From contig OZ242005.1 in NCBI GenBank assembly GCA_965204725.1, forward strand, positions 4,448,001 through 4,512,000: a stretch of DNA of 64,000 nucleotides. The letters run 5' to 3'. This document shows, piece after piece, positions 1 to 64,000 of this stretch (positions within the stretch are counted from its first letter, which is position 1; every line of letters starts with the position of its first letter). The translations under genes were made by a program, and so were the position numbers. Under the pieces are notes generated by a model. It saw nothing but the letters and a program-made list of their open reading frames with translations. It made no database searches and had not been told where the DNA came from. The DNA comes from Candidatus Latescibacterota bacterium (lineage in GTDB: Bacteria; Latescibacterota; UBA2968; UBA8231).

Positions 1-1298
1 CGGGCGGCTCGGCGCGGACGGACATCAAGATCGCCGATGACGAAACCCCGAGTACGTCCCTGTCGCTGTCAGTGTCGCCGCACACCCTCAGCGAGGACGC
101 GGTCGTGACTCAGCTTACCGTAACGGCGACGTTGGACGGCAAGGTGCTGGACGCTGACGCGACCGTAGCCATTTCCATTGATCCGGCGTCGTCCGCCACC
201 CGCGATTTGGATTATTCGGCGTTGTTCAATCCCTCGCTGGTCATTCCGGCCGGTTCGACCTCCGGTTCGCTGACCCTGCTGATCGACCCGACCGCCGACC
301 GCGAGGACGAAGGCAACGAGACGATCACGCTCAACGGGTCATCTCCGGGCTTGACTGGCGGTTCGGTCGATATAACGATAACGCAGGTTGACGCCAGCAC
401 CGTCACGCCTCCCCCGGAAGCGACGCCTCTGGCCTTTGCCGACGGCACTTCGGTTGGCGACCAAGAGTACACCGCGGGCACGGCGATCAGTGATATAGAA
501 CTGCCAGCGGCGGCTGGCGGAGCCGGCGACATTGCGTATAGCGTGTCGGGCCTGCCAGCGGGCTTGTCGTTTGACGCGGCCACCCGCACCATTTCCGGCA
601 CACCCGACGCCGCCACCGACGAGGCGGTCGAAATCACCTACACAGCCGCCGACGGAGCAGGTGCCACCGCATCGTTGATCTTTTCCATCACAGTCAACAT
701 GTCGCTGACGTTTGGCGACTTCTTCAGCCAGTTCCTCGGCGCGGGCAAGGTCGTTCCCACCTCGTCCTCCGACGGGGCTGCCATCCGCGAATTCGTCGTA
801 GGCCAGCCGGTAGATGCTTTCGCGCTGCCCGCAGGCACCGGCGGCACCGAGCCGCTGACGTACGCCCTTTCGCCAGAGTTACCGGCGGGTCTGTCGTTTG
901 ACGCGGCCACGCGGACGATTTCGGGTACGCCGCAGGCCGAAGGCGCGCCCGTCTATACCTACACGGTTACAGACGCCCTCGGCGCGAGCGTAGCGATGCT
1001 GCTTCACACGCGCCCGGCCGCATTCTCGCTGGCGAGCAACTATCCGAACCCGTTCAACCCGGCGACGACGATTCGGTATGCGCTGCCGCAGGCGGCGGAT
1101 GTGCGGTTGACCGTGTATAACGTCGTCGGTCAGGTCGTGCGGACATTGGTGGCCGAGCACCAGAGTGCCGGACGCTACCTAGTCGCATGGGACGCGACGA
1201 ATGACAACGGCCATAGCTTGTCGGCGGGAATCTATTTCTACCGCCTACAAGCGGGCGGCGAGTTCCACGCCGTCAAAAAGATGCTGCTGCTCAAGTAA
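1..1298 (+). CDS. Large surface/secreted protein, 5'-truncated by window edge (Calx-beta-like and putative Ig repeats, FlgD-Ig/T9SS-like C-terminal domain)
   Basis: Frame is open from base 3 (GGSARTDIKIADDETPSTS...). LPAGLSFDAATRTISGTP Ig repeats, RDLDY motif and C-terminal NYPNPFNPATTIRYALP...VKKMLLLK; paralogous to the next two genes. Confidence 0.85.
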   Translation, partial: GGSARTDIKIADDETPSTSLSLSVSPHTLSEDAVVTQLTVTATLDGKVLDADATVAISIDPASSATRDLDYSALFNPSLVIPAGSTSGSLTLLIDPTADREDEGNETITLNGSSPGLTGGSVDITITQVDASTVTPPPEATPLAFADGTSVGDQEYTAGTAISDIELPAAAGGAGDIAYSVSGLPAGLSFDAATRTISGTPDAATDEAVEITYTAADGAGATASLIFSITVNMSLTFGDFFSQFLGAGKVVPTSSSDGAAIREFVVGQPVDAFALPAGTGGTEPLTYALSPELPAGLSFDAATRTISGTPQAEGAPVYTYTVTDALGASVAMLLHTRPAAFSLASNYPNPFNPATTIRYALPQAADVRLTVYNVVGQVVRTLVAEHQSAGRYLVAWDATNDNGHSLSAGIYFYRLQAGGEFHAVKKMLLLK

Positions 1299-1321
1299 GC
1301 AAGCATCGACCGCGAGTTCGT

Positions 1322-1356
1322 AAAATGGGGCCTCAGTTTGCGGGAGGCCCTATTTT
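1322..1356 (+). terminator. Intergenic hairpin, probable terminator or mRNA-stabilising stem
   Basis: aaaatggggcctc...gaggccctatttt inverted repeat after the stop; homologous to the hairpin at 5421-5459. Confidence 0.6.
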
Positions 1357-1391
1357 AGTAAGAGGCCCTAACAAAACTTCAAGGGGGTTGA

Positions 1392-4300
1392 ATGATGATA
1401 CACACAAAGTTGTCGATACGGCTGGCTTACGTGCCTTGGCTGCTGGCCGCTGGTTTGGTATTGGGATGGAGCGAGAAGGCTGTGGCTGCTACGAGCTCTA
1501 CGAGCGGCCATAGCTCTGCGACGAATCATCCCCATGCCACCAATCCCAATTTGGTTTTGACTTATGACCTGCTCAGGTCGGGTTCAAACCATTCGATTAC
1601 TGTGAGCTGGAGTACGTCGAACTCGAGGAATTTCAGCACGGGTAATGGGACCGCTGCCACTATGTACGCGGTGAGCTTATACAGCGGCGAGATCGATTCT
1701 GATCTTACTAGCCCGACTGATACTCGAGTAGGTAGCGAACAGTCGTATTCCGGTGCCACCATCGGTACGCGGACCTATTCCTTTACGGACGCCGCGATTA
1801 AGTATGAGGGGGAGGAAGTAGGGGCTACGGGTAAGTACTGGGTCAGGATGGCGGTGACGGTGACCAGCACAGACCAAGGTCATACTTCGGGCGTTGTTGA
1901 GTATTTTGCCAAGCAGGTAACGGTGCGGGCGGACTATATCCTGTCGGTCAATCCCAACAGTGTGCGCGAGGACGCCCGTAGGACCAACGTCACTGTGAAA
2001 GTCAAAGTGGGCAATGACGTCGCAGTGGGTAGGGAGACGAATGTGAACTTGGAGTTCTCTACTCCCGCTGGTAAACTCGGGCTCAACGACCGCTTCTACA
2101 TAACGCTGCCCACGCTCATTATTCCCAAGGGCCAGAAAGAGGCAACCGCGACCATCGTCTTTACCCCGATTAACGAAGACACCCAAAACGAGGATCTCGC
2201 GGTCACCATCTCGGGTAGGGCCACCTCTCAGGAGGCCGTCAAGCCGACGACGATTACGCTGGTTGACACCGACAAGCAAAGCAATGCGATCAATCTTTCG
2301 TTTTCGGATGCCGATCTAAGCAAGCGGGATGGGACAGTCAATATCGTCGTGACGGCCACGCTGAATGGAAAAACGCAGAGAAAAGACCTGACTTTTTCCT
2401 TGGTTATTGATGAAACAAGAAGTGAAGCAGCGGGCTTGGAACGCGATGTGGACTACACGGCGGTACTGTCCCGGATAACCATTCCAGACCGCAAAGTGTC
2501 GGGGAGGGCGACGATTTCCATCCGCCCCAAGAACGCCGGAACCGGCATGATCTGGCTGAAGGCTCCTGCCAACGCCAACCTGACGAATGACGACGACAAT
2601 CCCGTAACCGTGAATCCCAACTCCATCGAGATAACGGGCGATCCGGCTGGGTCGATTACCGGGCTGACAGCGGCCCCGTTCTCAATCCGCGAGGACGCTG
2701 GCGCGCGGGTGATCACCCTGAAGGTTTCCTTGGAGAACGCCTTGCTGACGGACGAGAGGGTCCAGTTCACCATCACGGACGACAGCGACGATCTGGGGGA
2801 GGCTTTTGAAGGCGCAGTAGATGCCGAGCGCGATGTGGATTACTCGGCGGAGGTGCAGGCGCTCACCATTCCCAAGGGCCAGAAAGAAGGGACGACGACG
2901 ATCATCGTCACCCCCATCAACAACAAAGACGATGACCCGCCGCGAGCCTTTAAGGTGAATGCGAGGGTTGGCACCAACGCATCCTTCGTCACGGGAATCC
3001 TGATTACCGACGACGACACGACGAGCGATTCGATCACCCTAGAGGTGACTCCGGCCGAGATAAACGAGGACGCCGGTGCGACCACGGTTACGGTGACCGG
3101 CACCTTAAACGGAAAGGTGTTCAGCGATAACGTGGTCGTCGCCTTGGTCATTAACAACGACGTGAATGACGATGGCGAGGTAAACGACGATGACAAGGCG
3201 GCGACGCGCGATGCAGACTACACAGCCGTCCTGCGCCCGTTGGTGATTCAGGGCGGCTCGGTGTCGGGGACGACGACGATCACCATTACCCCCACTGCCA
3301 ACGACGGGGAGGAAGACGACGAGAAGTTCCGCATAGCGACCCTAACTTCTACCCTGCCCAGAGCAAGAGACGAGGATGGGGACCTGCGAGAGCTGGAGGT
3401 CACCCCAGCGACGATAACCCTGAAAGACATCGAGGATTCAGACACGCCGACAACGACGCCGGACCCGAGGGTCCCTTCCTTCGCCAGTGCCGATGCGATT
3501 GACGACCAAGTGTACACGGTTGGGACCGCGATTACCCCGCTCGTCCTGCCGGAAGCTACGAGCGGCGATGGCACCCTGCTGTACAGCGTCTCCACCCTGC
3601 CGGCCGGCTTGGCGTTTAACGGTTCCACGCGGACGCTTTCGGGTACGCCGACTGCGGCCGGAACTTCTACCATCATTTACACGGTGATCGACCGCGACAG
3701 TGACGCGGCCGCGCTGACCTTCTCCGTCACGATCAACGCGGCTGATCCGGGGACGACGACGCCACCACCACCGGCTGCCGACACTGGGCTGACGGCGAGT
3801 CCGTCGTCCATCCGCGAGGACGCGGTCGCGACCGAAGTCTTTCTGACCGCGACCTTGCCGGCTCCCAAAGCCACGGCCGAGAGCGTGACGTTCACGATTG
3901 TCGGTCCGAGTGGGGGTCCGCCGGCCGTGCGCGATTTGGACTACACCGCGATACTCGGAAAGATCGTTATCATTCCGGCGGGTGCGACCGTTGGGACGAC
4001 GTCATTCACCCTCACCCCTATTGACAACTCCAAGGTGGATGGTGCGAGATCGTTGGGCGTGCAGGCTGCGTTCTCATCCGGTGGGAGGCTGGTGACGAAC
4101 ATTGAGATTGCCGACGACGAAACCCTGAGTACGTCCATCTCGCTGTCGGTGGATCCGCGCACGATAAGCGAGGAAGGCGGTGAGGTCTCTGTTACGGTGA
4201 CCGCGACGTTGGACGGGAGGGCGTTGCTAGCAGACGCCACCGTGCGCTTGACCATTGATGCCGCCTCGACCGCGCTGCGCGATGAGGACTACGCCGCGCT

Positions 4301-5399
4301 GTTCAATCCGCGGCTGATAATCCCGGTCGGTTCGATAACCGGGTCAACGCCGTTTGTGGTCCGCCCCATTGACGACACGGTAGCGGAGGGCAACGAGACC
4401 ATCAAGCTGACTGGTGAGATTGCAGGTCTGGCCGGGGACGCGGTCGAGATCATCCTGAGCGACCGAGGAACGGAACAGCCACCGCAGGAGCCGGAGCCAG
4501 AGGAGCCGGAGGAGCCGGCCCTTGGCTTTGCCGCCGACACGGTGATCGCGGACCAAGGGTACACCGCTGGCACGGAGATTCCCGCTCTCGTACTGCCGGC
4601 CGCTGTGGGCGGCACGGGCGCCTTGACGTACAGCGTCTCGGCCCTGCCGCCGGGCTTGTCGTTTGACGAGACCACGCGGACGATTACCGGCACCCCGTCG
4701 GAAGAGACCGAGGACGCGGTCCGCATCATCTACACGGTGATCGATGGCGACGGAGCCGCGGCCGCGTTGACCTTTTCCATCACGGTCAATCCCCCGCTAG
4801 GTCTTTTATCGCTTTTCGATTTGTTCAACAAGATGGGGGCCGGTAGCGGTAAGGTCATTCCGATGTCGCCCCACGCGGCTGAAATCCGCGAATTTGTCGT
4901 GGGCCAGCGCGTAGAGGGCCTTACGCTGCCGGAGGGGACCGGCGGCACCGCCCCGCTGACGTATCGCCTTGCGCCAGCTCTACCGGCGGGGTTGGCGTTT
5001 GACGCGGCCACGCGGACGATTGCCGGGACGCCGCTGGTCGCGGGCGCACCCGTCTATACGTACACGGTTACGGACGCCAACGGCGCGAGCGCGTCGCTGG
5101 CCTTGCAAACGCTGCCGGTCGAATTCGCGCTGGCAGACAACTTTCCGAACCCGTTCAACCCAGCGACGACGATCCAATACGCGCTGCCGCAAGCGGCCGA
5201 TGTGGCACTGATCGTGTACAACGTCGTCGGTCAGCCCGTGCGCACGCTCGTCGCCGAGCACCAAGGCGCCGGGCGGTATGTCGTGGAGTGGGACGCAACC
5301 GACGATGGCGGGCACCGCTTGTCGTCGGGCATGTATTTCTACCGCTTACAGGCGGGCGACGAGTTCCGCGAGGTCAAGAAAATGCTGCTGCTCAAGTAG
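1392..5399 (+). CDS. 1335-aa surface protein with Calx-beta-like/Ig repeats and FlgD-Ig/T9SS-like C-terminal domain
   Basis: Signal peptide (PWLLAAGLVLGW...AVA), repeated SIRED/RDxDY modules, LPAGL.F...TRT..GTP repeats, NFPNPFNP tail. Confidence 0.9.
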   Translation: MMIHTKLSIRLAYVPWLLAAGLVLGWSEKAVAATSSTSGHSSATNHPHATNPNLVLTYDLLRSGSNHSITVSWSTSNSRNFSTGNGTAATMYAVSLYSGEIDSDLTSPTDTRVGSEQSYSGATIGTRTYSFTDAAIKYEGEEVGATGKYWVRMAVTVTSTDQGHTSGVVEYFAKQVTVRADYILSVNPNSVREDARRTNVTVKVKVGNDVAVGRETNVNLEFSTPAGKLGLNDRFYITLPTLIIPKGQKEATATIVFTPINEDTQNEDLAVTISGRATSQEAVKPTTITLVDTDKQSNAINLSFSDADLSKRDGTVNIVVTATLNGKTQRKDLTFSLVIDETRSEAAGLERDVDYTAVLSRITIPDRKVSGRATISIRPKNAGTGMIWLKAPANANLTNDDDNPVTVNPNSIEITGDPAGSITGLTAAPFSIREDAGARVITLKVSLENALLTDERVQFTITDDSDDLGEAFEGAVDAERDVDYSAEVQALTIPKGQKEGTTTIIVTPINNKDDDPPRAFKVNARVGTNASFVTGILITDDDTTSDSITLEVTPAEINEDAGATTVTVTGTLNGKVFSDNVVVALVINNDVNDDGEVNDDDKAATRDADYTAVLRPLVIQGGSVSGTTTITITPTANDGEEDDEKFRIATLTSTLPRARDEDGDLRELEVTPATITLKDIEDSDTPTTTPDPRVPSFASADAIDDQVYTVGTAITPLVLPEATSGDGTLLYSVSTLPAGLAFNGSTRTLSGTPTAAGTSTIIYTVIDRDSDAAALTFSVTINAADPGTTTPPPPAADTGLTASPSSIREDAVATEVFLTATLPAPKATAESVTFTIVGPSGGPPAVRDLDYTAILGKIVIIPAGATVGTTSFTLTPIDNSKVDGARSLGVQAAFSSGGRLVTNIEIADDETLSTSISLSVDPRTISEEGGEVSVTVTATLDGRALLADATVRLTIDAASTALRDEDYAALFNPRLIIPVGSITGSTPFVVRPIDDTVAEGNETIKLTGEIAGLAGDAVEIILSDRGTEQPPQEPEPEEPEEPALGFAADTVIADQGYTAGTEIPALVLPAAVGGTGALTYSVSALPPGLSFDETTRTITGTPSEETEDAVRIIYTVIDGDGAAAALTFSITVNPPLGLLSLFDLFNKMGAGSGKVIPMSPHAAEIREFVVGQRVEGLTLPEGTGGTAPLTYRLAPALPAGLAFDAATRTIAGTPLVAGAPVYTYTVTDANGASASLALQTLPVEFALADNFPNPFNPATTIQYALPQAADVALIVYNVVGQPVRTLVAEHQGAGRYVVEWDATDDGGHRLSSGMYFYRLQAGDEFREVKKMLLLK

Positions 5400-5420
5400 C
5401 AAGTGCAGCACTGCGTTTGC

Positions 5421-5459
5421 GAAATAGGGCCTCAAACTTCGCTCTTGAGGCCCTATTTC
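5421..5459 (+). terminator. Intergenic hairpin (15-bp perfect stem)
   Basis: gaaatagggcctcaa / ttgaggccctatttc followed by a T-rich tract. Confidence 0.65.
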
Positions 5460-5499
5460 CTTTTACAACTACTCTTAAATCAGGGAGGGAGGTTGAGCA

Positions 5500-8400
5500 A
5501 TGACACAGAGAAAGCGGTTGGTGTGGCGTCTGTTTTACGCGCCTTGGCTCTTGGCCGCTGGTTTGGCGTTGGGGTGGGCCGGGGAGGCTGCGGCGCAGGA
5601 CGACTACGACTATAAGCTGTCGGTCAATCCTAAGAGTGTGCGCGAGGACGCCGGGCCGACCGATATTGAGGTGACGGTCGAAGTTACGAATGATACAGCG
5701 GTGGAGGCGGATACCTATGTGCTCTTGGGGGTCTCAAACGAGGGGTTTAATATCCGCTTCCGCCTGACGTTGACCGTTCTCAGGATTCCGGCTGGCAAGA
5801 AAAAGGCCACCGGGCAACTCACCTTCATTCCCGTCGATGATGGGGTTGTCAATCAGGACCTGACCATTACGCTCAGCGGCAATGCTGGCAGCAATAGTAC
5901 GGTTGAACAGACGACGATCACGCTGATTGACGACGACAAGGATAGCCAAAACATCCATCTGTCGGCCGATATTGTCGAGTTAAACAGGTTCGATGGTCCG
6001 ACCGAGATCACTGTGACGGCCACGTTGGACGGCAAGGAGCTAAGAAGGGCGACGACTTTTGCTTTGACGATTGGCGATCATCCCGATTTGACTGCCACAC
6101 CGAGCAGCGATGCCGAGGCGACCAAGGACAATCGCGAGGCGCAACGCGACTTGGACTACACAGTGACGCTGGCGACGCTGACGATTCCGCGAAACTCGGT
6201 ATCGGGAACCGCGACGATTACCATCACCCCGAAAAACAGGTTGCCCGGCACGATCCGGGTGGAATCGCCGCGGGCAGTACGAGTTGGCGACGATGAGCTA
6301 ACGATCCACCCGGTGGATATTAAATTAAAAAAGGAGGTCGCGGCCGCGCCCAATGCCATTGTGCTTAGTCCAGAGCGGGTACGCGAGGACGCCGGGCCGA
6401 CGACGATCCAACTGAACGTCACCTTGCAGGAGCCCTTGGTCGAGGACGAAACCGTGAGTCTCGTCGTTTTGCCGGCTGGCTCGCGTTTGTCCGAGGGCGG
6501 TACTGTGACGCGCACGCCGATCCGCGATGTGCATTACACGCTGGCCTTTGGGCCGCCGCTGGTCATTCCGGCCGGTGCTGCTGAGGGGACGACGACGTTC
6601 ACTCTGACCCCGATTGACGACGACGCTGTGGTTGGGCGCGGGTCGATATACATACAGGTTGCGGTCGGCGACGTATTGACTACGAAAACGATCGCAATCG
6701 GCGACGACGACGCGAACAGCACCCAAATCGCGCTGACGGTGGACCCGACCTCGATTAGCGAAGGCGCGGGTAGGACGGAGGTTGCAGTAACCGGAACGTT
6801 GGACGGGAAGGTCCTCGACGACGCCGTGGTCGTGCTCTTGACCATCGACCCGGACCCCAAGGATGCAGACGCTGAGGGCAATGTCGTCGATGTTGCCGAG
6901 GCGACGCGCGATATAGACTACACGGCCATCCTGCGCCCCCTGACGATTCCGGCCGGCGCGGTGTCGGGGACGACGACGATCGTCATCACCCCGATTGACG
7001 ACGCGGTCGTGGATGCCAGCGAGACCATCCGGCTGGCGGTGCCGTACGCGAACAATCAAATCGCCACCCGGGGCGGGATCCAGCTCACGATCGACCCGGT
7101 GGATATAACGCTGAGAGAGGCCGGGGAGGGCGGTGCGCCGTTCTTTGCGGCGGATGCTACTATCGCGGACTGGAGCTACTCGGCTGGTACGGAGCTTGTC
7201 AGTTTGGTGCTGCCGGAGGCTACGGGCGGCGTTGGCGATCTGACGTACAGGGTGTCGGTGCTGCCGACGGGCTTGTCGTTTGACGCGGCCACGCGGACGA
7301 TTTCGGGTACGCCGACGGACGCCACCGATGGCGAGGTCACCGTTATCTACACAGCGACCGACCGCAATGGCAACGCGGCTAGGCAGACCTTCACCATCGC
7401 GATACGGGCCGCGGCCGCGACCGCGCTGGCCTTTGCCGAAGGGGCTGCGATCGCCGACCAGACGTACACCGCGGGGACAGCGATTGCCGATTTGGTGCTG
7501 CCGGAAGCGATGGGCGGGGCCGGCGACCTGAGATACCAAGTCTTGACCCTACCGGCGGGCTTGTCGTTCGACGGAGCCACGCGGACGCTGTCGGGTACGC
7601 CGACGGAAGCAACCAATTGTGCGGTCGAAGTCACCTATATGGTGACCGACCGCAACCGGGACGCGGCCGCGTTGACGTTCTCCATCACGGTCAACGCGCT
7701 TGAGCGGCCTTCGGTAGTCGCCACTGGGCTGACGGCAAAGCCGGCCATGATCCGCGAGGACGCGGCCACGACTCAAGTCTCGCTGACGGTCACCTTGGCG
7801 GCCGCGTCGGACATGGACGAGAGCGTGCGGTTCGTGCTCGTCGATCCGAGCGAGGGCCAGGCCGCCGTGCGCGATGTGGACTACAGTGCGGAACTAGAAG
7901 CCTTGGTCGTCATTCCAGCGGGCGCGACCGCGGGGACGACGACCCTGACACTCACGCCCATTGACGACGATGAGAGCGAGGGCCTGAAGGCTTTGGGGGT
8001 ACAGGCTACGCTCGTATCAACCGGCGCGACCCTAGTGACGGCCATCGAGATCCGCGACGACGAAGCCCCGAGTACGTCCATCTGGCTAGCGGCCGAGCCG
8101 AGCGTATTGAGTGAAGAGGCCGCTTTGACCACCGTTATCCTGACCGCCACGTTGGACGGGAAGGCGTTGGCCGCCGATGCGACCGTGCATTTGTCCATTG
8201 ATGAAGCGTCAACCGCGACGCGCGATTTGGACTACGCCGCGTTGTTTACGCCGACAATCGAGATTCCGGCCGGGTCAATAACCGGGACGCTGCGGTTTTA
8301 CATCGACCCGGTCGCCGACGGTTTGGCCGAGGGCGACGAGTTCATCCGGCTGATCGGTGCGATTGACGGGCTGGCTGGGGACGAGATAGAAATCGTTCTG

Positions 8401-8724
8401 AGCGATCAGGAAGCGGCCAAGGCGGTGGTGCAGGTTCAGCCCGCCGCATTTTCGTTGGCGAACAACTATCCGAACCCATTCAATCCGGCGACGACGATCC
8501 AGTACGCGCTGCCGCAAGCGGCGGACGTAGAATTGGTCGTGTACAACGCGGTCGGCCAGCCGGTGCGGACGCTGGTGGCCGATCATCAGCGCGCAGGTCA
8601 CTACGCAGTTGAGTGGGATGCGACCGATGACCGCGGCTATCGCTTGTCGTCGGGGATGTATCTCTACCGCTTGCAGGCGGGCGGCGAGTTCCGCGAGGTT
8701 AAAAAGATGCTGCTGCTTAGATAG
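5500..8724 (+). CDS. 1074-aa surface protein paralog (Calx-beta-like/Ig repeats, FlgD-Ig/T9SS-like C-terminal domain)
   Basis: Same signal peptide type, repeat modules and NYPNPFNP tail as 1392..5399; RBS ggagg upstream. Confidence 0.9.
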   Translation: MTQRKRLVWRLFYAPWLLAAGLALGWAGEAAAQDDYDYKLSVNPKSVREDAGPTDIEVTVEVTNDTAVEADTYVLLGVSNEGFNIRFRLTLTVLRIPAGKKKATGQLTFIPVDDGVVNQDLTITLSGNAGSNSTVEQTTITLIDDDKDSQNIHLSADIVELNRFDGPTEITVTATLDGKELRRATTFALTIGDHPDLTATPSSDAEATKDNREAQRDLDYTVTLATLTIPRNSVSGTATITITPKNRLPGTIRVESPRAVRVGDDELTIHPVDIKLKKEVAAAPNAIVLSPERVREDAGPTTIQLNVTLQEPLVEDETVSLVVLPAGSRLSEGGTVTRTPIRDVHYTLAFGPPLVIPAGAAEGTTTFTLTPIDDDAVVGRGSIYIQVAVGDVLTTKTIAIGDDDANSTQIALTVDPTSISEGAGRTEVAVTGTLDGKVLDDAVVVLLTIDPDPKDADAEGNVVDVAEATRDIDYTAILRPLTIPAGAVSGTTTIVITPIDDAVVDASETIRLAVPYANNQIATRGGIQLTIDPVDITLREAGEGGAPFFAADATIADWSYSAGTELVSLVLPEATGGVGDLTYRVSVLPTGLSFDAATRTISGTPTDATDGEVTVIYTATDRNGNAARQTFTIAIRAAAATALAFAEGAAIADQTYTAGTAIADLVLPEAMGGAGDLRYQVLTLPAGLSFDGATRTLSGTPTEATNCAVEVTYMVTDRNRDAAALTFSITVNALERPSVVATGLTAKPAMIREDAATTQVSLTVTLAAASDMDESVRFVLVDPSEGQAAVRDVDYSAELEALVVIPAGATAGTTTLTLTPIDDDESEGLKALGVQATLVSTGATLVTAIEIRDDEAPSTSIWLAAEPSVLSEEAALTTVILTATLDGKALAADATVHLSIDEASTATRDLDYAALFTPTIEIPAGSITGTLRFYIDPVADGLAEGDEFIRLIGAIDGLAGDEIEIVLSDQEAAKAVVQVQPAAFSLANNYPNPFNPATTIQYALPQAADVELVVYNAVGQPVRTLVADHQRAGHYAVEWDATDDRGYRLSSGMYLYRLQAGGEFREVKKMLLLR

Positions 8725-8740
8725 TTTCGCCCGGTATTTT

Positions 8741-8813
8741 CCTGCCGCGCAAGAACACTGGATTGCCGCCCCGTGTCGGGGGACGGGGTGACGTTCTTGC
8801 GCGGGCAGGACGG
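8741..8813. repeat. Composite REP-like palindrome, downstream flank of Rpn copy 1
   Basis: Reverse copy of the aacgtcaccccgt(g/c)ccccgacacggggcgg motif; cctgccgcgcaagaac pairs with gttcttgcgcgggcagg. Confidence 0.8.
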
Positions 8814-8856
8814 CTTGAACGGGTTCGGATAGAACGATATTACGCGGCGTCCTACT

Positions 8857-9783
8857 CTACTCGGCTTGGTCTAACTCGGCTTGGTCTAACAGGCGTCTAA
8901 AGGCGTCAAGGCTGGGCACCTGTACGGCCTCCCGAAGCAACTGCTTGAGACGCGGCACCTCGTCGGTTTCCCCAATGCGGGCGGCCAACGGATCCGACGC
9001 AGCCAGCCCAAAACGAATCTCTAGCACTTCGAGCAGAGCTTCCGTGGCGAGTTCTCGGCCCCCTCGCTCAATGCCCTGCTCGATGCCCTGCTTAATCCCC
9101 TGTTCAATGCCCTTTTCTGTGAAATACTGCACTACCGACGATTCGTACATGGTCTCCTCCTCGATGATGGTCATTATCGTCTCTAAGTTATATACCAACC
9201 CACTCAACATCGCAAGATCGGCCAGATAGTTCGCCTTGCGGCTCTCGTCCATCGGCACCTGTTGCGCTCGGTTGACACACTGGCGTAACCACCCCTCGGC
9301 ATCGACTCCCACCGGTGGCTGCATCAGCGGCGCAAACGGCAGCAAGCCGGAAGGTCCCGCGTCGAGGATGCGTTGGCCGTCTATCTCGATCAGCCGGATG
9401 ACCTTGTATTGGACTAAGACGCGGTAGCCGCGTCGTTCTTGGACGTAGTAGCCCGGATCATTTCGGCCGGCGTCTGGACGGAGATAGATGACGTTGGAAT
9501 AGATCGGCCGGCGGTGTTGCTCAATGCCGCGTCCGATATAGCCGGCCATGCGGAGGGGCATGGGGGGGTTGCTGTCGGTGGTTTGGAACTCGTGATGGAT
9601 CAACGCCTTCTGGTCGCCAATTTTGACGCGGATGAGGCTGTCGGTGCGGTGGGTTTCGACGGTGGTTTGCTCGGTATCGACGACGCCGAGGATTTGGATG
9701 TCGTCTTGTTGGAGGGCGAAGCGGGCGAAGTCTGCTGGGTAAGTGTGGATGAGGTGTTTGGCGATGGTGTCGAATTCGGCCAT
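8857..9783 (-). CDS. Rpn family recombination-promoting nuclease / putative transposase (PD-(D/E)XK), copy 1
   Basis: MAEFDTIAKHL start, RTDSL...HHEFQT nuclease motif, MPLRM..Y, QGIE repeats, LEIRFG C-terminal domain. Confidence 0.9.
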   Translation of the reverse strand: MAEFDTIAKHLIHTYPADFARFALQQDDIQILGVVDTEQTTVETHRTDSLIRVKIGDQKALIHHEFQTTDSNPPMPLRMAGYIGRGIEQHRRPIYSNVIYLRPDAGRNDPGYYVQERRGYRVLVQYKVIRLIEIDGQRILDAGPSGLLPFAPLMQPPVGVDAEGWLRQCVNRAQQVPMDESRKANYLADLAMLSGLVYNLETIMTIIEEETMYESSVVQYFTEKGIEQGIKQGIEQGIERGGRELATEALLEVLEIRFGLAASDPLAARIGETDEVPRLKQLLREAVQVPSLDAFRRLLDQAELDQAE

Positions 9784-9815
9784 GGGTCCTGCCTTGGTTG
9801 CGGGTGAGAGGGGGG

Positions 9816-9991
9816 TATAGCCGTCCTAAATGACTTGCAAGCATGTAGAGATGCTTCGACTACGCTGCGCTCAGCATGACACCGAGACGGCAGCTTCGTG
9901 CCCCAGACCCTGTCATACTGAGCGCAGCGAAGTATCTCATACCCAACACTCCATGCAGAACATCCCTTATGAAGGATGTAGGACAGCTATA
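9816..9991. mobile_element. 172-bp MITE with TA duplication (IS630/Tc1-like signature) containing an inverted REP pair
   Basis: Ends tatagccgtccta / taggacagctata; the homologous site upstream of Rpn copy 3 (ttgcacaTAcc) is empty with a single TA. Confidence 0.8.
9848..9938. repeat. Inverted pair of GTCA-type REP sequences (TGTCAT(G/A)CTGAGCGCAGCG...AAG.ATCTC)
   Basis: 9848-9881 is the near reverse complement of 9911-9938. Confidence 0.75.
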
Positions 9992-10001
9992 TGTGCAACT
10001 G

Positions 10002-10016
10002 GCAAAAACCGTGCCG
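10002..10016 (-). promoter_or_regulatory. Putative sigma54 -24/-12 promoter of Rpn copy 1
   Basis: CGGCACGGTTTTTGC on the minus strand; conserved with 31660-31674. Confidence 0.5.
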
Positions 10017-10130
10017 GGACGGCGGCTCATAGGGACGGGCGGGGAATCAGCGGCGTGGGTGTGTAGCGAAAAGGGGACAGGCGTGGCACGTTGGGGGGAA
10101 AGTTTGGCTGGCCGCAGTTCCGTCCTTCCC

Positions 10131-10180
10131 TTCCCGCGGACGAACGTCACCCCGTGCCCCGACACGGGGCGGGAATCCAG
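10131..10180 (+). repeat. Composite REP-like palindrome, upstream flank of Rpn copy 1
   Basis: ttcccgcggacgaacgtcaccccgtgccccgacacggggcgggaatccag. Confidence 0.85.
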
Positions 10181-10205
10181 CCGAAGGTTTTGCGATCCCG
10201 CTCGG

Positions 10206-11210
10206 CTAGTGCTCGGCTTGGTGGTAGGGCGAGGGTTGGGGTAGGGTGTCGCGGAGAGCGGCTCGCGTGGGGAAGAGGAGGGCGGCTTTTGCCGGCGTTA
10301 TGGAGCAGATATGGCCGGTGGTGTGGAGGCGGAGGTAGTGCCCGCGGTCGTCGGCTGTGCCAACGGCGAGGGTGTCTATGGTGCCGTCTTCGTCTTCGAG
10401 ATAGAGATAGCGCGCTTGGGCAAAAGCCTCGGTGCGGCCCGGATCGTGCAGAGCCGACCACGTCAGGTGCTTGAGGAAGTCGGCGTAGGCTTCTACGCTC
10501 GGGGTGAGGCAGACCTCGGGGCCTGCCGCAGACGAGGCCACCCACTCGTAGGTCGGCATCACGGGGCCGGGTGCGGTCATGGCTTTTAGCTGGCGGTCGA
10601 GGGATTGGACCGGGTAAGCCGGGTCGCCGGCAAAGGCGATGCGCCGCAGACCCTTGCGCTGTAAGGCTTGGGGCAGGACGCGGCGGTCGAGCATAGGAGC
10701 GGGCGGGGTGGTGTCGAGCGCATGGACCGGATGGGCGTGGAGGTGGAAGATGCTGTCGGCCCCAACGCGCTGGATGTACGATTCCCCGGTGCGCGACCCG
10801 GGTGCCCCGCGCCCTTGGCGCACTTCGAGTAAGGGACGCCCCTGTTGGTCGAGCAGGTGGATGCGGATGCGACCCGGGCCGAGACCATAGCGGGCCAAAT
10901 CCCCAGGCTCAGCCGAGACAAAGGTCGCCGGCGTGGCGAGCAGGCTCTGGAGTAGGTGCTCGACGCGGCGGTTGAGGACAAAGGCGCGGTGATACGCTGG
11001 GAAATGCCAACTGCCCCCGTGCCGGACGTAGTGCCAACGGCGTCCGCCCGCGCGAATCTCGATCTGCGCGATGGCGGCGGTCGGCTCGGGCGTCAAGAGG
11101 CGCAAGGCCCCGGCGGTGCGACGCCCGGTGCGCTGGTGCTCGCGCAACGCGCTCTCCCCGAGGACGAGCAGGACCAGCAAGGCCCCCAGCGCACAGAGCA
11201 AGCGAATCAC
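10206..11210 (-). CDS. DUF4340-like membrane-anchored protein of the Gld-like ABC operon
   Basis: GTG start overlaps the upstream stop (GTGA); N-terminal TM; DLARYGL motif; operon position. Confidence 0.7.
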   Translation of the reverse strand: MIRLLCALGALLVLLVLGESALREHQRTGRRTAGALRLLTPEPTAAIAQIEIRAGGRRWHYVRHGGSWHFPAYHRAFVLNRRVEHLLQSLLATPATFVSAEPGDLARYGLGPGRIRIHLLDQQGRPLLEVRQGRGAPGSRTGESYIQRVGADSIFHLHAHPVHALDTTPPAPMLDRRVLPQALQRKGLRRIAFAGDPAYPVQSLDRQLKAMTAPGPVMPTYEWVASSAAGPEVCLTPSVEAYADFLKHLTWSALHDPGRTEAFAQARYLYLEDEDGTIDTLAVGTADDRGHYLRLHTTGHICSITPAKAALLFPTRAALRDTLPQPSPYHQAEH

Positions 11211-14200
11211 GGTCGCCTCGTGCGGCGATAGAGAGCGTAGCCCAAAAACAGCAGCGGTCCCGTGCCCACCACGAGGAGCCGCCACAGACGCTTGGCCTCG
11301 GTGCTCTGGAAGGGAAAGCCGCGCGGCGTCGGCCGCCGGGCCTGTAAGGCCGCGAGGTCCTCGCCATAAGCGTTGGACGCCACGGCATTGAGCAAGAATT
11401 GATCGTGCTGAAAGCCGGAGGCCAACAGGTGCTCGTTTTTGAACATCTCCGAAGAGCCGATCAGGAGTAAACTCCCTGCTTGCTGCGGGAGCTCGCCCAC
11501 GCGCTGGAGCACGGCGCGGCCGTCCTCGTCTTCGGCAAACTCGACCTCGGGAAAAGGCCCGGTAAGCCGCGCGACTAGGGGTTGAGCACCGGGCAGGTAC
11601 GTCTGCGAGGCGAAGACCTCGGGCGGCAGCCAACCGCCCTGCCAAGGGTACGCCCAGGCTTGGGGCGAGGTGGCGATCAGGGTCTGAGCCGTTATGCCCG
11701 CCCTGCTTAGCTGCGCCGGTTGGAAAGCAAAGCGGTTCCCCCAGATAAAGAGCAGGTCGCCGAGGTGCCGGGTGATGGGCGAGGTGCGGTCGTAGTGCTG
11801 GCCGACGGCGCGGATCAAGAAAGGCAAGGCGACCTTTTGGGGGTCGTACTCGCGCACAGCCGTGCGGTTGACTTGGGTTTCTAGGTTGAGGTGCGACTGG
11901 GTGCGGTCAAAGAGCACCTCGCGGAGCTGTTCTACGCCAAAGAGCCGGAGATAGCGGTCGAAGTCTTGGAATTGAGGTTGGGGCCAGTACACCGTTTGAA
12001 AGCCCGCCCCGCGGTACTGACGCTGCTGGATGTTGAAGTGCTGCATGGCGACAATGGCCTTGCCCCCCTGCGCCAGATGCTGGCTCAGCAGCAACAAAAT
12101 CGGCCCCGAGTCGCGGCGCGGCTGCATCCACAACAAGACATCTACGTCGGTCGGCATGGTTGGGGTGCGCGGATTGATGTAGTGGACGTCGTAGAGATAG
12201 TCGGCGAGCAGGGCTTTCAAGTCGCTGTACACGTCGGTGCCGCCGGGGGCAATAAGCCCCTTTTTCTGGTAGTCTTCGAGGGCTTCAGCCGGCGAGAGGC
12301 GCGGCAAGTCGGAGATGACGGCCACGCGCATTTTGCGCCCCTGTTGCAGGCTGTGGGCGGCCGCGGCCAAGAGGAATTCGAGGTGGTGCAGGGTGCGCTG
12401 GTCGAGTTGCGGCACGACCATGCTGCGCCCGTTGCCCAGCAGACGCAGGCCACTCCATAGGTATTGGGTGGCGAGTGTGTCGTTGAGGACGCGTTCGGCT
12501 GGGAAGGGCACCAGCCCCTCGGCGGCGAGCGCCTGCTGCTGGTCGGGGGTCAGGGCGTCGGGTCGGATCACGCGGAGGGGAATGTTGCAGTCGGCGAGCA
12601 AGGCGCGGATGCGGTCTTCGGCGTCTTTGAGTGGCCGGGGCATGGAGGCCCGGTGCGTGGCGATCAGCTCGGCGGCTAGGGATGTGCCCTGCAACAAGCG
12701 GCCCAAAAGCGGCGAGGGCGTGTTGAGTTGGTCGGCCGTTAGGTCGAGATAAGGACCGCGCCCGCGCCAGATGAGCGCACCCATGAGGAGCACCAAGCAG
12801 GCCAAGCCGAGTTGCCGGCCCCAACGGCCGGTCGGCCAGCGCCAGCGGCTGTGGCGCAGATAGTGCCTAACGCCGAGGCCCACAAACGCCAGCGGCACTA
12901 AAAAGACCGCAAAGAACCGCCAGAAGAAGCGGGCGAGTGCGCCGGGCGGGATGAGCCGCGGTGCCCCGCCCTTTTCCACGCGCCCCCTCAGCACGCGCTC
13001 GGGTTGGCCGTAGGTGCGGATGAGGTTTTGCAAAAAGACGCGGTGGGCGTAACCGGGTTGGTTGATGATGCCGTCTTGGAAGGGCGACGCACTGGCTAGG
13101 ACGAATAGCTGCCCCCACCAAGGGTCGTCCGGCTTGAGCAAGACCAGCAAGTTTTGTTTGGGCACGGGCAGGCCGCCGGTTAAATCGGCGTCGGTGAAGG
13201 AGCCGGTGGGCAGGGGCCGGACGCGGGGGCTTTCGGTGGTGGTGCCGACGATTTCCGCGTGGAAGCCTTGGGCTTGTACGGCCTGCGGATCGACTTCGAG
13301 TGCGCTAGCGGCCACGAAATTAAGCCCGCCGCGACCGGGCGCGGCAAAGCTCTTCATATTGTAAAAAGCGGGCAGCACCCGGAGATGAAAGGGCGCGACG
13401 ACTTCGCCCGAGTCGAGGGCGACCGGCCCGGTGTTTTTATCGACGAGCAGGTCCGGCACCGGCCGGATGCCAAAGGGCTGGAGCAGGTGCCCCCAAGCAG
13501 GGGGTGCGCGATGTACCCAGTAGGAGATCGCGTCCTCGGCTGGGGCGTAGCCGATCTGGTAGGTGCTGCCGGCCAGTACTACACTGCGGCCCGACTCTAG
13601 GAAGGCAAGCAACTGCCGCACGTGCTCGGGCGTGGCGACCTCGGGCTGAATCCAGAACAACACGTCGATTGCCGGGGGGATGGTCGGATCGCGGTTGAGA
13701 TCGAGCTCGACGACCGGCCCGGCCTCGTTGAGAAAGGCCGCCAAAAGCTGGAAAGGCGGCGGTGCCGACACGCCAAAGGTCGGCTGCGGCGGCTGCGGCC
13801 CGGCCTGTAGTTGGGCGATGACGTACTCTTCTAGATAAGGCAGGTGGTCTGGCTCTATGCTTTGGACGAGTAGTTCGGGTGCGTTGGTGCGGGCGATTAC
13901 CAGCGAGGACCAGATTTTTTGCTCGGAATGCTCGTCGTGCAACACCCGCCGCACGCTGAAGGCGGAGGCCTTTTTGCTGGCTGCATAGCCGATGCCCGCG
14001 CGCCCGCTCTGGTCTGGGTCGATGACTCGATAGTCAATGCGGCCGGGTGCTTGGTCGCGCAGAGCCGACAGGAGCTGGCGGACTTGAGGTTCGAGTTCCT
14101 TGAGATGCGCCGGCATGTTTTCGCGGGCGGTGGCAAAGTAGGTGATGGAAAGCGGGGCGTCTAAGGAGCGGAGGTAGCGTTGGGTCGCTGGTGCGAGCGT

Positions 14201-14329
14201 GGTGATGTCGTGCCCGGCTAGGTCGAAGGTCCAGCTTCCCGTCAGGTTCAGGAGGCGGCTGGCGTACGCCACAATGCCCAAGAGTAAGGCGAAAGCCAGC
14301 ACCGTTTGGAGCAGGAAGTGCCGCTTCAA
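11207..14329 (-). CDS. GldG-like ABC transporter auxiliary component with two tandem GldG-type modules
   Basis: TTG start overlaps the permease stop; FDL...TLAPATQRYLRSLDAPLSITYF and a second LDLTADQLNTPS module; TM segments at N-terminus, middle and C-terminus. Confidence 0.75.
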   Translation of the reverse strand: MKRHFLLQTVLAFALLLGIVAYASRLLNLTGSWTFDLAGHDITTLAPATQRYLRSLDAPLSITYFATARENMPAHLKELEPQVRQLLSALRDQAPGRIDYRVIDPDQSGRAGIGYAASKKASAFSVRRVLHDEHSEQKIWSSLVIARTNAPELLVQSIEPDHLPYLEEYVIAQLQAGPQPPQPTFGVSAPPPFQLLAAFLNEAGPVVELDLNRDPTIPPAIDVLFWIQPEVATPEHVRQLLAFLESGRSVVLAGSTYQIGYAPAEDAISYWVHRAPPAWGHLLQPFGIRPVPDLLVDKNTGPVALDSGEVVAPFHLRVLPAFYNMKSFAAPGRGGLNFVAASALEVDPQAVQAQGFHAEIVGTTTESPRVRPLPTGSFTDADLTGGLPVPKQNLLVLLKPDDPWWGQLFVLASASPFQDGIINQPGYAHRVFLQNLIRTYGQPERVLRGRVEKGGAPRLIPPGALARFFWRFFAVFLVPLAFVGLGVRHYLRHSRWRWPTGRWGRQLGLACLVLLMGALIWRGRGPYLDLTADQLNTPSPLLGRLLQGTSLAAELIATHRASMPRPLKDAEDRIRALLADCNIPLRVIRPDALTPDQQQALAAEGLVPFPAERVLNDTLATQYLWSGLRLLGNGRSMVVPQLDQRTLHHLEFLLAAAAHSLQQGRKMRVAVISDLPRLSPAEALEDYQKKGLIAPGGTDVYSDLKALLADYLYDVHYINPRTPTMPTDVDVLLWMQPRRDSGPILLLLSQHLAQGGKAIVAMQHFNIQQRQYRGAGFQTVYWPQPQFQDFDRYLRLFGVEQLREVLFDRTQSHLNLETQVNRTAVREYDPQKVALPFLIRAVGQHYDRTSPITRHLGDLLFIWGNRFAFQPAQLSRAGITAQTLIATSPQAWAYPWQGGWLPPEVFASQTYLPGAQPLVARLTGPFPEVEFAEDEDGRAVLQRVGELPQQAGSLLLIGSSEMFKNEHLLASGFQHDQFLLNAVASNAYGEDLAALQARRPTPRGFPFQSTEAKRLWRLLVVGTGPLLFLGYALYRRTRRP

Positions 14330-15093
14330 TACTTGGATCTCTGGAGGCTGAGGTAGTTCATTGAGACGAAAAAGCCGCTCATCAACGCGAAGTATAGCAG
14401 GTCGGCGAGGGCGATTACGCCGCGGCCAAACGCCTCGTAGTGGGGCAGAACCGATATGGTCTCGTACAGCCACGTGCCCGGCTGATAGGCCGGCGCGAGT
14501 CCGTCGAGGACCTCGACTACTTTCTCGTGCCCGCTGAGGACGAAGAAGAAGCCAAAGAGCGCGGCGAGCACAAAGGCCACGATCTGGTCGCGGGTCAGGC
14601 CGGAGGCAAACAGGCCGAAGGACAGAAAGAAAGCACCCAACAGCAGGGCGCCGAGATAGCTCGCGCCGATGCGCCCGAGATCGGGATCCCCGAGGAAGAG
14701 CAACATTAGCACGATGGGCAGGCTACCGGCGAGGACGATGGCGTAGAAGCAGAGGGCCGCGACATACTTGCCGATCACGACTTGCAAGGAGTGCAGCGGC
14801 AGGGTCATCAGCAGCTCAAAGGTGTGCTGGGCGTGTTCTTCGGCCCAAGCGCGCATGGTAATGGCGGGGACGAAGGGAATCAACAGGAAGGGCAGCGCAG
14901 TGAAGTACGGCCCCATATCGACAACCCCGTCGAGAAAAAAGGAGTTCATAAAGGTCGTGCAAGACAGCACCAAAAAGACCGCCGCGTACGCATAGGCAAT
15001 GGGCGAATCAAAATACGCCTCTAGCTCGCGGTCGAAGACGATGCGTGCGCCGCGCAGGCACTCGGCGGCCGACAGGCGTTGTGCGTCAGCCAT
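14326..15093 (-). CDS. ABC-2 type permease (GldF-like)
   Basis: RELEAYFDSPIAY, PAITMRAWAEE...TFELLMTLP...GKY, SGLTRDQIVAF motifs. Confidence 0.9.
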   Translation of the reverse strand: MADAQRLSAAECLRGARIVFDRELEAYFDSPIAYAYAAVFLVLSCTTFMNSFFLDGVVDMGPYFTALPFLLIPFVPAITMRAWAEEHAQHTFELLMTLPLHSLQVVIGKYVAALCFYAIVLAGSLPIVLMLLFLGDPDLGRIGASYLGALLLGAFFLSFGLFASGLTRDQIVAFVLAALFGFFFVLSGHEKVVEVLDGLAPAYQPGTWLYETISVLPHYEAFGRGVIALADLLYFALMSGFFVSMNYLSLQRSKY

Positions 15094-15823
15094 GGGCAGG
15101 GGTGGTGGTGCGGACGAGGTGGGCGAAGACCGCTTCGAGACCGGCCCCGGGAATGCCGGCGTCGTCGGCCAACTGTTCGACGCGGCCATCGCCGAGCAAG
15201 CGCCCTTGGTGGATGATCAACACGCGGTCGGCCATGGCCTCGACGTCGCCGATGATGTGGGTGCTAAAGAGGATTGCGCGGCCCGAACTGAGCGAACGCA
15301 AGGTGTCGCGGAAGGCCAGTACCTGCAGGGGGTCGAAGCCGTGCGTTGGCTCGTCGAGGAGCAAAATTGGCGGATCGTGGACCATGGCGATGGCTAGGCC
15401 GATGCGCTGGCGGAACCCGGTGGAGCACTCCTTGATGCGCTGGGTGAGCACGTCTTTCAGCCCGCAGAGCGCGACCACGTGCGCCAAGCCCTGCTGCAAG
15501 GCATCGCCTTCGAGGCCGCGGGCCCGGGCGATGAAGCGGAGGAACGCATCGACGCGCATTTCTTGGTAGAGTGGGGTGTCGCCCGACAGGTAGCCGATGT
15601 GGCGGCGCACGGCGAGCGGATGCTCCACCACGTCGAGCCCGTTGATGGTGATTTTGCCGGCCGTAGGGTGAATAAAGGTGGAGAGCATCTTGAGCATGGT
15701 GCTCTTACCAGCCCCATTGGGGCCGACGAAGCCGACGATCTCGCCTGAGTCAACGGCGAAGCTGACCGCGTCAACGGCGGTCAAAGTGCCATAGCGGCGG
15801 GTGACGGATTCTACGCGGATCAT
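15086..15823 (-). CDS. ABC transporter ATP-binding protein (GldA-like)
   Basis: Walker A GPNGAGKST, signature-like STGFRQR, Walker B LLLDEP, STH. Confidence 0.95.
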   Translation of the reverse strand: MIRVESVTRRYGTLTAVDAVSFAVDSGEIVGFVGPNGAGKSTMLKMLSTFIHPTAGKITINGLDVVEHPLAVRRHIGYLSGDTPLYQEMRVDAFLRFIARARGLEGDALQQGLAHVVALCGLKDVLTQRIKECSTGFRQRIGLAIAMVHDPPILLLDEPTHGFDPLQVLAFRDTLRSLSSGRAILFSTHIIGDVEAMADRVLIIHQGRLLGDGRVEQLADDAGIPGAGLEAVFAHLVRTTTPAHG

Positions 15824-15835
15824 GCGCGGGGGCCG

Positions 15836-16243
15836 CTACTCCTTGAATACCCCGCAGCGGAGCATGGTCGCGCCGAAATAGGGATTGGCGATTCGGGCCT
15901 GATCTTTCTGCACCCAGTGCGCCCCCTTCTCGCCGTCGGCCATCGGGCAATACGCCACGACGTAGCCCTCGGGTATTTGGCCCTTCATCACTTCCGCGGA
16001 CAGCGGCTTGAACGCAGCGCGCACCGCGGCAAGATCAGCGGCGGACGCGGCTTTTTCTACCAGCGGCTTGAGCGTTGGGCTGGTGCTTTGCACCAAGCCT
16101 TGCAGTGCTTGGTGTGCCCGGTCTAGATCGTCAGCAGCTAAGGCTTCTTGGGCCGCGACGTAGGCGACTAGGGCCGGAGGGGCCGGCTCGGGCGAGCCAC
16201 AAGCCGCGATGGCGATGAGAAACGGGATAGACAGGTAGCGCAT
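15836..16243 (-). CDS. DUF3347-like lipoprotein (possible metal binding)
   Basis: Lipobox IAAC; YCPMA...WVQ...IANPYFGATMLRCG motif. Confidence 0.8.
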   Translation of the reverse strand: MRYLSIPFLIAIAACGSPEPAPPALVAYVAAQEALAADDLDRAHQALQGLVQSTSPTLKPLVEKAASAADLAAVRAAFKPLSAEVMKGQIPEGYVVAYCPMADGEKGAHWVQKDQARIANPYFGATMLRCGVFKE

Positions 16244-16325
16244 GGGAGATTTCTCGCGGAAAAGGGGGAAACGGAGGAGATGCCGGGCGATTTTTCTGCG
16301 GTATCGTACACTGCGCGAAGGAATA

Positions 16326-16532
16326 TCATTCTTCGTCGAAGTTGAAGGACTTGACGCGCTCGTATTGTTCCTCAATGTCTTCTCGCGTGACGTACTCGCC
16401 GCGCTGCAAGCGAATGTCGCCACTCGATAGGAGACTAACGATGCGCCTATCGGCTAGGCGTCTGTCCTCATCAGTACGAGTTGTTACCTTGGGACTGTGC
16501 AATGCCAACCGGATAAACCGCATGAGATTCAT
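16326..16532 (-). CDS. Hypothetical 68-aa protein
   Basis: Compact ORF with purine-rich RBS (gaaagagag); no recognisable family. Confidence 0.5.
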   Translation of the reverse strand: MNLMRFIRLALHSPKVTTRTDEDRRLADRRIVSLLSSGDIRLQRGEYVTREDIEEQYERVKSFNFDEE

Positions 16533-16549
16533 GGGTACTCTCTTTCTAA

Positions 16550-16686
16550 GAGGCTGTCTGAAAACTCACCTTGGGTCATGTTGAACAAGTCGTAGAGACG
16601 GGATCCGTCATTCCCGCGCAAGCGGGAATCCAGAAAAGGACCAAGCCAAATCAGAGACTGAAACCCTAACTGTAAGAACGCTTCTA
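16550..16686. mobile_element. ~137-bp MITE-like element with internal REP, TAA on both flanks
   Basis: Left end GAGGCTGTCTGAAAACTCACCTTGGGTCATGTTGAAC matches 31464 and (inverted) 33728; right part matches 50785-50985; simple REP GTCATTCCCGCGCAAGCGGGAATCC at 16607-16631. Confidence 0.7.
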
Positions 16687-16689
16687 AGG

Positions 16690-16899
16690 TCAGCCGCCCC
16701 ATTTTTTTAAGACGAGATTTCCAAGAAATGAAACGATGATCAGGCCGATAATCCACCGCTGACCTGTCCGCAACTCGGTCAAGGCGCGATCTATGCTATC
16801 CAACCGCTTATCCATCTGCGCGGCGATGCCTTTCTGCGTCCCAATCCGCCCTTCATGGTCTAAATCTACTGTATTCAGTTGCTCGCTGGGCGTGCTCAC
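16690..16899 (-). CDS. Small coiled-coil protein with C-terminal TM (XhlA/DUF1640-like), paralog of 35686..35916
   Basis: DHEGRIG...MDKRLDSIDRALTELR...RWIIGL aligns with DHDRRIG...LDRRLDAIERAIAELR...RWLIGI; RBS aaggag. Confidence 0.7.
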   Translation of the reverse strand: MSTPSEQLNTVDLDHEGRIGTQKGIAAQMDKRLDSIDRALTELRTGQRWIIGLIIVSFLGNLVLKKWGG

Positions 16900-17141
16900 A
16901 ATCCAAACTCCTTTTTTGATGGTTGTGGTACAAAATAAAACCCCGTCATCCCCCGAATACCCCGGACGCCATTGGGCAGCGGCTAAGTCCGCGCCATGCC
17001 CGACGGCGTCTCGTTTTCGCCAACCCCGCCTCGCTCTATCTCTATAGGAAATACATATTTAGAATATAAAATCGCACCTGTCATCAGAAGATTCTCCACA
17101 AGGGGAACTGCTCTTTGCGAATGTAATCAGGTATATTTCTC

Positions 17142-18674
17142 GTGTCAAAAAAGAAGCGTATCCTAGATGGCAAACCCCAACAGCTTTTGACCGGCGAGTG
17201 TATAAAGGGAGCAAAAATCGTGTCTGAACTCGACCCCTATCCCGGCCCCAACGAGGAAGTGCTGGCCGCGCAGGCGCGCGTCTGTACCGGGCCGCACCAG
17301 AGTCGCCCGCTGGGCCAAAAAGAAGGCGCCCCCGATCCTCGGCGCATCCTAGCACTGATTTTTGCCTCGCTCAAGGGGGCCTTGCCCCGCGCCGAGCAGG
17401 TTTCCCCGGCCCAGATGGGCGCGTTTTTCGCGGCCATGTCCATTCGCCGCACCTTTGGCGAGCGGACGGGATGGAGCGCGGCCGAGGTCGAGGCTTTTGA
17501 CCGCTGTGGGGACGCGCTGGCGCAGATGCCCGAGGATTTGCGCTTCCTGCTGGGGATGGCCCCTAATTTCGCTGGCTGCGGCGCGGGCGAAGCGCGGGTG
17601 GTTACGGCGTTGCGCCCCGTTTTGCAGGGGGAGCACCTGCGCTACGAGGAAGTGCGCGGTGCGCTCGAAGCCATGTTAGCGGACGCGGTGCGCCCCTCGC
17701 TGATGGCCGCGTTCTTGATCGGCCAGCGGATGAACATTGAAAACGAGGAAGAGGTTCGCGCTCATCTCGACGCGGTGCGCCCCTCAGAGCAGGTAGCCGC
17801 GCTGCAAGTGGAGGCGTTGACGCATTTTGGCCAGCCCTTTGACGGGGCCACGCGCTTCTTTCACCCGACGCTCTTCGTCGCGGCCGTGCGGGCGGCCTTG
17901 AACCGGCCGACCGTCCTCCACGGCGTCGCCGAAATGCCGCCCAAGCGCGGCGTCACCGAGGAAGGGGTGCTCGCGGCCTTGGGTGCGCGGGTTGACCTGC
18001 CGCTGGCGACCGCGGCCCGTTGCATCGAAGACCCGGCCGTTGGGTTTGCATACGTGAGCCAGCGCGAGTACGCCCCCTCTGCGTATGCGTTGCGCCATTT
18101 GCGCTCCCACATTGCCAAACGCCCGCCGTGGGCCACTACCGAGAAGGCCCAGCAGTTGTTCGCCGGCGCGGCTTGGAACGGCATGGTCGCGGGCTTTTAC
18201 CACGCTGGCTACGAAGACAAGCTGTTGGGATTGATGCAGGCGCGCGGGCTGGACGCCGGGCTGGTGATCAAGGGCGAGGAGGGGAGCAGCCACTACGGGT
18301 TGCGCTTGGGTAAGCCTTCGGACGCTCGGCGCAAGGCCATCAACTACACGCAGGGATTCCGCCGCGTCCGCGGTGTGCTGACGACGGTCGCTGGCGACGT
18401 GGACCCGAGGGACTACGGCTTTTGCTACGAGCAAAGCCCGCGCCCGGCAGTGGTGAGTGCCCCGGCTTTTGCCGCGCTGGGGGTAGCCGCGCTCAAGGGC
18501 GAGCAGGGCCACGCGTACGACCGCATCGCGCTCAACGCGGGCTTAATCGACTATTATCTGGGCCTAAGTGCGAGTGCTCAAGAGGGGTTGGCCGAGGCGC
18601 GGGAGGCTATGGATAGCGGCCGAGCGTTGGCGCGTCTGGAACGCTACATCAGCCGGTCGCAGGCGTCCAAATAG
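17142..18674 (+). CDS. Anthranilate phosphoribosyltransferase-like protein (glycosyl transferase family 3, YbiB-like)
   Basis: MAAFLIGQRM..E, PFDG, LHGV..MPPKRGVT, LRSHIAKRPPWATTEK, IALNAG, A...SGRA motifs. Confidence 0.75.
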   Translation: MSKKKRILDGKPQQLLTGECIKGAKIVSELDPYPGPNEEVLAAQARVCTGPHQSRPLGQKEGAPDPRRILALIFASLKGALPRAEQVSPAQMGAFFAAMSIRRTFGERTGWSAAEVEAFDRCGDALAQMPEDLRFLLGMAPNFAGCGAGEARVVTALRPVLQGEHLRYEEVRGALEAMLADAVRPSLMAAFLIGQRMNIENEEEVRAHLDAVRPSEQVAALQVEALTHFGQPFDGATRFFHPTLFVAAVRAALNRPTVLHGVAEMPPKRGVTEEGVLAALGARVDLPLATAARCIEDPAVGFAYVSQREYAPSAYALRHLRSHIAKRPPWATTEKAQQLFAGAAWNGMVAGFYHAGYEDKLLGLMQARGLDAGLVIKGEEGSSHYGLRLGKPSDARRKAINYTQGFRRVRGVLTTVAGDVDPRDYGFCYEQSPRPAVVSAPAFAALGVAALKGEQGHAYDRIALNAGLIDYYLGLSASAQEGLAEAREAMDSGRALARLERYISRSQASK

Positions 18675-19308
18675 TCGCGTCGATCTGCCCGGTCTCCAGA
18701 TAGGCGCGGACCGCACTGACCGAGCGGCGGATGGCGTCCATGATCGGCTCGGAATAGGCGGCGAAGGCCGCGGGAGCAATCTCCTGCGGCCTCGTTTCGT
18801 CTGGGGCCTCCTTGTGGCGGGCGCGGCCTTGGATTGACGCGGTTCGCCCGCAAACCAAGGAAGCAAAATCGTCGAGCCCGACTTCGACGAAGGCTTCTAC
18901 TTCTTCGTTGAATGCGGTTTCCCCCAAGGAGATAGGCCGCGTACAGAGGTAGAAAAACTGCACGGCAGAGCGCCCGGTGTCTCGGAGGGGTTGCTGCCCG
19001 AGGAAGAGCAATTCGGCGGGTGCCAGCGCGATGCCGACCTCCTCGGCAAATTCGCGCCGCGCCGCTGCGGGGGGCGTTTCCCCGGCTCGGATATGGCCGC
19101 CGGCCGGCGCGTCGAGGCTGCCCAAGTACGGGTCGCCGGGGCGCGAGCGAGTCTGCAATAGGGTGCGGGCCACGCCAGCGGCTGGACGCCAAGCCGCCCA
19201 GACGAAGACCAAGCCCACGCGATCGCTGTCGCGATAGGCGGCTGTGCGTTCCTTGGTGCCGATGGATTGTCCTTGGCCATTGAAGAGCGCGATGAGTTCG
19301 TCGGGCAT
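18649..19308 (-). CDS. NUDIX hydrolase (IPP-isomerase-like subfamily)
   Basis: GGHIRAGETPPAAARREFAEEVG Nudix box. Confidence 0.85.
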   Translation of the reverse strand: MPDELIALFNGQGQSIGTKERTAAYRDSDRVGLVFVWAAWRPAAGVARTLLQTRSRPGDPYLGSLDAPAGGHIRAGETPPAAARREFAEEVGIALAPAELLFLGQQPLRDTGRSAVQFFYLCTRPISLGETAFNEEVEAFVEVGLDDFASLVCGRTASIQGRARHKEAPDETRPQEIAPAAFAAYSEPIMDAIRRSVSAVRAYLETGQIDATIWTPATG

Positions 19309-19316
19309 GGAGCGGG

Positions 19317-20117
19317 TTACAAAAACACGGCCACAAACTGCAAGGCGAATGCGCCGACCGTGGCCAGCAGGCACAATCCACCAGCCAAATAAGCCCCCAA
19401 GCCCTCGCGCTCCGAGCTGCGGCTGAAGACATAAGCGGCCGCGTACCCGCCGATGAAGCCACCGCCGTGCGCCCAGTTATCGACGCCGGGCATCACAAAG
19501 CCCATGACGAAAAGCAAGGCCGCCCACTGGAGAAATTGCCGGGTGAAAAGCTGTGCCCCAGTGCGCCGACCGTAGGCGATGGGTGCGGCCAAGAGGCCGA
19601 AGATCGAGCCGGAGGCCCCGAGCGTGAGTTCGTGGCCCGCTAGGGCCGAGGCTAGGAAGCCGGCGATGCCGGCGACCGTGAAGATCGCAAAGAGGCGGAA
19701 GGGGCCAAAGATCTCTTCGACAACCGGGCCGAGCTGGCGAACCCACATCATGTTGAAGAAGATGTGCAGCAGGCCGCCGTGTAGATAGATGGCGGTGATC
19801 GGAGTCCACCAGAATTTATAGGAGAAGATGGGCACGGTGCCGGTGACGCCGAGCTTAAAGCTGGCTTGGATGCTGGGCGAGAGAATCTGCATTAGGCCCT
19901 GCGTCTGGAAAATCGCCGCTGGGTCGAGGGCCAAAGCGAGCAGGTAGAGCACGCCGCAGACCACGGTGATTAAGTGCGGGAAGTTTAGCTGGAGGCCGAG
20001 CCGGCGCATGGCGGCCGTCGCGCCCCAGAGCCCGGGTTTGCGCTGACCGCAATGAGGACAGATTGCGGCGTCGGAACTGACGATTTTGTGGCAGCGAGGG
20101 CAGAGGATGGCGGCCAT
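19317..20117 (-). CDS. Rhomboid family intramembrane serine protease with N-terminal Zn ribbon
   Basis: CPRC...CPHC; HGGLLHIFFNM, GASG, DNWAHGGG. Confidence 0.92.
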   Translation of the reverse strand: MAAILCPRCHKIVSSDAAICPHCGQRKPGLWGATAAMRRLGLQLNFPHLITVVCGVLYLLALALDPAAIFQTQGLMQILSPSIQASFKLGVTGTVPIFSYKFWWTPITAIYLHGGLLHIFFNMMWVRQLGPVVEEIFGPFRLFAIFTVAGIAGFLASALAGHELTLGASGSIFGLLAAPIAYGRRTGAQLFTRQFLQWAALLFVMGFVMPGVDNWAHGGGFIGGYAAAYVFSRSSEREGLGAYLAGGLCLLATVGAFALQFVAVFL

Positions 20118-20121
20118 CGTC

Positions 20122-21390
20122 TTAGAGCCCCAGATGGTCGTTGATCTCGGCTTGGTACGCGTTGATCTGGTCGTCGCACACCGCGTCAACCGAGAGTGCC
20201 CGGCCGGCGACTTGCGACTCCAGCAAGCTATAGGACAGGCCCACGGCGCGAGTGCCGCGATGGGCGTCCACTTCGGGCTGGCTGCCCTGTTGAATACAGG
20301 TGCCGAGCTCGTGGTATTCGATGGCGATTAGCTTGCGGTCGGTCTCGGGAAAGGGAAAGCGATACTCGTGCAGCCGGTCGCCGCCGAAGAGCGCAGCCGT
20401 GGCCTCGTCGAGGCGGTGATCGGGCACGAGGTCGAGCAAGGCGTGGTCGTCTATGGGGTCTGCGCCGTCGAGGTGGAGCGTGAGGCGATTGCCCGAGCGG
20501 TCGCCGGGCAGGTCCAGCGAACCGCGGCTGCCGTGGATGGACCGCCGCGACAGGTTTTGACCGTGGGCCGCGTGGTCTTCGATGTACTGGGCGACCGCGC
20601 CGCTTTTGAAGAGGATGGTGGCGTAGGCCGCGTCGTCTGCGGTCGCGGCAAACTCCGCGGGCATGTCTTTTTGCCAGCGTTCATAAACGCCCCCGGGCGA
20701 ACCGCCGCTGATGTCGCGACCGGCTACGGGGTTTTTGCGGGTCGGCTCGTGTAGGCGCGTTTGCGCGTAGGCCGTGTCGGCTTCTCCGAGGAAGTACTCC
20801 ATGATGTCGGCAAAGTGAACGCCCACGTCGAGGAGGACGCCGCTGGCGTTTTTCTGGTGCCGCCACACGGAAATGAGCATGCTGTCGCCGCCGCCCATGG
20901 CGATTTGCTGCATCAGGCGCGGACGCCCAATGACGCCGGCGTCGAGCAGGGCTTTGGCGAGGCGGTTTACGGGGTCGCGGCGATAATTTTCGGCCACTGA
21001 GAGGACGCACCCGGTCTCTTGGGCTTTGGCGATCATCTGCTTACAGGCGCGGGTGGTAAGCCCCATGGGTTTTTCGCACATCGCGTGCCAGCCGCGCTCC
21101 ATGGCCTCGATGGCTACCGTGTGGTGATGGGCCGGTAAGGTGGTGATGTCAACGGCTTGGACCGGGGCGACGGCAGCCAGCTCGGCGAGGTCTTTGACGG
21201 GTTGGGGCCGCGTCCCTAGCCGTTCTTCGGCTTGGTCGGCGAGCGAGCGGGCGTTGTCGAGGTTGGGGTCGCAGACTCCCACCAGCTCAAAGGGCGACAG
21301 GCCAGCACTTTGCAACTCGGCGAGGCCGTAGAGATGGCGGTGGCCCATGCCGCCGCAACCGACGATGGCGAGGGGCAGTTTTTCAGACAT
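20122..21390 (-). CDS. Gfo/Idh/MocA family oxidoreductase
   Basis: IVGCGGMG, CEKPM, LLDVGVHFAD; ATG at 21390 preferred from the RBS. Confidence 0.92.
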   Translation of the reverse strand: MSEKLPLAIVGCGGMGHRHLYGLAELQSAGLSPFELVGVCDPNLDNARSLADQAEERLGTRPQPVKDLAELAAVAPVQAVDITTLPAHHHTVAIEAMERGWHAMCEKPMGLTTRACKQMIAKAQETGCVLSVAENYRRDPVNRLAKALLDAGVIGRPRLMQQIAMGGGDSMLISVWRHQKNASGVLLDVGVHFADIMEYFLGEADTAYAQTRLHEPTRKNPVAGRDISGGSPGGVYERWQKDMPAEFAATADDAAYATILFKSGAVAQYIEDHAAHGQNLSRRSIHGSRGSLDLPGDRSGNRLTLHLDGADPIDDHALLDLVPDHRLDEATAALFGGDRLHEYRFPFPETDRKLIAIEYHELGTCIQQGSQPEVDAHRGTRAVGLSYSLLESQVAGRALSVDAVCDDQINAYQAEINDHLGL

Positions 21391-21523
21391 ATCCATCCTT
21401 TCTATTGAATAGTTCAATATAAGGTGCTAGGGCGATGCTCTCCACTTGAGGTTGTGGCGGTAAAAGGCGGCAGGTATATTCCGTCACAATTTCGCATCTG
21501 AAGCCGAAGGGGGCGGACGATAC

Positions 21524-22075
21524 ATGACAATCGTCGAACATATTGCTACAGCGGCGGACTTGGAACGACTACCGGACGACGGGTTCCGCTACGAATTAGT
21601 AGATGGGGAGGTGCGTAAGATGACGCCGGCAGGCAATGAACACGGCAGAATCGCCGCGTTGGTGACGGCATCGCTAGTACAGCATGTGCTGGTCAACCGC
21701 TTGGGATCGGTCTATGCGGCGGAAACGGGATTCCGGCTGGCGGCAGACCCGGATACGGTTCGGGCACCGGATGCGGCTTTCGTGAGTCAGGCGCGGCTGG
21801 ATGCAGTCGGCTCGGTGGCTGGCTATTGGCCGGGCGCGCCTGATTTGGCGGTAGAGGTGGTTTCGCCGGGCGACCGCTATGCGGAGGTAGCGGAAAAGGT
21901 GGCCGCTTGGCTGGCGGCGGGGACGCAGATGGTGGTGGTCGTCGAGCCGCCGCAGCGCACGGTGGTGGTGCATCGTGCGGACGGTGTCACGCACACCTTG
22001 CGAGAGGGCGATGTATTGGAGGGCGGAGAAGTGGTGCCGGGGTGGAAGGTGCCCGTCACGGCACTGTTCGCCTAG
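21524..22075 (+). CDS. Uma2 family (DUF820) endonuclease
   Basis: RYELVDG...P...HG, VRAPDAAFV, PDLAVEVVSP, K...W...G...V.VVEP. Confidence 0.92.
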   Translation: MTIVEHIATAADLERLPDDGFRYELVDGEVRKMTPAGNEHGRIAALVTASLVQHVLVNRLGSVYAAETGFRLAADPDTVRAPDAAFVSQARLDAVGSVAGYWPGAPDLAVEVVSPGDRYAEVAEKVAAWLAAGTQMVVVVEPPQRTVVVHRADGVTHTLREGDVLEGGEVVPGWKVPVTALFA

Positions 22076-22095
22076 TGCCGAAAGCAAGAACACGT

Positions 22096-22126
22096 AGCGG
22101 CCTGCTGGAAATCAGTGGGCCGTTTT
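22096..22126 (+). terminator. Rho-independent terminator candidate after the Uma2 gene
   Basis: agcggcctgctg-gaaat-cagtgggccgt stem followed by ttt. Confidence 0.5.
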
Positions 22127-22171
22127 GCGTGCATTTGGCATAGAGAGGCCGCTTTCAAAGTGGTGCGCCAC

Positions 22172-22623
22172 TCGTCTCTAAGTTATACACCAACCCGCTC
22201 AACATCGCAAGATCGGCCAGATAGTTGGCCTTGCGGTTCTCGTCCATCGGCACCTGTTGCGCCCGATTCACACACTGGCGCAACCAGCCCTCGGCATCGA
22301 CGCCCACCGGCGGCTGCATCAGCGGCGCGAACGGCAGCAAGCCGGAAGGTCCCGCGTCGAGGATGCGTTGGCCGTCTATCTCGATCAGCCGGATGACCTT
22401 GTATTGGACTAAGACGCGGTAGCCGGGACGCTCTTGGACGTAGTAGCCCGGGTCATTTCGGCCGGCGTCTGGACGGAGATAGATGACGTTGGAATAGATC
22501 GGCCGGCGGTGTTGCTCAATGCCGCGTCCGATATAGCCGGCCATGCGGAGGGGCATGGGGGGGTTGCTGTCGGTGGTTTGGAACTCGTGATGGATCAACG
22601 CCTTCTGGTCGCCAATTTTGACG
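22172..22623 (-). pseudogene. Internal fragment of an Rpn nuclease gene (copy 2)
   Basis: Near-identical to codons VKIGDQ...VYNLET of 8857..9783 and 31721..32668; lacks both termini. Confidence 0.9.
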
Positions 22624-23556
22624 CTATAGGTCCGACCGCGGCGCGACGGAAAACCCCACCGAATCCACCGACGCCGAACCAAACAGGCCGATACCGCCCT
22701 CCACCTCGAAGAACGGTCGCTCAAAATTTTCGCCGGCCAGCCCCCCGGCAAAGCCACCCTGCTCCTGCTGGTCGGAACTGGAGCGGGCGTACTCGAACCA
22801 GTTGTGGTCGAGCGCGTACACCTTTACCAAGGTGCGGCCTTCAAAGAGCACGGCGAGCCACGGCATCCGCATGATGCCGTCGCTTACGCTTAGGGGCGGC
22901 GACTGGTTGGCGCGCAGGGCTTCGGGGTCGTCCTCGTCGAAGAAGTCCAGTATATCGTCGTCGAGAGGTTTCAAATTGGGTTCCGTGGCGAACATGCCCA
23001 GTTGGTACGCGTCCGCCGCCACGTTCTCTAAGCGGATTTCGAGCAAGTCCTCGCGATAAACGAGCTGATTCTCCGGCGCGGTGTACACCTCGTCCCCGGC
23101 CTCGGCAAAGGTCTTGAGGGGGCGCAGGACCTCCAGCGTCTCCTCATCTATCAGCACCGTCTCCCGCACCCGCACCCGGTCCGGCGTGGTCGTGCGGGCT
23201 TGGATCCTCTTTCCCTCCACTTCCACTTCTAGCCGGTACTCGGTCTGCGCCTCCACCTGCGCCGCCTCTGGTGGGGGCACATAGCGGCCGGGCCAATCCT
23301 CATCGGCCGCGTACTCAAAGACTTGGGACCCTTGCACAATCTGCACCCGGGCGTCGGTCACCCCGGCCGCAGCTTGGCTATAGAGCTGGGAGGCGGGTAG
23401 GACGCGCCGCACGAATATAGGCGGCAGGGGTTGGTCCACGAGCAGCACCCCGTCCACCACCCACTCGCTACCCTCATCCACCGAGCCGAAGAAATCCCCC
23501 GGCTGGCGTTCGGCCGCACAGGCCGTTAGGCACAGGGCGATAAAGAAATAGCGCAT
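22624..23556 (-). CDS. DUF4249-like lipoprotein partner of the TonB-dependent receptor
   Basis: Lipobox LTAC; VVDGVL, GRYV...EYRLEV, C-terminal VEGGIGLFGSA. Confidence 0.8.
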   Translation of the reverse strand: MRYFFIALCLTACAAERQPGDFFGSVDEGSEWVVDGVLLVDQPLPPIFVRRVLPASQLYSQAAAGVTDARVQIVQGSQVFEYAADEDWPGRYVPPPEAAQVEAQTEYRLEVEVEGKRIQARTTTPDRVRVRETVLIDEETLEVLRPLKTFAEAGDEVYTAPENQLVYREDLLEIRLENVAADAYQLGMFATEPNLKPLDDDILDFFDEDDPEALRANQSPPLSVSDGIMRMPWLAVLFEGRTLVKVYALDHNWFEYARSSSDQQEQGGFAGGLAGENFERPFFEVEGGIGLFGSASVDSVGFSVAPRSDL

Positions 23557-23591
23557 GATCTTCACTCCAAGAAAACAATTGAATCGCCAAG

Positions 23592-23705
23592 CTAAGTACG
23601 CGACACCTACTTCGAGTACGCATTTTCTGCTGCTCCCACTGCGTCTGGGATCGAGGGCGGGACGCCCTCGATCCTTGGAAAGCTGGAGTTGGTGTCGGGT
23701 AGTAA
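23592..23705. mobile_element. 114-bp MITE with perfect 10-bp target-site duplication
   Basis: Ends ctaagtacgcgacacc / ggtgtcgggtagtaa; aatcgccaag at 23582-23591 and 23706-23715; internal hairpin gatcgagggc-gggac-gccctcgatc; second copy at 50820-50954. Confidence 0.88.
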
Positions 23706-23740
23706 AATCGCCAAGTCAAACGGCGACCCGCGCCTCCTCC

Positions 23741-26023
23741 TCAAAACGCGAATTTGAAGCCCAGCGTGGGCATGATGGGCAATTGTCGGACCACCTGCGG
23801 CTCGGTGCCGGGATTGTCCGCATCGAACTGCACGAACCACTCGTTGCGCCGGCTGTACAGATTGAACACCTGCACGTAGAACTCGCTGTCGGTCCCCCAC
23901 AGGCCGAACTGGCGGCTGACGCTAACGTCGAGGCGATGGTAGGGCAGCAGGCGGGCGCTGTTGCGCCGAGCCGGCAGCACGTAGTCCTCCTCCACGCCGG
24001 TAGTCGGTACGCGCAGCGTATAGCGGGCCGCGGCTGGCGTGAAGGCCTGTCCGGTGGCATATACGAGGTTCGAGCCCAAGCGCCAGTCCCCCGCGTTGTA
24101 CGAGACCACAAAGGATAGGTCGTGGCGGCGGTCGTACTTGGGGGGGAAGGCACGCCCTTCGTTCAATTCGGGGAAGGTGCGCCGCGTCCAGCCGAGGGTA
24201 TAGCCCACCCAGCCAGTGAGGGCACCGGTGCGCCGCTGCAAGAAGACCTCTAGGCCGCCGGCCCAGCCGTGGCCGCCGCTCTTGAATATGTCGTCCGAGC
24301 GCGTGTCCTCGCTATCCGCGGCCACGGCGTTGTCTAGCACCACCAGATTTGCCAAGTCCGTGTAGTAAGCCTCGACCGAGAGTTGGTAGCGCCGCACCGG
24401 ATTCCACTCGGCCCCCACCACGCCCTGATACGAGCGGCCCGGCTCCACGGTGCTGTCGAGCGGGACCCAAAAATCGCCGCCGCTAAAGGCTTCGGTGGTG
24501 ACCAATTGCAGGTACTGGCGGTACATCCCGGCCGCGGCCTTGAGCCGAACTTTTTCGCTGAGCACCCGGCTCAGGGAGAGCCGCGGCATGAAGTGCAGGC
24601 GGTCGCCGACGCTAAAGTACGTACCCCGTCCTCCGAGGCGCAGCCGCGTCAGCGGCCCGGCCTGCCATTCGTCCTGCACATAGGCCGAAAGCAGCACCGG
24701 CTCTTGGCGCAAATCGGACTGGTCCTGCTGGTTGAAGGACTGGGCAAAGCGGAACTCAAAGAAGGTGGCCAAAAACCCGAGGGACAGGGTGTGGTCGCGG
24801 TGGGCGAAGTAGTCGATGTCCCCCTTGAGCGACAAATCGCGGATGCTGTTGGTAATGCGGAAGGGGGTGTCGAAGAAACTGAACGAGAGGATGCTCTCGT
24901 ACGACGAGCCAGCCGCCATAAAGTGGCCGAACAGAGCCGGCGAGAACACCCGCTTCCAGTGCGCGGTCAGGGCGCGGTTGCCCCAGCGCAGATCGGCGAA
25001 GGCCTCTTCCGCCGTCTCTCCTGTATCGGCAAAATCGAACCGCAGATCGTCTTGGCCCCAGTACGTGCTGACCGAAAAGGTGTCGTCCCCCCACCGCTGG
25101 TTGACTTTGCCGTTGAAGTCGTAGAAGTAATAGTTCAACGGAATATCCACTCCGCGAGCGCGAAGGGCACTGAACACAGGTTCCAGATACGTGCGGCGGC
25201 CGGCCATCATCCACGACCCTTGTCCCACCGGCCCTTCGGCTAGCAAGCGGCTCGCGATTAGGCTGACGCCGCCCCGGCCGCTGAAGCGTTGTCGGTTACC
25301 CTCGCGATTGCTCACGTCGAGCACCGCCCCGAGCGTGCGGCCGTACGCGGCCGGGTAAGCCCCTTTGTATAGCTGGACATCCTTGATGGCGTCCGGGTTG
25401 AAGGTGGAGAAGAAGCCGAAGAGGTGGGAGGGATTGTACAGGGGAATGTTATCGAGGAGGATGGCCGTTTGGTCGGGACCGCCGCCGCGCACGTACAGGC
25501 CGCTGCTAATATCCGAAGCCGACTGGATGCCCGGGAGGAGTTGCAAGCTGCGGAGGAGATCGGCCTCGCCAATGGCCGGCATTTGCTGCAACGGCTCGAC
25601 CTGTAGGGCGATAAAACTGCTCTGGGTGGCCTGCTCCAGTTCTTCGCTGCGCTCGGCCTCCACCAAGACCTCTTCGCCAATATCGACCGGCTTGGGCGTC
25701 AGCACCACGTCGAGCCGCACGGCCTCGTTGTCGGCAAACCGCAGCGTGTCCCGCTGGGTCTGGTAGCCTATGTGCGACGTGCTCACCACGTGCAGACCAC
25801 TCGGCACTTGCTGGACTGCGTAGTAGCCGCTGGAGTTGCTGACCGCCCCCAGTTGAAGCCCCTCCACCACGACCGAGGCCAAACTCAGGGCTTCGCCGTT
25901 GTCGGCATCGGTGACAAAGCCGCTCAGGGTCGCCGCCGACGCCGACCCCGCCCAGAGAAGCCACGCGGCCAGCACTCGTAAGCCGCTCAGCCTATTCTGC
26001 GCGGTCTTGCCAATTTTCGTCAT
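23741..26023 (-). CDS. TonB-dependent receptor with N-terminal carboxypeptidase-regulatory-like domain
   Basis: Signal peptide; LSGFVTDADNGEAL; plug LQLLPGI...LYVRGG.PDQ; C-terminal YHRLD...NLYSRRN...GFKFAF. Confidence 0.93.
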   Translation of the reverse strand: MTKIGKTAQNRLSGLRVLAAWLLWAGSASAATLSGFVTDADNGEALSLASVVVEGLQLGAVSNSSGYYAVQQVPSGLHVVSTSHIGYQTQRDTLRFADNEAVRLDVVLTPKPVDIGEEVLVEAERSEELEQATQSSFIALQVEPLQQMPAIGEADLLRSLQLLPGIQSASDISSGLYVRGGGPDQTAILLDNIPLYNPSHLFGFFSTFNPDAIKDVQLYKGAYPAAYGRTLGAVLDVSNREGNRQRFSGRGGVSLIASRLLAEGPVGQGSWMMAGRRTYLEPVFSALRARGVDIPLNYYFYDFNGKVNQRWGDDTFSVSTYWGQDDLRFDFADTGETAEEAFADLRWGNRALTAHWKRVFSPALFGHFMAAGSSYESILSFSFFDTPFRITNSIRDLSLKGDIDYFAHRDHTLSLGFLATFFEFRFAQSFNQQDQSDLRQEPVLLSAYVQDEWQAGPLTRLRLGGRGTYFSVGDRLHFMPRLSLSRVLSEKVRLKAAAGMYRQYLQLVTTEAFSGGDFWVPLDSTVEPGRSYQGVVGAEWNPVRRYQLSVEAYYTDLANLVVLDNAVAADSEDTRSDDIFKSGGHGWAGGLEVFLQRRTGALTGWVGYTLGWTRRTFPELNEGRAFPPKYDRRHDLSFVVSYNAGDWRLGSNLVYATGQAFTPAAARYTLRVPTTGVEEDYVLPARRNSARLLPYHRLDVSVSRQFGLWGTDSEFYVQVFNLYSRRNEWFVQFDADNPGTEPQVVRQLPIMPTLGFKFAF

Positions 26024-26044
26024 ATCTGCTCAAATCTGCTTGGA

Positions 26045-26210
26045 GTCGGAACTTAGAAAAATCTATTGAGCGAGTTGCACCGGACGTTGTCAAGTCCCGG
26101 GGGGCGGGACTGCTGACGGACGAGAGGGTCCAGTTCACCATCACGTTGCACCGGACGTTGTCAAGCCCCGGGGGTCGGGACTTAGAAAAACATAGCGAGC
26201 GAGTTGCACC
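26045..26210 (+). CRISPR. Orphan CRISPR-like mini-array: two 37-bp repeats, one 34-bp self-matching spacer, degenerate flanking units
   Basis: R1 26074-26110 GTTGCACCGGACGTTGTCAAGTCCCGGGGGGCGGGAC; R2 26145-26181 (2 mismatches); spacer 26111-26144 identical to 2743-2776; partial repeats at 26045-26052 and 26203-26210 separated by related 21-bp linkers; no cas genes in window. Confidence 0.5.
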
Positions 26211-26468
26211 CTCGGCAAAACGGCTCGGGCCACCTATGACGTGCTTGACTATTAGGTCTAAAGGTACGTAATTTTTTGTTTAAGAAGATCATAGATGCAA
26301 TCCAATGGAAAGCTAAGACGCCTACATCGCCGCTAAGAAGTTGCCCCAAAAACCAGAGGAAGTTATCGCGGAACCCAAGGCATGGTGCTAGCTGGTCTTT
26401 CAGCGAATCCGGCCAGCGTAGCGGTGCTTTCTCATGGTCGTAATTCCTTCTGAGACAGGTTCTATCAA

Positions 26469-27911
26469 GTGCTCCGTGAGCTCCGCCGCCTCCCGTCGTT
26501 CGTAAACCACCACCGAAGTACTTGGCTGCTCAGCCTTTATCTAGGCTTGGCGCCGGTCTATCACTTGCCGGGCATTGGCAACGGGTATCTGCGCCTGTTC
26601 AAGGTCGCGCTCGCGATAGCGGCGGTAGCGGTTGTGTTGGTCCCGCCGCTGCTGTCGGGCAAGCTCCGGCTTCCGGCGTGGGCACTGGGGGTTCCGGGGT
26701 TTTTGGCCCTTATCTTCCTTTCGACCCCAGGGGTGGTCCAAGCCCCAGAGGTGTCCCTAAACATCATGTTCGCCATGGACATCGGGTTCGCCGCGGGGTT
26801 TATGTGGTGCTTCTTCTATCTAGCGCGTCAAGGAGAAAACGTCTCCGCCATCCTCACCCGCACCTTAGTCATAATTTTGCCCTTGGCCACAGTTGCGTTC
26901 GCGAGTGCGCTCGTCAAGATACCGAATTGGGCCGATCCCTGTGACCAGCTTTGGCGGCCGGAGTACAGCATAGGGTTCGGCTCCAGCCCAACTCAGTGGT
27001 CGATCAGCCTGATTCTCTTATTGCCCTCTATCGGCTTGCTGATGGCCGGGGCGACCGGGCATAGGGCTATGCTTGGTGCCGCGTTGGCCGGCATCCTCTT
27101 TGGCAGCCAATTTTTGACCGGCGGACGCACTGGTTTTCTAATATCAGCGGTTTCGATTGGCATATTGGCCTTCCTACAGCCATCGAGACGGTTGGCCCTC
27201 TCAGGGGTTGCCACCGGAGTATTGATCGCTGGGATGATCGTCTTTAGCCAAAACCAAGCATGCTCCAAACACATAGGGCTGGACCGAGTGTTGGCCCTAG
27301 CCGACGTGGACAGACCCCCGGCCCCCAAGCCGGTCGTGCGTACTGGGCCTTCTCTGCGCCCGCGAACAGGCCCCGGCGTGGACAGACCCTCCGAGCCCGC
27401 ATTATCCCCTTTTCTCGCCAGTTTGGACACGCTCGGCACCACCCGGTTCGAGGGGTACAAAATCAGCCTCAGACGGATTGCCGAGCGGCCCTTTCTTGGG
27501 CATGGGATAGAGAAGATATTGCTCAGGGGGCATCACAAGCCCGAAGTCGAGATTCACAACCTTTGGCTCAAGTGGTCGACATACAGTGGAATTCTCGCGC
27601 CGCTCTGGTTTGCGATTATGGTAGGACTCATCCTACTCATCGCTCTTAGGCTAGTTGCAAACCGCGACGACGCCCCGGAAAACAGGTTTGTTGCGGCCAT
27701 GTTGGGACTAATCGTAATATCGGGCCTCACGGCTTCGATGTTGGAACCCAATGCCCTCATCGGGTCGTTTCAGTACACCGCTATTTGGTGGGCGGCCGCC
27801 GGAGCACTAGCGGGCATCTACGCGAAGGAGCGCGGCCTCCGGGAGTGGTCAATGCGTTTCAGCACCAAGCGAGGGTTGGAGATTGAGCCGTCACATGCCG
27901 CTGTCAACTAG
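26469..27911 (+). CDS. O-antigen ligase / Wzy-like membrane protein
   Basis: Multi-TM; TGGRTG, R...RPFLGHG, IHNLWL motifs; start codon uncertain. Confidence 0.85.
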   Translation: MLRELRRLPSFVNHHRSTWLLSLYLGLAPVYHLPGIGNGYLRLFKVALAIAAVAVVLVPPLLSGKLRLPAWALGVPGFLALIFLSTPGVVQAPEVSLNIMFAMDIGFAAGFMWCFFYLARQGENVSAILTRTLVIILPLATVAFASALVKIPNWADPCDQLWRPEYSIGFGSSPTQWSISLILLLPSIGLLMAGATGHRAMLGAALAGILFGSQFLTGGRTGFLISAVSIGILAFLQPSRRLALSGVATGVLIAGMIVFSQNQACSKHIGLDRVLALADVDRPPAPKPVVRTGPSLRPRTGPGVDRPSEPALSPFLASLDTLGTTRFEGYKISLRRIAERPFLGHGIEKILLRGHHKPEVEIHNLWLKWSTYSGILAPLWFAIMVGLILLIALRLVANRDDAPENRFVAAMLGLIVISGLTASMLEPNALIGSFQYTAIWWAAAGALAGIYAKERGLREWSMRFSTKRGLEIEPSHAAVN

Positions 27912-27923
27912 CGACCTGTGGAC

Positions 27924-29057
27924 TTACTTGTTGCCCGTTTCGTCCCCAAGCGGCAGTAGATCCGTGAAGGCCCTCGCCAAGACATCCACTTCGTCGATGG
28001 ACAGATAGACGAGCGGCGGCAACGCAGCGGCGTTATCTCGCCACCTTAGCCAATTCTCCAGTGACACTTCGTTGAGGGCGGCCGCGGCCTCCTCAATAGT
28101 AACCGCGTCGAGGATCAAGCCGATGTCGTGTTTTCGCACCCCGTCGGCGTCCGCACAGCCGGCGCGGACGATAAGTGGCTTTTGGAATAGGCAGGCTTCA
28201 TAGTACCGGCTCGACTGGGACCATCCATGCGGAATCTCGGGCGGATAACAAGCCATTACTAGGTCAACGCTGTTATACAGAGCAGGCAGGCCTTCGGGAT
28301 AGCTGTACCCGCCTCGATATTCGATGTTGGGGCTGTTGTCAACTCGGGCTGAAAAATCCTCCAAAAACGGCGAGGGCGTACCGGCAAGAACGGCGGTGTA
28401 CTTGTGCGGCTCCAACCTCGTCAACTCCTCCAAAACCCGCATCGTCCACTCATCTCTCAGCCGGCCAAACCAGCCGATCCGAAGGGGCCGGTCCACGGCC
28501 GGGCCGGGCGGGTCAATCCTCGGTATTGATTTGACGAACTCTGGGTCCAGCTTGTTTTCGATAACCACGCTGGGGATTTCCGCGCCCAACCAGCGCAGGT
28601 AGTAGGGGAGATAACCGCTGGTTGTAAGCACCAACAAACTACAGCGGTCCACGGCGAGTTTCTCCAGCACCCGTACTGCCCGGCCGCTCCAACCACCGGC
28701 CACCTGCACCTCCTTAATGTCTGCGACCTCTAACACCAAGGGACGGTTTAATCCCAAGCCGGAAAGAGCCGCGAGGAAAGCGAGGTCGGAGTTGAAGGCA
28801 TAAACGATGTCGTTGCGGCGAATCGCTCGCCTCACCCTTGGTGCCGCAGCGAGGAGCTTGCCTATTCTGGTGGCATACTTCCGAGGGGGAATTGGCCCCA
28901 ACCGCTCGATGGGGCAGTCCGGCTGACGCCCCGAAAGCTGGCGTCGTTCAAAAGCGACCGCCTCGACATCAAACCCGCCCCGGTTGAGCATGTCAATGCG
29001 ACGGGCAATTCTGGTGTCGGTCAAGGTGGGAAGGATGCAGAGAATCTTAATGCTCAT
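27924..29057 (-). CDS. Glycosyltransferase (GT-B fold, GT4-like)
   Basis: RIARRIDML, LRIGWFGRLR, LYNSVDLV...SRYYEACLFQKPLI; ATGA overlap with the flippase stop. Confidence 0.85.
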   Translation of the reverse strand: MSIKILCILPTLTDTRIARRIDMLNRGGFDVEAVAFERRQLSGRQPDCPIERLGPIPPRKYATRIGKLLAAAPRVRRAIRRNDIVYAFNSDLAFLAALSGLGLNRPLVLEVADIKEVQVAGGWSGRAVRVLEKLAVDRCSLLVLTTSGYLPYYLRWLGAEIPSVVIENKLDPEFVKSIPRIDPPGPAVDRPLRIGWFGRLRDEWTMRVLEELTRLEPHKYTAVLAGTPSPFLEDFSARVDNSPNIEYRGGYSYPEGLPALYNSVDLVMACYPPEIPHGWSQSSRYYEACLFQKPLIVRAGCADADGVRKHDIGLILDAVTIEEAAAALNEVSLENWLRWRDNAAALPPLVYLSIDEVDVLARAFTDLLPLGDETGNK

Positions 29058-30412
29058 CGCGCTGCCATACCACGGATTAGGCTCGCGCTGGCGGACCACA
29101 AGTACGCCACGTCACCGCGTCGAAGGATAAAGGTGGAGTACAGGGGCAATCCGGTGGCTCGCTGGAACATCAGCGACAAAAAAAGGCTGCGGCAGAGCAG
29201 GCCGCCGGTCAAAGACCATGCCGCGCCCGTCAGGCCCCAAGCCGGATAAAGGGCAAAGAATAAGACGATGTTGGCGGATAGGCTTATCCACATCGCATGG
29301 GAGAAGACCTGGGGACGATTGACTCCCCGGAAGTAAGCCACGAATATCTCCGTACCGGCATAGGCGAACACGCCGATGGACATTATCCAAGTCAGGTGGA
29401 CTACCGGGGTGAAGGCTTCCGAAAGGAGCAAGGGCACCAAGGGAGTGCTGACGGCGAACCATATAAGGAGTAGGCCCCCAACGGCCCACCAAGTGACGCG
29501 GGCGCAAAAGGCGGCTAGCTCGGGCTGCCCGGTGTCGTTGCCGGCTATCCGAGGCAGCAGATAGGTGGAGATTGCGGTCGGGAGGATGAGGACCCGCGTT
29601 ATCAGGGCGTTGCTCGTTGTAAACAGCCCGATGTCGGCGCGGCTGGCCACGATGCCCAGCAGCAGACTTCCGACCCGGGGGTCTAGGACTTGGCCGACCC
29701 TAGCGACGTATTCCTTGAGATCGTAAATGAGCACCTGTCTTATCCCCTCCCGCGAGGGGAACGCTAGGACCAGCCCGCAATGCCGCCGGAGGTCTGCGAC
29801 CGAGGCCACGATTAGCACGAGGTGCCCTAGGAACAACGACAGAATCGCTCCGTTGACGCCGAGGCCCAATCCCCACACCAGCGTTAGAATGGAGGCGACT
29901 CCGACGGCCGCTTGGATCAAGGAGATTACCGCAAGTTGAGTGAACCGCCTCAGTCCCTGCAATTGCAGGCGGGTGGCAAACACGAGGGACGAGGAGGGAA
30001 TCAGCAAGAGAGCAAGGTAGAACGAGCTCTTATCGGCTTTGAGAAAGAAGCTGAAACCGCTGTGGATTAACGGCAACGCGGCCGCCGCGGCCACGGCACT
30101 GCCGATGAGACAGATGGCAAAGGCGATGGACATACCCTCGGAGACACTTATGCGTTTCGCCATTACGGAGTACTGGACTCCGCGCCCGGTGGCCAGCGTT
30201 CCGATGGTGCCCGCCAAGGCCCCAAAGAGGACGCAGACGAAGTAGGAGCCCAGACCTTCTGGCAAGAGGCTATAGGCGAGGAGACTTTTGGTCAATAGAC
30301 CTACGGCGATGTACAATCCTTGGGAGACCAACAGAATTGCTACTTCTTGTCGGCCGGAGGCAGTGGGTTGCGGCTGGGTGGTATCAGAGGTAATTGTTGA
30401 GTTATTTGGCAT
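29054..30412 (-). CDS. Polysaccharide flippase (Wzx-like)
   Basis: About 12 TM segments; LAYSLLPEGLGSY, ADIGLF, WGLTGAAW motifs. Confidence 0.85.
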   Translation of the reverse strand: MPNNSTITSDTTQPQPTASGRQEVAILLVSQGLYIAVGLLTKSLLAYSLLPEGLGSYFVCVLFGALAGTIGTLATGRGVQYSVMAKRISVSEGMSIAFAICLIGSAVAAAAALPLIHSGFSFFLKADKSSFYLALLLIPSSSLVFATRLQLQGLRRFTQLAVISLIQAAVGVASILTLVWGLGLGVNGAILSLFLGHLVLIVASVADLRRHCGLVLAFPSREGIRQVLIYDLKEYVARVGQVLDPRVGSLLLGIVASRADIGLFTTSNALITRVLILPTAISTYLLPRIAGNDTGQPELAAFCARVTWWAVGGLLLIWFAVSTPLVPLLLSEAFTPVVHLTWIMSIGVFAYAGTEIFVAYFRGVNRPQVFSHAMWISLSANIVLFFALYPAWGLTGAAWSLTGGLLCRSLFLSLMFQRATGLPLYSTFILRRGDVAYLWSASASLIRGMAAR

Positions 30413-30577
30413 AATCCACGAAAAGGGTTGGCTTTCAACCGTATAAGCCCCATTTTTAATGGTTTCTAAGCAAGGAAGCGCAGGGCGCGCTTAAAAATAT
30501 CTTCGGGCCTCTACCTTCGCCAGACAGCCGAGTCTGGGGAGGATTGGCGGCGAGAGGCCACGGCCAACCAAAACGGT

Positions 30578-31435
30578 ATGAAACCTAATAAAGACCAACA
30601 CCCCAACTACGACTATCTATTGGTGGTCGGCCCGGGCCGCTCCGGGACCGACTTCCTCTATGCAAACCTTAGACAGCACCCCCAGTTTGCGTTTCCAGAG
30701 ATCAAGGAGGCAGGCTACTATCGGTCGCCGCGGCGGTTCGAGAAAGAGTACGGACGCCTGCTTGGCGGAGAAGACAGAATCCTAGCCGACATCTCAAACC
30801 TAGCGTACCAAGACCGTTTGCTCGGCCCCGGTGTGAGTGCCCTAAAGTGCCGGGGAGTCCGCGTCCTGATCGTCGTCCTGCTGCGGGAGCATTGCGCTAG
30901 GGCCCGCTCCATGGTCCGGTACAGAAGGAGCCGAGGACACCTCTCGGCTTGGTTGGGGGCCAACCGGCTGGAGCAGTCTGTGGTGCGGGACAGGTTGACC
31001 CCCGAGCAGCTCGAAGAGATACACCGCCTCGGCGTTGACGTGCTCTCGGTCGAGTTCTCTGCAATCGTGGAAAACCCGGAGCAGGTGTTCCGCCACCTGA
31101 GCCTCCTCTGTGGAGTATCTGTCTCCGAGCACATCGAGACGCGAATCACCAATAGATCGGTTCGCCACCGCAACCTAGTCCTCTCCACCTTGGCAACGTC
31201 AGGGGCCACCCTGTTGCGTTCTTTGGGACTCAGAAGGCTGCTACAACGCCTCAAAGACTCCGAGCCTTTGGACCGACTGCTCTTCGTGCCGCTCCCCGAA
31301 GACGAGCGGGAGGTCATTCTGAACGCGGAGAGCGTCTGTCTGCTAGAGAATGCGTTCGCCGAGTGCCGCTCAACCATTCGGTCGCACGCCGAGAAATTGG
31401 CACGGGGCATCTACTTCCGAAGCGCGAATCGTTAA
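30578..31435 (+). CDS. Sulfotransferase-like protein
   Basis: PAPS-binding-like VVGPGRSGTDFLYANLRQHPQF...KE; LLRE...RARS. Confidence 0.7.
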   Translation: MKPNKDQHPNYDYLLVVGPGRSGTDFLYANLRQHPQFAFPEIKEAGYYRSPRRFEKEYGRLLGGEDRILADISNLAYQDRLLGPGVSALKCRGVRVLIVVLLREHCARARSMVRYRRSRGHLSAWLGANRLEQSVVRDRLTPEQLEEIHRLGVDVLSVEFSAIVENPEQVFRHLSLLCGVSVSEHIETRITNRSVRHRNLVLSTLATSGATLLRSLGLRRLLQRLKDSEPLDRLLFVPLPEDEREVILNAESVCLLENAFAECRSTIRSHAEKLARGIYFRSANR

Positions 31436-31520
31436 GACCGGCCAAGACCCAGCCCGATTCTAAAAAGTTGTCTGAAAACCCACCTTGGGTCATGTTGAAC
31501 AAGCCGTAGAGACGGTTGCC

Positions 31521-31574
31521 GTCATTCCTGCGAAAGAACGTCACCCCGTGCCCCGACACGGGGCGGGAATCCAG
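31521..31574 (+). repeat. Composite REP-like palindrome upstream of Rpn copy 3
   Basis: gtcattcctgcgaaag-aacgtcaccccgtgccccgacacgggg-cgggaatccag. Confidence 0.85.
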
Positions 31575-31659
31575 TTTTCCCCCAACGTCCCATGCCTGTA
31601 TCCTTTTCGCTACACGCCCCACGCCGCCGATCCACGCCCTCCCCTCTGAGCCGCCGCCG

Positions 31660-31674
31660 TGGCACGATTCTTGC
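31660..31674 (+). promoter_or_regulatory. Putative sigma54 promoter of Rpn copy 3
   Basis: TGGCACGATTCTTGC matches TGGCACG-N4-TTGC and ends 46 bp before the ATG. Confidence 0.6.
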
Positions 31675-31720
31675 CGGTTGCACATACCACCCCTTCTCAC
31701 CCGCAACCAAGGCAAGACCC

Positions 31721-32668
31721 ATGGCCGAATTCGACACCATCGCCAAACACCTCATCCACGCCTACCCGGCAGACTTCGCCCGCTTCGCCCTCCAACAAGA
31801 CGACATCCAAATCCTCGGCGTCGTCGATACCGAGCAGACCACCGTCGAAACCCACCGCACCGACAGCCTCATCCGCGTCAAAATTGGCGACCAGAAGGCG
31901 TTGATCCATCACGAGTTCCAAACCACCGACAGCAATCCCCCCATGCCCCTCCGCATGGCCGGCTATATCGGACGCGGCATTGAGCAACACCGCCGGCCGA
32001 TCTACTCCAACGTCATCTATCTCCGTCCAGACGCCGGCCGAAATGACCCGGGCTACTACGTCCAAGAACGACGCGGCTACCGCGTCTTAGTCCAATACAA
32101 GGTCATCCGGCTGATCGAGATAGACGGCCAACGCATCCTCGACGCCGGACCTTCGGGCTTGCTGCCGTTTGCGCCGTTGATGCAGCCGCCGGTGGGCGTC
32201 GATGCCGAGGGCTGGTTGCGCCAGTGTGTGAATCGGGCGCAACAGGTGCCGATGGACGAGAGCCGCAAGGCGAACTATCTGGCCGATCTTGCGATGTTGA
32301 GCGGACTGGTGTATAACTTAGAGACGATTATGACCATCATCGAGGAGGAGACCATGTACGAATCGTCGGTAGTGCAGTATTTCACGGAACAGGGGATTAA
32401 GCAGGGGATTAAGCAGGGGATTAAGCAGGGGATTGAACAGGGGATTGAACAGGGGATTGAACAGGGCATTGAGCGAGGCGGCAGAGAACGTGCCATTGAA
32501 GACCTGCTTGAAGTACTAGAGATTCGCTTTGGGCTGGCTGCGTCGGACCCGTTGGCCGCTCGCATTGGGGCCACCGACGAGGTGCAGCACCTCAAGCAGT
32601 TGTTTCGGGAGGCCATACAGGTGCCCAGCCTTGACGCCTTTAGACGCCTGTTAGACCGAGCCGAGTAG
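31721..32668 (+). CDS. Rpn family recombination-promoting nuclease / putative transposase, copy 3
   Basis: Nuclease domain essentially identical to 8857..9783; true start MAEFD at 31721. Confidence 0.9.
   Translation: MAEFDTIAKHLIHAYPADFARFALQQDDIQILGVVDTEQTTVETHRTDSLIRVKIGDQKALIHHEFQTTDSNPPMPLRMAGYIGRGIEQHRRPIYSNVIYLRPDAGRNDPGYYVQERRGYRVLVQYKVIRLIEIDGQRILDAGPSGLLPFAPLMQPPVGVDAEGWLRQCVNRAQQVPMDESRKANYLADLAMLSGLVYNLETIMTIIEEETMYESSVVQYFTEQGIKQGIKQGIKQGIEQGIEQGIEQGIERGGRERAIEDLLEVLEIRFGLAASDPLAARIGATDEVQHLKQLFREAIQVPSLDAFRRLLDRAE
32390..32473 (+). repeat. Seven 12-bp tandem repeats encoding QGIK/QGIE
   Basis: caggggattaag x3, caggggattgaa x3, cagggcattgag; only four units in copy 1. Confidence 0.9.
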
Positions 32669-32714
32669 GACGCCGCGTAATAGCGTTCTACCCGAACCCG
32701 TTCAAGCCGTCCTG

Positions 32715-32804
32715 CCCGCGCAAGAACATTTCAGTTGTTGGAGCAGGACGCTTTTCTGGCTTCCCGCCCCGTGTCGGGGCACGGGGTGGCGTTCTTGCGC
32801 GGGA
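32715..32804 (-). repeat. Composite REP-like palindrome downstream of Rpn copy 3
   Basis: ttcccgccccgtgtcggggcacggggtggcgttcttgcgcggg; cccgcgcaagaac pairs with gttcttgcgcggg. Confidence 0.8.
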
Positions 32805-32820
32805 GTATCTGTGTTGCGGG

Positions 32821-33444
32821 TCAAGCCTTTTTGTGGCCTACTGGGGCGGGGTGTTGGACCCACGGGGAGCCTCGCTGGGCAATGGCGTTGAGCACCAGCA
32901 GCAGCTTCCGCATCACCGCGATCAGGGCCACCTTGCCGGTCTTGCCCCGGGTACACAGTCGTTGATAGAACCGCTTGAGGTCGTCGTTGCAGCGGATCGC
33001 CACCAAGGCCGCCAAGTACAACACCTTCCGCCCCGGACCGAGCGATACCCCTGCTGTCGGCCGCTGTCGTTGGCCCAAGGGGCCAGCCCGACCAACGAGG
33101 TCACCTCCTTGCCGCTGTAGTGCCCTAACTCCGGCAGATACCCCACCAGCGTCGCCGCGGTCAACGCACCCACGCCCGGTACACTGCGGTGCTTGGGCGA
33201 AGCTGTGCACGCGATTGGGATGCACTACGTGGACCGGTCACCCTGTGGCCTGCACCCGACGCACCAGAGGCCGCTCATAGCCCCCCGTCGGTTCGCACAC
33301 CACCTCGGTCGCCCCCTGGCGTTCCAACCACCCCACCAAGGCCGTACGCCCCGCGGGGGTGTTGGCAAATCGACGCACCCGACCGGCCGACACCGACACG
33401 TCCAAGCTCGTCTTTCCTACGTCTATACCGGCCATAACTTTCAT
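32821..33444 (-). pseudogene. IS110 family transposase pseudogene
   Basis: GIDVGK...VVCEPTGGYE N-terminus, in-frame stop, large internal deletion, then PGVG...GLAPWANDSG and (frameshifted) LYLAA...KVALIAVMRKLL. Confidence 0.9.
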
Positions 33445-33755
33445 GCTGACAGCCTCTTGGTTATCGTTAGCATGGTGCTGTCCTCCCCACTTGTAATACG
33501 GGCCTCGTGCCCCTGTATCGGTTCGGAGCGACAACTCAGCGTGAGGGGTGTCTTACTCCCGCACGGTGCCGCCGACACGGACGTGCCGGCGCACCCAATG
33601 ACGGACGACGCGCCCCGCACGCGGCCCTTTCAGAGTGGCCGATCTGAAAGGAATACGCAACATCAAATGACGGACCCCGGATCTACGGCGTGTTCAACAT
33701 GCCCCAAAGTGGGTTTTCAGACCGCTTCTTAACAACTGAACGAAAGGAACATTCG

Positions 33756-35201
33756 ATGCGACACAGCTATTTGTCTGCTTTGCTCCTGCTGGTGGCAATC
33801 TACCCAGCGGCCGCAAACCGCTACGACGATCCGGGCTTCCTCACCAGCCACCTCGTCTCCGGCGGGGTGGCCAAAGATGGCATTCCGGCCCTAACCAATC
33901 CCACCTTTGTAGGACCGGACGAAGTGAACTATCTAGCGGAAGACGACGTGATTATGGGATTGGTCATCAACGGCCAACCGCGGGCGTACCCGCACAACAT
34001 TGGCTGGTGGAACGAGGTCATCAACGACCGCGTCGGCGATCAGTCGGTCGTCGTATCGCTGTGCCCGCTTACGGGGACCGGCCAAGTCTTCAACGCCACG
34101 GATGGCGATGGCTCGCAAATCGAGTTCGGGGTCTCCGGTCTGCTGATCAACAGCAACTTGGTCATGTACGATCGGCGCGATGGCGAAACCCTGTACCCCC
34201 AGATGATTTACACGGCCATCAACGGGCCTCAAGTCGGCGACCGCCTAGAGCTGATGCCGGTGGTGGAGACGACTTGGGCGTTGTGGAAGCGGATGTACCC
34301 GAGCACCACTGTAGTTAAGGCGACCACGGGCTGGGCGTACTACAACTCGCGGCCTGCTTACAACGAGAACCAATACACCTTCTATCCTTACGGCGATTAC
34401 CGCACCAGCCACGAGTACCTGATTTTCCTGCCGACGACCAATGGCGGCGCATTCGACCCGCGCTTTGAGACCAAGGACCTCGCGTTGGGATTGTGCCGCA
34501 ACGACCAGACAAAAGCCTTTCCCTTCGCCCGGATGCCCGACGAGGCCGTTATCAACGATCTCATCGGCGGCGATCCCGTAGTCGTCCTATTCGACGCTGA
34601 GTCGCGCACGGCCTTGGCCTATTTCAGCCAGCTCGACGACGCGCCATTGAGCTTTTACGGAGTGGAGTCTGAGGGGCCGCTGCCGGTCGAATTCATGGAT
34701 GCGGAGACGGGTTCGCGCTGGAACATGCTCGGAGAAGCTGTTGCGGGGCCGCTCGCGGGGCAGCGGTTGGCGCAAGTCCCGGCGTACAACGCCATGTGGT
34801 TTGCTTGGACCGCCTACTGGCCCGATACGGAGGTCTGGCAGCCGGGCGAGGGGATTCTCAGCCCAGCGGACATTGAGCAAGCCGCAACATCTATTGAATC
34901 CTTGGACGCCGCGCCTACGAGCTTTGCCCTGCGGCAAAACTTTCCCAACCCGTTCAACGCTCAGACCCTGATTCAGTATGAGTTACCAGCGGCCGGGCCG
35001 GTGCAACTCGGCGTGTTCAATGCGGCCGGGCAGCGGGTTCGCTCGTTGGTAGAAGGACACCAAGGGGCCGGGCTGTACTTGCAGCCTTGGGACGGCCGCG
35101 ATGATGCGGGGACAGCCGTAGCAAGCGGGACGTACTTGTGCAAGTTGGAGATGCCCGCGGCGCGGTTTAGCCAGACGCAGACGATGACGTTGGTGCGTTG
35201 A
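33756..35201 (+). CDS. DUF3179 domain protein with FlgD-Ig/T9SS-like C-terminal domain
   Basis: SGG..KDGIPAL..P.F, RAYP, EVIND, CPLTG, FGVSGLL.NSNLVMYDR, WFAW..YWPDT; NFPNPFN tail; RBS aaagga. Confidence 0.88.
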   Translation: MRHSYLSALLLLVAIYPAAANRYDDPGFLTSHLVSGGVAKDGIPALTNPTFVGPDEVNYLAEDDVIMGLVINGQPRAYPHNIGWWNEVINDRVGDQSVVVSLCPLTGTGQVFNATDGDGSQIEFGVSGLLINSNLVMYDRRDGETLYPQMIYTAINGPQVGDRLELMPVVETTWALWKRMYPSTTVVKATTGWAYYNSRPAYNENQYTFYPYGDYRTSHEYLIFLPTTNGGAFDPRFETKDLALGLCRNDQTKAFPFARMPDEAVINDLIGGDPVVVLFDAESRTALAYFSQLDDAPLSFYGVESEGPLPVEFMDAETGSRWNMLGEAVAGPLAGQRLAQVPAYNAMWFAWTAYWPDTEVWQPGEGILSPADIEQAATSIESLDAAPTSFALRQNFPNPFNAQTLIQYELPAAGPVQLGVFNAAGQRVRSLVEGHQGAGLYLQPWDGRDDAGTAVASGTYLCKLEMPAARFSQTQTMTLVR

Positions 35202-35249
35202 TCGGATATATTTCTCTCCATCTCATCCCCCTTTAGACGAAAGGCACCG

Positions 35250-35510
35250 ATGATGGCTAGCCTAGAAGAGTTTCCGATATTTGAGTGGGTGCGTAAGCGT
35301 GCGTGGGAGCAGGGGTTTCAGCAGGGGCTTCGGCAAGTGATCCAAGAAACCTTGGCGGTTCGGTTTGCGGAGGATGAAGTACAGGCGGTGGCTGATCGCT
35401 TGGCGGCGATTGAGCAGGTGGACCAACTGCAAGCCTTGCTGCGCATCGCTATACATGTGGAGCAACTAGCCGACTTCACCCGCTTGGTCGATGAGATCAC
35501 CGCCAAATAA
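35250..35510 (+). CDS. Stand-alone Rpn C-terminal-domain-like protein (RpnS/DUF4351-like)
   Basis: EQGFQQG...LAVRF...RLAAIEQVDQLQALLRIAI.VEQLADF.RL aligns with the C-terminal part of the Rpn copies. Confidence 0.7.
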   Translation: MMASLEEFPIFEWVRKRAWEQGFQQGLRQVIQETLAVRFAEDEVQAVADRLAAIEQVDQLQALLRIAIHVEQLADFTRLVDEITAK

Positions 35511-35685
35511 AAATCGCCAGCCCACCGCGAACCGAAGCCGCGCCCTGCAAGCTGGCGGTGTGCAATGGGCGGAGACCGCGACTGCCCAGCCCCGAGCGTT
35601 TCGCACTGACCGTTTGAACGCGATAGTTTCTAAGTAACTCCCACCGGCCGGGACACGAGGCCCGGCCCACCGCAAGGAGCAAGCC

Positions 35686-35916
35686 ATGACCGATCAACCC
35701 CAACCCCTAACGCAAACCCAAGACCACGACCGCCGCATTGGCCGATTAGAAGGCATTGTCGAGCAGTTAGACCGCCGACTGGACGCCATTGAACGGGCGA
35801 TTGCCGAACTGCGTGGCGAAGTGCGTGCGTCGATCCGCTGGCTCATCGGCATCCAGATAGCCAGCCTAATTGCCATTGGGAGCCTGTTGTTCAGCATCTT
35901 GGGCAAGCTACCCTAA
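35686..35916 (+). CDS. Small coiled-coil protein with C-terminal TM (XhlA/DUF1640-like)
   Basis: RBS aaggag; heptad pattern then RWLIGIQIASLIAIGSLL; paralog of 16690..16899. Confidence 0.75.
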   Translation: MTDQPQPLTQTQDHDRRIGRLEGIVEQLDRRLDAIERAIAELRGEVRASIRWLIGIQIASLIAIGSLLFSILGKLP

Positions 35917-35995
35917 CCAAGTCGCCCTAGCTAGCCCTTATGCTGGCCGGGTCGAGCCAACCAAAGGAACGGAACCTGCCCTGCCCGTGCAGACT

Positions 35996-36049
35996 CAATC
36001 CTCTCAACCTCTTCACGCCTTGCCGCAAGGCTATCGGCTGCAAGAATAC
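35996..36049 (+). pseudogene. Remnant of a kinase-3-type 5' end
   Basis: QSSQPLHALPQGYRLQEY vs ESPQPLNALPQGYRLQEY at 46312-46365. Confidence 0.75.
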
Positions 36050-36116
36050 CTATTGTCATGTACCCTACTTGCGTCCCGACGCTGGTGGTGACGATTAGCA
36101 AAAACTAGGAAAAATT

Positions 36117-37538
36117 ATGAGTGAGCCACAGCAGCATCGCTTGGCTCTGCCGCAGGGGACGCGCATTCGGGATTTTGAGTTTCACCGCGTCCTCGGCCAC
36201 GGCGGCTTCGGCATGACCTATCTAGGCTGGAACCTTGCCTTGGATATTCCGGTGGCGATCAAGGAGTATCTGCCGGGCGACTTGGCCACCCGCGAACAAG
36301 ACGGGTCCGTTGTGCCGCAGTCGTCGCAGGCGGCGGCCGATTTCCAATGGGGCTTAGAGCGGTTTTTGGACGAAGCCCGGACGCTAGCGCGGTTCCAACA
36401 TCCCAACATCGTCCGCGTCCTTCACTTCTTTGAAGCGCACAGCACGGCGTATATCGTGATGGAATATGCCGAGGGCGAGACTTTGTCGGCGCATATTGAG
36501 CGCAAAGGGTCGCTGCAAGAAGCCGAACTCAAAGCGATTCTGTATCCGCTGCTGAGTGCCTTGGAGGTGGTGCATGGGGCGGACTTTTTGCACCGGGACA
36601 TCAAGCCGGGCAACATCGTCTTGCGCGATGTGGATGGTTCGCCGGTGTTGTTGGACTTTGGGGCGGCGCGGCAGGCGATTGGGGCGAAGAGCCGGTCGGT
36701 TACGTCTATCGTAACGCCGGGATATGCGCCTATTGAGCAGTATTCGAGCCGAGGACGTCAAGGGGCGTGGACGGATATATATGCGTTGGGGGGCGTGTGT
36801 TATCGGGCGTTGACGGGGGATGTGCCGGAGGACGCCACCGATAGGGTGCGGCATGATCCGCTCGTTCCGATAGCGCAGCGGTGTGCGGGTCGGGTGAGTG
36901 CGGCGTTTTTGTCGGCGGTGGATTGGGCGTTGTCGGTGGACGAGGGGGCTCGTCCGCAGAGTGTGGGAGCGTGGCGGGAGGCGATGGGGGCGGCAGCAGA
37001 GAAGGCGGTGGTGGACGCGCCAAGCGTGGGGCGGGTAGAGCAGGACGCGCCGCCGCTGGAGCAACCGCACGATCCTGACCCCGTGTTCAACGACGATGAG
37101 CTACAGCGTCAGGAACAGGCATTTTTCGCCGAGGTGGGGCGCCAGCCACATCCGAAAGGGAAGTACGGGGGTGAGACCGACCTGCACGTTGCAGCGAGAC
37201 TGAACCTGCCCGTGCTGGCCCGATCCCTGCTCACACAGGGCGCGGATGTCCACGCCAAAAACATCCGTGGCTGGACGCCGCTGCACTGGGCGGCGTATAA
37301 GGATGCTGCTATGACGGCGAAGGTGCTGCTGGAAAACGGCGCGGACGTAAACGCCAAAAACGACCATGGCCAGACGCCGCTGCGCGTAGCGATGGCAGAG
37401 GATGCTGTTGCGACAGTGAAGGTGTTGCGCCGCTCCGGTGGCCGCGTCAACAAGCGGAATGGCGAGGGGAATGGAGGTTGTATGATACTTGTAGGTATAG
37501 GTATGGGGACCATGATTTTGGGCCTTCTTGCCTGTTGA
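36117..37538 (+). CDS. Hanks-type Ser/Thr kinase 1 with ankyrin repeats and hydrophobic C-tail
   Basis: GHGGFG, VAIKE, HRDIKPGN, DFG, GYAPIEQ, DIYALG; TPLHWAA...LLENGADVNA. Confidence 0.95.
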   Translation: MSEPQQHRLALPQGTRIRDFEFHRVLGHGGFGMTYLGWNLALDIPVAIKEYLPGDLATREQDGSVVPQSSQAAADFQWGLERFLDEARTLARFQHPNIVRVLHFFEAHSTAYIVMEYAEGETLSAHIERKGSLQEAELKAILYPLLSALEVVHGADFLHRDIKPGNIVLRDVDGSPVLLDFGAARQAIGAKSRSVTSIVTPGYAPIEQYSSRGRQGAWTDIYALGGVCYRALTGDVPEDATDRVRHDPLVPIAQRCAGRVSAAFLSAVDWALSVDEGARPQSVGAWREAMGAAAEKAVVDAPSVGRVEQDAPPLEQPHDPDPVFNDDELQRQEQAFFAEVGRQPHPKGKYGGETDLHVAARLNLPVLARSLLTQGADVHAKNIRGWTPLHWAAYKDAAMTAKVLLENGADVNAKNDHGQTPLRVAMAEDAVATVKVLRRSGGRVNKRNGEGNGGCMILVGIGMGTMILGLLAC

Positions 37539-37567
37539 CCGCTAGCTTGAACGTACACGGAGAAGTT

Positions 37568-39160
37568 ATGAAACAATACCTGTTTTTTATCGCGTATCTC
37601 ACAATGGCTTGGCTCCTTTGCACAAGCCCGGTATCGGCGCAAATAGATGTGGATGTGGTCTCTGAAAGCATCGTGCGGGTGCGAGCTTATGACGATCACA
37701 AAGTCGCGGTTGAAGGGAGCGGTTTCGTCGTCGATGAAAAGGGGCACGTGCTGACGAATGCCCACCTCATCGCAAAGGCCGACGGCTTGACCGTATTGTC
37801 CCTGAAGACCGGGGCCGAACTCGTCGCACAACAGGTATTTGCCAGCCGCGCCACGAACTTGGCCCTGTTGCACGTACAGGGCTTGAACCTGCCGCCCCTC
37901 AGCTTGTCCGAGCAAGGAGCCGCTGTAGGCCGCGCTGTGCAAACGCTGCGGTTCGGCTCGGGCGGAAAGGTTCGGCTTTCTCACGGGACGATTGGCACCT
38001 ACCAAGACCTCCGCGACAAGAAAACAAGCCGTCCAATAGCGCACCTGTTACAACACAACGCCCTGATAACGGCCCAAGCCTTTGGCATGCCCTTGTTCAA
38101 CGAATGCGGCGATGTCGTCGCCATCAACCTGCCCGATCCGAGCAGCGGCTCGTGGCCGTTTCGCAAAGCAAAGCCGCAAGGAGCCATTTTTGCCCTGCGT
38201 AGCGGCGACATAATAGCCGCGCTCGAAGACCGAGAAGTCGCCCATACTGTAGTGGAAGCCGAATGCCTGAGTGCGGTTGAACGCGCTGAACGCGACAGAA
38301 AAGCGACCGCCGACAGCCTCCAAGCGGCCAAGGCGAAAGCCGATTCCGCAAGCCAAGCCGCGAAAAAGGCCAAGGCCCAAGAAAAGGCCGCTCGGCGGGC
38401 GGCAGAACGGGCCAAAGCGCGCGCCGATTCCGTAAAGAAAGCAGTGGCCGACAGCCTCCAAGCGGTCAAGGCCCACGCCGACAGCCTCAAGATGGCGAAA
38501 GCGCGCACCGACTCCGCGAGTAAGGCGACCGCCGACAGCCTCAAGACCGCGAAGGCCAAAGCCGACTCCGCGAGCAAGGCGACCGCCGACAGCCTCAAGG
38601 CCGCCCAAGCCCACGCCGATAGCCTCCAAGCGGTGGAAGCAAAGGCTGCGCAACAGTTGCAGTGGGTCCTCGTTGCGGGCGCGGGACTGGTGCTGCTCGC
38701 CCTGCTCGGTTGGTGGCTTTCCGCGCGGCGCAAACAGAAGCAATTACAGGAGGCCGAGGGCCGCGCGAGCGAAGCCGAACAAACGGCGGAAGCCGCGCAC
38801 CAAGCCGCGGCCAACGCCCCTCAACCCGCGCCTTTTAGATGTCTGTTGGAAGGCCAAGACCCCACGGGCCGACCATTCGCCTTGACCCTATCGGCCTTGG
38901 CCTTGAGCGAGCGGGCCGGCGTGACGCTCGGAAGAAGCCCGGCCAACGCCGAATTTATCATTGATCACGAAGAGGTCTCCCGCGAACACATCCGGCTCAG
39001 GTGTGATGACGGCGAACTCTACGCCGAGGATTTGAATGCCCTGAATGGCACCAAGGTAAACGGACGCCTGCTCAATCCCCGCCAACAAGTGCTATTGCAA
39101 AACAACGATCGGCTCGAAGTCGGACCCGTCGTTTTTACCGTGCGTTTGGTGCAGGAGTGA
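37568..39160 (+). CDS. Signal peptide - S1 trypsin-like pseudoprotease - helical repeat stalk - TM - FHA
   Basis: GSGFVV...LTNAH retained but NLALL (D>N) and AQAFGMP (no GxSG); ADSL repeats; TM; LGR...SREH...DLNALNGT FHA. Confidence 0.85.
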   Translation: MKQYLFFIAYLTMAWLLCTSPVSAQIDVDVVSESIVRVRAYDDHKVAVEGSGFVVDEKGHVLTNAHLIAKADGLTVLSLKTGAELVAQQVFASRATNLALLHVQGLNLPPLSLSEQGAAVGRAVQTLRFGSGGKVRLSHGTIGTYQDLRDKKTSRPIAHLLQHNALITAQAFGMPLFNECGDVVAINLPDPSSGSWPFRKAKPQGAIFALRSGDIIAALEDREVAHTVVEAECLSAVERAERDRKATADSLQAAKAKADSASQAAKKAKAQEKAARRAAERAKARADSVKKAVADSLQAVKAHADSLKMAKARTDSASKATADSLKTAKAKADSASKATADSLKAAQAHADSLQAVEAKAAQQLQWVLVAGAGLVLLALLGWWLSARRKQKQLQEAEGRASEAEQTAEAAHQAAANAPQPAPFRCLLEGQDPTGRPFALTLSALALSERAGVTLGRSPANAEFIIDHEEVSREHIRLRCDDGELYAEDLNALNGTKVNGRLLNPRQQVLLQNNDRLEVGPVVFTVRLVQE

Positions 39161-39163
39161 ACG

Positions 39164-40516
39164 TTGCACCGATTCAGACGCTGGCGTCTAGTCTTTTTTC
39201 TCTTCTTGCTGCTACAGCCGCGCCATGCCGTGGCCGCACCCGACTTTGACGCGCTCGAAAAGAGCGTGGTCCGCATTGTCCGGCAGACCGACCGAGGACT
39301 TAGTGCTGGCACGGGATTCGCCATAAACGACCAAGGCCATATTGCGACCAACGTCCACGTCATCGCCGACGCCCACGCAATCCAAGCCATCCCAACCAAC
39401 GCCAACGCGCTATACGACGTGGAGGTAATCGCCACATCCCCAGAACTCGACCTCGCAATCGCCTATACCCCCGACCTAGCCCTGCCGCCAATCGCGCTGT
39501 CGCTCGCCCCCGCCACAAAAGGGCAAAAGGTATGGGCCATAGGCTATCCCGGGGGGGCCGACCGCAACAAACTGGCGCACGACCCGACCGTGCAAGACGG
39601 CATCATCGGGCGGATTTTTTTAGGCGCGTGGCACACCCAACAACTCAGGATTATCCAGCACAATGCGCCGACCAACCCGGGCAACAGCGGCGGCCCCCTA
39701 TTGGACGATTGTAGCCGGGCGGTCGGCGTCAATACGCAGGCGTCGCTCGTGGTCATTAGCAGCCCGTCGAGCGGGGTGACGCGCGTGCCCCATGCCGCGG
39801 GCATTTACTGGTCTTCGCATATCGAGGAGTTGGCAACTCTGTTGGACGACCACAACATTGCCTTCCAACCGGAGCATGACGATTGTGTGGCGGCTGGGGG
39901 CACAGGAGGTTCGGGCAGTTCGGGTAGTTCGGGCGCGGCGGAAAAGGCGCGGCGAGAAGCAGAGAAGGCGCGGCGCGAGGCCGAACAAGCGCGAGCGCAA
40001 GCCGAACAAGCAAGCGATCAGTTTCTCGTCTGGCTGCTATTGTTGAGTGGGGTCGCCTTGGTCGCCTTGGTCGTTGCCTTAAAGAAGCCGCGCCAAATCG
40101 CCCAACAGACCTTGGAAAAGCCGCGCCAGATCGTCCAACACATCAGTCGGCGCGTGACCAAAAGGGAAGGGGCTGTTGCAAAACGTCCCCATCACGGCAT
40201 CGTGCTGGCTGGTTTTGACGGGCGCGGCAACCGCGTCTGCATTGAGCTATCACCCGCCCGATTTGCCGGTCAACGCTTGGGGCTTTCGCTTGGTCGGCAT
40301 CCCGAGTTGGTTGATGAAGTCGTAGCGGATGAAAACGTATCCCGGCGGCATCTGCGAATTGTAGCCGCGGGCGATCAATTTTACGTCGAAGATTTGAACT
40401 CCAGCAATGGGACGTTTCTGAACGAGCAACGTCTAGTCCCCTTTAAGCCGACGCGGTTGAACTACGGGGCCAACGTCGCGTTGGGCGATTTGGTCCTCAT
40501 GGCGTCCAAACTTTAG
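39164..40516 (+). CDS. Signal peptide - S1 trypsin-like serine protease - coiled coil - TM - FHA
   Basis: GTGF, TNVH, DLA, GYP, NPGNSGGPL triad; TM; LGR...SRRH...DLNSSNGT. Confidence 0.9.
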   Translation: MHRFRRWRLVFFLFLLLQPRHAVAAPDFDALEKSVVRIVRQTDRGLSAGTGFAINDQGHIATNVHVIADAHAIQAIPTNANALYDVEVIATSPELDLAIAYTPDLALPPIALSLAPATKGQKVWAIGYPGGADRNKLAHDPTVQDGIIGRIFLGAWHTQQLRIIQHNAPTNPGNSGGPLLDDCSRAVGVNTQASLVVISSPSSGVTRVPHAAGIYWSSHIEELATLLDDHNIAFQPEHDDCVAAGGTGGSGSSGSSGAAEKARREAEKARREAEQARAQAEQASDQFLVWLLLLSGVALVALVVALKKPRQIAQQTLEKPRQIVQHISRRVTKREGAVAKRPHHGIVLAGFDGRGNRVCIELSPARFAGQRLGLSLGRHPELVDEVVADENVSRRHLRIVAAGDQFYVEDLNSSNGTFLNEQRLVPFKPTRLNYGANVALGDLVLMASKL

Positions 40517-40524
40517 ATGGGGTC

Positions 40525-41418
40525 TTGGGTGTGAAAAAACGCAGCCGCGAGCTCAACATCTTTAGCATGTCCGCGCTCGACCTGTTCGCATCGGCTCTCG
40601 GCGCCTTCATCCTCATTACCATCGTGCTGCTGCCCTTTTTTCCGAATCTAAGCCTATCGGGACAAGAAAAGGCCGAACTAGAGCAGGCCCAAGCCGAGTT
40701 GGCGCAGGCTCAGGCCGAGCTAGAAAAAGAGAAATCCAAGCAGGCCAAGCTGGCGAGAGAGAAGGCCAGACTAGAGCGAGAAAAAGCCAAGCTGGAGCAG
40801 GCCAAGGCCAAAGCTCCGAAAACAAAAAGTCAGCTCGAAAAACGGGTGGAGGCTTTGCAACAGGAGATCGACGACACCACCGTTTTATTGGGCATTAAGA
40901 CGAAGGCGAAAAAGTTCGCATTCGTCATAGACATGTCGGGCAGTATTTACCAGCCTGGGCAGAACGATTATCGCCCGTTCATAACCTTGTCCATCCAAGA
41001 CATGCTCGCGGCCTTTAAGTCGGAAATAGAGGTCTGTCTCATTGGGTTTCAAGGCTCGAATCCGTTGCGCTATTGGCCGCAAAACAGAGGGTACTTTCAA
41101 GTAAACAAGAATACGCGCAATCGCGTCGTCGAACAGGTAGAACGCTGGATGAGATTGGTGAACGGCGGCACGCCCACACGCGCCGCTTTGCTAGCGGCGA
41201 TTGCATTGCACCCCGAAGAGATCATCCTGTTGAGCGATGGTGCCCCCTCAGAGGATTGGGACATGGTCGTGCGGGCTGTAACCGCGGCGAATAGTCGGAG
41301 AATACCCATCCACGCCGTAGCCGTCGGCCATTACACGGCGGACCGGAACTTTATTGACTTTCTGGTGCAGCTAACTAAGCGGAACAAGGGGTCTGTCGTG
41401 GGAGCTAAACCGGGTTGA
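40525..41418 (+). CDS. Membrane protein with ExbD/MotB-like Asp-containing TM, coiled coil and vWA domain
   Basis: MSALDLFASALGAFILI TM; KAKLE coiled coil; MIDAS DMSGS, GGT, LSDG. Confidence 0.85.
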   Translation: MGVKKRSRELNIFSMSALDLFASALGAFILITIVLLPFFPNLSLSGQEKAELEQAQAELAQAQAELEKEKSKQAKLAREKARLEREKAKLEQAKAKAPKTKSQLEKRVEALQQEIDDTTVLLGIKTKAKKFAFVIDMSGSIYQPGQNDYRPFITLSIQDMLAAFKSEIEVCLIGFQGSNPLRYWPQNRGYFQVNKNTRNRVVEQVERWMRLVNGGTPTRAALLAAIALHPEEIILLSDGAPSEDWDMVVRAVTAANSRRIPIHAVAVGHYTADRNFIDFLVQLTKRNKGSVVGAKPG

Positions 41419-41447
41419 TATAGCAAGCAATTCTACATCATTCAGGA

Positions 41448-41501
41448 CTGGATTCCCGCCCCGTGTCGGGGCACGGGGTGACGTTCTTTCGCGGGAATGA
41501 C
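41448..41501 (-). repeat. Composite REP-like palindrome inside the signalling operon
   Basis: ctggattcccgccccgtgtcggggcacggggtgacgttctttcgcgggaatgac. Confidence 0.88.
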
Positions 41502-41521
41502 GCCTCATAAACAAAAAGACG

Positions 41522-41905
41522 GTGCCGATGAACATTATGAACAAATCGAGTTTTTCCGTGTATCGAATCGGGCGCGGCTCGGGTGTGGACATTCGGCTGG
41601 ACGATGATTCGGTCTCGCGCGTCCACGCCGAGCTTATTGCGACGCAAAGCGGCTCGTACTATCTCACGGATTGCGCCAGCAGCCGGGGGAGTTACGTGGC
41701 GCGCAACGGCGAGTGGTGCCGCATCCGGCAGGAATTCATAAGCCCGACCGACGCGCTTTTACTCGGTCACTATCAGACGACCGCCCCTGCACTCGTCGCA
41801 CTGGCGGCGCAAAAGGTACGCCGTTCAGGAGGCGGGGCATCCCTGCCCGAAGGGCTGGTGCGGCGCAACGCAGAAACGGGCGAGATCATGGGCGAGGAGA
41901 ACTGA
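41522..41905 (+). CDS. Stand-alone FHA domain protein
   Basis: IGR...DI...DDSVSRVHAEL...D..S.RGS; start uncertain by a few codons. Confidence 0.85.
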   Translation: MPMNIMNKSSFSVYRIGRGSGVDIRLDDDSVSRVHAELIATQSGSYYLTDCASSRGSYVARNGEWCRIRQEFISPTDALLLGHYQTTAPALVALAAQKVRRSGGGASLPEGLVRRNAETGEIMGEEN

Positions 41906-41906
41906 C

Positions 41907-42692
41907 ATGGCAACAGGGCAAGGGGCCGAGCTGGAGCAACGCCTCAAAGCAAGCGGCGTCAGCCTCATTGGAGGCGTCGTATCCATCGCGATTATGAGCC
42001 TTATTTTCGCGCATCCCGATTCGGCGGCGGGCGCGTTCCTGCTCGACCGCCACACTGAGAATTTTCCCTACCCGTTTACGATCCAAAACGTCATGTGGCT
42101 CATGTTTTGGATTGGCTGCGGCGAACTCTGGGTGCGGTTTAACCAAGCCAAGCTGGAAATGGAGCAGATGTCGAAACGCTATCTGCCGGAAGACGATGAG
42201 GTCATGTTGCGGGCGCGAGATTTGGGGGCCTTTTATCAAAAGGTGCGGCCGAGGGCCGAGGAGCGTCCCTCCTTCTTACAACGTCTGATCGCGCGCTGCA
42301 TCTTGCAATTTCAGGGGAGCCGCTCGGTCAATCAGGCCAACTCGCTGCTGAATTCTTCCCTCGAATTATTCCAACACGAGCTCGAACTCAAATACGCGAT
42401 GTTGCGCTATCTCGTCTGGCTGATACCCACGTTGGGGTTTATTGGCACGGTGGTCGGCATTGCGTTTGCGCTGGATTATGCGGCCAACGTTGACGATCCC
42501 CAAGACCCGACCTTGCTGGCCGAGATCACGGGTCGGCTGGGCGTTGCGTTTTACACTACTTTGCTCGCGTTGGTTCAGTCGGCCCTCTTGGTGTTTGCGC
42601 TGCACATTGCCCAAGGCCGCGAAGAGATGGCCTTGAACCAATCCGGCCAATACTGTTTGGACAACCTAATCAACCGGCTTTACGAAAAGTAA
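41907..42692 (+). CDS. MotA/TolQ/ExbB proton channel family protein
   Basis: IPTLGFIGTVVGI and LGVAFYTTLLAL signature TMs plus N-terminal TMs. Confidence 0.9.
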   Translation: MATGQGAELEQRLKASGVSLIGGVVSIAIMSLIFAHPDSAAGAFLLDRHTENFPYPFTIQNVMWLMFWIGCGELWVRFNQAKLEMEQMSKRYLPEDDEVMLRARDLGAFYQKVRPRAEERPSFLQRLIARCILQFQGSRSVNQANSLLNSSLELFQHELELKYAMLRYLVWLIPTLGFIGTVVGIAFALDYAANVDDPQDPTLLAEITGRLGVAFYTTLLALVQSALLVFALHIAQGREEMALNQSGQYCLDNLINRLYEK

Positions 42693-42722
42693 GTGGCCGG
42701 ATAACCCCAATAGGAGGGCACT

Positions 42723-43418
42723 ATGCCTGTTTATCGCGGACCCGATGGCAAAATCATTGAAGAGAAAACCGATGCACGGAAAGAGGATACCAAACCAACA
42801 GACGTGGCCAATAGGCCGCTGCCGCCGGCCCCACAGGGCGGCGAGCAACCCGCTGGCGGCGGGCGTTTAGACGCGCCTACGCAGCGGATGGGTGAACGCC
42901 CGGCGCCAGCCGATGTCGGCGAAGAGGAAAGGGGCGAGAGCCAAGCGCCGGCCCGTGTCGGCGAGGAGGAAAGGACGCGCTTGGTGGGCGGGCGACCGCG
43001 GCGCGAAGACGAGGAGCGGCGGCAGGAGCGCGCCGTAGCGGATCGCGGCATGGACGATCCGGTTGTGGGGTGGTTGGTGGTGGTCGAGGGGCCGGGCAAG
43101 GGGCGGGCCGTGCCGCTAGGCTATGGGTCCAATTCGATTGGGCGCGGGGCCACCGACCGCATCAAGCTCGATTTTGGCGACGAGCAGATTTCGCGTAGCG
43201 GCCATGCCGTTGTCACGTATGACCCGCGCGGCCGGCAGTATTACGTGCAGCACGGCGGCGGCACCAACCTGACGTATCTCGGGGATCAGCCCGTGCTCGC
43301 TCCGACTGGGTTGCCGGCGCTGAGCCACATTAGCATCGGCCATACGGTGCTCCGGTTCGTGCCCCTGTGCGGTGCGGAGTTCGACTGGCAGGATACCGAA
43401 GGAAACGAGGCGCGATGA
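42723..43418 (+). CDS. FHA domain protein with disordered Thr-containing N-terminus
   Basis: PVVGWLVVVEGPGKG...IGR...ISRSGHA...N.TY; N-terminal EKT, EDT, APT, ERT potential phosphosites. Confidence 0.88.
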   Translation: MPVYRGPDGKIIEEKTDARKEDTKPTDVANRPLPPAPQGGEQPAGGGRLDAPTQRMGERPAPADVGEEERGESQAPARVGEEERTRLVGGRPRREDEERRQERAVADRGMDDPVVGWLVVVEGPGKGRAVPLGYGSNSIGRGATDRIKLDFGDEQISRSGHAVVTYDPRGRQYYVQHGGGTNLTYLGDQPVLAPTGLPALSHISIGHTVLRFVPLCGAEFDWQDTEGNEAR

Positions 43419-44503
43419 ACGAATTAGACGGGCGTTTTGCCGCGCGGCAAATTCCCGGCCAACGGGATTATCAAGAGGATGATTACGGCCTGTTGGATGG
43501 CCGCGACCTCGGCTTGGATGGCCGCGAGCACTCCATGTTGTTGGTCGCTGACGGCATGGGCGGTCACGTGGGCGGCGCAACGGCCAGCGGCCTTTTGAGC
43601 AAGACCTTTGTCGAGGCGTATTCGCAGGCGACCGGCCCCATTGTCGATCGGCTCCGCACCTGCCTCGACGAGGCCAATGCCGCTCTGGCCTCCGCCATTG
43701 CCGAAAACCCCGAACTCGATAGCATGGGTTCGACTTTGGTCGCGGCGGTGGTTTCCGGCGAAGGGCTGAACTGGATCAGCGTGGGCGACTCGCCGTTGTG
43801 GTTGTTCCGCGGGGAGCAACTGGAGCGTCTGAATGCAGACCATTCTATGGCACCCGTTCTGGCCGACTTGGTGGCAACCGGGCGCATGACCGCTGAGGAA
43901 GCGGCTCAGGACTCAAGCCGACATTCGCTGCGGTCGGCGGTCATGGGCGACGACATCGCTATGATTGACGTGTCGTCGCAGCCGGTGACCGTGCAGCCGG
44001 GCGACCGGGTGCTCTTGGCGAGCGATGGGTTGATGACCCTCAGCGATCAAGAGATTTCGGCTATTCTCGTGCAAACGCAGGACGCGCCTTTGGAGGATAG
44101 CGTCGCAGCCCTTATCCAAGCGGTGGAAGCGGCCGACCATCCCCATCAGGACAACACGACCGTCCTGTTGTACGAACCGGCCGAGGGCACGGACACGGAG
44201 TTGGGCGCGGCGGCTCAGGGCGCGGGGGAAGCGGTGCAGGATAAGCCGCGTTCCAAACGCTGGGGCAGGGTCGGGCTGTTGGGGGTGTTGCTCTGCGTTG
44301 TCGTCGCATTGGGGGCGATGATTTATTGGTTTGAACAGCAGGGCGAATCGGTGCCTGTTGAGATGCAGGCCGCCCCGGCTGTTGAACCCGCTGAAGAGGC
44401 TGCACCGGCTTCTCAGGAGGAGGCGACAGAGGACAGCGAGAAAGCCGTGCTTGACGAGCCGCAAACAGAGAAAGAAGAACGCGTTGGGGCGGAGGAGGAG
44501 TAA
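43415..44503 (+). CDS. PP2C-family Ser/Thr phosphatase with C-terminal TM and acidic tail
   Basis: R..QED, VADGMGGH, MGST, VGDS, DHS, SDGL, DNTT; ATGA overlap with the FHA gene. Confidence 0.95.
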   Translation: MNELDGRFAARQIPGQRDYQEDDYGLLDGRDLGLDGREHSMLLVADGMGGHVGGATASGLLSKTFVEAYSQATGPIVDRLRTCLDEANAALASAIAENPELDSMGSTLVAAVVSGEGLNWISVGDSPLWLFRGEQLERLNADHSMAPVLADLVATGRMTAEEAAQDSSRHSLRSAVMGDDIAMIDVSSQPVTVQPGDRVLLASDGLMTLSDQEISAILVQTQDAPLEDSVAALIQAVEAADHPHQDNTTVLLYEPAEGTDTELGAAAQGAGEAVQDKPRSKRWGRVGLLGVLLCVVVALGAMIYWFEQQGESVPVEMQAAPAVEPAEEAAPASQEEATEDSEKAVLDEPQTEKEERVGAEEE

Positions 44504-44599
44504 TGGGTTGCCCCAAGGACCGGCGATGTCCTTTGTCTTGGTACGCCAATCGGATATATTTCTCCCGCTTACAGCCTCCTCCTCAGACGAAAGGCACGG

Positions 44600-44695
44600 A
44601 TGGCTGAATTTGATAGCGTTTCCAAGTTGCTTTTGAGCACCCATCCGCAAGGCTTTTTGGCCTTTCTACTCAAGAATAGGAAAAATTATGAGTGA
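44600..44695 (+). pseudogene. Rpn N-terminal remnant
   Basis: MAEFDSVSKLLLSTHPQGFLAFLL aligns with MAEFDTIAKHLIHTYPADFARFAL; overlaps the kinase 2 start. Confidence 0.65.
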
Positions 44696-46286
44696 GACAC
44701 AGCAGCATCGCTTGGCCCTGCCGCAGGGGACGCGCATTCGGGATTTTGAGTTTCATCGCGTCCTCGGCCACGGCGGCTTTGGTATTACCTATCTGGGATG
44801 GAACCTATCCTTGGATATTCCGGTGGCGATCAAGGAGTATCTGCCGGCCGACTTAGCTACCCGCGAACAAGACCTATCTGTCGTCCCGCAGACGTCGCAA
44901 GCGGCGGCCGATTTCCAATGGGGCTTGGAGCGGTTCGTGGACGAGGCCCGCACACTGGCGCGGTTCCAACATCCCAACATCGTCCGCGTCCATCAATACT
45001 TTGAAGCGCATAGTACGGCGTATATCGTGATGGACTATGTCGAGGGCGAGACCTTATCGGCGCATCTTGAACGCAAGGGGACGCTGAGCGAAGCGGAGCT
45101 TACGGGCATTCTGTATCCGCTGCTGAATGCCTTGGAGGTGGTGCATGGGGCGGACTTTCTGCATCGGGACATCAAGCCGGGCAACATCGTCCTGCGCGAT
45201 TCGGATAGTTCGCCGGTGTTGCTGGACTTTGGCGCGGCGCGTCAGGCTGTCGGGGCGAAGAGCCGGTCGGTAACGTCTATCGTGACGCCGGGGTATGCGC
45301 CGCTGGAGCAGTATTCAAGCCGGGTGCTTCAAGGGCCTTGGACGGACCTTTATGCGTTGGGGTGTGTGTGTTATCGGGCGTTGACTGGTCAGATTCCGGC
45401 AGATGCGACCGATAGGATGCGGGATGATCCGCTCGTTCCGGTTTCTCAGCGGTGTGCAGGTAGTGTGAGTGGTGCGCTTTTGTCGGCGATAGATTGGGCG
45501 TTGTCGGTGGATGAGCGGGCTCGTCCGCAGAGTGTGGGGACATGGCGGGCGGCGATGGAGGGGACGGCAGCGGCAGGGCAGCAAGCGCACCGCCGAGACG
45601 AGGAGAGGCACGGTACGGGAGACGAAATCGCTGATGCGCCGGTTGCTGCTCAGGCTGCCTCCAGAGTTAAAGACGCGAAGCGGTTAAACAGGTGGTTTAA
45701 GCTCCACTACATTTGCCTTGCTGCCGTCATACCACCGACTGCATTGTTTGCTGTCATCGCTGGGTTTTTAGAGTCGCAGGGGTTGAAGCCGGATGTCACA
45801 TTCGGACTACTTGGCATCATAGTCGCTATCGTTGATGTCGTGTTTTTGGTACTTACTATCGTGTTCGGTTTACGCATCCTACATAAGTTGTGGTCACTCA
45901 TCCCCACTCACAAAGCAAGGACGACACCGGGGAAAGCAATCGGATTTCTCTTCATACCGCTATTTAACCTCTACTGGAACTTCGTTGCAATTTACGGTCT
46001 CGCCAAAGCTCTCAATACCGAAACGGGTCGAAGATCCGTCAGTGAGGTAACCAGTTTTATTTATTGCTGCTCATTTTGGGTGTATCTGGTGGATCTTTTA
46101 TGGGCAATAACGAAAGAGAGTAAGAGGATGGGGGTGGGAGAATTTTTATGGGCGATAGTGGCAGGGCGAGAGGATCAGGCTTGGATAGTCTATATTGGAT
46201 ATATTGTCGGGTTTGTGCTCTGGTTCGTCATGCTAAGGCAAATGAAGAACGCTGGCAGACTCATCTTACAAGGGGACAAGGCGTAG
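44688..46286 (+). CDS. Hanks-type Ser/Thr kinase 2 with multi-TM C-terminal domain (DUF4328-like)
   Basis: Complete kinase motifs; TPGKAIGFLFIPLFNLYW motif; C-terminal third visibly more AT-rich. Confidence 0.93.
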   Translation: MSETQQHRLALPQGTRIRDFEFHRVLGHGGFGITYLGWNLSLDIPVAIKEYLPADLATREQDLSVVPQTSQAAADFQWGLERFVDEARTLARFQHPNIVRVHQYFEAHSTAYIVMDYVEGETLSAHLERKGTLSEAELTGILYPLLNALEVVHGADFLHRDIKPGNIVLRDSDSSPVLLDFGAARQAVGAKSRSVTSIVTPGYAPLEQYSSRVLQGPWTDLYALGCVCYRALTGQIPADATDRMRDDPLVPVSQRCAGSVSGALLSAIDWALSVDERARPQSVGTWRAAMEGTAAAGQQAHRRDEERHGTGDEIADAPVAAQAASRVKDAKRLNRWFKLHYICLAAVIPPTALFAVIAGFLESQGLKPDVTFGLLGIIVAIVDVVFLVLTIVFGLRILHKLWSLIPTHKARTTPGKAIGFLFIPLFNLYWNFVAIYGLAKALNTETGRRSVSEVTSFIYCCSFWVYLVDLLWAITKESKRMGVGEFLWAIVAGREDQAWIVYIGYIVGFVLWFVMLRQMKNAGRLILQGDKA

Positions 46287-46305
46287 AAATCACATTGGAG
46301 ATGCT

Positions 46306-48105
46306 ATGAGCGAATCACCCCAACCGCTCAACGCCTTGCCGCAAGGTTATCGGCTGCAAGAATACGAACTGGTACGCGTGTTAGGTTTTGGCGGCTTCGG
46401 CATGACCTATTTGGGCTTTGACCACAACTTGGACAAGCCCGTCGCCATCAAGGAATATCTGCCATCGGACATTGCCACCCGCACTGCCGCCCGCAGCGTC
46501 TCCCCGCAAGCCAGCGAGTTTCGCGGCGATTTTCAATGGGGGCTGGAGCGGTTCGTGGACGAAGCTCGCACTTTAGCTCGCTTTGACCATCGCCACATCA
46601 TCAAGGTGCATCGTTTCTTTGAAGCGCATGGTACGGCGTATATCGTGATGGAATATGCCGAGGGCGAGACCTTATCGGCGCATCTTGAGCGCAAGGGGCC
46701 ACTGCAAGAAGCCGAACTCAAAGCGATTCTGTATCCGCTGCTGGATGGTTTAGAGGTGGTGCATGGGGCTGATTTTCTGCATCGGGACATCAAGCCGGGT
46801 AACATCGTCTTGCGGGATTCGGATGGTTCGCCGGTGTTGCTGGACTTTGGGGCAGCGCGGCAGGCGGTTGGGGCGAAGAGCCGGTCGGTAACGTCTATCG
46901 TGACGCCGGGGTATGCGCCGATTGAGCAGTATTCAAGCCGAGGACATCAGGGGGCGTGGACGGATATATATGCGTTGGGGGGCGTGTGCTATCGGGCGTT
47001 GACCGGGCAGGTGCCGGAGGACGCGACCGATAGAGTGCGGCATGATCCGCTCGTTCCGGTGGCGCAGCGGTGTGCGGGTCGGGCGAGTGCGTCGTTTTTG
47101 TCGGCGGTGGATTGGGCGTTGTCGGTGGACGAGGGGGATCGTCCGCAGCGTGTGGGGGCGTGGCGGGAGGCGATGGAGGGGGCGGCGGCAGAGGAGGTGG
47201 TGGTGGACGAGACTAGCGTAAGGCGGGTGGAGCAGGATGCGCCGCCACTGGAGAGGCCGAATAAGACCCGATTTAAGTGGCTTGCTGTCTTGGGCGCGGT
47301 TGCTCTCTTGGGTGGGGGCGTAATATATGTTGAGCATGCTGCCGAGCAGCGGCGGGAACAGGCGGCGTTAGAAAAGCAGCGGCAGGAGCAAGCGGCGTTA
47401 GAAAAACAGCGGCGGGAGCAAGCGGCATTGGAAAAACAGCGGCGGGAACAGGCGGCGTTGGAGCGGCAGGAACAGGCATTTGTCGCCGAGGTGGGGCGCA
47501 AACCAGATCCGAGAGGGATATACGAGGGTGCGACTGATCTGTTCGTTGCAGTGAGCCTGAACCTGCCCGTGCTGGTCCGATCCCTGCTCACACAGGGCGC
47601 GGAGCTAAACGCCCAAGACAGTGACGGCTGGACGTCGCTGCACTACGCGGCGTATAATGATGCGTCTGCAGCGGCGAAGGTGCTGCTGGAAAACGGTGCC
47701 CAAGTAAACGCCCAAGACAACGAGGGCCTGACGCCGCTGTACTACGCGGCGTCTAATGATGCGTCTGTAACGGCGAAGGTGCTGCTGGAAAACGGTGCCC
47801 AAGTAAACGCCCAAGACAACAATGGCGCGACGCCGCTGCACTACGCAGCATATAATGATGCGTCTGTAACAGCGAAGGTGCTGCTGGAAAACGGTGCCCA
47901 AGTAAACGCCCAAGACAACAATGGCGCGACGCCGCTGCACTACGCAGCGTATAATGATGCGTCTGTAACAGCGAAGGTGCTGCTGGAAAACGGTGCCCAA
48001 GTAAACGCCCAAGACAACAATGGCGCGACGCCGCTGTCCGTGGCGATGGAGAAGAATGCGTTTGAGACCGCCGCGGTACTGCTCCTCTACGTTGGGCGAG
48101 AGTGA
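46306..48105 (+). CDS. Hanks-type Ser/Thr kinase 3 with TM, coiled-coil repeats and ankyrin repeats
   Basis: Complete kinase motifs; TM WLAVLGAVALLGGGVIYV; EQAALEKQRR x4; TPLHYAA...LLENGAQVNAQD repeats. Confidence 0.95.
   Translation: MSESPQPLNALPQGYRLQEYELVRVLGFGGFGMTYLGFDHNLDKPVAIKEYLPSDIATRTAARSVSPQASEFRGDFQWGLERFVDEARTLARFDHRHIIKVHRFFEAHGTAYIVMEYAEGETLSAHLERKGPLQEAELKAILYPLLDGLEVVHGADFLHRDIKPGNIVLRDSDGSPVLLDFGAARQAVGAKSRSVTSIVTPGYAPIEQYSSRGHQGAWTDIYALGGVCYRALTGQVPEDATDRVRHDPLVPVAQRCAGRASASFLSAVDWALSVDEGDRPQRVGAWREAMEGAAAEEVVVDETSVRRVEQDAPPLERPNKTRFKWLAVLGAVALLGGGVIYVEHAAEQRREQAALEKQRQEQAALEKQRREQAALEKQRREQAALERQEQAFVAEVGRKPDPRGIYEGATDLFVAVSLNLPVLVRSLLTQGAELNAQDSDGWTSLHYAAYNDASAAAKVLLENGAQVNAQDNEGLTPLYYAASNDASVTAKVLLENGAQVNAQDNNGATPLHYAAYNDASVTAKVLLENGAQVNAQDNNGATPLHYAAYNDASVTAKVLLENGAQVNAQDNNGATPLSVAMEKNAFETAAVLLLYVGRE
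47608..48036 (+). repeat. 99-bp tandem repeats (ankyrin-coding), ~4.3 units
   Basis: Units start at 47608, 47707, 47806, 47905 and 48004; units 3 and 4 differ by one base. Confidence 0.95.
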
Positions 48106-48121
48106 ACGGATCGAAGCGGCT

Positions 48122-48276
48122 ATGATCGAAGTCCCCCAACCTCTCAACGCCTCGCCCCAAGGCCCTCGGCTGCAAGAGCGCGTGTTGGGCTTTGGCGGCT
48201 TTGGCACGACCTATCGGGGCTTTGACCACAACTTGGATTTGTCGCCGAAGTGGGGCGCAACCCACATCCGCGAGGG
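48122..48276 (+). pseudogene. Collapsed kinase-ankyrin gene (internal deletion)
   Basis: MIEVPQPLNASPQGPRLQE-RVLGFGGFGTTYRGFDHNLD joined directly to tttgtcgccgaagtggggcgcaacccacatccgcgaggg, the pre-ankyrin segment of kinases 1 and 3. Confidence 0.85.
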
Positions 48277-48291
48277 AGGAACAGGAAACAG

Positions 48292-50649
48292 ATGATCAAT
48301 TTTCTCAGTCGCTATCTACATTGGATGCACCTGCGGTGGCCCGCCGGCGTAGTCGAGAAATTGCCGCGGGTGGATGAACACGGGCAAAGCAATGTCTCCG
48401 GGCTGTACATCGTCGGCGACCTAACCGGGATTCCCCTGTTGAAGTTCTCGGCCGATACGGGCGCACGGGCCGTGCAGCACATCGCGGCCGACGAGACATT
48501 CCAGCGCGATAAGGGCCGAGAGGATGTCTTGGACTTGGCGATTGTCGGCGCGGGCGTCTCCGGCATGTCCGCGGCCTTAGAGGCGCGCGAGGCCGGGTTG
48601 TCGTTTGTGTTGTTGGAGGCGACCGAGCCGTTCTCCACGCTGGTCAACTTTCCCAAAGAGAAGCCCATTTACACCTATCCCACCGAGATGGAGCCGGCCG
48701 GACAACTCCGCTTTGCCGCCGAAGTCAAGGAACCTCTAATCAACGAACTGCAAGCGCAGACCCTCGCCCAAGGCATCGAGCCGACTCTGGCGCGGGTTGA
48801 GCAAGTAAAAAAGCAGGGCGATCACTTTGAATTGGAAATTCCGCGCCAAGAAAACATCAGGGCCAGCCGAGTCATCGTCGGGATTGGCCGCTCGGGCAAC
48901 TTTCGCAAACTAGGGGTGCAGGGCGAGAATTTGGCCAAGGTCTCCAACCGCTTGCACGACCCGGTTGACTTCTGCGACAAAGACGTGCTAGTCGTGGGCG
49001 GCGGCGACAGCGCGTTAGAGGCGGCCATTGCCATCGCCCAATGCGGGGGGCGCGTGACCGTTTCCTACCGCAAGCCCGAGTTTTCTCGCCCCAAGCCCGA
49101 AAACGTCGAAAAGCTGAACGCGCTCGCCGCCGATCCCATGGCGGCCGTAGCCGTGGATACTCCTTCTTCCGAGCGGGTGACGACCAGCAGCGGGGCCTTT
49201 ATGGAGGAAGGCCGCCAAGCGGGTTCGATCCGCCTGCTGATGGCCAGCCAAGTACAGCGCATCAAGGAAGACGCGGTCGCGCTCAAAGACGCCGAAGGCG
49301 AGGAATTGAGCCTGCCCAACGACGCGGTGTTTTCCATGATTGGGCGCGAGGCCCCGCTCAACTTTTTCAGACGCAGCGGCGTGGAGATCAACGGCGAGTG
49401 GCGACCGGGCCGCTGGCTGTCTTTGGGGTTCATCATGCTGGCGGCAGTTTTCATCTACCACTGGAAGACCGACGCGGGCATTCCCATCAAGCGCTGGTTC
49501 CAAGAAGCCAATTTCTTCCCCTTCAACCTAGCGGCACCGCCAGCCGCCCATACCTTGTGGGACACAGTCCAAGTGTCAATGACCCAGCCGAGTTTCTACT
49601 ACTCGCTGGCTTATTGCCTGTGCGTCGTCCTATTCGGCTTGCAGCGCATAAAGCGGCGACGCACACCGTACATCAAAGTGCAGACCCTGACGCTGATGGC
49701 GATCCAGTGCATTCCGCTCTTTCTGCTGCCCTATCTGGTTTTGCCTTGGGCCGGGTACAATGGCTGGTTTGACGAGGGTGCTTGGCTCAAGCCGCTGGCC
49801 GACGCCTTGTTCCCCGAGTCGCAATGGGCCGAACACGGGCGCGAGTACTGGCGCTCGCTGGGGCTGATTCTCGCTTGGCCGCTGTTCTTCTGGAACGTCT
49901 TTACCAGCGAGCCGCTGTGGTGGTGGCTGGCGATTAGTCTAGTGCAGACCTTTGTCATCATACCGCTGATCATCTACTTCTGGGGCAAAGGGGCGTACTG
50001 CGGCTGGATCTGCTCATGCGGTGCCCTAGCCGAAACCATGGGCGACAATCACCGGCACAAGATGCCGCACGGCATGGTGTGGAACAAGGCGAACATAGTG
50101 GGGCAGGTCGTGCTGCTACTGGCTAGCGTACTGCTCATTGCGCGCCTAGTGGGCTGGGCTTTGCCGCACGATCACTGGATCAACGGGTTCTACATGGGGC
50201 TGTTTATGGGCAAAGGCACAAACTGGGGTAACCTGCCCTTCCCACTAACCTTTCTCAACTACGTGTGGTCGGTTGATCTGCTGCTCGCTGGCATCTTAGG
50301 CGTCGGGTTGTACTGGCATTTTAGCGGCCGGGTGTGGTGCCGCTTCGCCTGCCCACTGGCGGCCCTGATGCACATCTACACGCGCTTCAGCCGCTTCCGC
50401 ATCCTCGCCGACAAGAAAAAGTGCATCTCCTGCAACGTCTGCACCTCGGTATGCCACCAAGGCATCGACATTATGAACTTCGCCAACAAGGGGCTACCGA
50501 TGGCCGACCCAGAGTGCGTCCGCTGTAGCGCGTGTGTGCAGTCTTGTCCGACAGGTGTGCTGGAATTCGGTCAGGTTGACAAAAGCGGCGCAGTGATAAA
50601 GACCGACGAACTGGCGGCGTCGCCGGTGCGGATGCGGGAAGATAAATAA
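48292..50649 (+). CDS. FAD/NAD(P)-dependent oxidoreductase (thioredoxin-reductase-like) fused to a membrane 4Fe-4S domain (NapH/MauN-like)
   Basis: GAGVSG, VVGGGDSA, YCGWICSCG, WCRFACP, CISCNVCTSVC, CVRCSACVQSCP. Confidence 0.88.
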   Translation: MINFLSRYLHWMHLRWPAGVVEKLPRVDEHGQSNVSGLYIVGDLTGIPLLKFSADTGARAVQHIAADETFQRDKGREDVLDLAIVGAGVSGMSAALEAREAGLSFVLLEATEPFSTLVNFPKEKPIYTYPTEMEPAGQLRFAAEVKEPLINELQAQTLAQGIEPTLARVEQVKKQGDHFELEIPRQENIRASRVIVGIGRSGNFRKLGVQGENLAKVSNRLHDPVDFCDKDVLVVGGGDSALEAAIAIAQCGGRVTVSYRKPEFSRPKPENVEKLNALAADPMAAVAVDTPSSERVTTSSGAFMEEGRQAGSIRLLMASQVQRIKEDAVALKDAEGEELSLPNDAVFSMIGREAPLNFFRRSGVEINGEWRPGRWLSLGFIMLAAVFIYHWKTDAGIPIKRWFQEANFFPFNLAAPPAAHTLWDTVQVSMTQPSFYYSLAYCLCVVLFGLQRIKRRRTPYIKVQTLTLMAIQCIPLFLLPYLVLPWAGYNGWFDEGAWLKPLADALFPESQWAEHGREYWRSLGLILAWPLFFWNVFTSEPLWWWLAISLVQTFVIIPLIIYFWGKGAYCGWICSCGALAETMGDNHRHKMPHGMVWNKANIVGQVVLLLASVLLIARLVGWALPHDHWINGFYMGLFMGKGTNWGNLPFPLTFLNYVWSVDLLLAGILGVGLYWHFSGRVWCRFACPLAALMHIYTRFSRFRILADKKKCISCNVCTSVCHQGIDIMNFANKGLPMADPECVRCSACVQSCPTGVLEFGQVDKSGAVIKTDELAASPVRMREDK

Positions 50650-50733
50650 GGGAAACGGCGCATGCACATCCGTCTTGAGAAACCCGATAACCTCGTTTTG
50701 CTTCTGGCATAGTCTCGCATGACGACGCTAGGG

Positions 50734-50985
50734 GTCATTCCCGCGAAAGAACGTCACCCCGTGCCCCGACACGGGGCGGGAATCCAAAAAGGGACCAAGC
50801 CGAATTAGAGACTGAGACCTTACTACACGACACCAGCCTTCAGCCTTCCAAGGATCGAGGGCATCTTGCCCTCGTCGAGGGCGGGACGCCCTCGATCCCG
50901 GACGCAGTGGGAGCAGCAGAAAATGCGTACACAAAGCAGGTGTCGCGTACTTAGGACTGAAACTTTACTTTTAAGAACGCCTCTA
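50734..50985. mobile_element. Nested repeat: composite REP plus right half of the 16550-type MITE, interrupted by the 23592-type MITE (50820-50954)
   Basis: REP at 50734-50785; ggaccaagcc...gagactga...taagaacgcctctaa matches 16639-16688; inserted copy flanked by gactgagacc/gactgaaact. Confidence 0.8.
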
Positions 50986-51001
50986 ACATTTCACAAAGGA
51001 G

Positions 51002-51253
51002 ATGATCGTGAAAGACATTACCCTACATGCCGACGAAAACTTGATCGCATCGGCACACCGATGCGCGGAGGCGAACCGCACGACCTTAAACGAGCAATTT
51101 CAGTTGTGGCTGAAAGACTACGTTCAGCGCAACGAGGACTGCGTTCAGCGCGAAAACCAGGCCGCCGAAGCCATGGAAGTCATCCGCGACCTGCAAGGCA
51201 GCATCTTCACTGGCGGGCGAAAATTTACGCGGGAAGAGATGAATGAGCGTTGA
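51002..51253 (+). CDS. Putative antitoxin
   Basis: KDITL.ADE.LI..A...A....TTLN...GRKFTREEMNER; overlaps the PIN gene; RBS aaaggag. Confidence 0.8.
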   Translation: MIVKDITLHADENLIASAHRCAEANRTTLNEQFQLWLKDYVQRNEDCVQRENQAAEAMEVIRDLQGSIFTGGRKFTREEMNER

Positions 51254-51659
51254 AAATTTTTTTGACACCAATGTTCTCATTTACCTGTTTGATGGAACCG
51301 ATGACGCCAAACGCGAAAGAGCAGAACTTCTAATTCAACAGGCTTTGGATAACGAGACCGGTTGTATCAGTTATCAGGTCGTCCAAGAGACGATGAACGT
51401 CATAACCCGAAAACTCAATGCAACGCCCGAGAAAGCTCTCCAATTATTAGATAGGGTGTTGGTGCCTCTTTGGCAGATTAACCCGACCCGGACGCTTTAC
51501 CGACGTGGCCTTGATCTGCAAGCTCGCTATGGGTTCAGTTTCTACGATTCGCTGATCATTGCCGCCGCGCTCGAAGCGGGCTGCACCTGTCTTTACAGTG
51601 AAGACATGCAGGATGGCCAGCAGATACAGAGCTTGACCATTCAAAATCCATTCGCGTAA
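51243..51659 (+). CDS. PIN domain (VapC-like) toxin
   Basis: FFDTNVLIY, ISYQVVQE, FYDSLIIAAALEAGC..LYSEDMQ...NPF. Confidence 0.92.
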   Translation: MSVENFFDTNVLIYLFDGTDDAKRERAELLIQQALDNETGCISYQVVQETMNVITRKLNATPEKALQLLDRVLVPLWQINPTRTLYRRGLDLQARYGFSFYDSLIIAAALEAGCTCLYSEDMQDGQQIQSLTIQNPFA

Positions 51660-51776
51660 CCATTGCAAAAAGAATCGCGCTGGACCATGAGCAGTTTGCT
51701 GATAGCACTTTTGTATTGGGCGCGAGCAGAGGCGCGAAAATAACGATACACAGACCGGCCCCTCCCGTCTGGCACT

Positions 51777-53216
51777 TTATTTAAGTGCCCGCTCTAGCTG
51801 CTGGCAAAGCGTCTCGATGACCTTGAGACGGGCGAATCGTTTGTCGTTGCCCTCCACCAAAGTCCAACGAGCAGTCGTCGTGTGAGTGCGAGCTATCATG
51901 TCGTCAACCGCGGCCTCGTAGTCGTCCCATTTCTCTCGGTTGCGCCAGTCTTCGGCGGTGATCTTCCAGTGCTTGTGCGGGGTCGCCTGACGCGCCTTAA
52001 AGCGCCGGAGCTGCTCGTCCTTGTCTATGTGAATCCAGTACTTGGCCACCACTATGCCGTGGTCCGTTAGCTGCTCCTCAAAATCGTTGATTTCGCCGTA
52101 CGCTCGCTGCCAAGCCGCTTCGTCGGCAAAGCCCTCAACGCGCTCGACCAGCACTCGGCCATACCAACTGCGGTCAAAAATCGTCATCCGACCGGCGCGC
52201 GGCAGGTGCCGCCAAAAGCGCCAAAGATAGTGTTGGGCGTGTTCCTCTTCCGTGGGGGCGGTGATTCGGACGATCTGATAGGTACAAACGTCGAGGGCAG
52301 CAGTCAGGCGCTGGATGACCCCACCCTTGCCCGCTGCATCGGCCCCCTCGAAAACCAAGACGGTAGAGACGCCTTTGCGGCGGGCCTTCTGAGTCAAGCG
52401 ATAGAGCCGGCCTTGGTATTGCTCTAGCAGGTCCCGGTACTCCTTTTTGGGCACCCGCTTTTTCATGTCCAACTCGGTCAGCACGTGGGGCGCGGCCGGC
52501 CAGTCTGAGCCAACCAGCTTGGGGCGGCTCTTTTGGGCCAAGTGCCGGCCAATGGCGTCGCGCACGGCGCGGCCCATCACCAACGTGTAGTGAGGATCGC
52601 GGCCTTCGACGACCTGCCAATGAGCACCGCTGAGGTTGGTCTTTTTCAATAAGCGGTCGGCCGCTCGCTTGAACTCGTCGTAGTACTTCAAGCCCTCTCT
52701 TGCGCCCGCGGTCACCCGCCAGCGGGTCAGCGGGTTCCGCTCCAAGGCCGCAATGCGGTGCTGCCGCGCCTCTTTGTCTAGGTGAATCCACAACTTGATC
52801 AGCAACGCCCCATCGACGACGAGCGCGTTTTCAAAGGCCGCGATGCGCTCGCTCTCGTCCCTGCGCCCATGCGCTAGGTCCCGCAACGGGCGGTCGTACC
52901 AGCCGTTCAAGTATAGGCCGATTGTTCCCTTCGGCGGCAGAGACAGCCAATAGCGCCAGTACTCTGGGCGCTCGCGCTCCTCTGCGGACGGCGGCTCAAA
53001 GGCGCAGACCGCTAGGCGGTGCGAGCCTAGCCACTGCCTGAGCACATTGCTCGCCTCGCCCGTACCAGCACCGACGAAACCACCCAAGACGATGAGAGTT
53101 GGAAACGGAGCTTGCTGCAATCGCTCTTGAGCCGCGAGCAGTTCCATGCACAACTCGGCTTCGAGCTTTTTGTATTGGCGGGTCGGAACGCCACAGTCCA
53201 ACTCGTTGGTTGCCAT
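51777..53216 (-). CDS. pap: Polyphosphate:AMP phosphotransferase (two-domain PPK2 family)
   Basis: Two PPK2 domains; C-terminal EGADAAGKGG, FDRSWYGRVLVERVEG; N-terminal P-loop degenerate. Confidence 0.85.
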   Translation of the reverse strand: MATNELDCGVPTRQYKKLEAELCMELLAAQERLQQAPFPTLIVLGGFVGAGTGEASNVLRQWLGSHRLAVCAFEPPSAEERERPEYWRYWLSLPPKGTIGLYLNGWYDRPLRDLAHGRRDESERIAAFENALVVDGALLIKLWIHLDKEARQHRIAALERNPLTRWRVTAGAREGLKYYDEFKRAADRLLKKTNLSGAHWQVVEGRDPHYTLVMGRAVRDAIGRHLAQKSRPKLVGSDWPAAPHVLTELDMKKRVPKKEYRDLLEQYQGRLYRLTQKARRKGVSTVLVFEGADAAGKGGVIQRLTAALDVCTYQIVRITAPTEEEHAQHYLWRFWRHLPRAGRMTIFDRSWYGRVLVERVEGFADEAAWQRAYGEINDFEEQLTDHGIVVAKYWIHIDKDEQLRRFKARQATPHKHWKITAEDWRNREKWDDYEAAVDDMIARTHTTTARWTLVEGNDKRFARLKVIETLCQQLERALK

Positions 53217-53348
53217 TGATCGCCTCTCTCCCTTAAAAATAGCAAAAAAAGCACCGCTGATGTCCAGTCGGCAATCCGCAACACACCAATTGCCGATCAC
53301 AGGGCAAAGCCGTAGATTTTTGCCCCCTTTGGCAAAGGAGTTTTTGGC

Positions 53349-54599
53349 ATGGAAGTACTCGGCGGTCCGCTTTTTGGCGTTGCCGGAGCAGGAGAATCGC
53401 ACGGGCCGGCGATTGTCACCACGGTCTTTGGCTGTCCCCCCGGCCTGTGGGTGGAGCGCGACCAGATCCAGCACTATCTCGACCGCCGACGCCCCGGCGG
53501 CAACAAGCTGGGCACCCCTCGGCGCGAAGACGACCAAGTCGCCCTGCTGTCCGGCCTCTACTCAGAAGATCACGACCGGCTCCTATCCGGCCCGGCACTG
53601 CACTTGCACCTAGGCGAAGGCGAGAAGCCGGTGCGCACCTATGAAGCGGGCTTTACTACGGGCGAGCCAATCGCCGCGGCCGTGCTCTCGGCCGCCAAGC
53701 GCTCGGGCGATTACAAGCAATTCGCCGGGCCGCAGGGCCACGTCCGCCCCGGGCATACCGACCTAGTCAAGCACTACAAATCGCGGGGCTTTGTCGATGT
53801 GCGCGGCGGCGGGCGATCCAGCTATCGCTCGACCATCTCCGATGTCATCGGCGGCACCATTGCGCGCCTCTATCTGGCCGAGCACTTTGGCACGGCCATT
53901 TTTTCTTCAATCTGCCAAGTCGGGCCGCTAGAGACAGGTAGCTTCCTAGCAGCCCGAGTCGCCAAACTAGTCGGCGAGGCCAATGGGCAGCCCCTGTCTG
54001 CCGCAACGTGTGCCGCCCTCGAAAGCGACCTAGAGCGCGGACCGCTCCGTGCGGTGGATGCGGATTTCGCTCGCCAAGCGGCCGCACTGATTGCCAAGAC
54101 CCGCAAGGAGCAGGACTCCATCGGCGCTGCGCTCGAAGTAGTGGCCGTCAACGTGCCTCCCCTCGTCGGCGAACCCCTGTACCAAAGCCTGAAGTCGCGC
54201 CTTATGGGCAGCCTCGGCGGCCTGCACGCCGTGCAAGCCTGCGAAATAGGATCGGGCCGCGCCGCGTCTGCACGCCGCGGCAGCGAGCACAACGATCCCA
54301 TCCGCACGAGCGGGTACCAGAGCAACAGCCACGGCGGCCTGCTCGGCGGCGTGACGACGGGTATGCCGCTAGTATGCCGCTTGAGTTTCAAGCCCACGGC
54401 CACCATCGCCCGGCCCCAAAATTCCGTGCGCAAGGACCTCGAAGAAATCGAGTTCCAGCTCGCCAAGGGGCGACACGATCCCTGCGTGGGAGTGCGCGCC
54501 GGCGCGACCTTAGAGTCGCGGCTAGCCATCGAGCTGATGAACGCCGTGCTCGCGCACCAAGCGCACTGCATGGATGCGGAAAATTTCAAACTTTTCTGA
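53349..54599 (+). CDS. aroC: Chorismate synthase
   Basis: GESHG, RRRPG, TTGEPI, RPGHTD, RGGGRSSYR, FKPTATI, GRHDPCV. Confidence 0.93.
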   Translation: MEVLGGPLFGVAGAGESHGPAIVTTVFGCPPGLWVERDQIQHYLDRRRPGGNKLGTPRREDDQVALLSGLYSEDHDRLLSGPALHLHLGEGEKPVRTYEAGFTTGEPIAAAVLSAAKRSGDYKQFAGPQGHVRPGHTDLVKHYKSRGFVDVRGGGRSSYRSTISDVIGGTIARLYLAEHFGTAIFSSICQVGPLETGSFLAARVAKLVGEANGQPLSAATCAALESDLERGPLRAVDADFARQAAALIAKTRKEQDSIGAALEVVAVNVPPLVGEPLYQSLKSRLMGSLGGLHAVQACEIGSGRAASARRGSEHNDPIRTSGYQSNSHGGLLGGVTTGMPLVCRLSFKPTATIARPQNSVRKDLEEIEFQLAKGRHDPCVGVRAGATLESRLAIELMNAVLAHQAHCMDAENFKLF

Positions 54600-54616
54600 T
54601 TGTCTGCTTCCAACGC

Positions 54617-55663
54617 TCACAACGCCGGCATCTCCACGCCCAGTTCCGCCGCCACTTTGCCGATCTCATTCCAAGTAGGTTGGGGCAAATCGATGCCTTC
54701 GACCAGCAGCCGCGCCCTAGTCTGCTGTTCGAGCTCGCCGGGCGCATAGACTTTCTCAAACCCGGGCAAGGGACGAGCCGAGCACACCCATTGGGCCATC
54801 GCTTCGACTTCGCGCTCGTACGAGTCCACGTCGATAAAGTCTTCGATATTGATCGCTAGGACCATGATTCCGTTGCCGCTGCTGCCGCTGTTTTTGGTGC
54901 AGCCAGCATGCGAGAGCGGCCCCACCAACATTTCTACCATCATGGCCAGTCCGCTGCCCTTGTGGCCAAACTGTAGGCCACCCAACGGCAAGACGCCTGT
55001 GCCCTCGGCGTCGTCTAAATAACGCTGGGCGTCGGTGACCGGCTGGCCTTCCTGATCGATAACCCAACCTTCGGGCATCGGCTCCCCGCGAATATTCTTC
55101 TGCACGATTTTGCCACCGGCCACGACGGTCATGGTCATGTCGAGCATGAAAGGCGGACCATTTTGGCGCGGAGCGGAAAAGGCGATAGGCTCGGGACGCA
55201 GGCGGCGGTCGGCCGAGCCAAAGGGCGATAGGAAGAGGCCGCCGCCATTGAGCCAAACCATGCCGATCATGCCCCTTTCGGCGATCCGCGGCGGATAGTC
55301 GCCGAGCCGGCAGATATGGCTGACGCTATTGAGGCCGACAAAGCCGAAGGTGGCGTTTTGGGCTTTTTCAACGGCAATATCGAGGGCGCGATTGACGGCG
55401 ACGATGCCGTTGGCCCCCTTCCCGTTGACGACCCTGAGCACGGGGGTGTCGCGCACGACTTGGGTCTCTTCCCAGCGGATGTAGTTGTTCTGCATACTGC
55501 GGGCGTAGTTGGGGACTAGCCAAGTGCCGTGGGAATCGTGCCCGTGCAGGTGGCTTTCGACGACGTGGTCGGCGACGATGCGAGCGTCGGCTGCGGGGAT
55601 ACCAGTAGCGGCAAAAATGCGGTAGCAGAGGTCGTTGAGGACGTCGTGTTGGACTACGGGCAT
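54617..55663 (-). CDS. Ldh_2 family (malate/L-lactate/ureidoglycolate-type) oxidoreductase
   Basis: GHDSHG, LDMTMT, LPLGG...HKGSGL, VYAPGE. Confidence 0.9.
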   Translation of the reverse strand: MPVVQHDVLNDLCYRIFAATGIPAADARIVADHVVESHLHGHDSHGTWLVPNYARSMQNNYIRWEETQVVRDTPVLRVVNGKGANGIVAVNRALDIAVEKAQNATFGFVGLNSVSHICRLGDYPPRIAERGMIGMVWLNGGGLFLSPFGSADRRLRPEPIAFSAPRQNGPPFMLDMTMTVVAGGKIVQKNIRGEPMPEGWVIDQEGQPVTDAQRYLDDAEGTGVLPLGGLQFGHKGSGLAMMVEMLVGPLSHAGCTKNSGSSGNGIMVLAINIEDFIDVDSYEREVEAMAQWVCSARPLPGFEKVYAPGELEQQTRARLLVEGIDLPQPTWNEIGKVAAELGVEMPAL

Positions 55664-55691
55664 GAGAGGGATCCTTTGGCTGGGTGCGCTC

Positions 55692-56774
55692 CTAGGAGGT
55701 GTGCATTTCCATTAACTCGGCGAAGTAGCTAAACAGATGGAAGCTGTCGTGCGGCCCGGGCGAGGCCTCCGGGTGGCACTGGATGGAAAAAATGGGGAGT
55801 TCGCGGTGGTGTAGGCCCTCGACGCAATTGTCGTTGAGGTTGAGGCGAGTGATTTCGAGGTCGCTCGGCAGCGAGTCGGCCGCAATGCCCCAGCCGTGGT
55901 TTTCAGCGGTGATCAGGACCCGGCCGCTAGCGCGTTCCTTGATCGGCTGATTGGCCCCGCGGTGCCCGAACTTGAGGCGGTAAATTTCCGCTCCAAAAGC
56001 CAAGCCGAGAATCTCGTGGCCCAAGCAGATGCCGAAGATCGGCTTTTTGCCGATGAGACCCTTGCAAGTCTCTATCGCGTAGTTGAGGGGCCGGGGATCG
56101 CCCGGGCCGTTGGAGAGAAAGACGCCGTGCGGCTCCAAAGCCAAGACTTCGTCCGCCGTGGTTTTGGCCGGCACGACCGTCACTTTGCATCCCGCGGCCA
56201 CCAAGCAGCGGACGATATTGCGCTTGATTCCGTAGTCTAGAGCGACGACGTGGAAGCGCGGAGCTTCGGGGCTTTCGACATAGGGCGCAGAGCAGCTAAC
56301 GGCGGCGACCATGTCCACTCCGGTGAGCCCGGGCCAAGCGCGCGCCTTCTCGACTAAGCTGTCGGGGTCGAGATCGGTGGTGGAAATGGCGGCGTCCATC
56401 ACGCCCTTGGTCCGCACTCTGCGGGTCAACTCGCGGGTGTCGATGCCCTCAATGCCCAAAACGCCGTGCTCGTCGAGGTACTCGGGCAAGCTCTGACGCG
56501 CCCGCCAGCTACTCGGCATACGGCAGCACTCCTTCATCAGGAAGCCGCGGACTTGGGGCCGCGCCGATTCGTCGTCTTCGGGCGCGACCCCGTAATTGCC
56601 TATAAGTGGGTACGTCATGGTGACGATCTGGCCGGCATAGGAGGGGTCCGTGAGAATTTCTTGATAGCCGGTCATGCTGGTATTGAAGACTATCTCACCG
56701 AGGCACTCACCTCCGCGGCCGAGGGCACGGCCCTTAAAGACGGTGCCGTCCTCGAGCGCGACGAGTGCTTTCAT
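55692..56774 (-). CDS. carA: Carbamoyl-phosphate synthase small subunit
   Basis: GEIVFNTSMTGYQEILTDPSY, SNGPGDP, GICLGH, HPEASPGPHD. Confidence 0.97.
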   Translation of the reverse strand: MKALVALEDGTVFKGRALGRGGECLGEIVFNTSMTGYQEILTDPSYAGQIVTMTYPLIGNYGVAPEDDESARPQVRGFLMKECCRMPSSWRARQSLPEYLDEHGVLGIEGIDTRELTRRVRTKGVMDAAISTTDLDPDSLVEKARAWPGLTGVDMVAAVSCSAPYVESPEAPRFHVVALDYGIKRNIVRCLVAAGCKVTVVPAKTTADEVLALEPHGVFLSNGPGDPRPLNYAIETCKGLIGKKPIFGICLGHEILGLAFGAEIYRLKFGHRGANQPIKERASGRVLITAENHGWGIAADSLPSDLEITRLNLNDNCVEGLHHRELPIFSIQCHPEASPGPHDSFHLFSYFAELMEMHTS

Positions 56775-56851
56775 CTCCGTAGATACTCCTTTTGGGCGGG
56801 TTTAATAGTGAATAAAACTTAGACAAAAAAAGACGCGATGGACAGGCAGCC

Positions 56852-57901
56852 TCATTCCGGTGCTGAGTCGGTCAGGTCTTGGCGCTCCTGCCGGGCGCGC
56901 TCCTGCATATCGACGGCCGGATCGAATTCGCCGACGATTTCTTGGCCGACGATTTCTTCAATCACGTCCTCTAGCGTGACGATGCCAGCGAAGCCACCGT
57001 ATTCATCGACGACGGCAAAAAGGTGCTCGCGCCGTTGGATGAACTCTTCGAGCAGGCGGCTGGCGCGCGCGGACTCGGGCACCGCATGGATGGAGCGGCC
57101 CACCTCAAAGAGCTTGGCTCGATCGCGACCATCGGCCAAGGCACTAAACGCATCGCGCCGCAACACTAAGCCGACGATGTTTTCTCGCTTTTCCTGATAC
57201 AGGGGCACCCGGCTGTGGGACCAGCTACCGGACTGCTGGCGGGCTTCGGCCAAGGTCAAATCGCGGTCGAGGCAGTGGACTACTGTGCGAGGGGTCATAA
57301 TATCGCGGGCGCGCAGATCGTCGAGCGTGAGGATGTTTTGGATGATGCGCTCTTGGTCGGGCGATATGGCACCAGAGCGCCGGCTCATCTGCGCGGTAAT
57401 CTCAATCTCTTCCGGTTCCACCATCGGTACGTCTGGTCCCTCAGGGGTGATGAGCCGAACGATGAATTTGTTGAGCCAGATAAAGGGCGCAAGCAGCCAT
57501 ACCAGCCATTGGATCGGGCGGGCAATAAACCGAGCGAGAGCGCGGGCATGCACCACACCCACTGTCTTGGGAAGAATTTCCGTAAAGATGAGTACTGCCA
57601 GCGAGAAGGCGATAGTGAAATACGTCTCTGGGGTCTGCGGAAACACGCCGACAAAGGCGGCCCCGGCGATGGTGGCACCGCCGGTATGAGCCAAGGTATT
57701 CAGCGTGAGGATGGCCGAGATGGGGCGCTGGATATCCGCGTGCAAGCGCTTGAGGATCTTGCCCGAAGTACGCCCTTGGCCGGCCAGCATTTCGATCTGA
57801 CTGGCGGGCAGCGAGTAGAGCGCGGCTTCCAAGAGCGAACAAATACAGGATACGACGAGGACGGTGCTGACCGCTAGGATCAACTCGGAGTAAGGGGACA
57901 T
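56852..57901 (-). CDS. CNNM (DUF21)/CBS domain hemolysin-family protein
   Basis: CSLLEAAL, EILPKT, IMTPR, HSRVP, VVDEYGG..GIVTLEDVIEEIVG. Confidence 0.92.
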   Translation of the reverse strand: MSPYSELILAVSTVLVVSCICSLLEAALYSLPASQIEMLAGQGRTSGKILKRLHADIQRPISAILTLNTLAHTGGATIAGAAFVGVFPQTPETYFTIAFSLAVLIFTEILPKTVGVVHARALARFIARPIQWLVWLLAPFIWLNKFIVRLITPEGPDVPMVEPEEIEITAQMSRRSGAISPDQERIIQNILTLDDLRARDIMTPRTVVHCLDRDLTLAEARQQSGSWSHSRVPLYQEKRENIVGLVLRRDAFSALADGRDRAKLFEVGRSIHAVPESARASRLLEEFIQRREHLFAVVDEYGGFAGIVTLEDVIEEIVGQEIVGEFDPAVDMQERARQERQDLTDSAPE

Positions 57902-57987
57902 AGACGCGAGGGCAATTTTACAAAGAGAGAGACTCCCGGCTGGGAATCCCTCTCCAATGGTACTGATGACGTCTTGCTCAGGAGTAC

Positions 57988-58398
57988 CTATTCCATGTGC
58001 TGGTTGACCTGTTTGGTCAGCTCAAACATACTCACTCGCTTCGCGCCACCTAAGACGGCCTGGAGTTTGTCGTCGGCGTTGATCATGCGCTTGTCTTGCT
58101 CGTCTTGCAGGCCATTCTTCTTGATATACGCCCAGATTTTCTTGGTAACCTGAGTGCGCGGCAACGGCTTGTTGCCGACTATGGCCCCGAGCGCGGCGTC
58201 GGGCTGCAAGGGCCTCATAAAGGCGGGATTGGGCTTGCGCTTCGCCTTCTTCTTGGCGGCGGGTTTCTTGGCAACAGCCTTCTTAGGAGTGGCCTTCTTG
58301 GCAACAGCCTTCTTGGCACTAGCCTTCTTGGGCGCGGATTTCTTGGCAGCGGCCTTCTTGGCACTAGCCTTCTTCGCAGCAGGTTTTTTCTTAGCCAT
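57988..58398 (-). CDS. SWIB/MDM2 domain protein with histone-H1-like Lys/Ala-rich N-terminus
   Basis: AKKA repeats; RTQVTKKIWAYIKKNGLQD...INADDKL...SMFEL; RBS aaaggag. Confidence 0.9.
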   Translation of the reverse strand: MAKKKPAAKKASAKKAAAKKSAPKKASAKKAVAKKATPKKAVAKKPAAKKKAKRKPNPAFMRPLQPDAALGAIVGNKPLPRTQVTKKIWAYIKKNGLQDEQDKRMINADDKLQAVLGGAKRVSMFELTKQVNQHME

Positions 58399-58695
58399 CA
58401 AAATTCTCCTTTGGCTGATGGGGTAACACCTACGAGAGGGGGTTGAAAATTCGGCTTCTCGGCCTCTTTCGCCTCGTGAATTAAAGCCAATTTTACCCGT
58501 TTTGTGAAGCTGCAATAACTATCTTTCCAATATAGTACAAGGGCAGTATAAGTCAAGCAAAAATGTAGCTTTTTCATAGGAGAAAAAGGAGAAAACGCTC
58601 TCGCTATGGGCGTTTGACATAATTTACTAAAACAGTCATTTTAATTTTGCGATTGGGATTTGTCGTATTTCGCGGGTCTAACGGGTCTAAAATTG

Positions 58696-59502
58696 ATGAT
58701 CGCAAAGAGCAAATTGGGTTTTGTGGGCACCGGCAACATGGGGCGGGCACTGATTGAAGGTCTGGTCGGCCAGCTTCCTTCAGGTCAGATAACCGCGGCC
58801 GACATCCGGCCAGAAGCACTCGAAGGCTTGGCGGCTTTGGGCGTACGCACTAGCACCGACTCCGCAGATGCGGTTCGCGGCCAAGACTTGGTCGTTTTAG
58901 TGCTCAAGCCGCAAGCGGCTGCTCCCGTATTGAAGGGGCTAGCCGCTCATTTTAGTCCCCAGCAGGTCGTCGTCTCGCTCATGGCCGGCGTATCGACCGC
59001 CCGGCTCGAAGCGCTACTGCCCGCGCAAACGCCCGTGGTGCGCGTCATGCCGCAGACCCTAGTGAAGATCAAGGGGGCGGCTTGCGCCCTCTGCGCCGGT
59101 CGCGCTGCCAGCGCGGAGCAGGTAGGCCAAGTGCGGTCTCTCTTCGACTTGGTCGGCACGACGGTCGAGGTCGCCGAAAATCTCATGGACGCGGTTACTG
59201 GGCTTTCCGGCAGCGGCCCCGCTTGGGCTTACACGGTCGTCGAGGCGCTCACCGACGGGGGCGTATGCGCCGGCCTGCCGCGCGAAACCGCCTTAAAGCT
59301 GGCCGCGCAAACTCTGCTCGGGGCCGCCCGCCTCGTGCTCGAAGGGGGCGCGCATCCGGCCGTGCTCAGAGACCAAGTTACCTCGCCGGGCGGGACTACG
59401 GCCGCCGGGTTGCACAAGCTAGAAGAAAAGGGCCTGCGCGACGCCCTGATCAGCGCCGTGCTCGCCGCGGCCGCGCGCTCGGCCGAGCTGGGGCAGTCGT
59501 GA
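58696..59502 (+). CDS. proC: Pyrroline-5-carboxylate reductase
   Basis: GFVGTGNMG, VRVMP, TGLSGSGPA, VTSPGGTT. Confidence 0.95.
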   Translation: MIAKSKLGFVGTGNMGRALIEGLVGQLPSGQITAADIRPEALEGLAALGVRTSTDSADAVRGQDLVVLVLKPQAAAPVLKGLAAHFSPQQVVVSLMAGVSTARLEALLPAQTPVVRVMPQTLVKIKGAACALCAGRAASAEQVGQVRSLFDLVGTTVEVAENLMDAVTGLSGSGPAWAYTVVEALTDGGVCAGLPRETALKLAAQTLLGAARLVLEGGAHPAVLRDQVTSPGGTTAAGLHKLEEKGLRDALISAVLAAAARSAELGQS

Positions 59503-60101
59503 TTGCAGTCATCGACTACGGCATGGGGAATTTGCGGAGTGTGCAGAAAGCCTTTGAATTTCTCGGCTATGACGCCGAGGTCGTCGAAGCCCCCGAGTGC
59601 CTAAACGCGGCCACCCATCTCGTGTTGCCCGGCGACGCGGCCTTTGGCGATGCCATGCACAACTTGCAAACGGCCGGTTGGGACGCGGCCATTGCGCAAG
59701 GTCTCGCGGCCGGCAAGCCCTTCTTAGGTATCTGCGTGGGGTTACAGCTCATGTTCGAGGAAAGCGAGGAAATGGGAAGGCATCGCGGCCTCGGAATCCT
59801 GCCGGGCGCATGCGTCCGGTTCCCTCCCACCGAGCGGGTGCCGCACATCGGCTGGAACCAAATCGCCATCAAGCGCAAGGTCTCGCTCTTAGAGGGCATC
59901 CCCGAAGGGAGTTTTTTTTACTTTGTGCATTCCTACTACGTGGTAGCCGCAAACAAAGACGATTGCGTCGCCACGACCGACTACGGGATTGACTACACCT
60001 CAATCGCCGGAAACGGTCGCGTCTTTGGCGTACAATTTCATCCAGAAAAAAGCCAAACCTACGGCCTGCGCCTGCTCGACAACTTTGCGCGTCTGCGCTG
60101 A
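59499..60101 (+). CDS. hisH: Imidazole glycerol phosphate synthase glutaminase subunit
   Basis: IDYGMGNL.SV, GICVGLQ, PHIGWN, YFVHSY, QFHPEKS; GTG overlaps the proC stop. Confidence 0.96.
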   Translation: MIAVIDYGMGNLRSVQKAFEFLGYDAEVVEAPECLNAATHLVLPGDAAFGDAMHNLQTAGWDAAIAQGLAAGKPFLGICVGLQLMFEESEEMGRHRGLGILPGACVRFPPTERVPHIGWNQIAIKRKVSLLEGIPEGSFFYFVHSYYVVAANKDDCVATTDYGIDYTSIAGNGRVFGVQFHPEKSQTYGLRLLDNFARLR

Positions 60102-60104
60102 AAT

Positions 60105-60878
60105 ATGCTCGCCAAGCGAATCATTCCCTGTCTAGATGTCAAAAACGGCCGCAACGTGCGCGGGGTGCGCTTTTCGGCTGACCGCGACGCCGGCGACCCC
60201 GTCGAGCTAGCCACGCGCTACGACGCCGAAGGCGCAGACGAGCTCGTCTTCTACGACATCACGGCTTCGGCCGATGGTCGCGCCATCGTCATGGACCTCG
60301 TGCGCCAAGTCTCCGAGCGGGTCTTTATTCCCCTGATGGTCGGCGGCGGCATTCGCACCCTCGCAGACGTGCGCCACATTCTCAAGACCGGGGCCGACAA
60401 GATCTCGATCAACTCGGCCCATGTATATTCGCCGGAAATCATCAACCAAAGTGCGGAGAGCTTCGGCTCGCAGTGCATCGTCGCGGCGATCGACGCGCTC
60501 AGGCGGCCGACCGCGCCCGACGAGCCGCCAGCGTGGGAGCTATACATCAACGGCGGGCGCAAAGCCACCGGCATCGATGCCCTAGAGTGGGTGGAGGCTC
60601 TCGTCGATCGCGGGGCGGGCGAGTTGGTGCTCAACAGCATCGACGCCGACGGGACGCGCACTGGGTACGACCTCGCACTAAACCGCGCAGTGGCGCGCCG
60701 CGTAGATGTGCCCATTGTCGCCTCGGGCGGCGCCGGCAACCTTGAGCACATCCACGAGGTCCTGACCACGGGCGAGGCCAGCGCCGCGCTGGCGGCCTCC
60801 ATCTTCCACTTCGAGCAGTACTCGATTCCCCAAGTCAAGCACTTCCTGCGCGAGCGCGGGGTGATGGTGCGCCCGTGA
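60105..60878 (+). CDS. hisF: Imidazole glycerol phosphate synthase cyclase subunit
   Basis: [45 protein letters not shown]. Confidence 0.97.
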
Positions 60879-62020
60879 CCAAGGCAAGCGAAGTGCCGCG
60901 ACAGGCACTGATGAGCAAGGTGCAGCGGCTGGTCGTCAAAATTGGTAGCAGCACCCTGACCACGCAGAGCCACAAGCTCGACGATGAGGTCGTCACCCAG
61001 CTCGTCGAAGATGTAAGCGAGTTGCGCTCACAGGGATTGGAGGTGGCGATCGTCACCTCGGGAGCGGTGGCCGCGGGCATGGGGCGGATGGAATTGACCA
61101 AACGCCCGGACGACATCGCCCAACTGCAAGCCCTCGCGGCCATCGGCCAAGTCCTGTTGATGGATAGGTACAAGGACCAGTTCCACCGCCGCGGCGTACC
61201 GGTCGGCCAAGTGCTCTTAACCGCCGAGGATATCCTCGGCGACCGCCATCGCTACGTAAATCTCGAAAACACCTTTCGCAACCTCTTTGCTTATGGGGCC
61301 GTGCCCCTAATCAATGAAAACGATAGCGTCGCCGTGGCCGAGCTCCGGCGGCAGCTCGGGGAAAACGACATGCTCGCCGCTTATGTGACCAACCTGATCC
61401 GGGCGGATATGCTGGTCATTTTCTCGGATGTCGAGGGGCTTTACCCCGCCTTCGGTCCGCACGGCCCCGAAGGCACCCTCGTCAATCAAGTGACCCCAGA
61501 CAGCCTCGACCTAGAGGGGATGATTGGCCGTTCACTCAACGGCCGCGGCCGGGGCGGCATGGCAACCAAACTACGGGCCGCACGGCTCTTGATGACCTGC
61601 GGCGAAATGGCGGTCATCGCGCACGGGCGCAAGCACCGATTGCGCCACATTCTTGCGGGCCGCGAGCAAGGGACGCTCTTTCTGCCAACCGGCCCCAAGC
61701 TCAACAGCCGGCATCGCTGGATCGGCTTTGCCAGCCAGTGCCGGGGCAGCGCGGTGATCGACCGAGGTGCCCAACGCGCCATCGCCGAGCAAGACAAGAG
61801 TCTGCTCCCGGTGGGAGTCGTCGCCTGCGAGGGCGAGTTTGCCGCCGGCGACGTGGTGCAGGTAATCGGCAAGCACGGCGAGAAGTTGGGGCGGGGCTTG
61901 TGCCGTTACTCCTCCTCTGATTTACGCCGCATCCTGGGCCTGAGCTCGCCCGAAGTCGCAAGCGCGCTGGGGCACCCCGCCCGAGCGGTCATCCACCGCG
62001 ACGACCTCGTCTTATTCTAA
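60875..62020 (+). CDS. proB: Glutamate 5-kinase
   Basis: [33 protein letters not shown] domain ending IHRDDLV. Confidence 0.96.
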
Positions 62021-62029
62021 AAACCGACC

Positions 62030-62311
62030 GTGACTAAAACGGCCAAGATCTTGCTAATCGCCTTCTTCGCTTTGGTGGCTTACGTGGCCTTTGGCAATGG
62101 GCTGTTCTACAAGGTGTGGCAGGAAGAGAAAACCCTAACGGAACTCGAAGTGCAGGTGCAACAACTAGAAGCCGAAACCGACAGCTTGCGCCGAGTGCTA
62201 AAGCTACTCAAGGGCGACCTTGACTTCATTGAAAGGGTCGCGCGCGAAGAGCTCGGCTTGGTCAAACCGGGCGAGGTGGTCATTCCCCTGCCGGCGGAAG
62301 AGAGCGATTAA
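62030..62311 (+). CDS. ftsB: Septum formation initiator (FtsB/DivIC family)
   Basis: TM-FG.NG-coiled coil-IERVAREELGLVKPGE. Confidence 0.85.
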   Translation: MTKTAKILLIAFFALVAYVAFGNGLFYKVWQEEKTLTELEVQVQQLEAETDSLRRVLKLLKGDLDFIERVAREELGLVKPGEVVIPLPAEESD

Positions 62312-62315
62312 CTCA

Positions 62316-63083
62316 ATGCCGCGCACCATCGTCAAAACGCACGCCATCGTGCTGCGCACCATGCGCCTCGGCGAGACCAGTAGCCTCGTGACGTTATACG
62401 CTCAGGAGTGCGGCAAACTCAAGGCCATGGCCCGAGGTGCCCGCAAGCCCAAGAGCCGGTTCGGCGCCGCGCTCGGCTTGATGACCGAGGTGCAAGCCGT
62501 CTGCTACATCAAAGAAACCCGCGATCTGCAAACCCTGAGCGAATGCACCCTGCTCAAGCCAGCCCCCGATTTATCGCAAAGCCTAGAGCGGCTTTCCTTT
62601 GGCAGCGCCGCCTGCGAGTTGGTCGATCGCCTGACGATCGAAGGCGAGGGCAACCCCCGGCTCTACCAGTGCCTATCTGGGGTATTGCGCGGCCTTGCTG
62701 AAGTAGAGTCCGAGCAAGTCGAATCCCTGTTCTGGTACTTCCAGTTGCGCGCCGCGGCGGCCCTCGGCTACCGCCCGGAGCTGCGCCAGTGCATTACCTG
62801 CCAACGCGCACTAGGCGGTCCCTCGGCGTGGTTCAGCGCGGCCCTAGGGGGCAGCCTGTGCGCCGCCTGTGGGCCTGGGCACGGCATGCGTCTAGCCGAG
62901 CACAACTTGCGCTTTCTCGCCGCCCTCCAAGGGCTTAGGACCTACAGCAAGGAAGCACTCCCCCAAGCCCCTTCCCAGCGCGGCGAGATCCGCATGGCGT
63001 TGCGCGGCTTTCTAGAGTACCACGGCGGCGAGCACAGCCGGCTCAAATCGCTCGATTTTCTCGATGGCCTCCATAGTCAATAG
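62316..63083 (+). CDS. recO: DNA repair protein RecO
   Basis: AIVLR...GE..., GK...ARGARKPKSRF, LGYRPEL..C..C...C..C. Confidence 0.93.
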   Translation: MPRTIVKTHAIVLRTMRLGETSSLVTLYAQECGKLKAMARGARKPKSRFGAALGLMTEVQAVCYIKETRDLQTLSECTLLKPAPDLSQSLERLSFGSAACELVDRLTIEGEGNPRLYQCLSGVLRGLAEVESEQVESLFWYFQLRAAAALGYRPELRQCITCQRALGGPSAWFSAALGGSLCAACGPGHGMRLAEHNLRFLAALQGLRTYSKEALPQAPSQRGEIRMALRGFLEYHGGEHSRLKSLDFLDGLHSQ

Positions 63084-63119
63084 ATCGGCCCTACCTACCT
63101 AAACGTACTGGAGAGTTTC

Positions 63120-64000
63120 ATGTCCGACGACGCAATGGAAAAACTAGTATCCCTGTGCAAGCGCAAAGGCTTCATCTTTCAAAGCTCGGAAATCTACGGC
63201 GGCCTCAACGGCTGCTGGGACTACGGCCCTTTGGGCGTCGAGTTGTTGCGCAACATCAAAGAGGCTTGGTGGAAGGCCATGACCTACCGAGAGGACATCG
63301 AGGGCCTCGACGCCAGCATCCTCATGAATCAGCGGGTGTGGGAGGCATCGGGCCACGTCGCCAGCTTTACCGACCCCATGGTCGAAGATCGCAAGACCAA
63401 CGAGCGCTTCCGGCTCGATCAGCTCCTCGAAGAAAACGGCCTCGACGTAGCCGGCCTGAGCGCCGAGGAGATGGAGACGCTGCTGCGCGAGCGCGACATC
63501 AAAAGCCCCAAGGGCAACGAATTGAGCGACCCGCGGCAATTCAACCTAATGTTCAAAACCTTCGTCGGCCCGCTCGAAGACGACAGCGCACGGGTCTTTC
63601 TCCGCCCAGAGACCGCGCAGGGCATCTTCGTCAACTACCTCAACGTGCAGGCCGCGGCGCGCCAGAAGTTGCCCTTTGGCATCGCCCAAATCGGCAAGGC
63701 ATTCCGCAACGAGATCAACACGAAGAACTTTCTCTTCCGCACTCGGGAATTCGAGCAGATGGAGATGCAGTACTTCGTCGCGCCGGGCACACAAGACGAG
63801 TGGTTCAATTATTGGCGCGAGGAACGCTGGAAGTGGTTTGGGCAAATCGGCCTGCCCGAGCGCAAGCTGAGCTGGCACGAACACCAAGGCGACGAACTGG
63901 CCCACTATGCCCGCGCCGCCTTCGACATCCAGTACGAGTTTCCCTTTGGCCGCGGCGAGATCGAGGGCATCCACAATCGCGGCGACTACGACCTGTCGCA
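63120..64000 (+). CDS. glyQS: Glycine--tRNA ligase (alpha2 type), 3'-truncated by window edge; missing from the ORF track
   Basis: MSDDAMEKLVSLCKRKGFIFQSSEIYGGLNGCWDYGPLG, FNLMFKT, LRPETAQGIF, AQIGKAFRNEI, FRTREFEQMEM. Confidence 0.96.
   Translation, partial: MSDDAMEKLVSLCKRKGFIFQSSEIYGGLNGCWDYGPLGVELLRNIKEAWWKAMTYREDIEGLDASILMNQRVWEASGHVASFTDPMVEDRKTNERFRLDQLLEENGLDVAGLSAEEMETLLRERDIKSPKGNELSDPRQFNLMFKTFVGPLEDDSARVFLRPETAQGIFVNYLNVQAAARQKLPFGIAQIGKAFRNEINTKNFLFRTREFEQMEMQYFVAPGTQDEWFNYWREERWKWFGQIGLPERKLSWHEHQGDELAHYARAAFDIQYEFPFGRGEIEGIHNRGDYDLS

Follow-up and report, generated by a model that had tools for sequence, protein, structure and literature searches.

Cas1-Cas2 can found new CRISPR arrays away from existing ones, as described for E. 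coli, where off-target integration created such arrays (Nivala, Shipman & Church 2018, as related in PMC7054753, PMC6698737 and bioRxiv 10.1101/148544). In these accounts, integration was induced with overproduced Cas1-Cas2 and supplied oligonucleotides, and it left a spacer-sized insert at a non-CRISPR site together with a duplication of native repeat length, forming a repeat-spacer-repeat. The unit described here has the same layout, yet it is a natural population polymorphism with a self-derived spacer, in a genome that no longer encodes the integrase. For the E. coli events, a figure of 28 bp is reportedly given. Beyond E. coli, the evidence for off-target integration presented in bioRxiv 10.1101/148544 is only circumstantial and comes from two other species. 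According to PMC6698737, Cas1-Cas2 of Pyrococcus furiosus performs full-site off-target integration in vitro at G/C pairs one repeat-length apart. The repeat-like border bases (G1, T2 ... A, A, C) and the paired attacks reported there resemble what is seen, or suggested, at the present unit, although that work concerns plasmids in vitro and a 30-bp spacing, whereas here the setting is in vivo and the spacing 37 bp (PMC6698737). The present unit lies in a 64,000-nucleotide stretch of a Candidatus Latescibacterota genome (the window, meaning the whole stretch analysed), and we regard it as a likely natural counterpart of this laboratory-demonstrated off-target integration.

Two further groups of loci invite comparison. 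Self-targeting spacers accompanied by degraded CRISPR-Cas were reportedly read by Stern et al. in 2010 as a sign of autoimmunity, not of regulation. These cases share a perfect self-match and decayed cas genes with the present locus, but their spacers sit in canonical arrays, whereas here the spacer sits in a newly made pseudo-array. As the pseudo-repeat is not expected to be recognised by any known Cas6, autoimmunity is not needed to account for the loss of cas genes. Orphan mini-arrays, on the other hand, can have regulatory or homing roles, as exemplified by the homing guides of CRISPR-associated transposons and the scaRNA of Francisella. Like them, the unit carries one or very few spacers and has a chromosomal target; however, they are accompanied by a cognate effector in the same genome and carry a repeat of that effector's family, and neither was found here.

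The locus bears on how CRISPR arrays are born. It offers an unusually clean natural case: filled and empty alleles coexist in related strains, the spacer can be traced to its origin with single-nucleotide precision, and the genome bears the marks of a subsequent loss of its CRISPR-Cas systems. The unit is thereby a concrete substrate for testing what makes a non-CRISPR site an integration target.

Architecture of the unit and source of the insert

The two 37-bp direct repeats with two mismatches that a sequence-only reading of the window had described are confirmed at the positions given in Table 1. R1 and R2 are identical at 35 of 37 positions, the mismatches falling at repeat positions 22 (26095 T in R1, 26166 C in R2) and 31 (26104 G in R1, 26175 T in R2). 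Judged against R2 and the empty-site allele described below, the two derived substitutions are those of R1, 26095 T and 26104 G. The direct-repeat search returned a repeat of 38 nt at a spacing of 71, the additional position being scored because a T comes after both copies. The borders are ambiguous by 1 nt on each side, and the repeat therefore measures 36-38 bp and the insert 33-35 bp, the sum always being 71. The unit is bordered by G1/T2...A36/C37, and the insertion is blunt. Compared with a CRISPR-array layout of at least two near-identical repeats of 23-50 bp and unique spacers of similar length, it shows the minimal form only, namely two 37-bp repeats and one 34-bp insert, and TRF found no tandem array over it.

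Table 1 Features of the repeat-insert-repeat unit, its surroundings and the source of the insert (positions in the window)
Feature	Position	Strand	Remarks
Repeat copy R1, 37 bp	26074..26110	+	Direct sequence reading and direct-repeat search
Insert ("spacer"), 34 bp, exact copy of 2743-2776	26111..26144	+	Sense polarity of gene 1392-5399
Repeat copy R2, 37 bp	26145..26181	+	Matches the single copy of the empty-site allele
Older direct repeat, copy 1, 40 nt	26042..26081	+	37 nt if counted from G26045
Older direct repeat, copy 2	26171..26210	+	85% identity to copy 1
TonB-dependent receptor (CarboxypepD_reg + Plug)	23741..26023	-	Unit in its upstream region
Wzy_C (O-antigen ligase-like) ORF, divergent neighbour	26469..27911	+	First gene of a polysaccharide cluster, not an effector
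Protospacer	2743..2776	+	Calx-beta/Ig-like repeat region of the 1335-aa surface-protein gene
Source gene, 1335 aa	1392..5399	+	He_PIG Ig domains, FlgD_ig / CHU_C-like C-terminus

The insert is a copy, on the same strand, of a segment 23 kb away, extending to 35 nt when the next G is counted, and this claim of the earlier reading also stands. Within the window, the 34-mer gave two matches at up to 3 mismatches, compared with none in 100 shuffles. The segment had further been said to be missing from the paralogous genes, in agreement with the finding that DNA identity among the paralogous domains does not exceed 79%. The protospacer is flanked by CCT on its 5' side and GGA on its 3' side, and a TTG at 2742-2744 straddles its 5' boundary, overlapping the first two inserted bases. 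The PAM of type I-G is TTN (PMC6547450). Spacers of relatives gave five good matches to G000, too few for PAM inference.

The insert is an internal gene fragment of 34 bp with one source only, and three other origins were considered and rejected. Slippage or tandem duplication would draw on adjacent sequence, whereas the 34 bp derive from 23 kb away. A transposon or MITE with target-site duplication does not fit a single-source gene fragment, and no inverted repeats were found. Finally, microhomology at the insert borders is at most 1 nt, which argues against template switching. The sequence GGACG follows the protospacer and also the opening 8 bp of the repeat, but a switch at this microhomology would yield a second repeat without GTTGCACC, which is not observed.

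Filled and empty alleles

As a check for chimeric assembly, k-mer contigs were inspected, and both junctions are covered in two runs that belong to separate studies, X1 and X3. In each of them independently, contigs spanning 25700-26140 and 26116-26600 agree with the window with 0-2 differences, each passing one repeat-spacer junction by 29-30 nt. A chimera joining the promoter to the surface-protein gene might be suspected, since a 35-mer is common to two loci, short-read graphs therefore branch at the unit, and the Logan contigs do break at 26140 and 26116. In X1, however, the corresponding 35-bp unitig at 26111-26145 has a depth of 230 against 102-113, i.e., about twofold. Together with the crossing of both junctions in separate studies and an alternative allele that differs by exactly 71 bp, this doubled depth makes a chimera exceedingly improbable.

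The alternative is an empty-site allele, in which 26073 is joined to 26145 and exactly 71 bp are skipped. It is present in run X8, as a 4329-bp contig at a depth of 54 with zero differences from 26145-26181, and in one contig of run X4; the unit is missing in sister strains that are ~98% identical. We infer that the change ran from empty to filled. Recombination between the repeats, turning filled into empty, would be another possible origin of the empty allele. Another contig of X4 links 26048 to 26145 and skips 96.

The empty allele also bears on the ancestral state, for which a 58-bp tandem unit had been proposed from the sequence. This is essentially right, the empty allele being its natural instance; a more apt description is an older direct repeat of 37-40 bp around a segment, Y, of 18-21 bp. 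In R2, 21 bp of Y are framed by 8 bp from the end of one older repeat and 8 bp from the start of the next. No source sequence for Y was found in the genome.

The duplicated segment

Copy 1 of the older direct repeat contains a genus-conserved motif, TTAGAAAAA..GAGCGAGTTGCACC, which is found upstream of the TonB-receptor orthologue in relatives. Among eight loci of relatives inspected, GAGTTGCACC is identical or differs by one base in seven (L002-L004, L006, L007, L009 and L011), and the L005 locus has a version with several base differences. The first 8 bp of the 37-bp repeat are the end of this promoter-region motif, and what was duplicated is demonstrably plain promoter DNA. At the orthologous loci of eight relatives, no direct repeats of 24 nt or more were found within 160 bp.

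The repeat pair is unique in the 5.43-Mb genome. The 34-mer has only two sites at up to 6 mismatches, and the 37-mer only the R1 and R2 sites at up to 8 mismatches. An exact 21-mer of the repeat had no match in genome contigs and none in metagenome contigs, scans that may exclude records of the window's own genome, and none of the 20 congeners with loci matching the region yielded the 37-mer. A genome-wide scan returned 139 direct-repeat pairs with periods of 50-95 bp, 22 of them with a remote copy of the intervening segment. In 20 of these 22 the period is divisible by 3, marking them as coding repeats, and one is a dispersed repeat at 62 places; a period of 71 combined with a single remote copy is seen at this locus alone.

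The pseudo-repeat was also compared with 14 sampled repeats, comprising 13 consensus repeats of genus arrays (L027 being left out) and the solo repeat of G000. The best identity was 17/37, with p ~0.007 for one test and no significance after 28 comparisons. Judged by its sequence, the 37-mer is not a member of a CRISPR repeat family. It might still be speculated that a genuine, formerly longer array with an unsampled repeat family has shrunk to this unit, as the repeat is 37 bp long, begins with GTTGCA, ends with GGGAC and has a 3' hairpin, and as cas genes have been lost from the genome. Yet the 8 bp at its start close a motif that other species also conserve in the intergenic region orthologous to this one, and in the empty allele the only copy of the repeat lies inside an older direct repeat. 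The 21-mer recurs in neither contig collection, and the spacer is self-derived and undiverged. Taken together, these findings render such a remnant highly improbable.

CRISPR-Cas in the genome and genus

HMM searches of the genome gave no match to Cas1, Cas2, RAMP, Cas9 or TnpB/Cas12f. Likewise, tblastn with the ORFs of relatives' cas loci found no effector or adaptation gene among the best matches at E <=1e-8, the family search being run on part of the low-identity ones. Cas12a stands outside this effector negative, as the control for its profile search matched nowhere. The cas3_core profile gave sub-threshold matches only, of which a broken Cas3g was the best.

Two relics of CRISPR-Cas loci are present. 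The first (C1:1374679-1375343) combines a solo 37-bp repeat with a 63-aa fragment that matches residues 1-83 of Cas6 from a relative; at the syntenic site, relatives have intact Cas6/Cas10/PrimPol/Cas1/Cas2 loci. The second (C1:1208528-1209753) is a frameshifted and truncated Cas3g, covering model positions 2-353 of 854, and is syntenic with an I-G/III-A locus that carries Cas4g/Cas1g in relative G019. At a further site, at 2.97 Mb, four relatives have kept CRISPR-Cas loci; in this genome the site is occupied by ankyrin-repeat, hydrolase and Imm_superinfect genes, and neither a cas relic nor a repeat was found there. Two candidate cas remnants, at C1:4813598 and C1:4860074, were rejected, as they are cold-shock and DUF433 domains.

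Across the genus, Cas1 is found in 20 of 30 congeners, and 9 of the 14 genus arrays fetched have a 37-bp consensus repeat. For the L027 array, consensus extraction gave only 20 nt, while its first repeat is 37 nt. The array of L028, which has I-C-like cas genes, combines 37-bp repeats with spacers of 34 bp (16 of 41) or 35 bp (16 of 41), so that 32 of 41 give the same 71/72-bp period as the unit. No relic of the L028-type system, which fits the unit best, was found in this genome, and in the families of the relic systems spacers are mostly 36-41 bp, placing 34 bp at the short end. Capture of self DNA occurs in the genus, since one spacer in a canonical array of relative G007 is identical over 38/38 nt to a second site in the G007 genome. 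In G000, the same 38 nt have flanks that we take to be the 5' end of the 16S rRNA gene.

Origin of the unit

The earlier reading had offered ectopic integration by an unknown integrase as one explanation. In support of this idea, the duplication of 37 bp on either side of a 34-bp insert reproduces the array geometry of the genus, and with two decayed CRISPR-Cas loci kept in the genome the integrase need not be unknown. We therefore consider it likely that the unit arose by off-target Cas1-Cas2 integration of a self-derived prespacer and is a natural "neo-CRISPR" that is now inert. A prespacer of ~34 bp would have been excised from the surface-protein gene on the chromosome of the cell itself and joined by two staggered transesterifications, 37 bp apart, to a non-CRISPR site upstream of the TonB receptor whose ends mimic repeat ends (5'-GTT...AC-3'). 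Gap filling would then have duplicated the 37-bp segment, giving repeat-spacer-repeat and adding exactly 71 bp. The integrase may have come from a CRISPR-Cas system since lost by the lineage, acted in an ancestor or been supplied in trans.

Several observations point to Cas1-Cas2. The duplicated segment has the native repeat length of the genus and of this genome's solo relic repeat, the insert of 34 bp (33-35) matches the spacers of L028-type arrays, and the border bases resemble canonical repeats of the genus. Also in favour are the clean 71-bp difference between the two alleles, the frequency of Cas1 among congeners, the cas relics of this genome, the self-derived spacer of G007, the near lack of junction microhomology and the precedent in E. 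coli. From these we infer the agent and the kind of system responsible, the enzyme being hypothetical for this strain because its present genome has no Cas1 or Cas2. The insert looks young, since it has 0/34 differences from its source and is polymorphic among ~98% identical strains, and this sits uneasily with the truncated state of the cas relics. No clean PAM is apparent either, the flank being CCT, the similarity of the pseudo-repeat to genus repeats is weak, and the 34-bp insert is short for the relic systems; these points count against Cas1-Cas2. As R1 has two substitutions relative to the empty allele and the spacer none, one must invoke errors during gap filling, selection, or an insertion of greater age followed by a secondary deletion in X8.

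A Cas-independent insertion would avoid some of these difficulties. A 34-bp chromosomal fragment may have been captured when a break whose ends were staggered by 37 nt was repaired by fill-in and end joining, or inserted by an unknown integrase that makes duplications of ~37-40 bp. The lack of Cas1 and Cas2 in the genome and the recent look of the insert are in line with this, as is the segment Y, whose 18-21 bp fall short of the usual spacer length. The older 37-40-bp repeat around this sourceless segment lies at the same site, so a similar stagger may have acted twice. However, the sizes of 37 and 34 coincide exactly with arrays of the genus, cas relics are present and the borders are GT...AC; moreover, no bacterial repair pathway or transposase is known to give ~37-bp duplications with a blunt, unrelated 34-mer. 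On balance, a Cas-independent origin appears rather unlikely. Its bolder form is quite improbable: Cas1-independent and possibly still active machinery that inserts host DNA with duplications of ~37-40 bp, acted twice here, rewired the receptor promoter and placed a 34-nt antisense in its leader.

Possible function

Returning to a Cas1-Cas2 origin, the unit is most likely an inert molecular fossil today. The sequence-only reading had instead proposed a guide directed at the cell's own surface-protein gene, which it would silence, edit or switch. This proposal is not supported, as the HMM and tblastn searches matched no effector or adaptation gene in the genome, the repeat is unique to the locus, the spacer is sense to its target and sister strains lack the unit.

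A working RNA element could nevertheless take other forms, such as a mini-array crRNA with an unrecognised effector, or a receptor leader carrying a 34-nt antisense to the surface-protein mRNA. The perfect identity over 34-35 nt to a single member of a paralogous family is suggestive, and the two substitutions in R1 complete a 6-bp hairpin. The unit lies upstream of a gene on the opposite strand, that of the receptor, so any RNA initiated at 26145 or farther out would run antisense to the target. RNA from the plus strand, in contrast, would have the sense of the target. When the unit and each of its repeats were folded, on both strands, z-scores ranged from -0.65 to +1.92, none beating shuffles, and the repeats, which had been called weakly palindromic, retain of this description only the hairpin at the R1 3' end. 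Similarly, TTGACA does occur on the minus strand of each repeat, as had been noted, but the sigma-70 scan of 25900-26600 found no promoter-like site; terminator-like sites numbered one, against 1.0 expected by chance. An Rfam search of 25500-27000 at E <=1 gave no family match, so that no riboswitch or known sRNA was found. Add to this the unmatched Cas1, Cas2, RAMP, Cas9 and TnpB/Cas12f (cas3_core being sub-threshold only), a unique repeat that is partly a conserved promoter motif, the ~98% identical strains that lack the unit and the eight relatives' loci without such repeats, and a working RNA becomes very improbable.

The sole plausible present effect of the unit is cis-regulatory. The insertion would have doubled a 37-bp promoter-proximal segment with a TTGACA box and moved the upstream DNA 71 bp farther from the receptor. 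The locus suggests that spacers taken from the host genome can survive at sites that yield no crRNA, and for annotation it advises caution, as a perfect "self-targeting mini-array" is not necessarily a regulator. A weak lead only is offered by the 7-nt sequence TTAGAAA, which is present in the leaders of the L026, L032 and L036 arrays, 6-7 nt from the repeat, and upstream of R1, at a distance of 14 nt.

Structure and uniqueness of the unit

The unit lies upstream of the TonB-dependent receptor gene (23741..26023, minus strand) and consists of two 37-bp repeats, R1 and R2, enclosing a 34-bp insert, here also called the spacer. On the plus strand, the order is ...GGAGTCGGAAC / TTAGAAAAATCTATTGAGCGA / R1 / insert / R2 / TTAGAAAAACATAGCGAGCGA / GTTGCACC CTCGG.... 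The repeats differ at two positions (26095 T versus 26166 C and 26104 G versus 26175 T), and the insert is copied exactly, on the same strand, at 2743-2776 of the surface-protein gene 1392..5399 (+). Both repeats are followed by T and both copies of the 34-mer by G, which leaves the boundaries uncertain by one base per side: the repeats measure 36-38 bp and the insert 33-35 bp, always summing to 71.

No shuffle of the window contained a comparable match pair. In the whole genome (G000; 5.43 Mb, two contigs, the window being C1:4448001-4512000), the 34-mer (up to six mismatches) and the 37-mer (up to eight) were found at their two sites only. The insert derives from one gene, paralogous domains being at most 79% identical in DNA. 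The sequence, the shuffles and the genome search thus confirm the repeats and spacer match described by the sequence-only reading, including the lack of such a match in the paralogous genes. Furthermore, the whole genome was scanned for direct repeats spaced at periods of 50-95 bp: of 139 candidate pairs, 22 enclosed a segment with a remote copy. Twenty of these had periods divisible by three, representing coding repeats in paralogues, and one was a dispersed repeat present at 62 places; a period of 71 with one remote copy occurred at this locus only. The unit is a real and rare structure.

Coordinates of the repeat-spacer unit and of the cas relics (C1, contig of G000)
Feature	Position	Strand	Description
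R1	26074-26110	+	
Insert	26111-26144	+	34 bp
R2	26145-26181	+	
Relic 1, Cas6 fragment	C1:1374679-1374870		63-aa ORF aligned with the first 83 aa of an ORF of relative locus L026, 45% identity
Relic 1, solo repeat	C1:1375307-1375343		37 bp, ~440 bp downstream of the Cas6 fragment
Relic 2, Cas3g	C1:1208528-1209753		Two adjacent ORFs matching type I-G model positions 2-119 and 116-353 of 854

Filled and empty alleles

Alleles with the unit (filled) and with a single 37-mer and no insert (empty) were read from Logan contigs of four sequencing runs, among them X1 (organism A, which may be the source sample), X3 (sponge metagenome of a separate study) and X8 (organism B). In both X1 and X3, one contig matches 25700-26140 without differences and a second extends over 26116-26600, so that the repeat-spacer junctions are each spanned by 29-30 nt. 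The contig ends fall within the 35-mer, as a k-mer graph predicts for a two-copy word, and the 35-bp unitig 26111-26145 has about twice the surrounding depth (230 versus 102-113 in X1 and 79 versus 47-50 in X3). With both junctions covered in two runs, the unit is real DNA and not the chimeric assembly that the sequence-only reading had considered.

The empty allele is found in X8 on a 4329-bp contig (depth 54, flanks ~98% identical), where 26073 is joined to 26145 and 71 bp are skipped exactly, and in the fourth run, X4, on one contig (depth 11.7) with the same join. The five substitutions and both indels in the right-hand piece of X8 all lie outside 26145-26181, and its single 37-mer therefore is identical to R2; the 35-mer is also present in the X8 copy of the source gene. 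From these comparisons, we infer an empty ancestral state and the gain of both substitutions by R1, although deletion between the repeats could also have given the empty allele.

In X1 and X3, a second near-identical copy (3 differences) of the 49 bp at 25928-25976, coding for the receptor N-terminus, is located on a separate contig of ~5-6 kb. G000 C1:4364055-4364177 matches the overlapping stretch 25928-26044, which points to a putative paralogous receptor gene.

Ancestry of the site

BLAST revealed a conserved motif, ...TTGAGCGAGTTGCACC..., upstream of the TonB-dependent receptor orthologue in other species of the genus. At seven of the eight loci shown (L002-L004, L006, L007, L009, L011), GAGTTGCACC is identical or one base different, and L005 carries a version with several base differences; G000 has no site besides this region. 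Because the motif is conserved in the orthologous region of relatives, the 21-bp linker together with GTTGCACC is ancestral promoter-region DNA and does not derive from CRISPR; the 37-bp repeat simply opens with the final 8 bp of the motif.

The site also contains an older direct repeat (26042-26081 and 26171-26210; 40 nt, 85% identical), which in the empty allele stands on both sides of an 18-21-bp segment, Y (GGACGTTGTCAAGCCCCGGGG), that has no second copy in the genome. The 37-bp duplication, which is later than the older direct repeat, starts with 8 bp from the end of old copy 1, continues through the 21 bp of Y and finishes with the opening 8 bp of old copy 2. It had been envisaged that orthologous loci might carry different spacers or none, and the latter was observed: comparable direct repeats are absent from the orthologous loci of eight relatives, and strains ~98% identical lack the unit.

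GGACG follows the protospacer (2777-2781) as well as the first 8 bp of each repeat (26082-26086 and 26153-26157). On the repeat side, it falls at the junction between the old direct repeat and Y, and the CAC(C)/GGACG resemblance may be chance. In L002, L003 and L004, ~285 bp lie between TAGAAAAAC beside the receptor start and the motif's TTAGAAAAAC; this segment is absent from G000, so either the relatives gained it by an insertion that duplicated 9 bp, or G000 lost it by deletion between short repeats. Synteny with relatives stops ~20-45 bp right of the second motif copy, and the next ~240 bp, AT-rich by eye, lead into a Wzy_C / GT4 / flippase polysaccharide cluster. The stretch 26211-26468 resembles the edge of an island specific to the strain or species.

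CRISPR-Cas relics and arrays in the genus

Profile searches of the genome gave no match to Cas1 (PF01867), Cas2 (PF09827), RAMPs (PF03787), TnpB/Cas12f (PF07282) or Cas9 (TIGR01865); the Cas12a model matched neither G000 nor control genomes, making that search uninformative. A tblastn search with ORFs of at least 120 aa, 621 in all and taken from 14 relatives' cas loci, returned flanking or housekeeping genes, apart from two cas relics (see table). The ORF matched by relic 1 is Cas6 (PF10040), the solo repeat belongs to the family ...GACCCGxTTTxTAGGGGAyTGAAAC, and the flanks share synteny with L026, L035 and L036, CRISPR-Cas loci of relatives. C1:1374679-1375343 is a decayed CRISPR-Cas locus, its counterparts in relatives being intact Cas6/Cas10/PrimPol/Cas1/Cas2 loci. 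L026 encodes Cas6, a Cas10 fragment, a TM1812-family protein, a CRISPR-associated primase-polymerase, Cas1 and Cas2. The primase-polymerase of this type III-like locus (L026:7621-9552; NF040561, E 6e-107) has an N-terminal TPR region and is encoded immediately upstream of Cas1-Cas2. Relic 2, by its ORF layout a frameshifted and truncated Cas3g gene, shows synteny with L027 at the right flank of the latter; L027, from relative G019, is a composite I-G + III-A locus encoding Cas8g, Cas7g, Csb2, Cas10, Csm3, Csm4, a CARF protein and a 544-aa Cas4g/Cas1g.

The 3' half of the genus type I-G repeat (GCGCCCCGGCCTCATTGAAG) occurs in G000 as two exact 20-nt copies 64 bp apart (C1:3848585-3848670) and as a lone 17-nt copy (C1:824313-824329), which may represent remnants of array ends or isolated repeat units. 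In addition, L024, L025, L028 and L031 are CRISPR-Cas loci of differing types that four relatives keep beside one conserved gene (G000 2969604-2970902). In G000 the site (L037; C1:2970000-2978000) is instead occupied by ankyrin-repeat genes together with an alpha/beta hydrolase and an ORF with an Imm_superinfect domain. This site looks like a variable defence hot spot.

Cas1 is present in 20 of 30 congeners. The consensus repeat is 37 bp in nine of the 14 arrays retrieved, 32 bp in three and 28 bp in one; for L027, consensus extraction gave 20 nt only, the first repeat as read being 37 nt. The L028 array, accompanied by I-C-like genes (Cas5c, Cas8c, Cas7, Cas3, Cas1c), combines a 37-bp repeat with spacers of 34 bp (16/41), 35 bp (16/41), 36 bp (6), 37 bp (2) and 32 bp (1), and its period of 71/72 bp is that of the unit. 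I-G and type III-like arrays have spacers mainly of 36-41 bp. Every well-defined repeat in this set has ...AAC or ...AGC as its end, and GT is the usual start; the pseudo-repeat begins with GTT and ends with AC. Its best agreement with the sampled repeats, 17/37, has p ~0.007 as a single test and is not significant after 28 tests.

A canonical array of congener G007 contains a spacer (L036 spacer no. 6; G007:C2:198488-198525) identical over 38/38 nt to G007:C2:2564168-2564205 (L048), and therefore adaptation in the genus captures self sequence. The same 38 nt are present at G000 C1:3614790-3614827, where we take the flanks to be those of a 16S rRNA gene at its 5' end, read in the direction of the rRNA. 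The tolerated self-spacer of G007 is possibly RNA-derived or from highly transcribed DNA.

Proposed mechanism of insertion

The simplest account of the unit, and in our judgement the probable one, is off-target, full-site integration by Cas1-Cas2. Two staggered attacks, 37 bp apart, on a GT...AC-bounded segment would have inserted a self-derived prespacer of ~34 bp, and gap filling would have duplicated the 37 bp. By analogy, enzyme behaviour in other organisms fits this account. P. furiosus Cas1-Cas2 performs full-site reactions at non-CRISPR sites, at G/C one repeat-length apart and with border bases like those of the repeat (PMC6698737). In Haloarcula, a ruler governs repeat duplication (PMC4872114), and E. 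coli overproducing Cas1-Cas2 is reported to have formed new arrays via off-target integration (Nivala 2018, as cited in PMC7054753 and bioRxiv 10.1101/148544). Together with this geometry, the two cas relics and the filled and empty alleles favour ectopic integration, which the sequence-only reading had listed as an alternative. Template switching was rejected, as junction microhomology is at most 1 nt and the GGACG microhomology would give a structure other than that seen.

Several points sit less comfortably with Cas1-Cas2. The integrase is absent from the present genome, yet the insert looks young (0/34 differences, strain-level polymorphism), and the families of both relic systems mostly use spacers longer than 34 bp. 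The protospacer flank, CCT, offers no clean PAM, and a TTG overlaps the first two inserted bases; this boundary-overlapping TTG would fit the type I-G PAM, TTN (PMC6547450). R1 carries two substitutions within 10 bp and the spacer none, an excess possibly due to error-prone gap filling or selection for the hairpin, or to an earlier date of insertion followed by secondary deletion in X8. Finally, the older direct repeat of 37-40 bp around Y suggests that this site underwent another event with a similar stagger, although Y is shorter than normal spacers. Given the absent integrase, the spacer length, the PAM, the R1 changes and the older repeat, Cas1-Cas2 integration is rated probable rather than certain, and a Cas-independent origin is kept as a less likely alternative.

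With Cas1-Cas2 integration as the preferred account, the best reading of the unit is the birth of a natural "neo-CRISPR", kept in a lineage that later lost CRISPR-Cas; the spacer could persist because a self-derived spacer would be neutral where no crRNA is made. The unit belongs to a laboratory-demonstrated kind and is not a new regulatory system. Among the open-access papers searched, judged by titles and abstract openings, no natural example turned up for which both alleles are known and the self source is identified.

Present function

The proposal that the unit is a self-directed guide is unsupported, considering the lack of an effector, the unique repeat, the sense polarity of the spacer on the plus strand and the near-identical strains without the unit. 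The neighbouring genes are the TonB receptor (-), a Wzy_C-like ORF, a GT4 glycosyltransferase and a flippase, with no effector among them. Folding of the unit was not significant, and Rfam had no match in the unit region. A possible minus-strand receptor transcript starting upstream of 26145 would contain a 34-nt antisense to the surface-protein mRNA. Any present effect would most likely be cis-regulatory, through duplication of the TTGACA-box segment and the added 71 bp of spacing.
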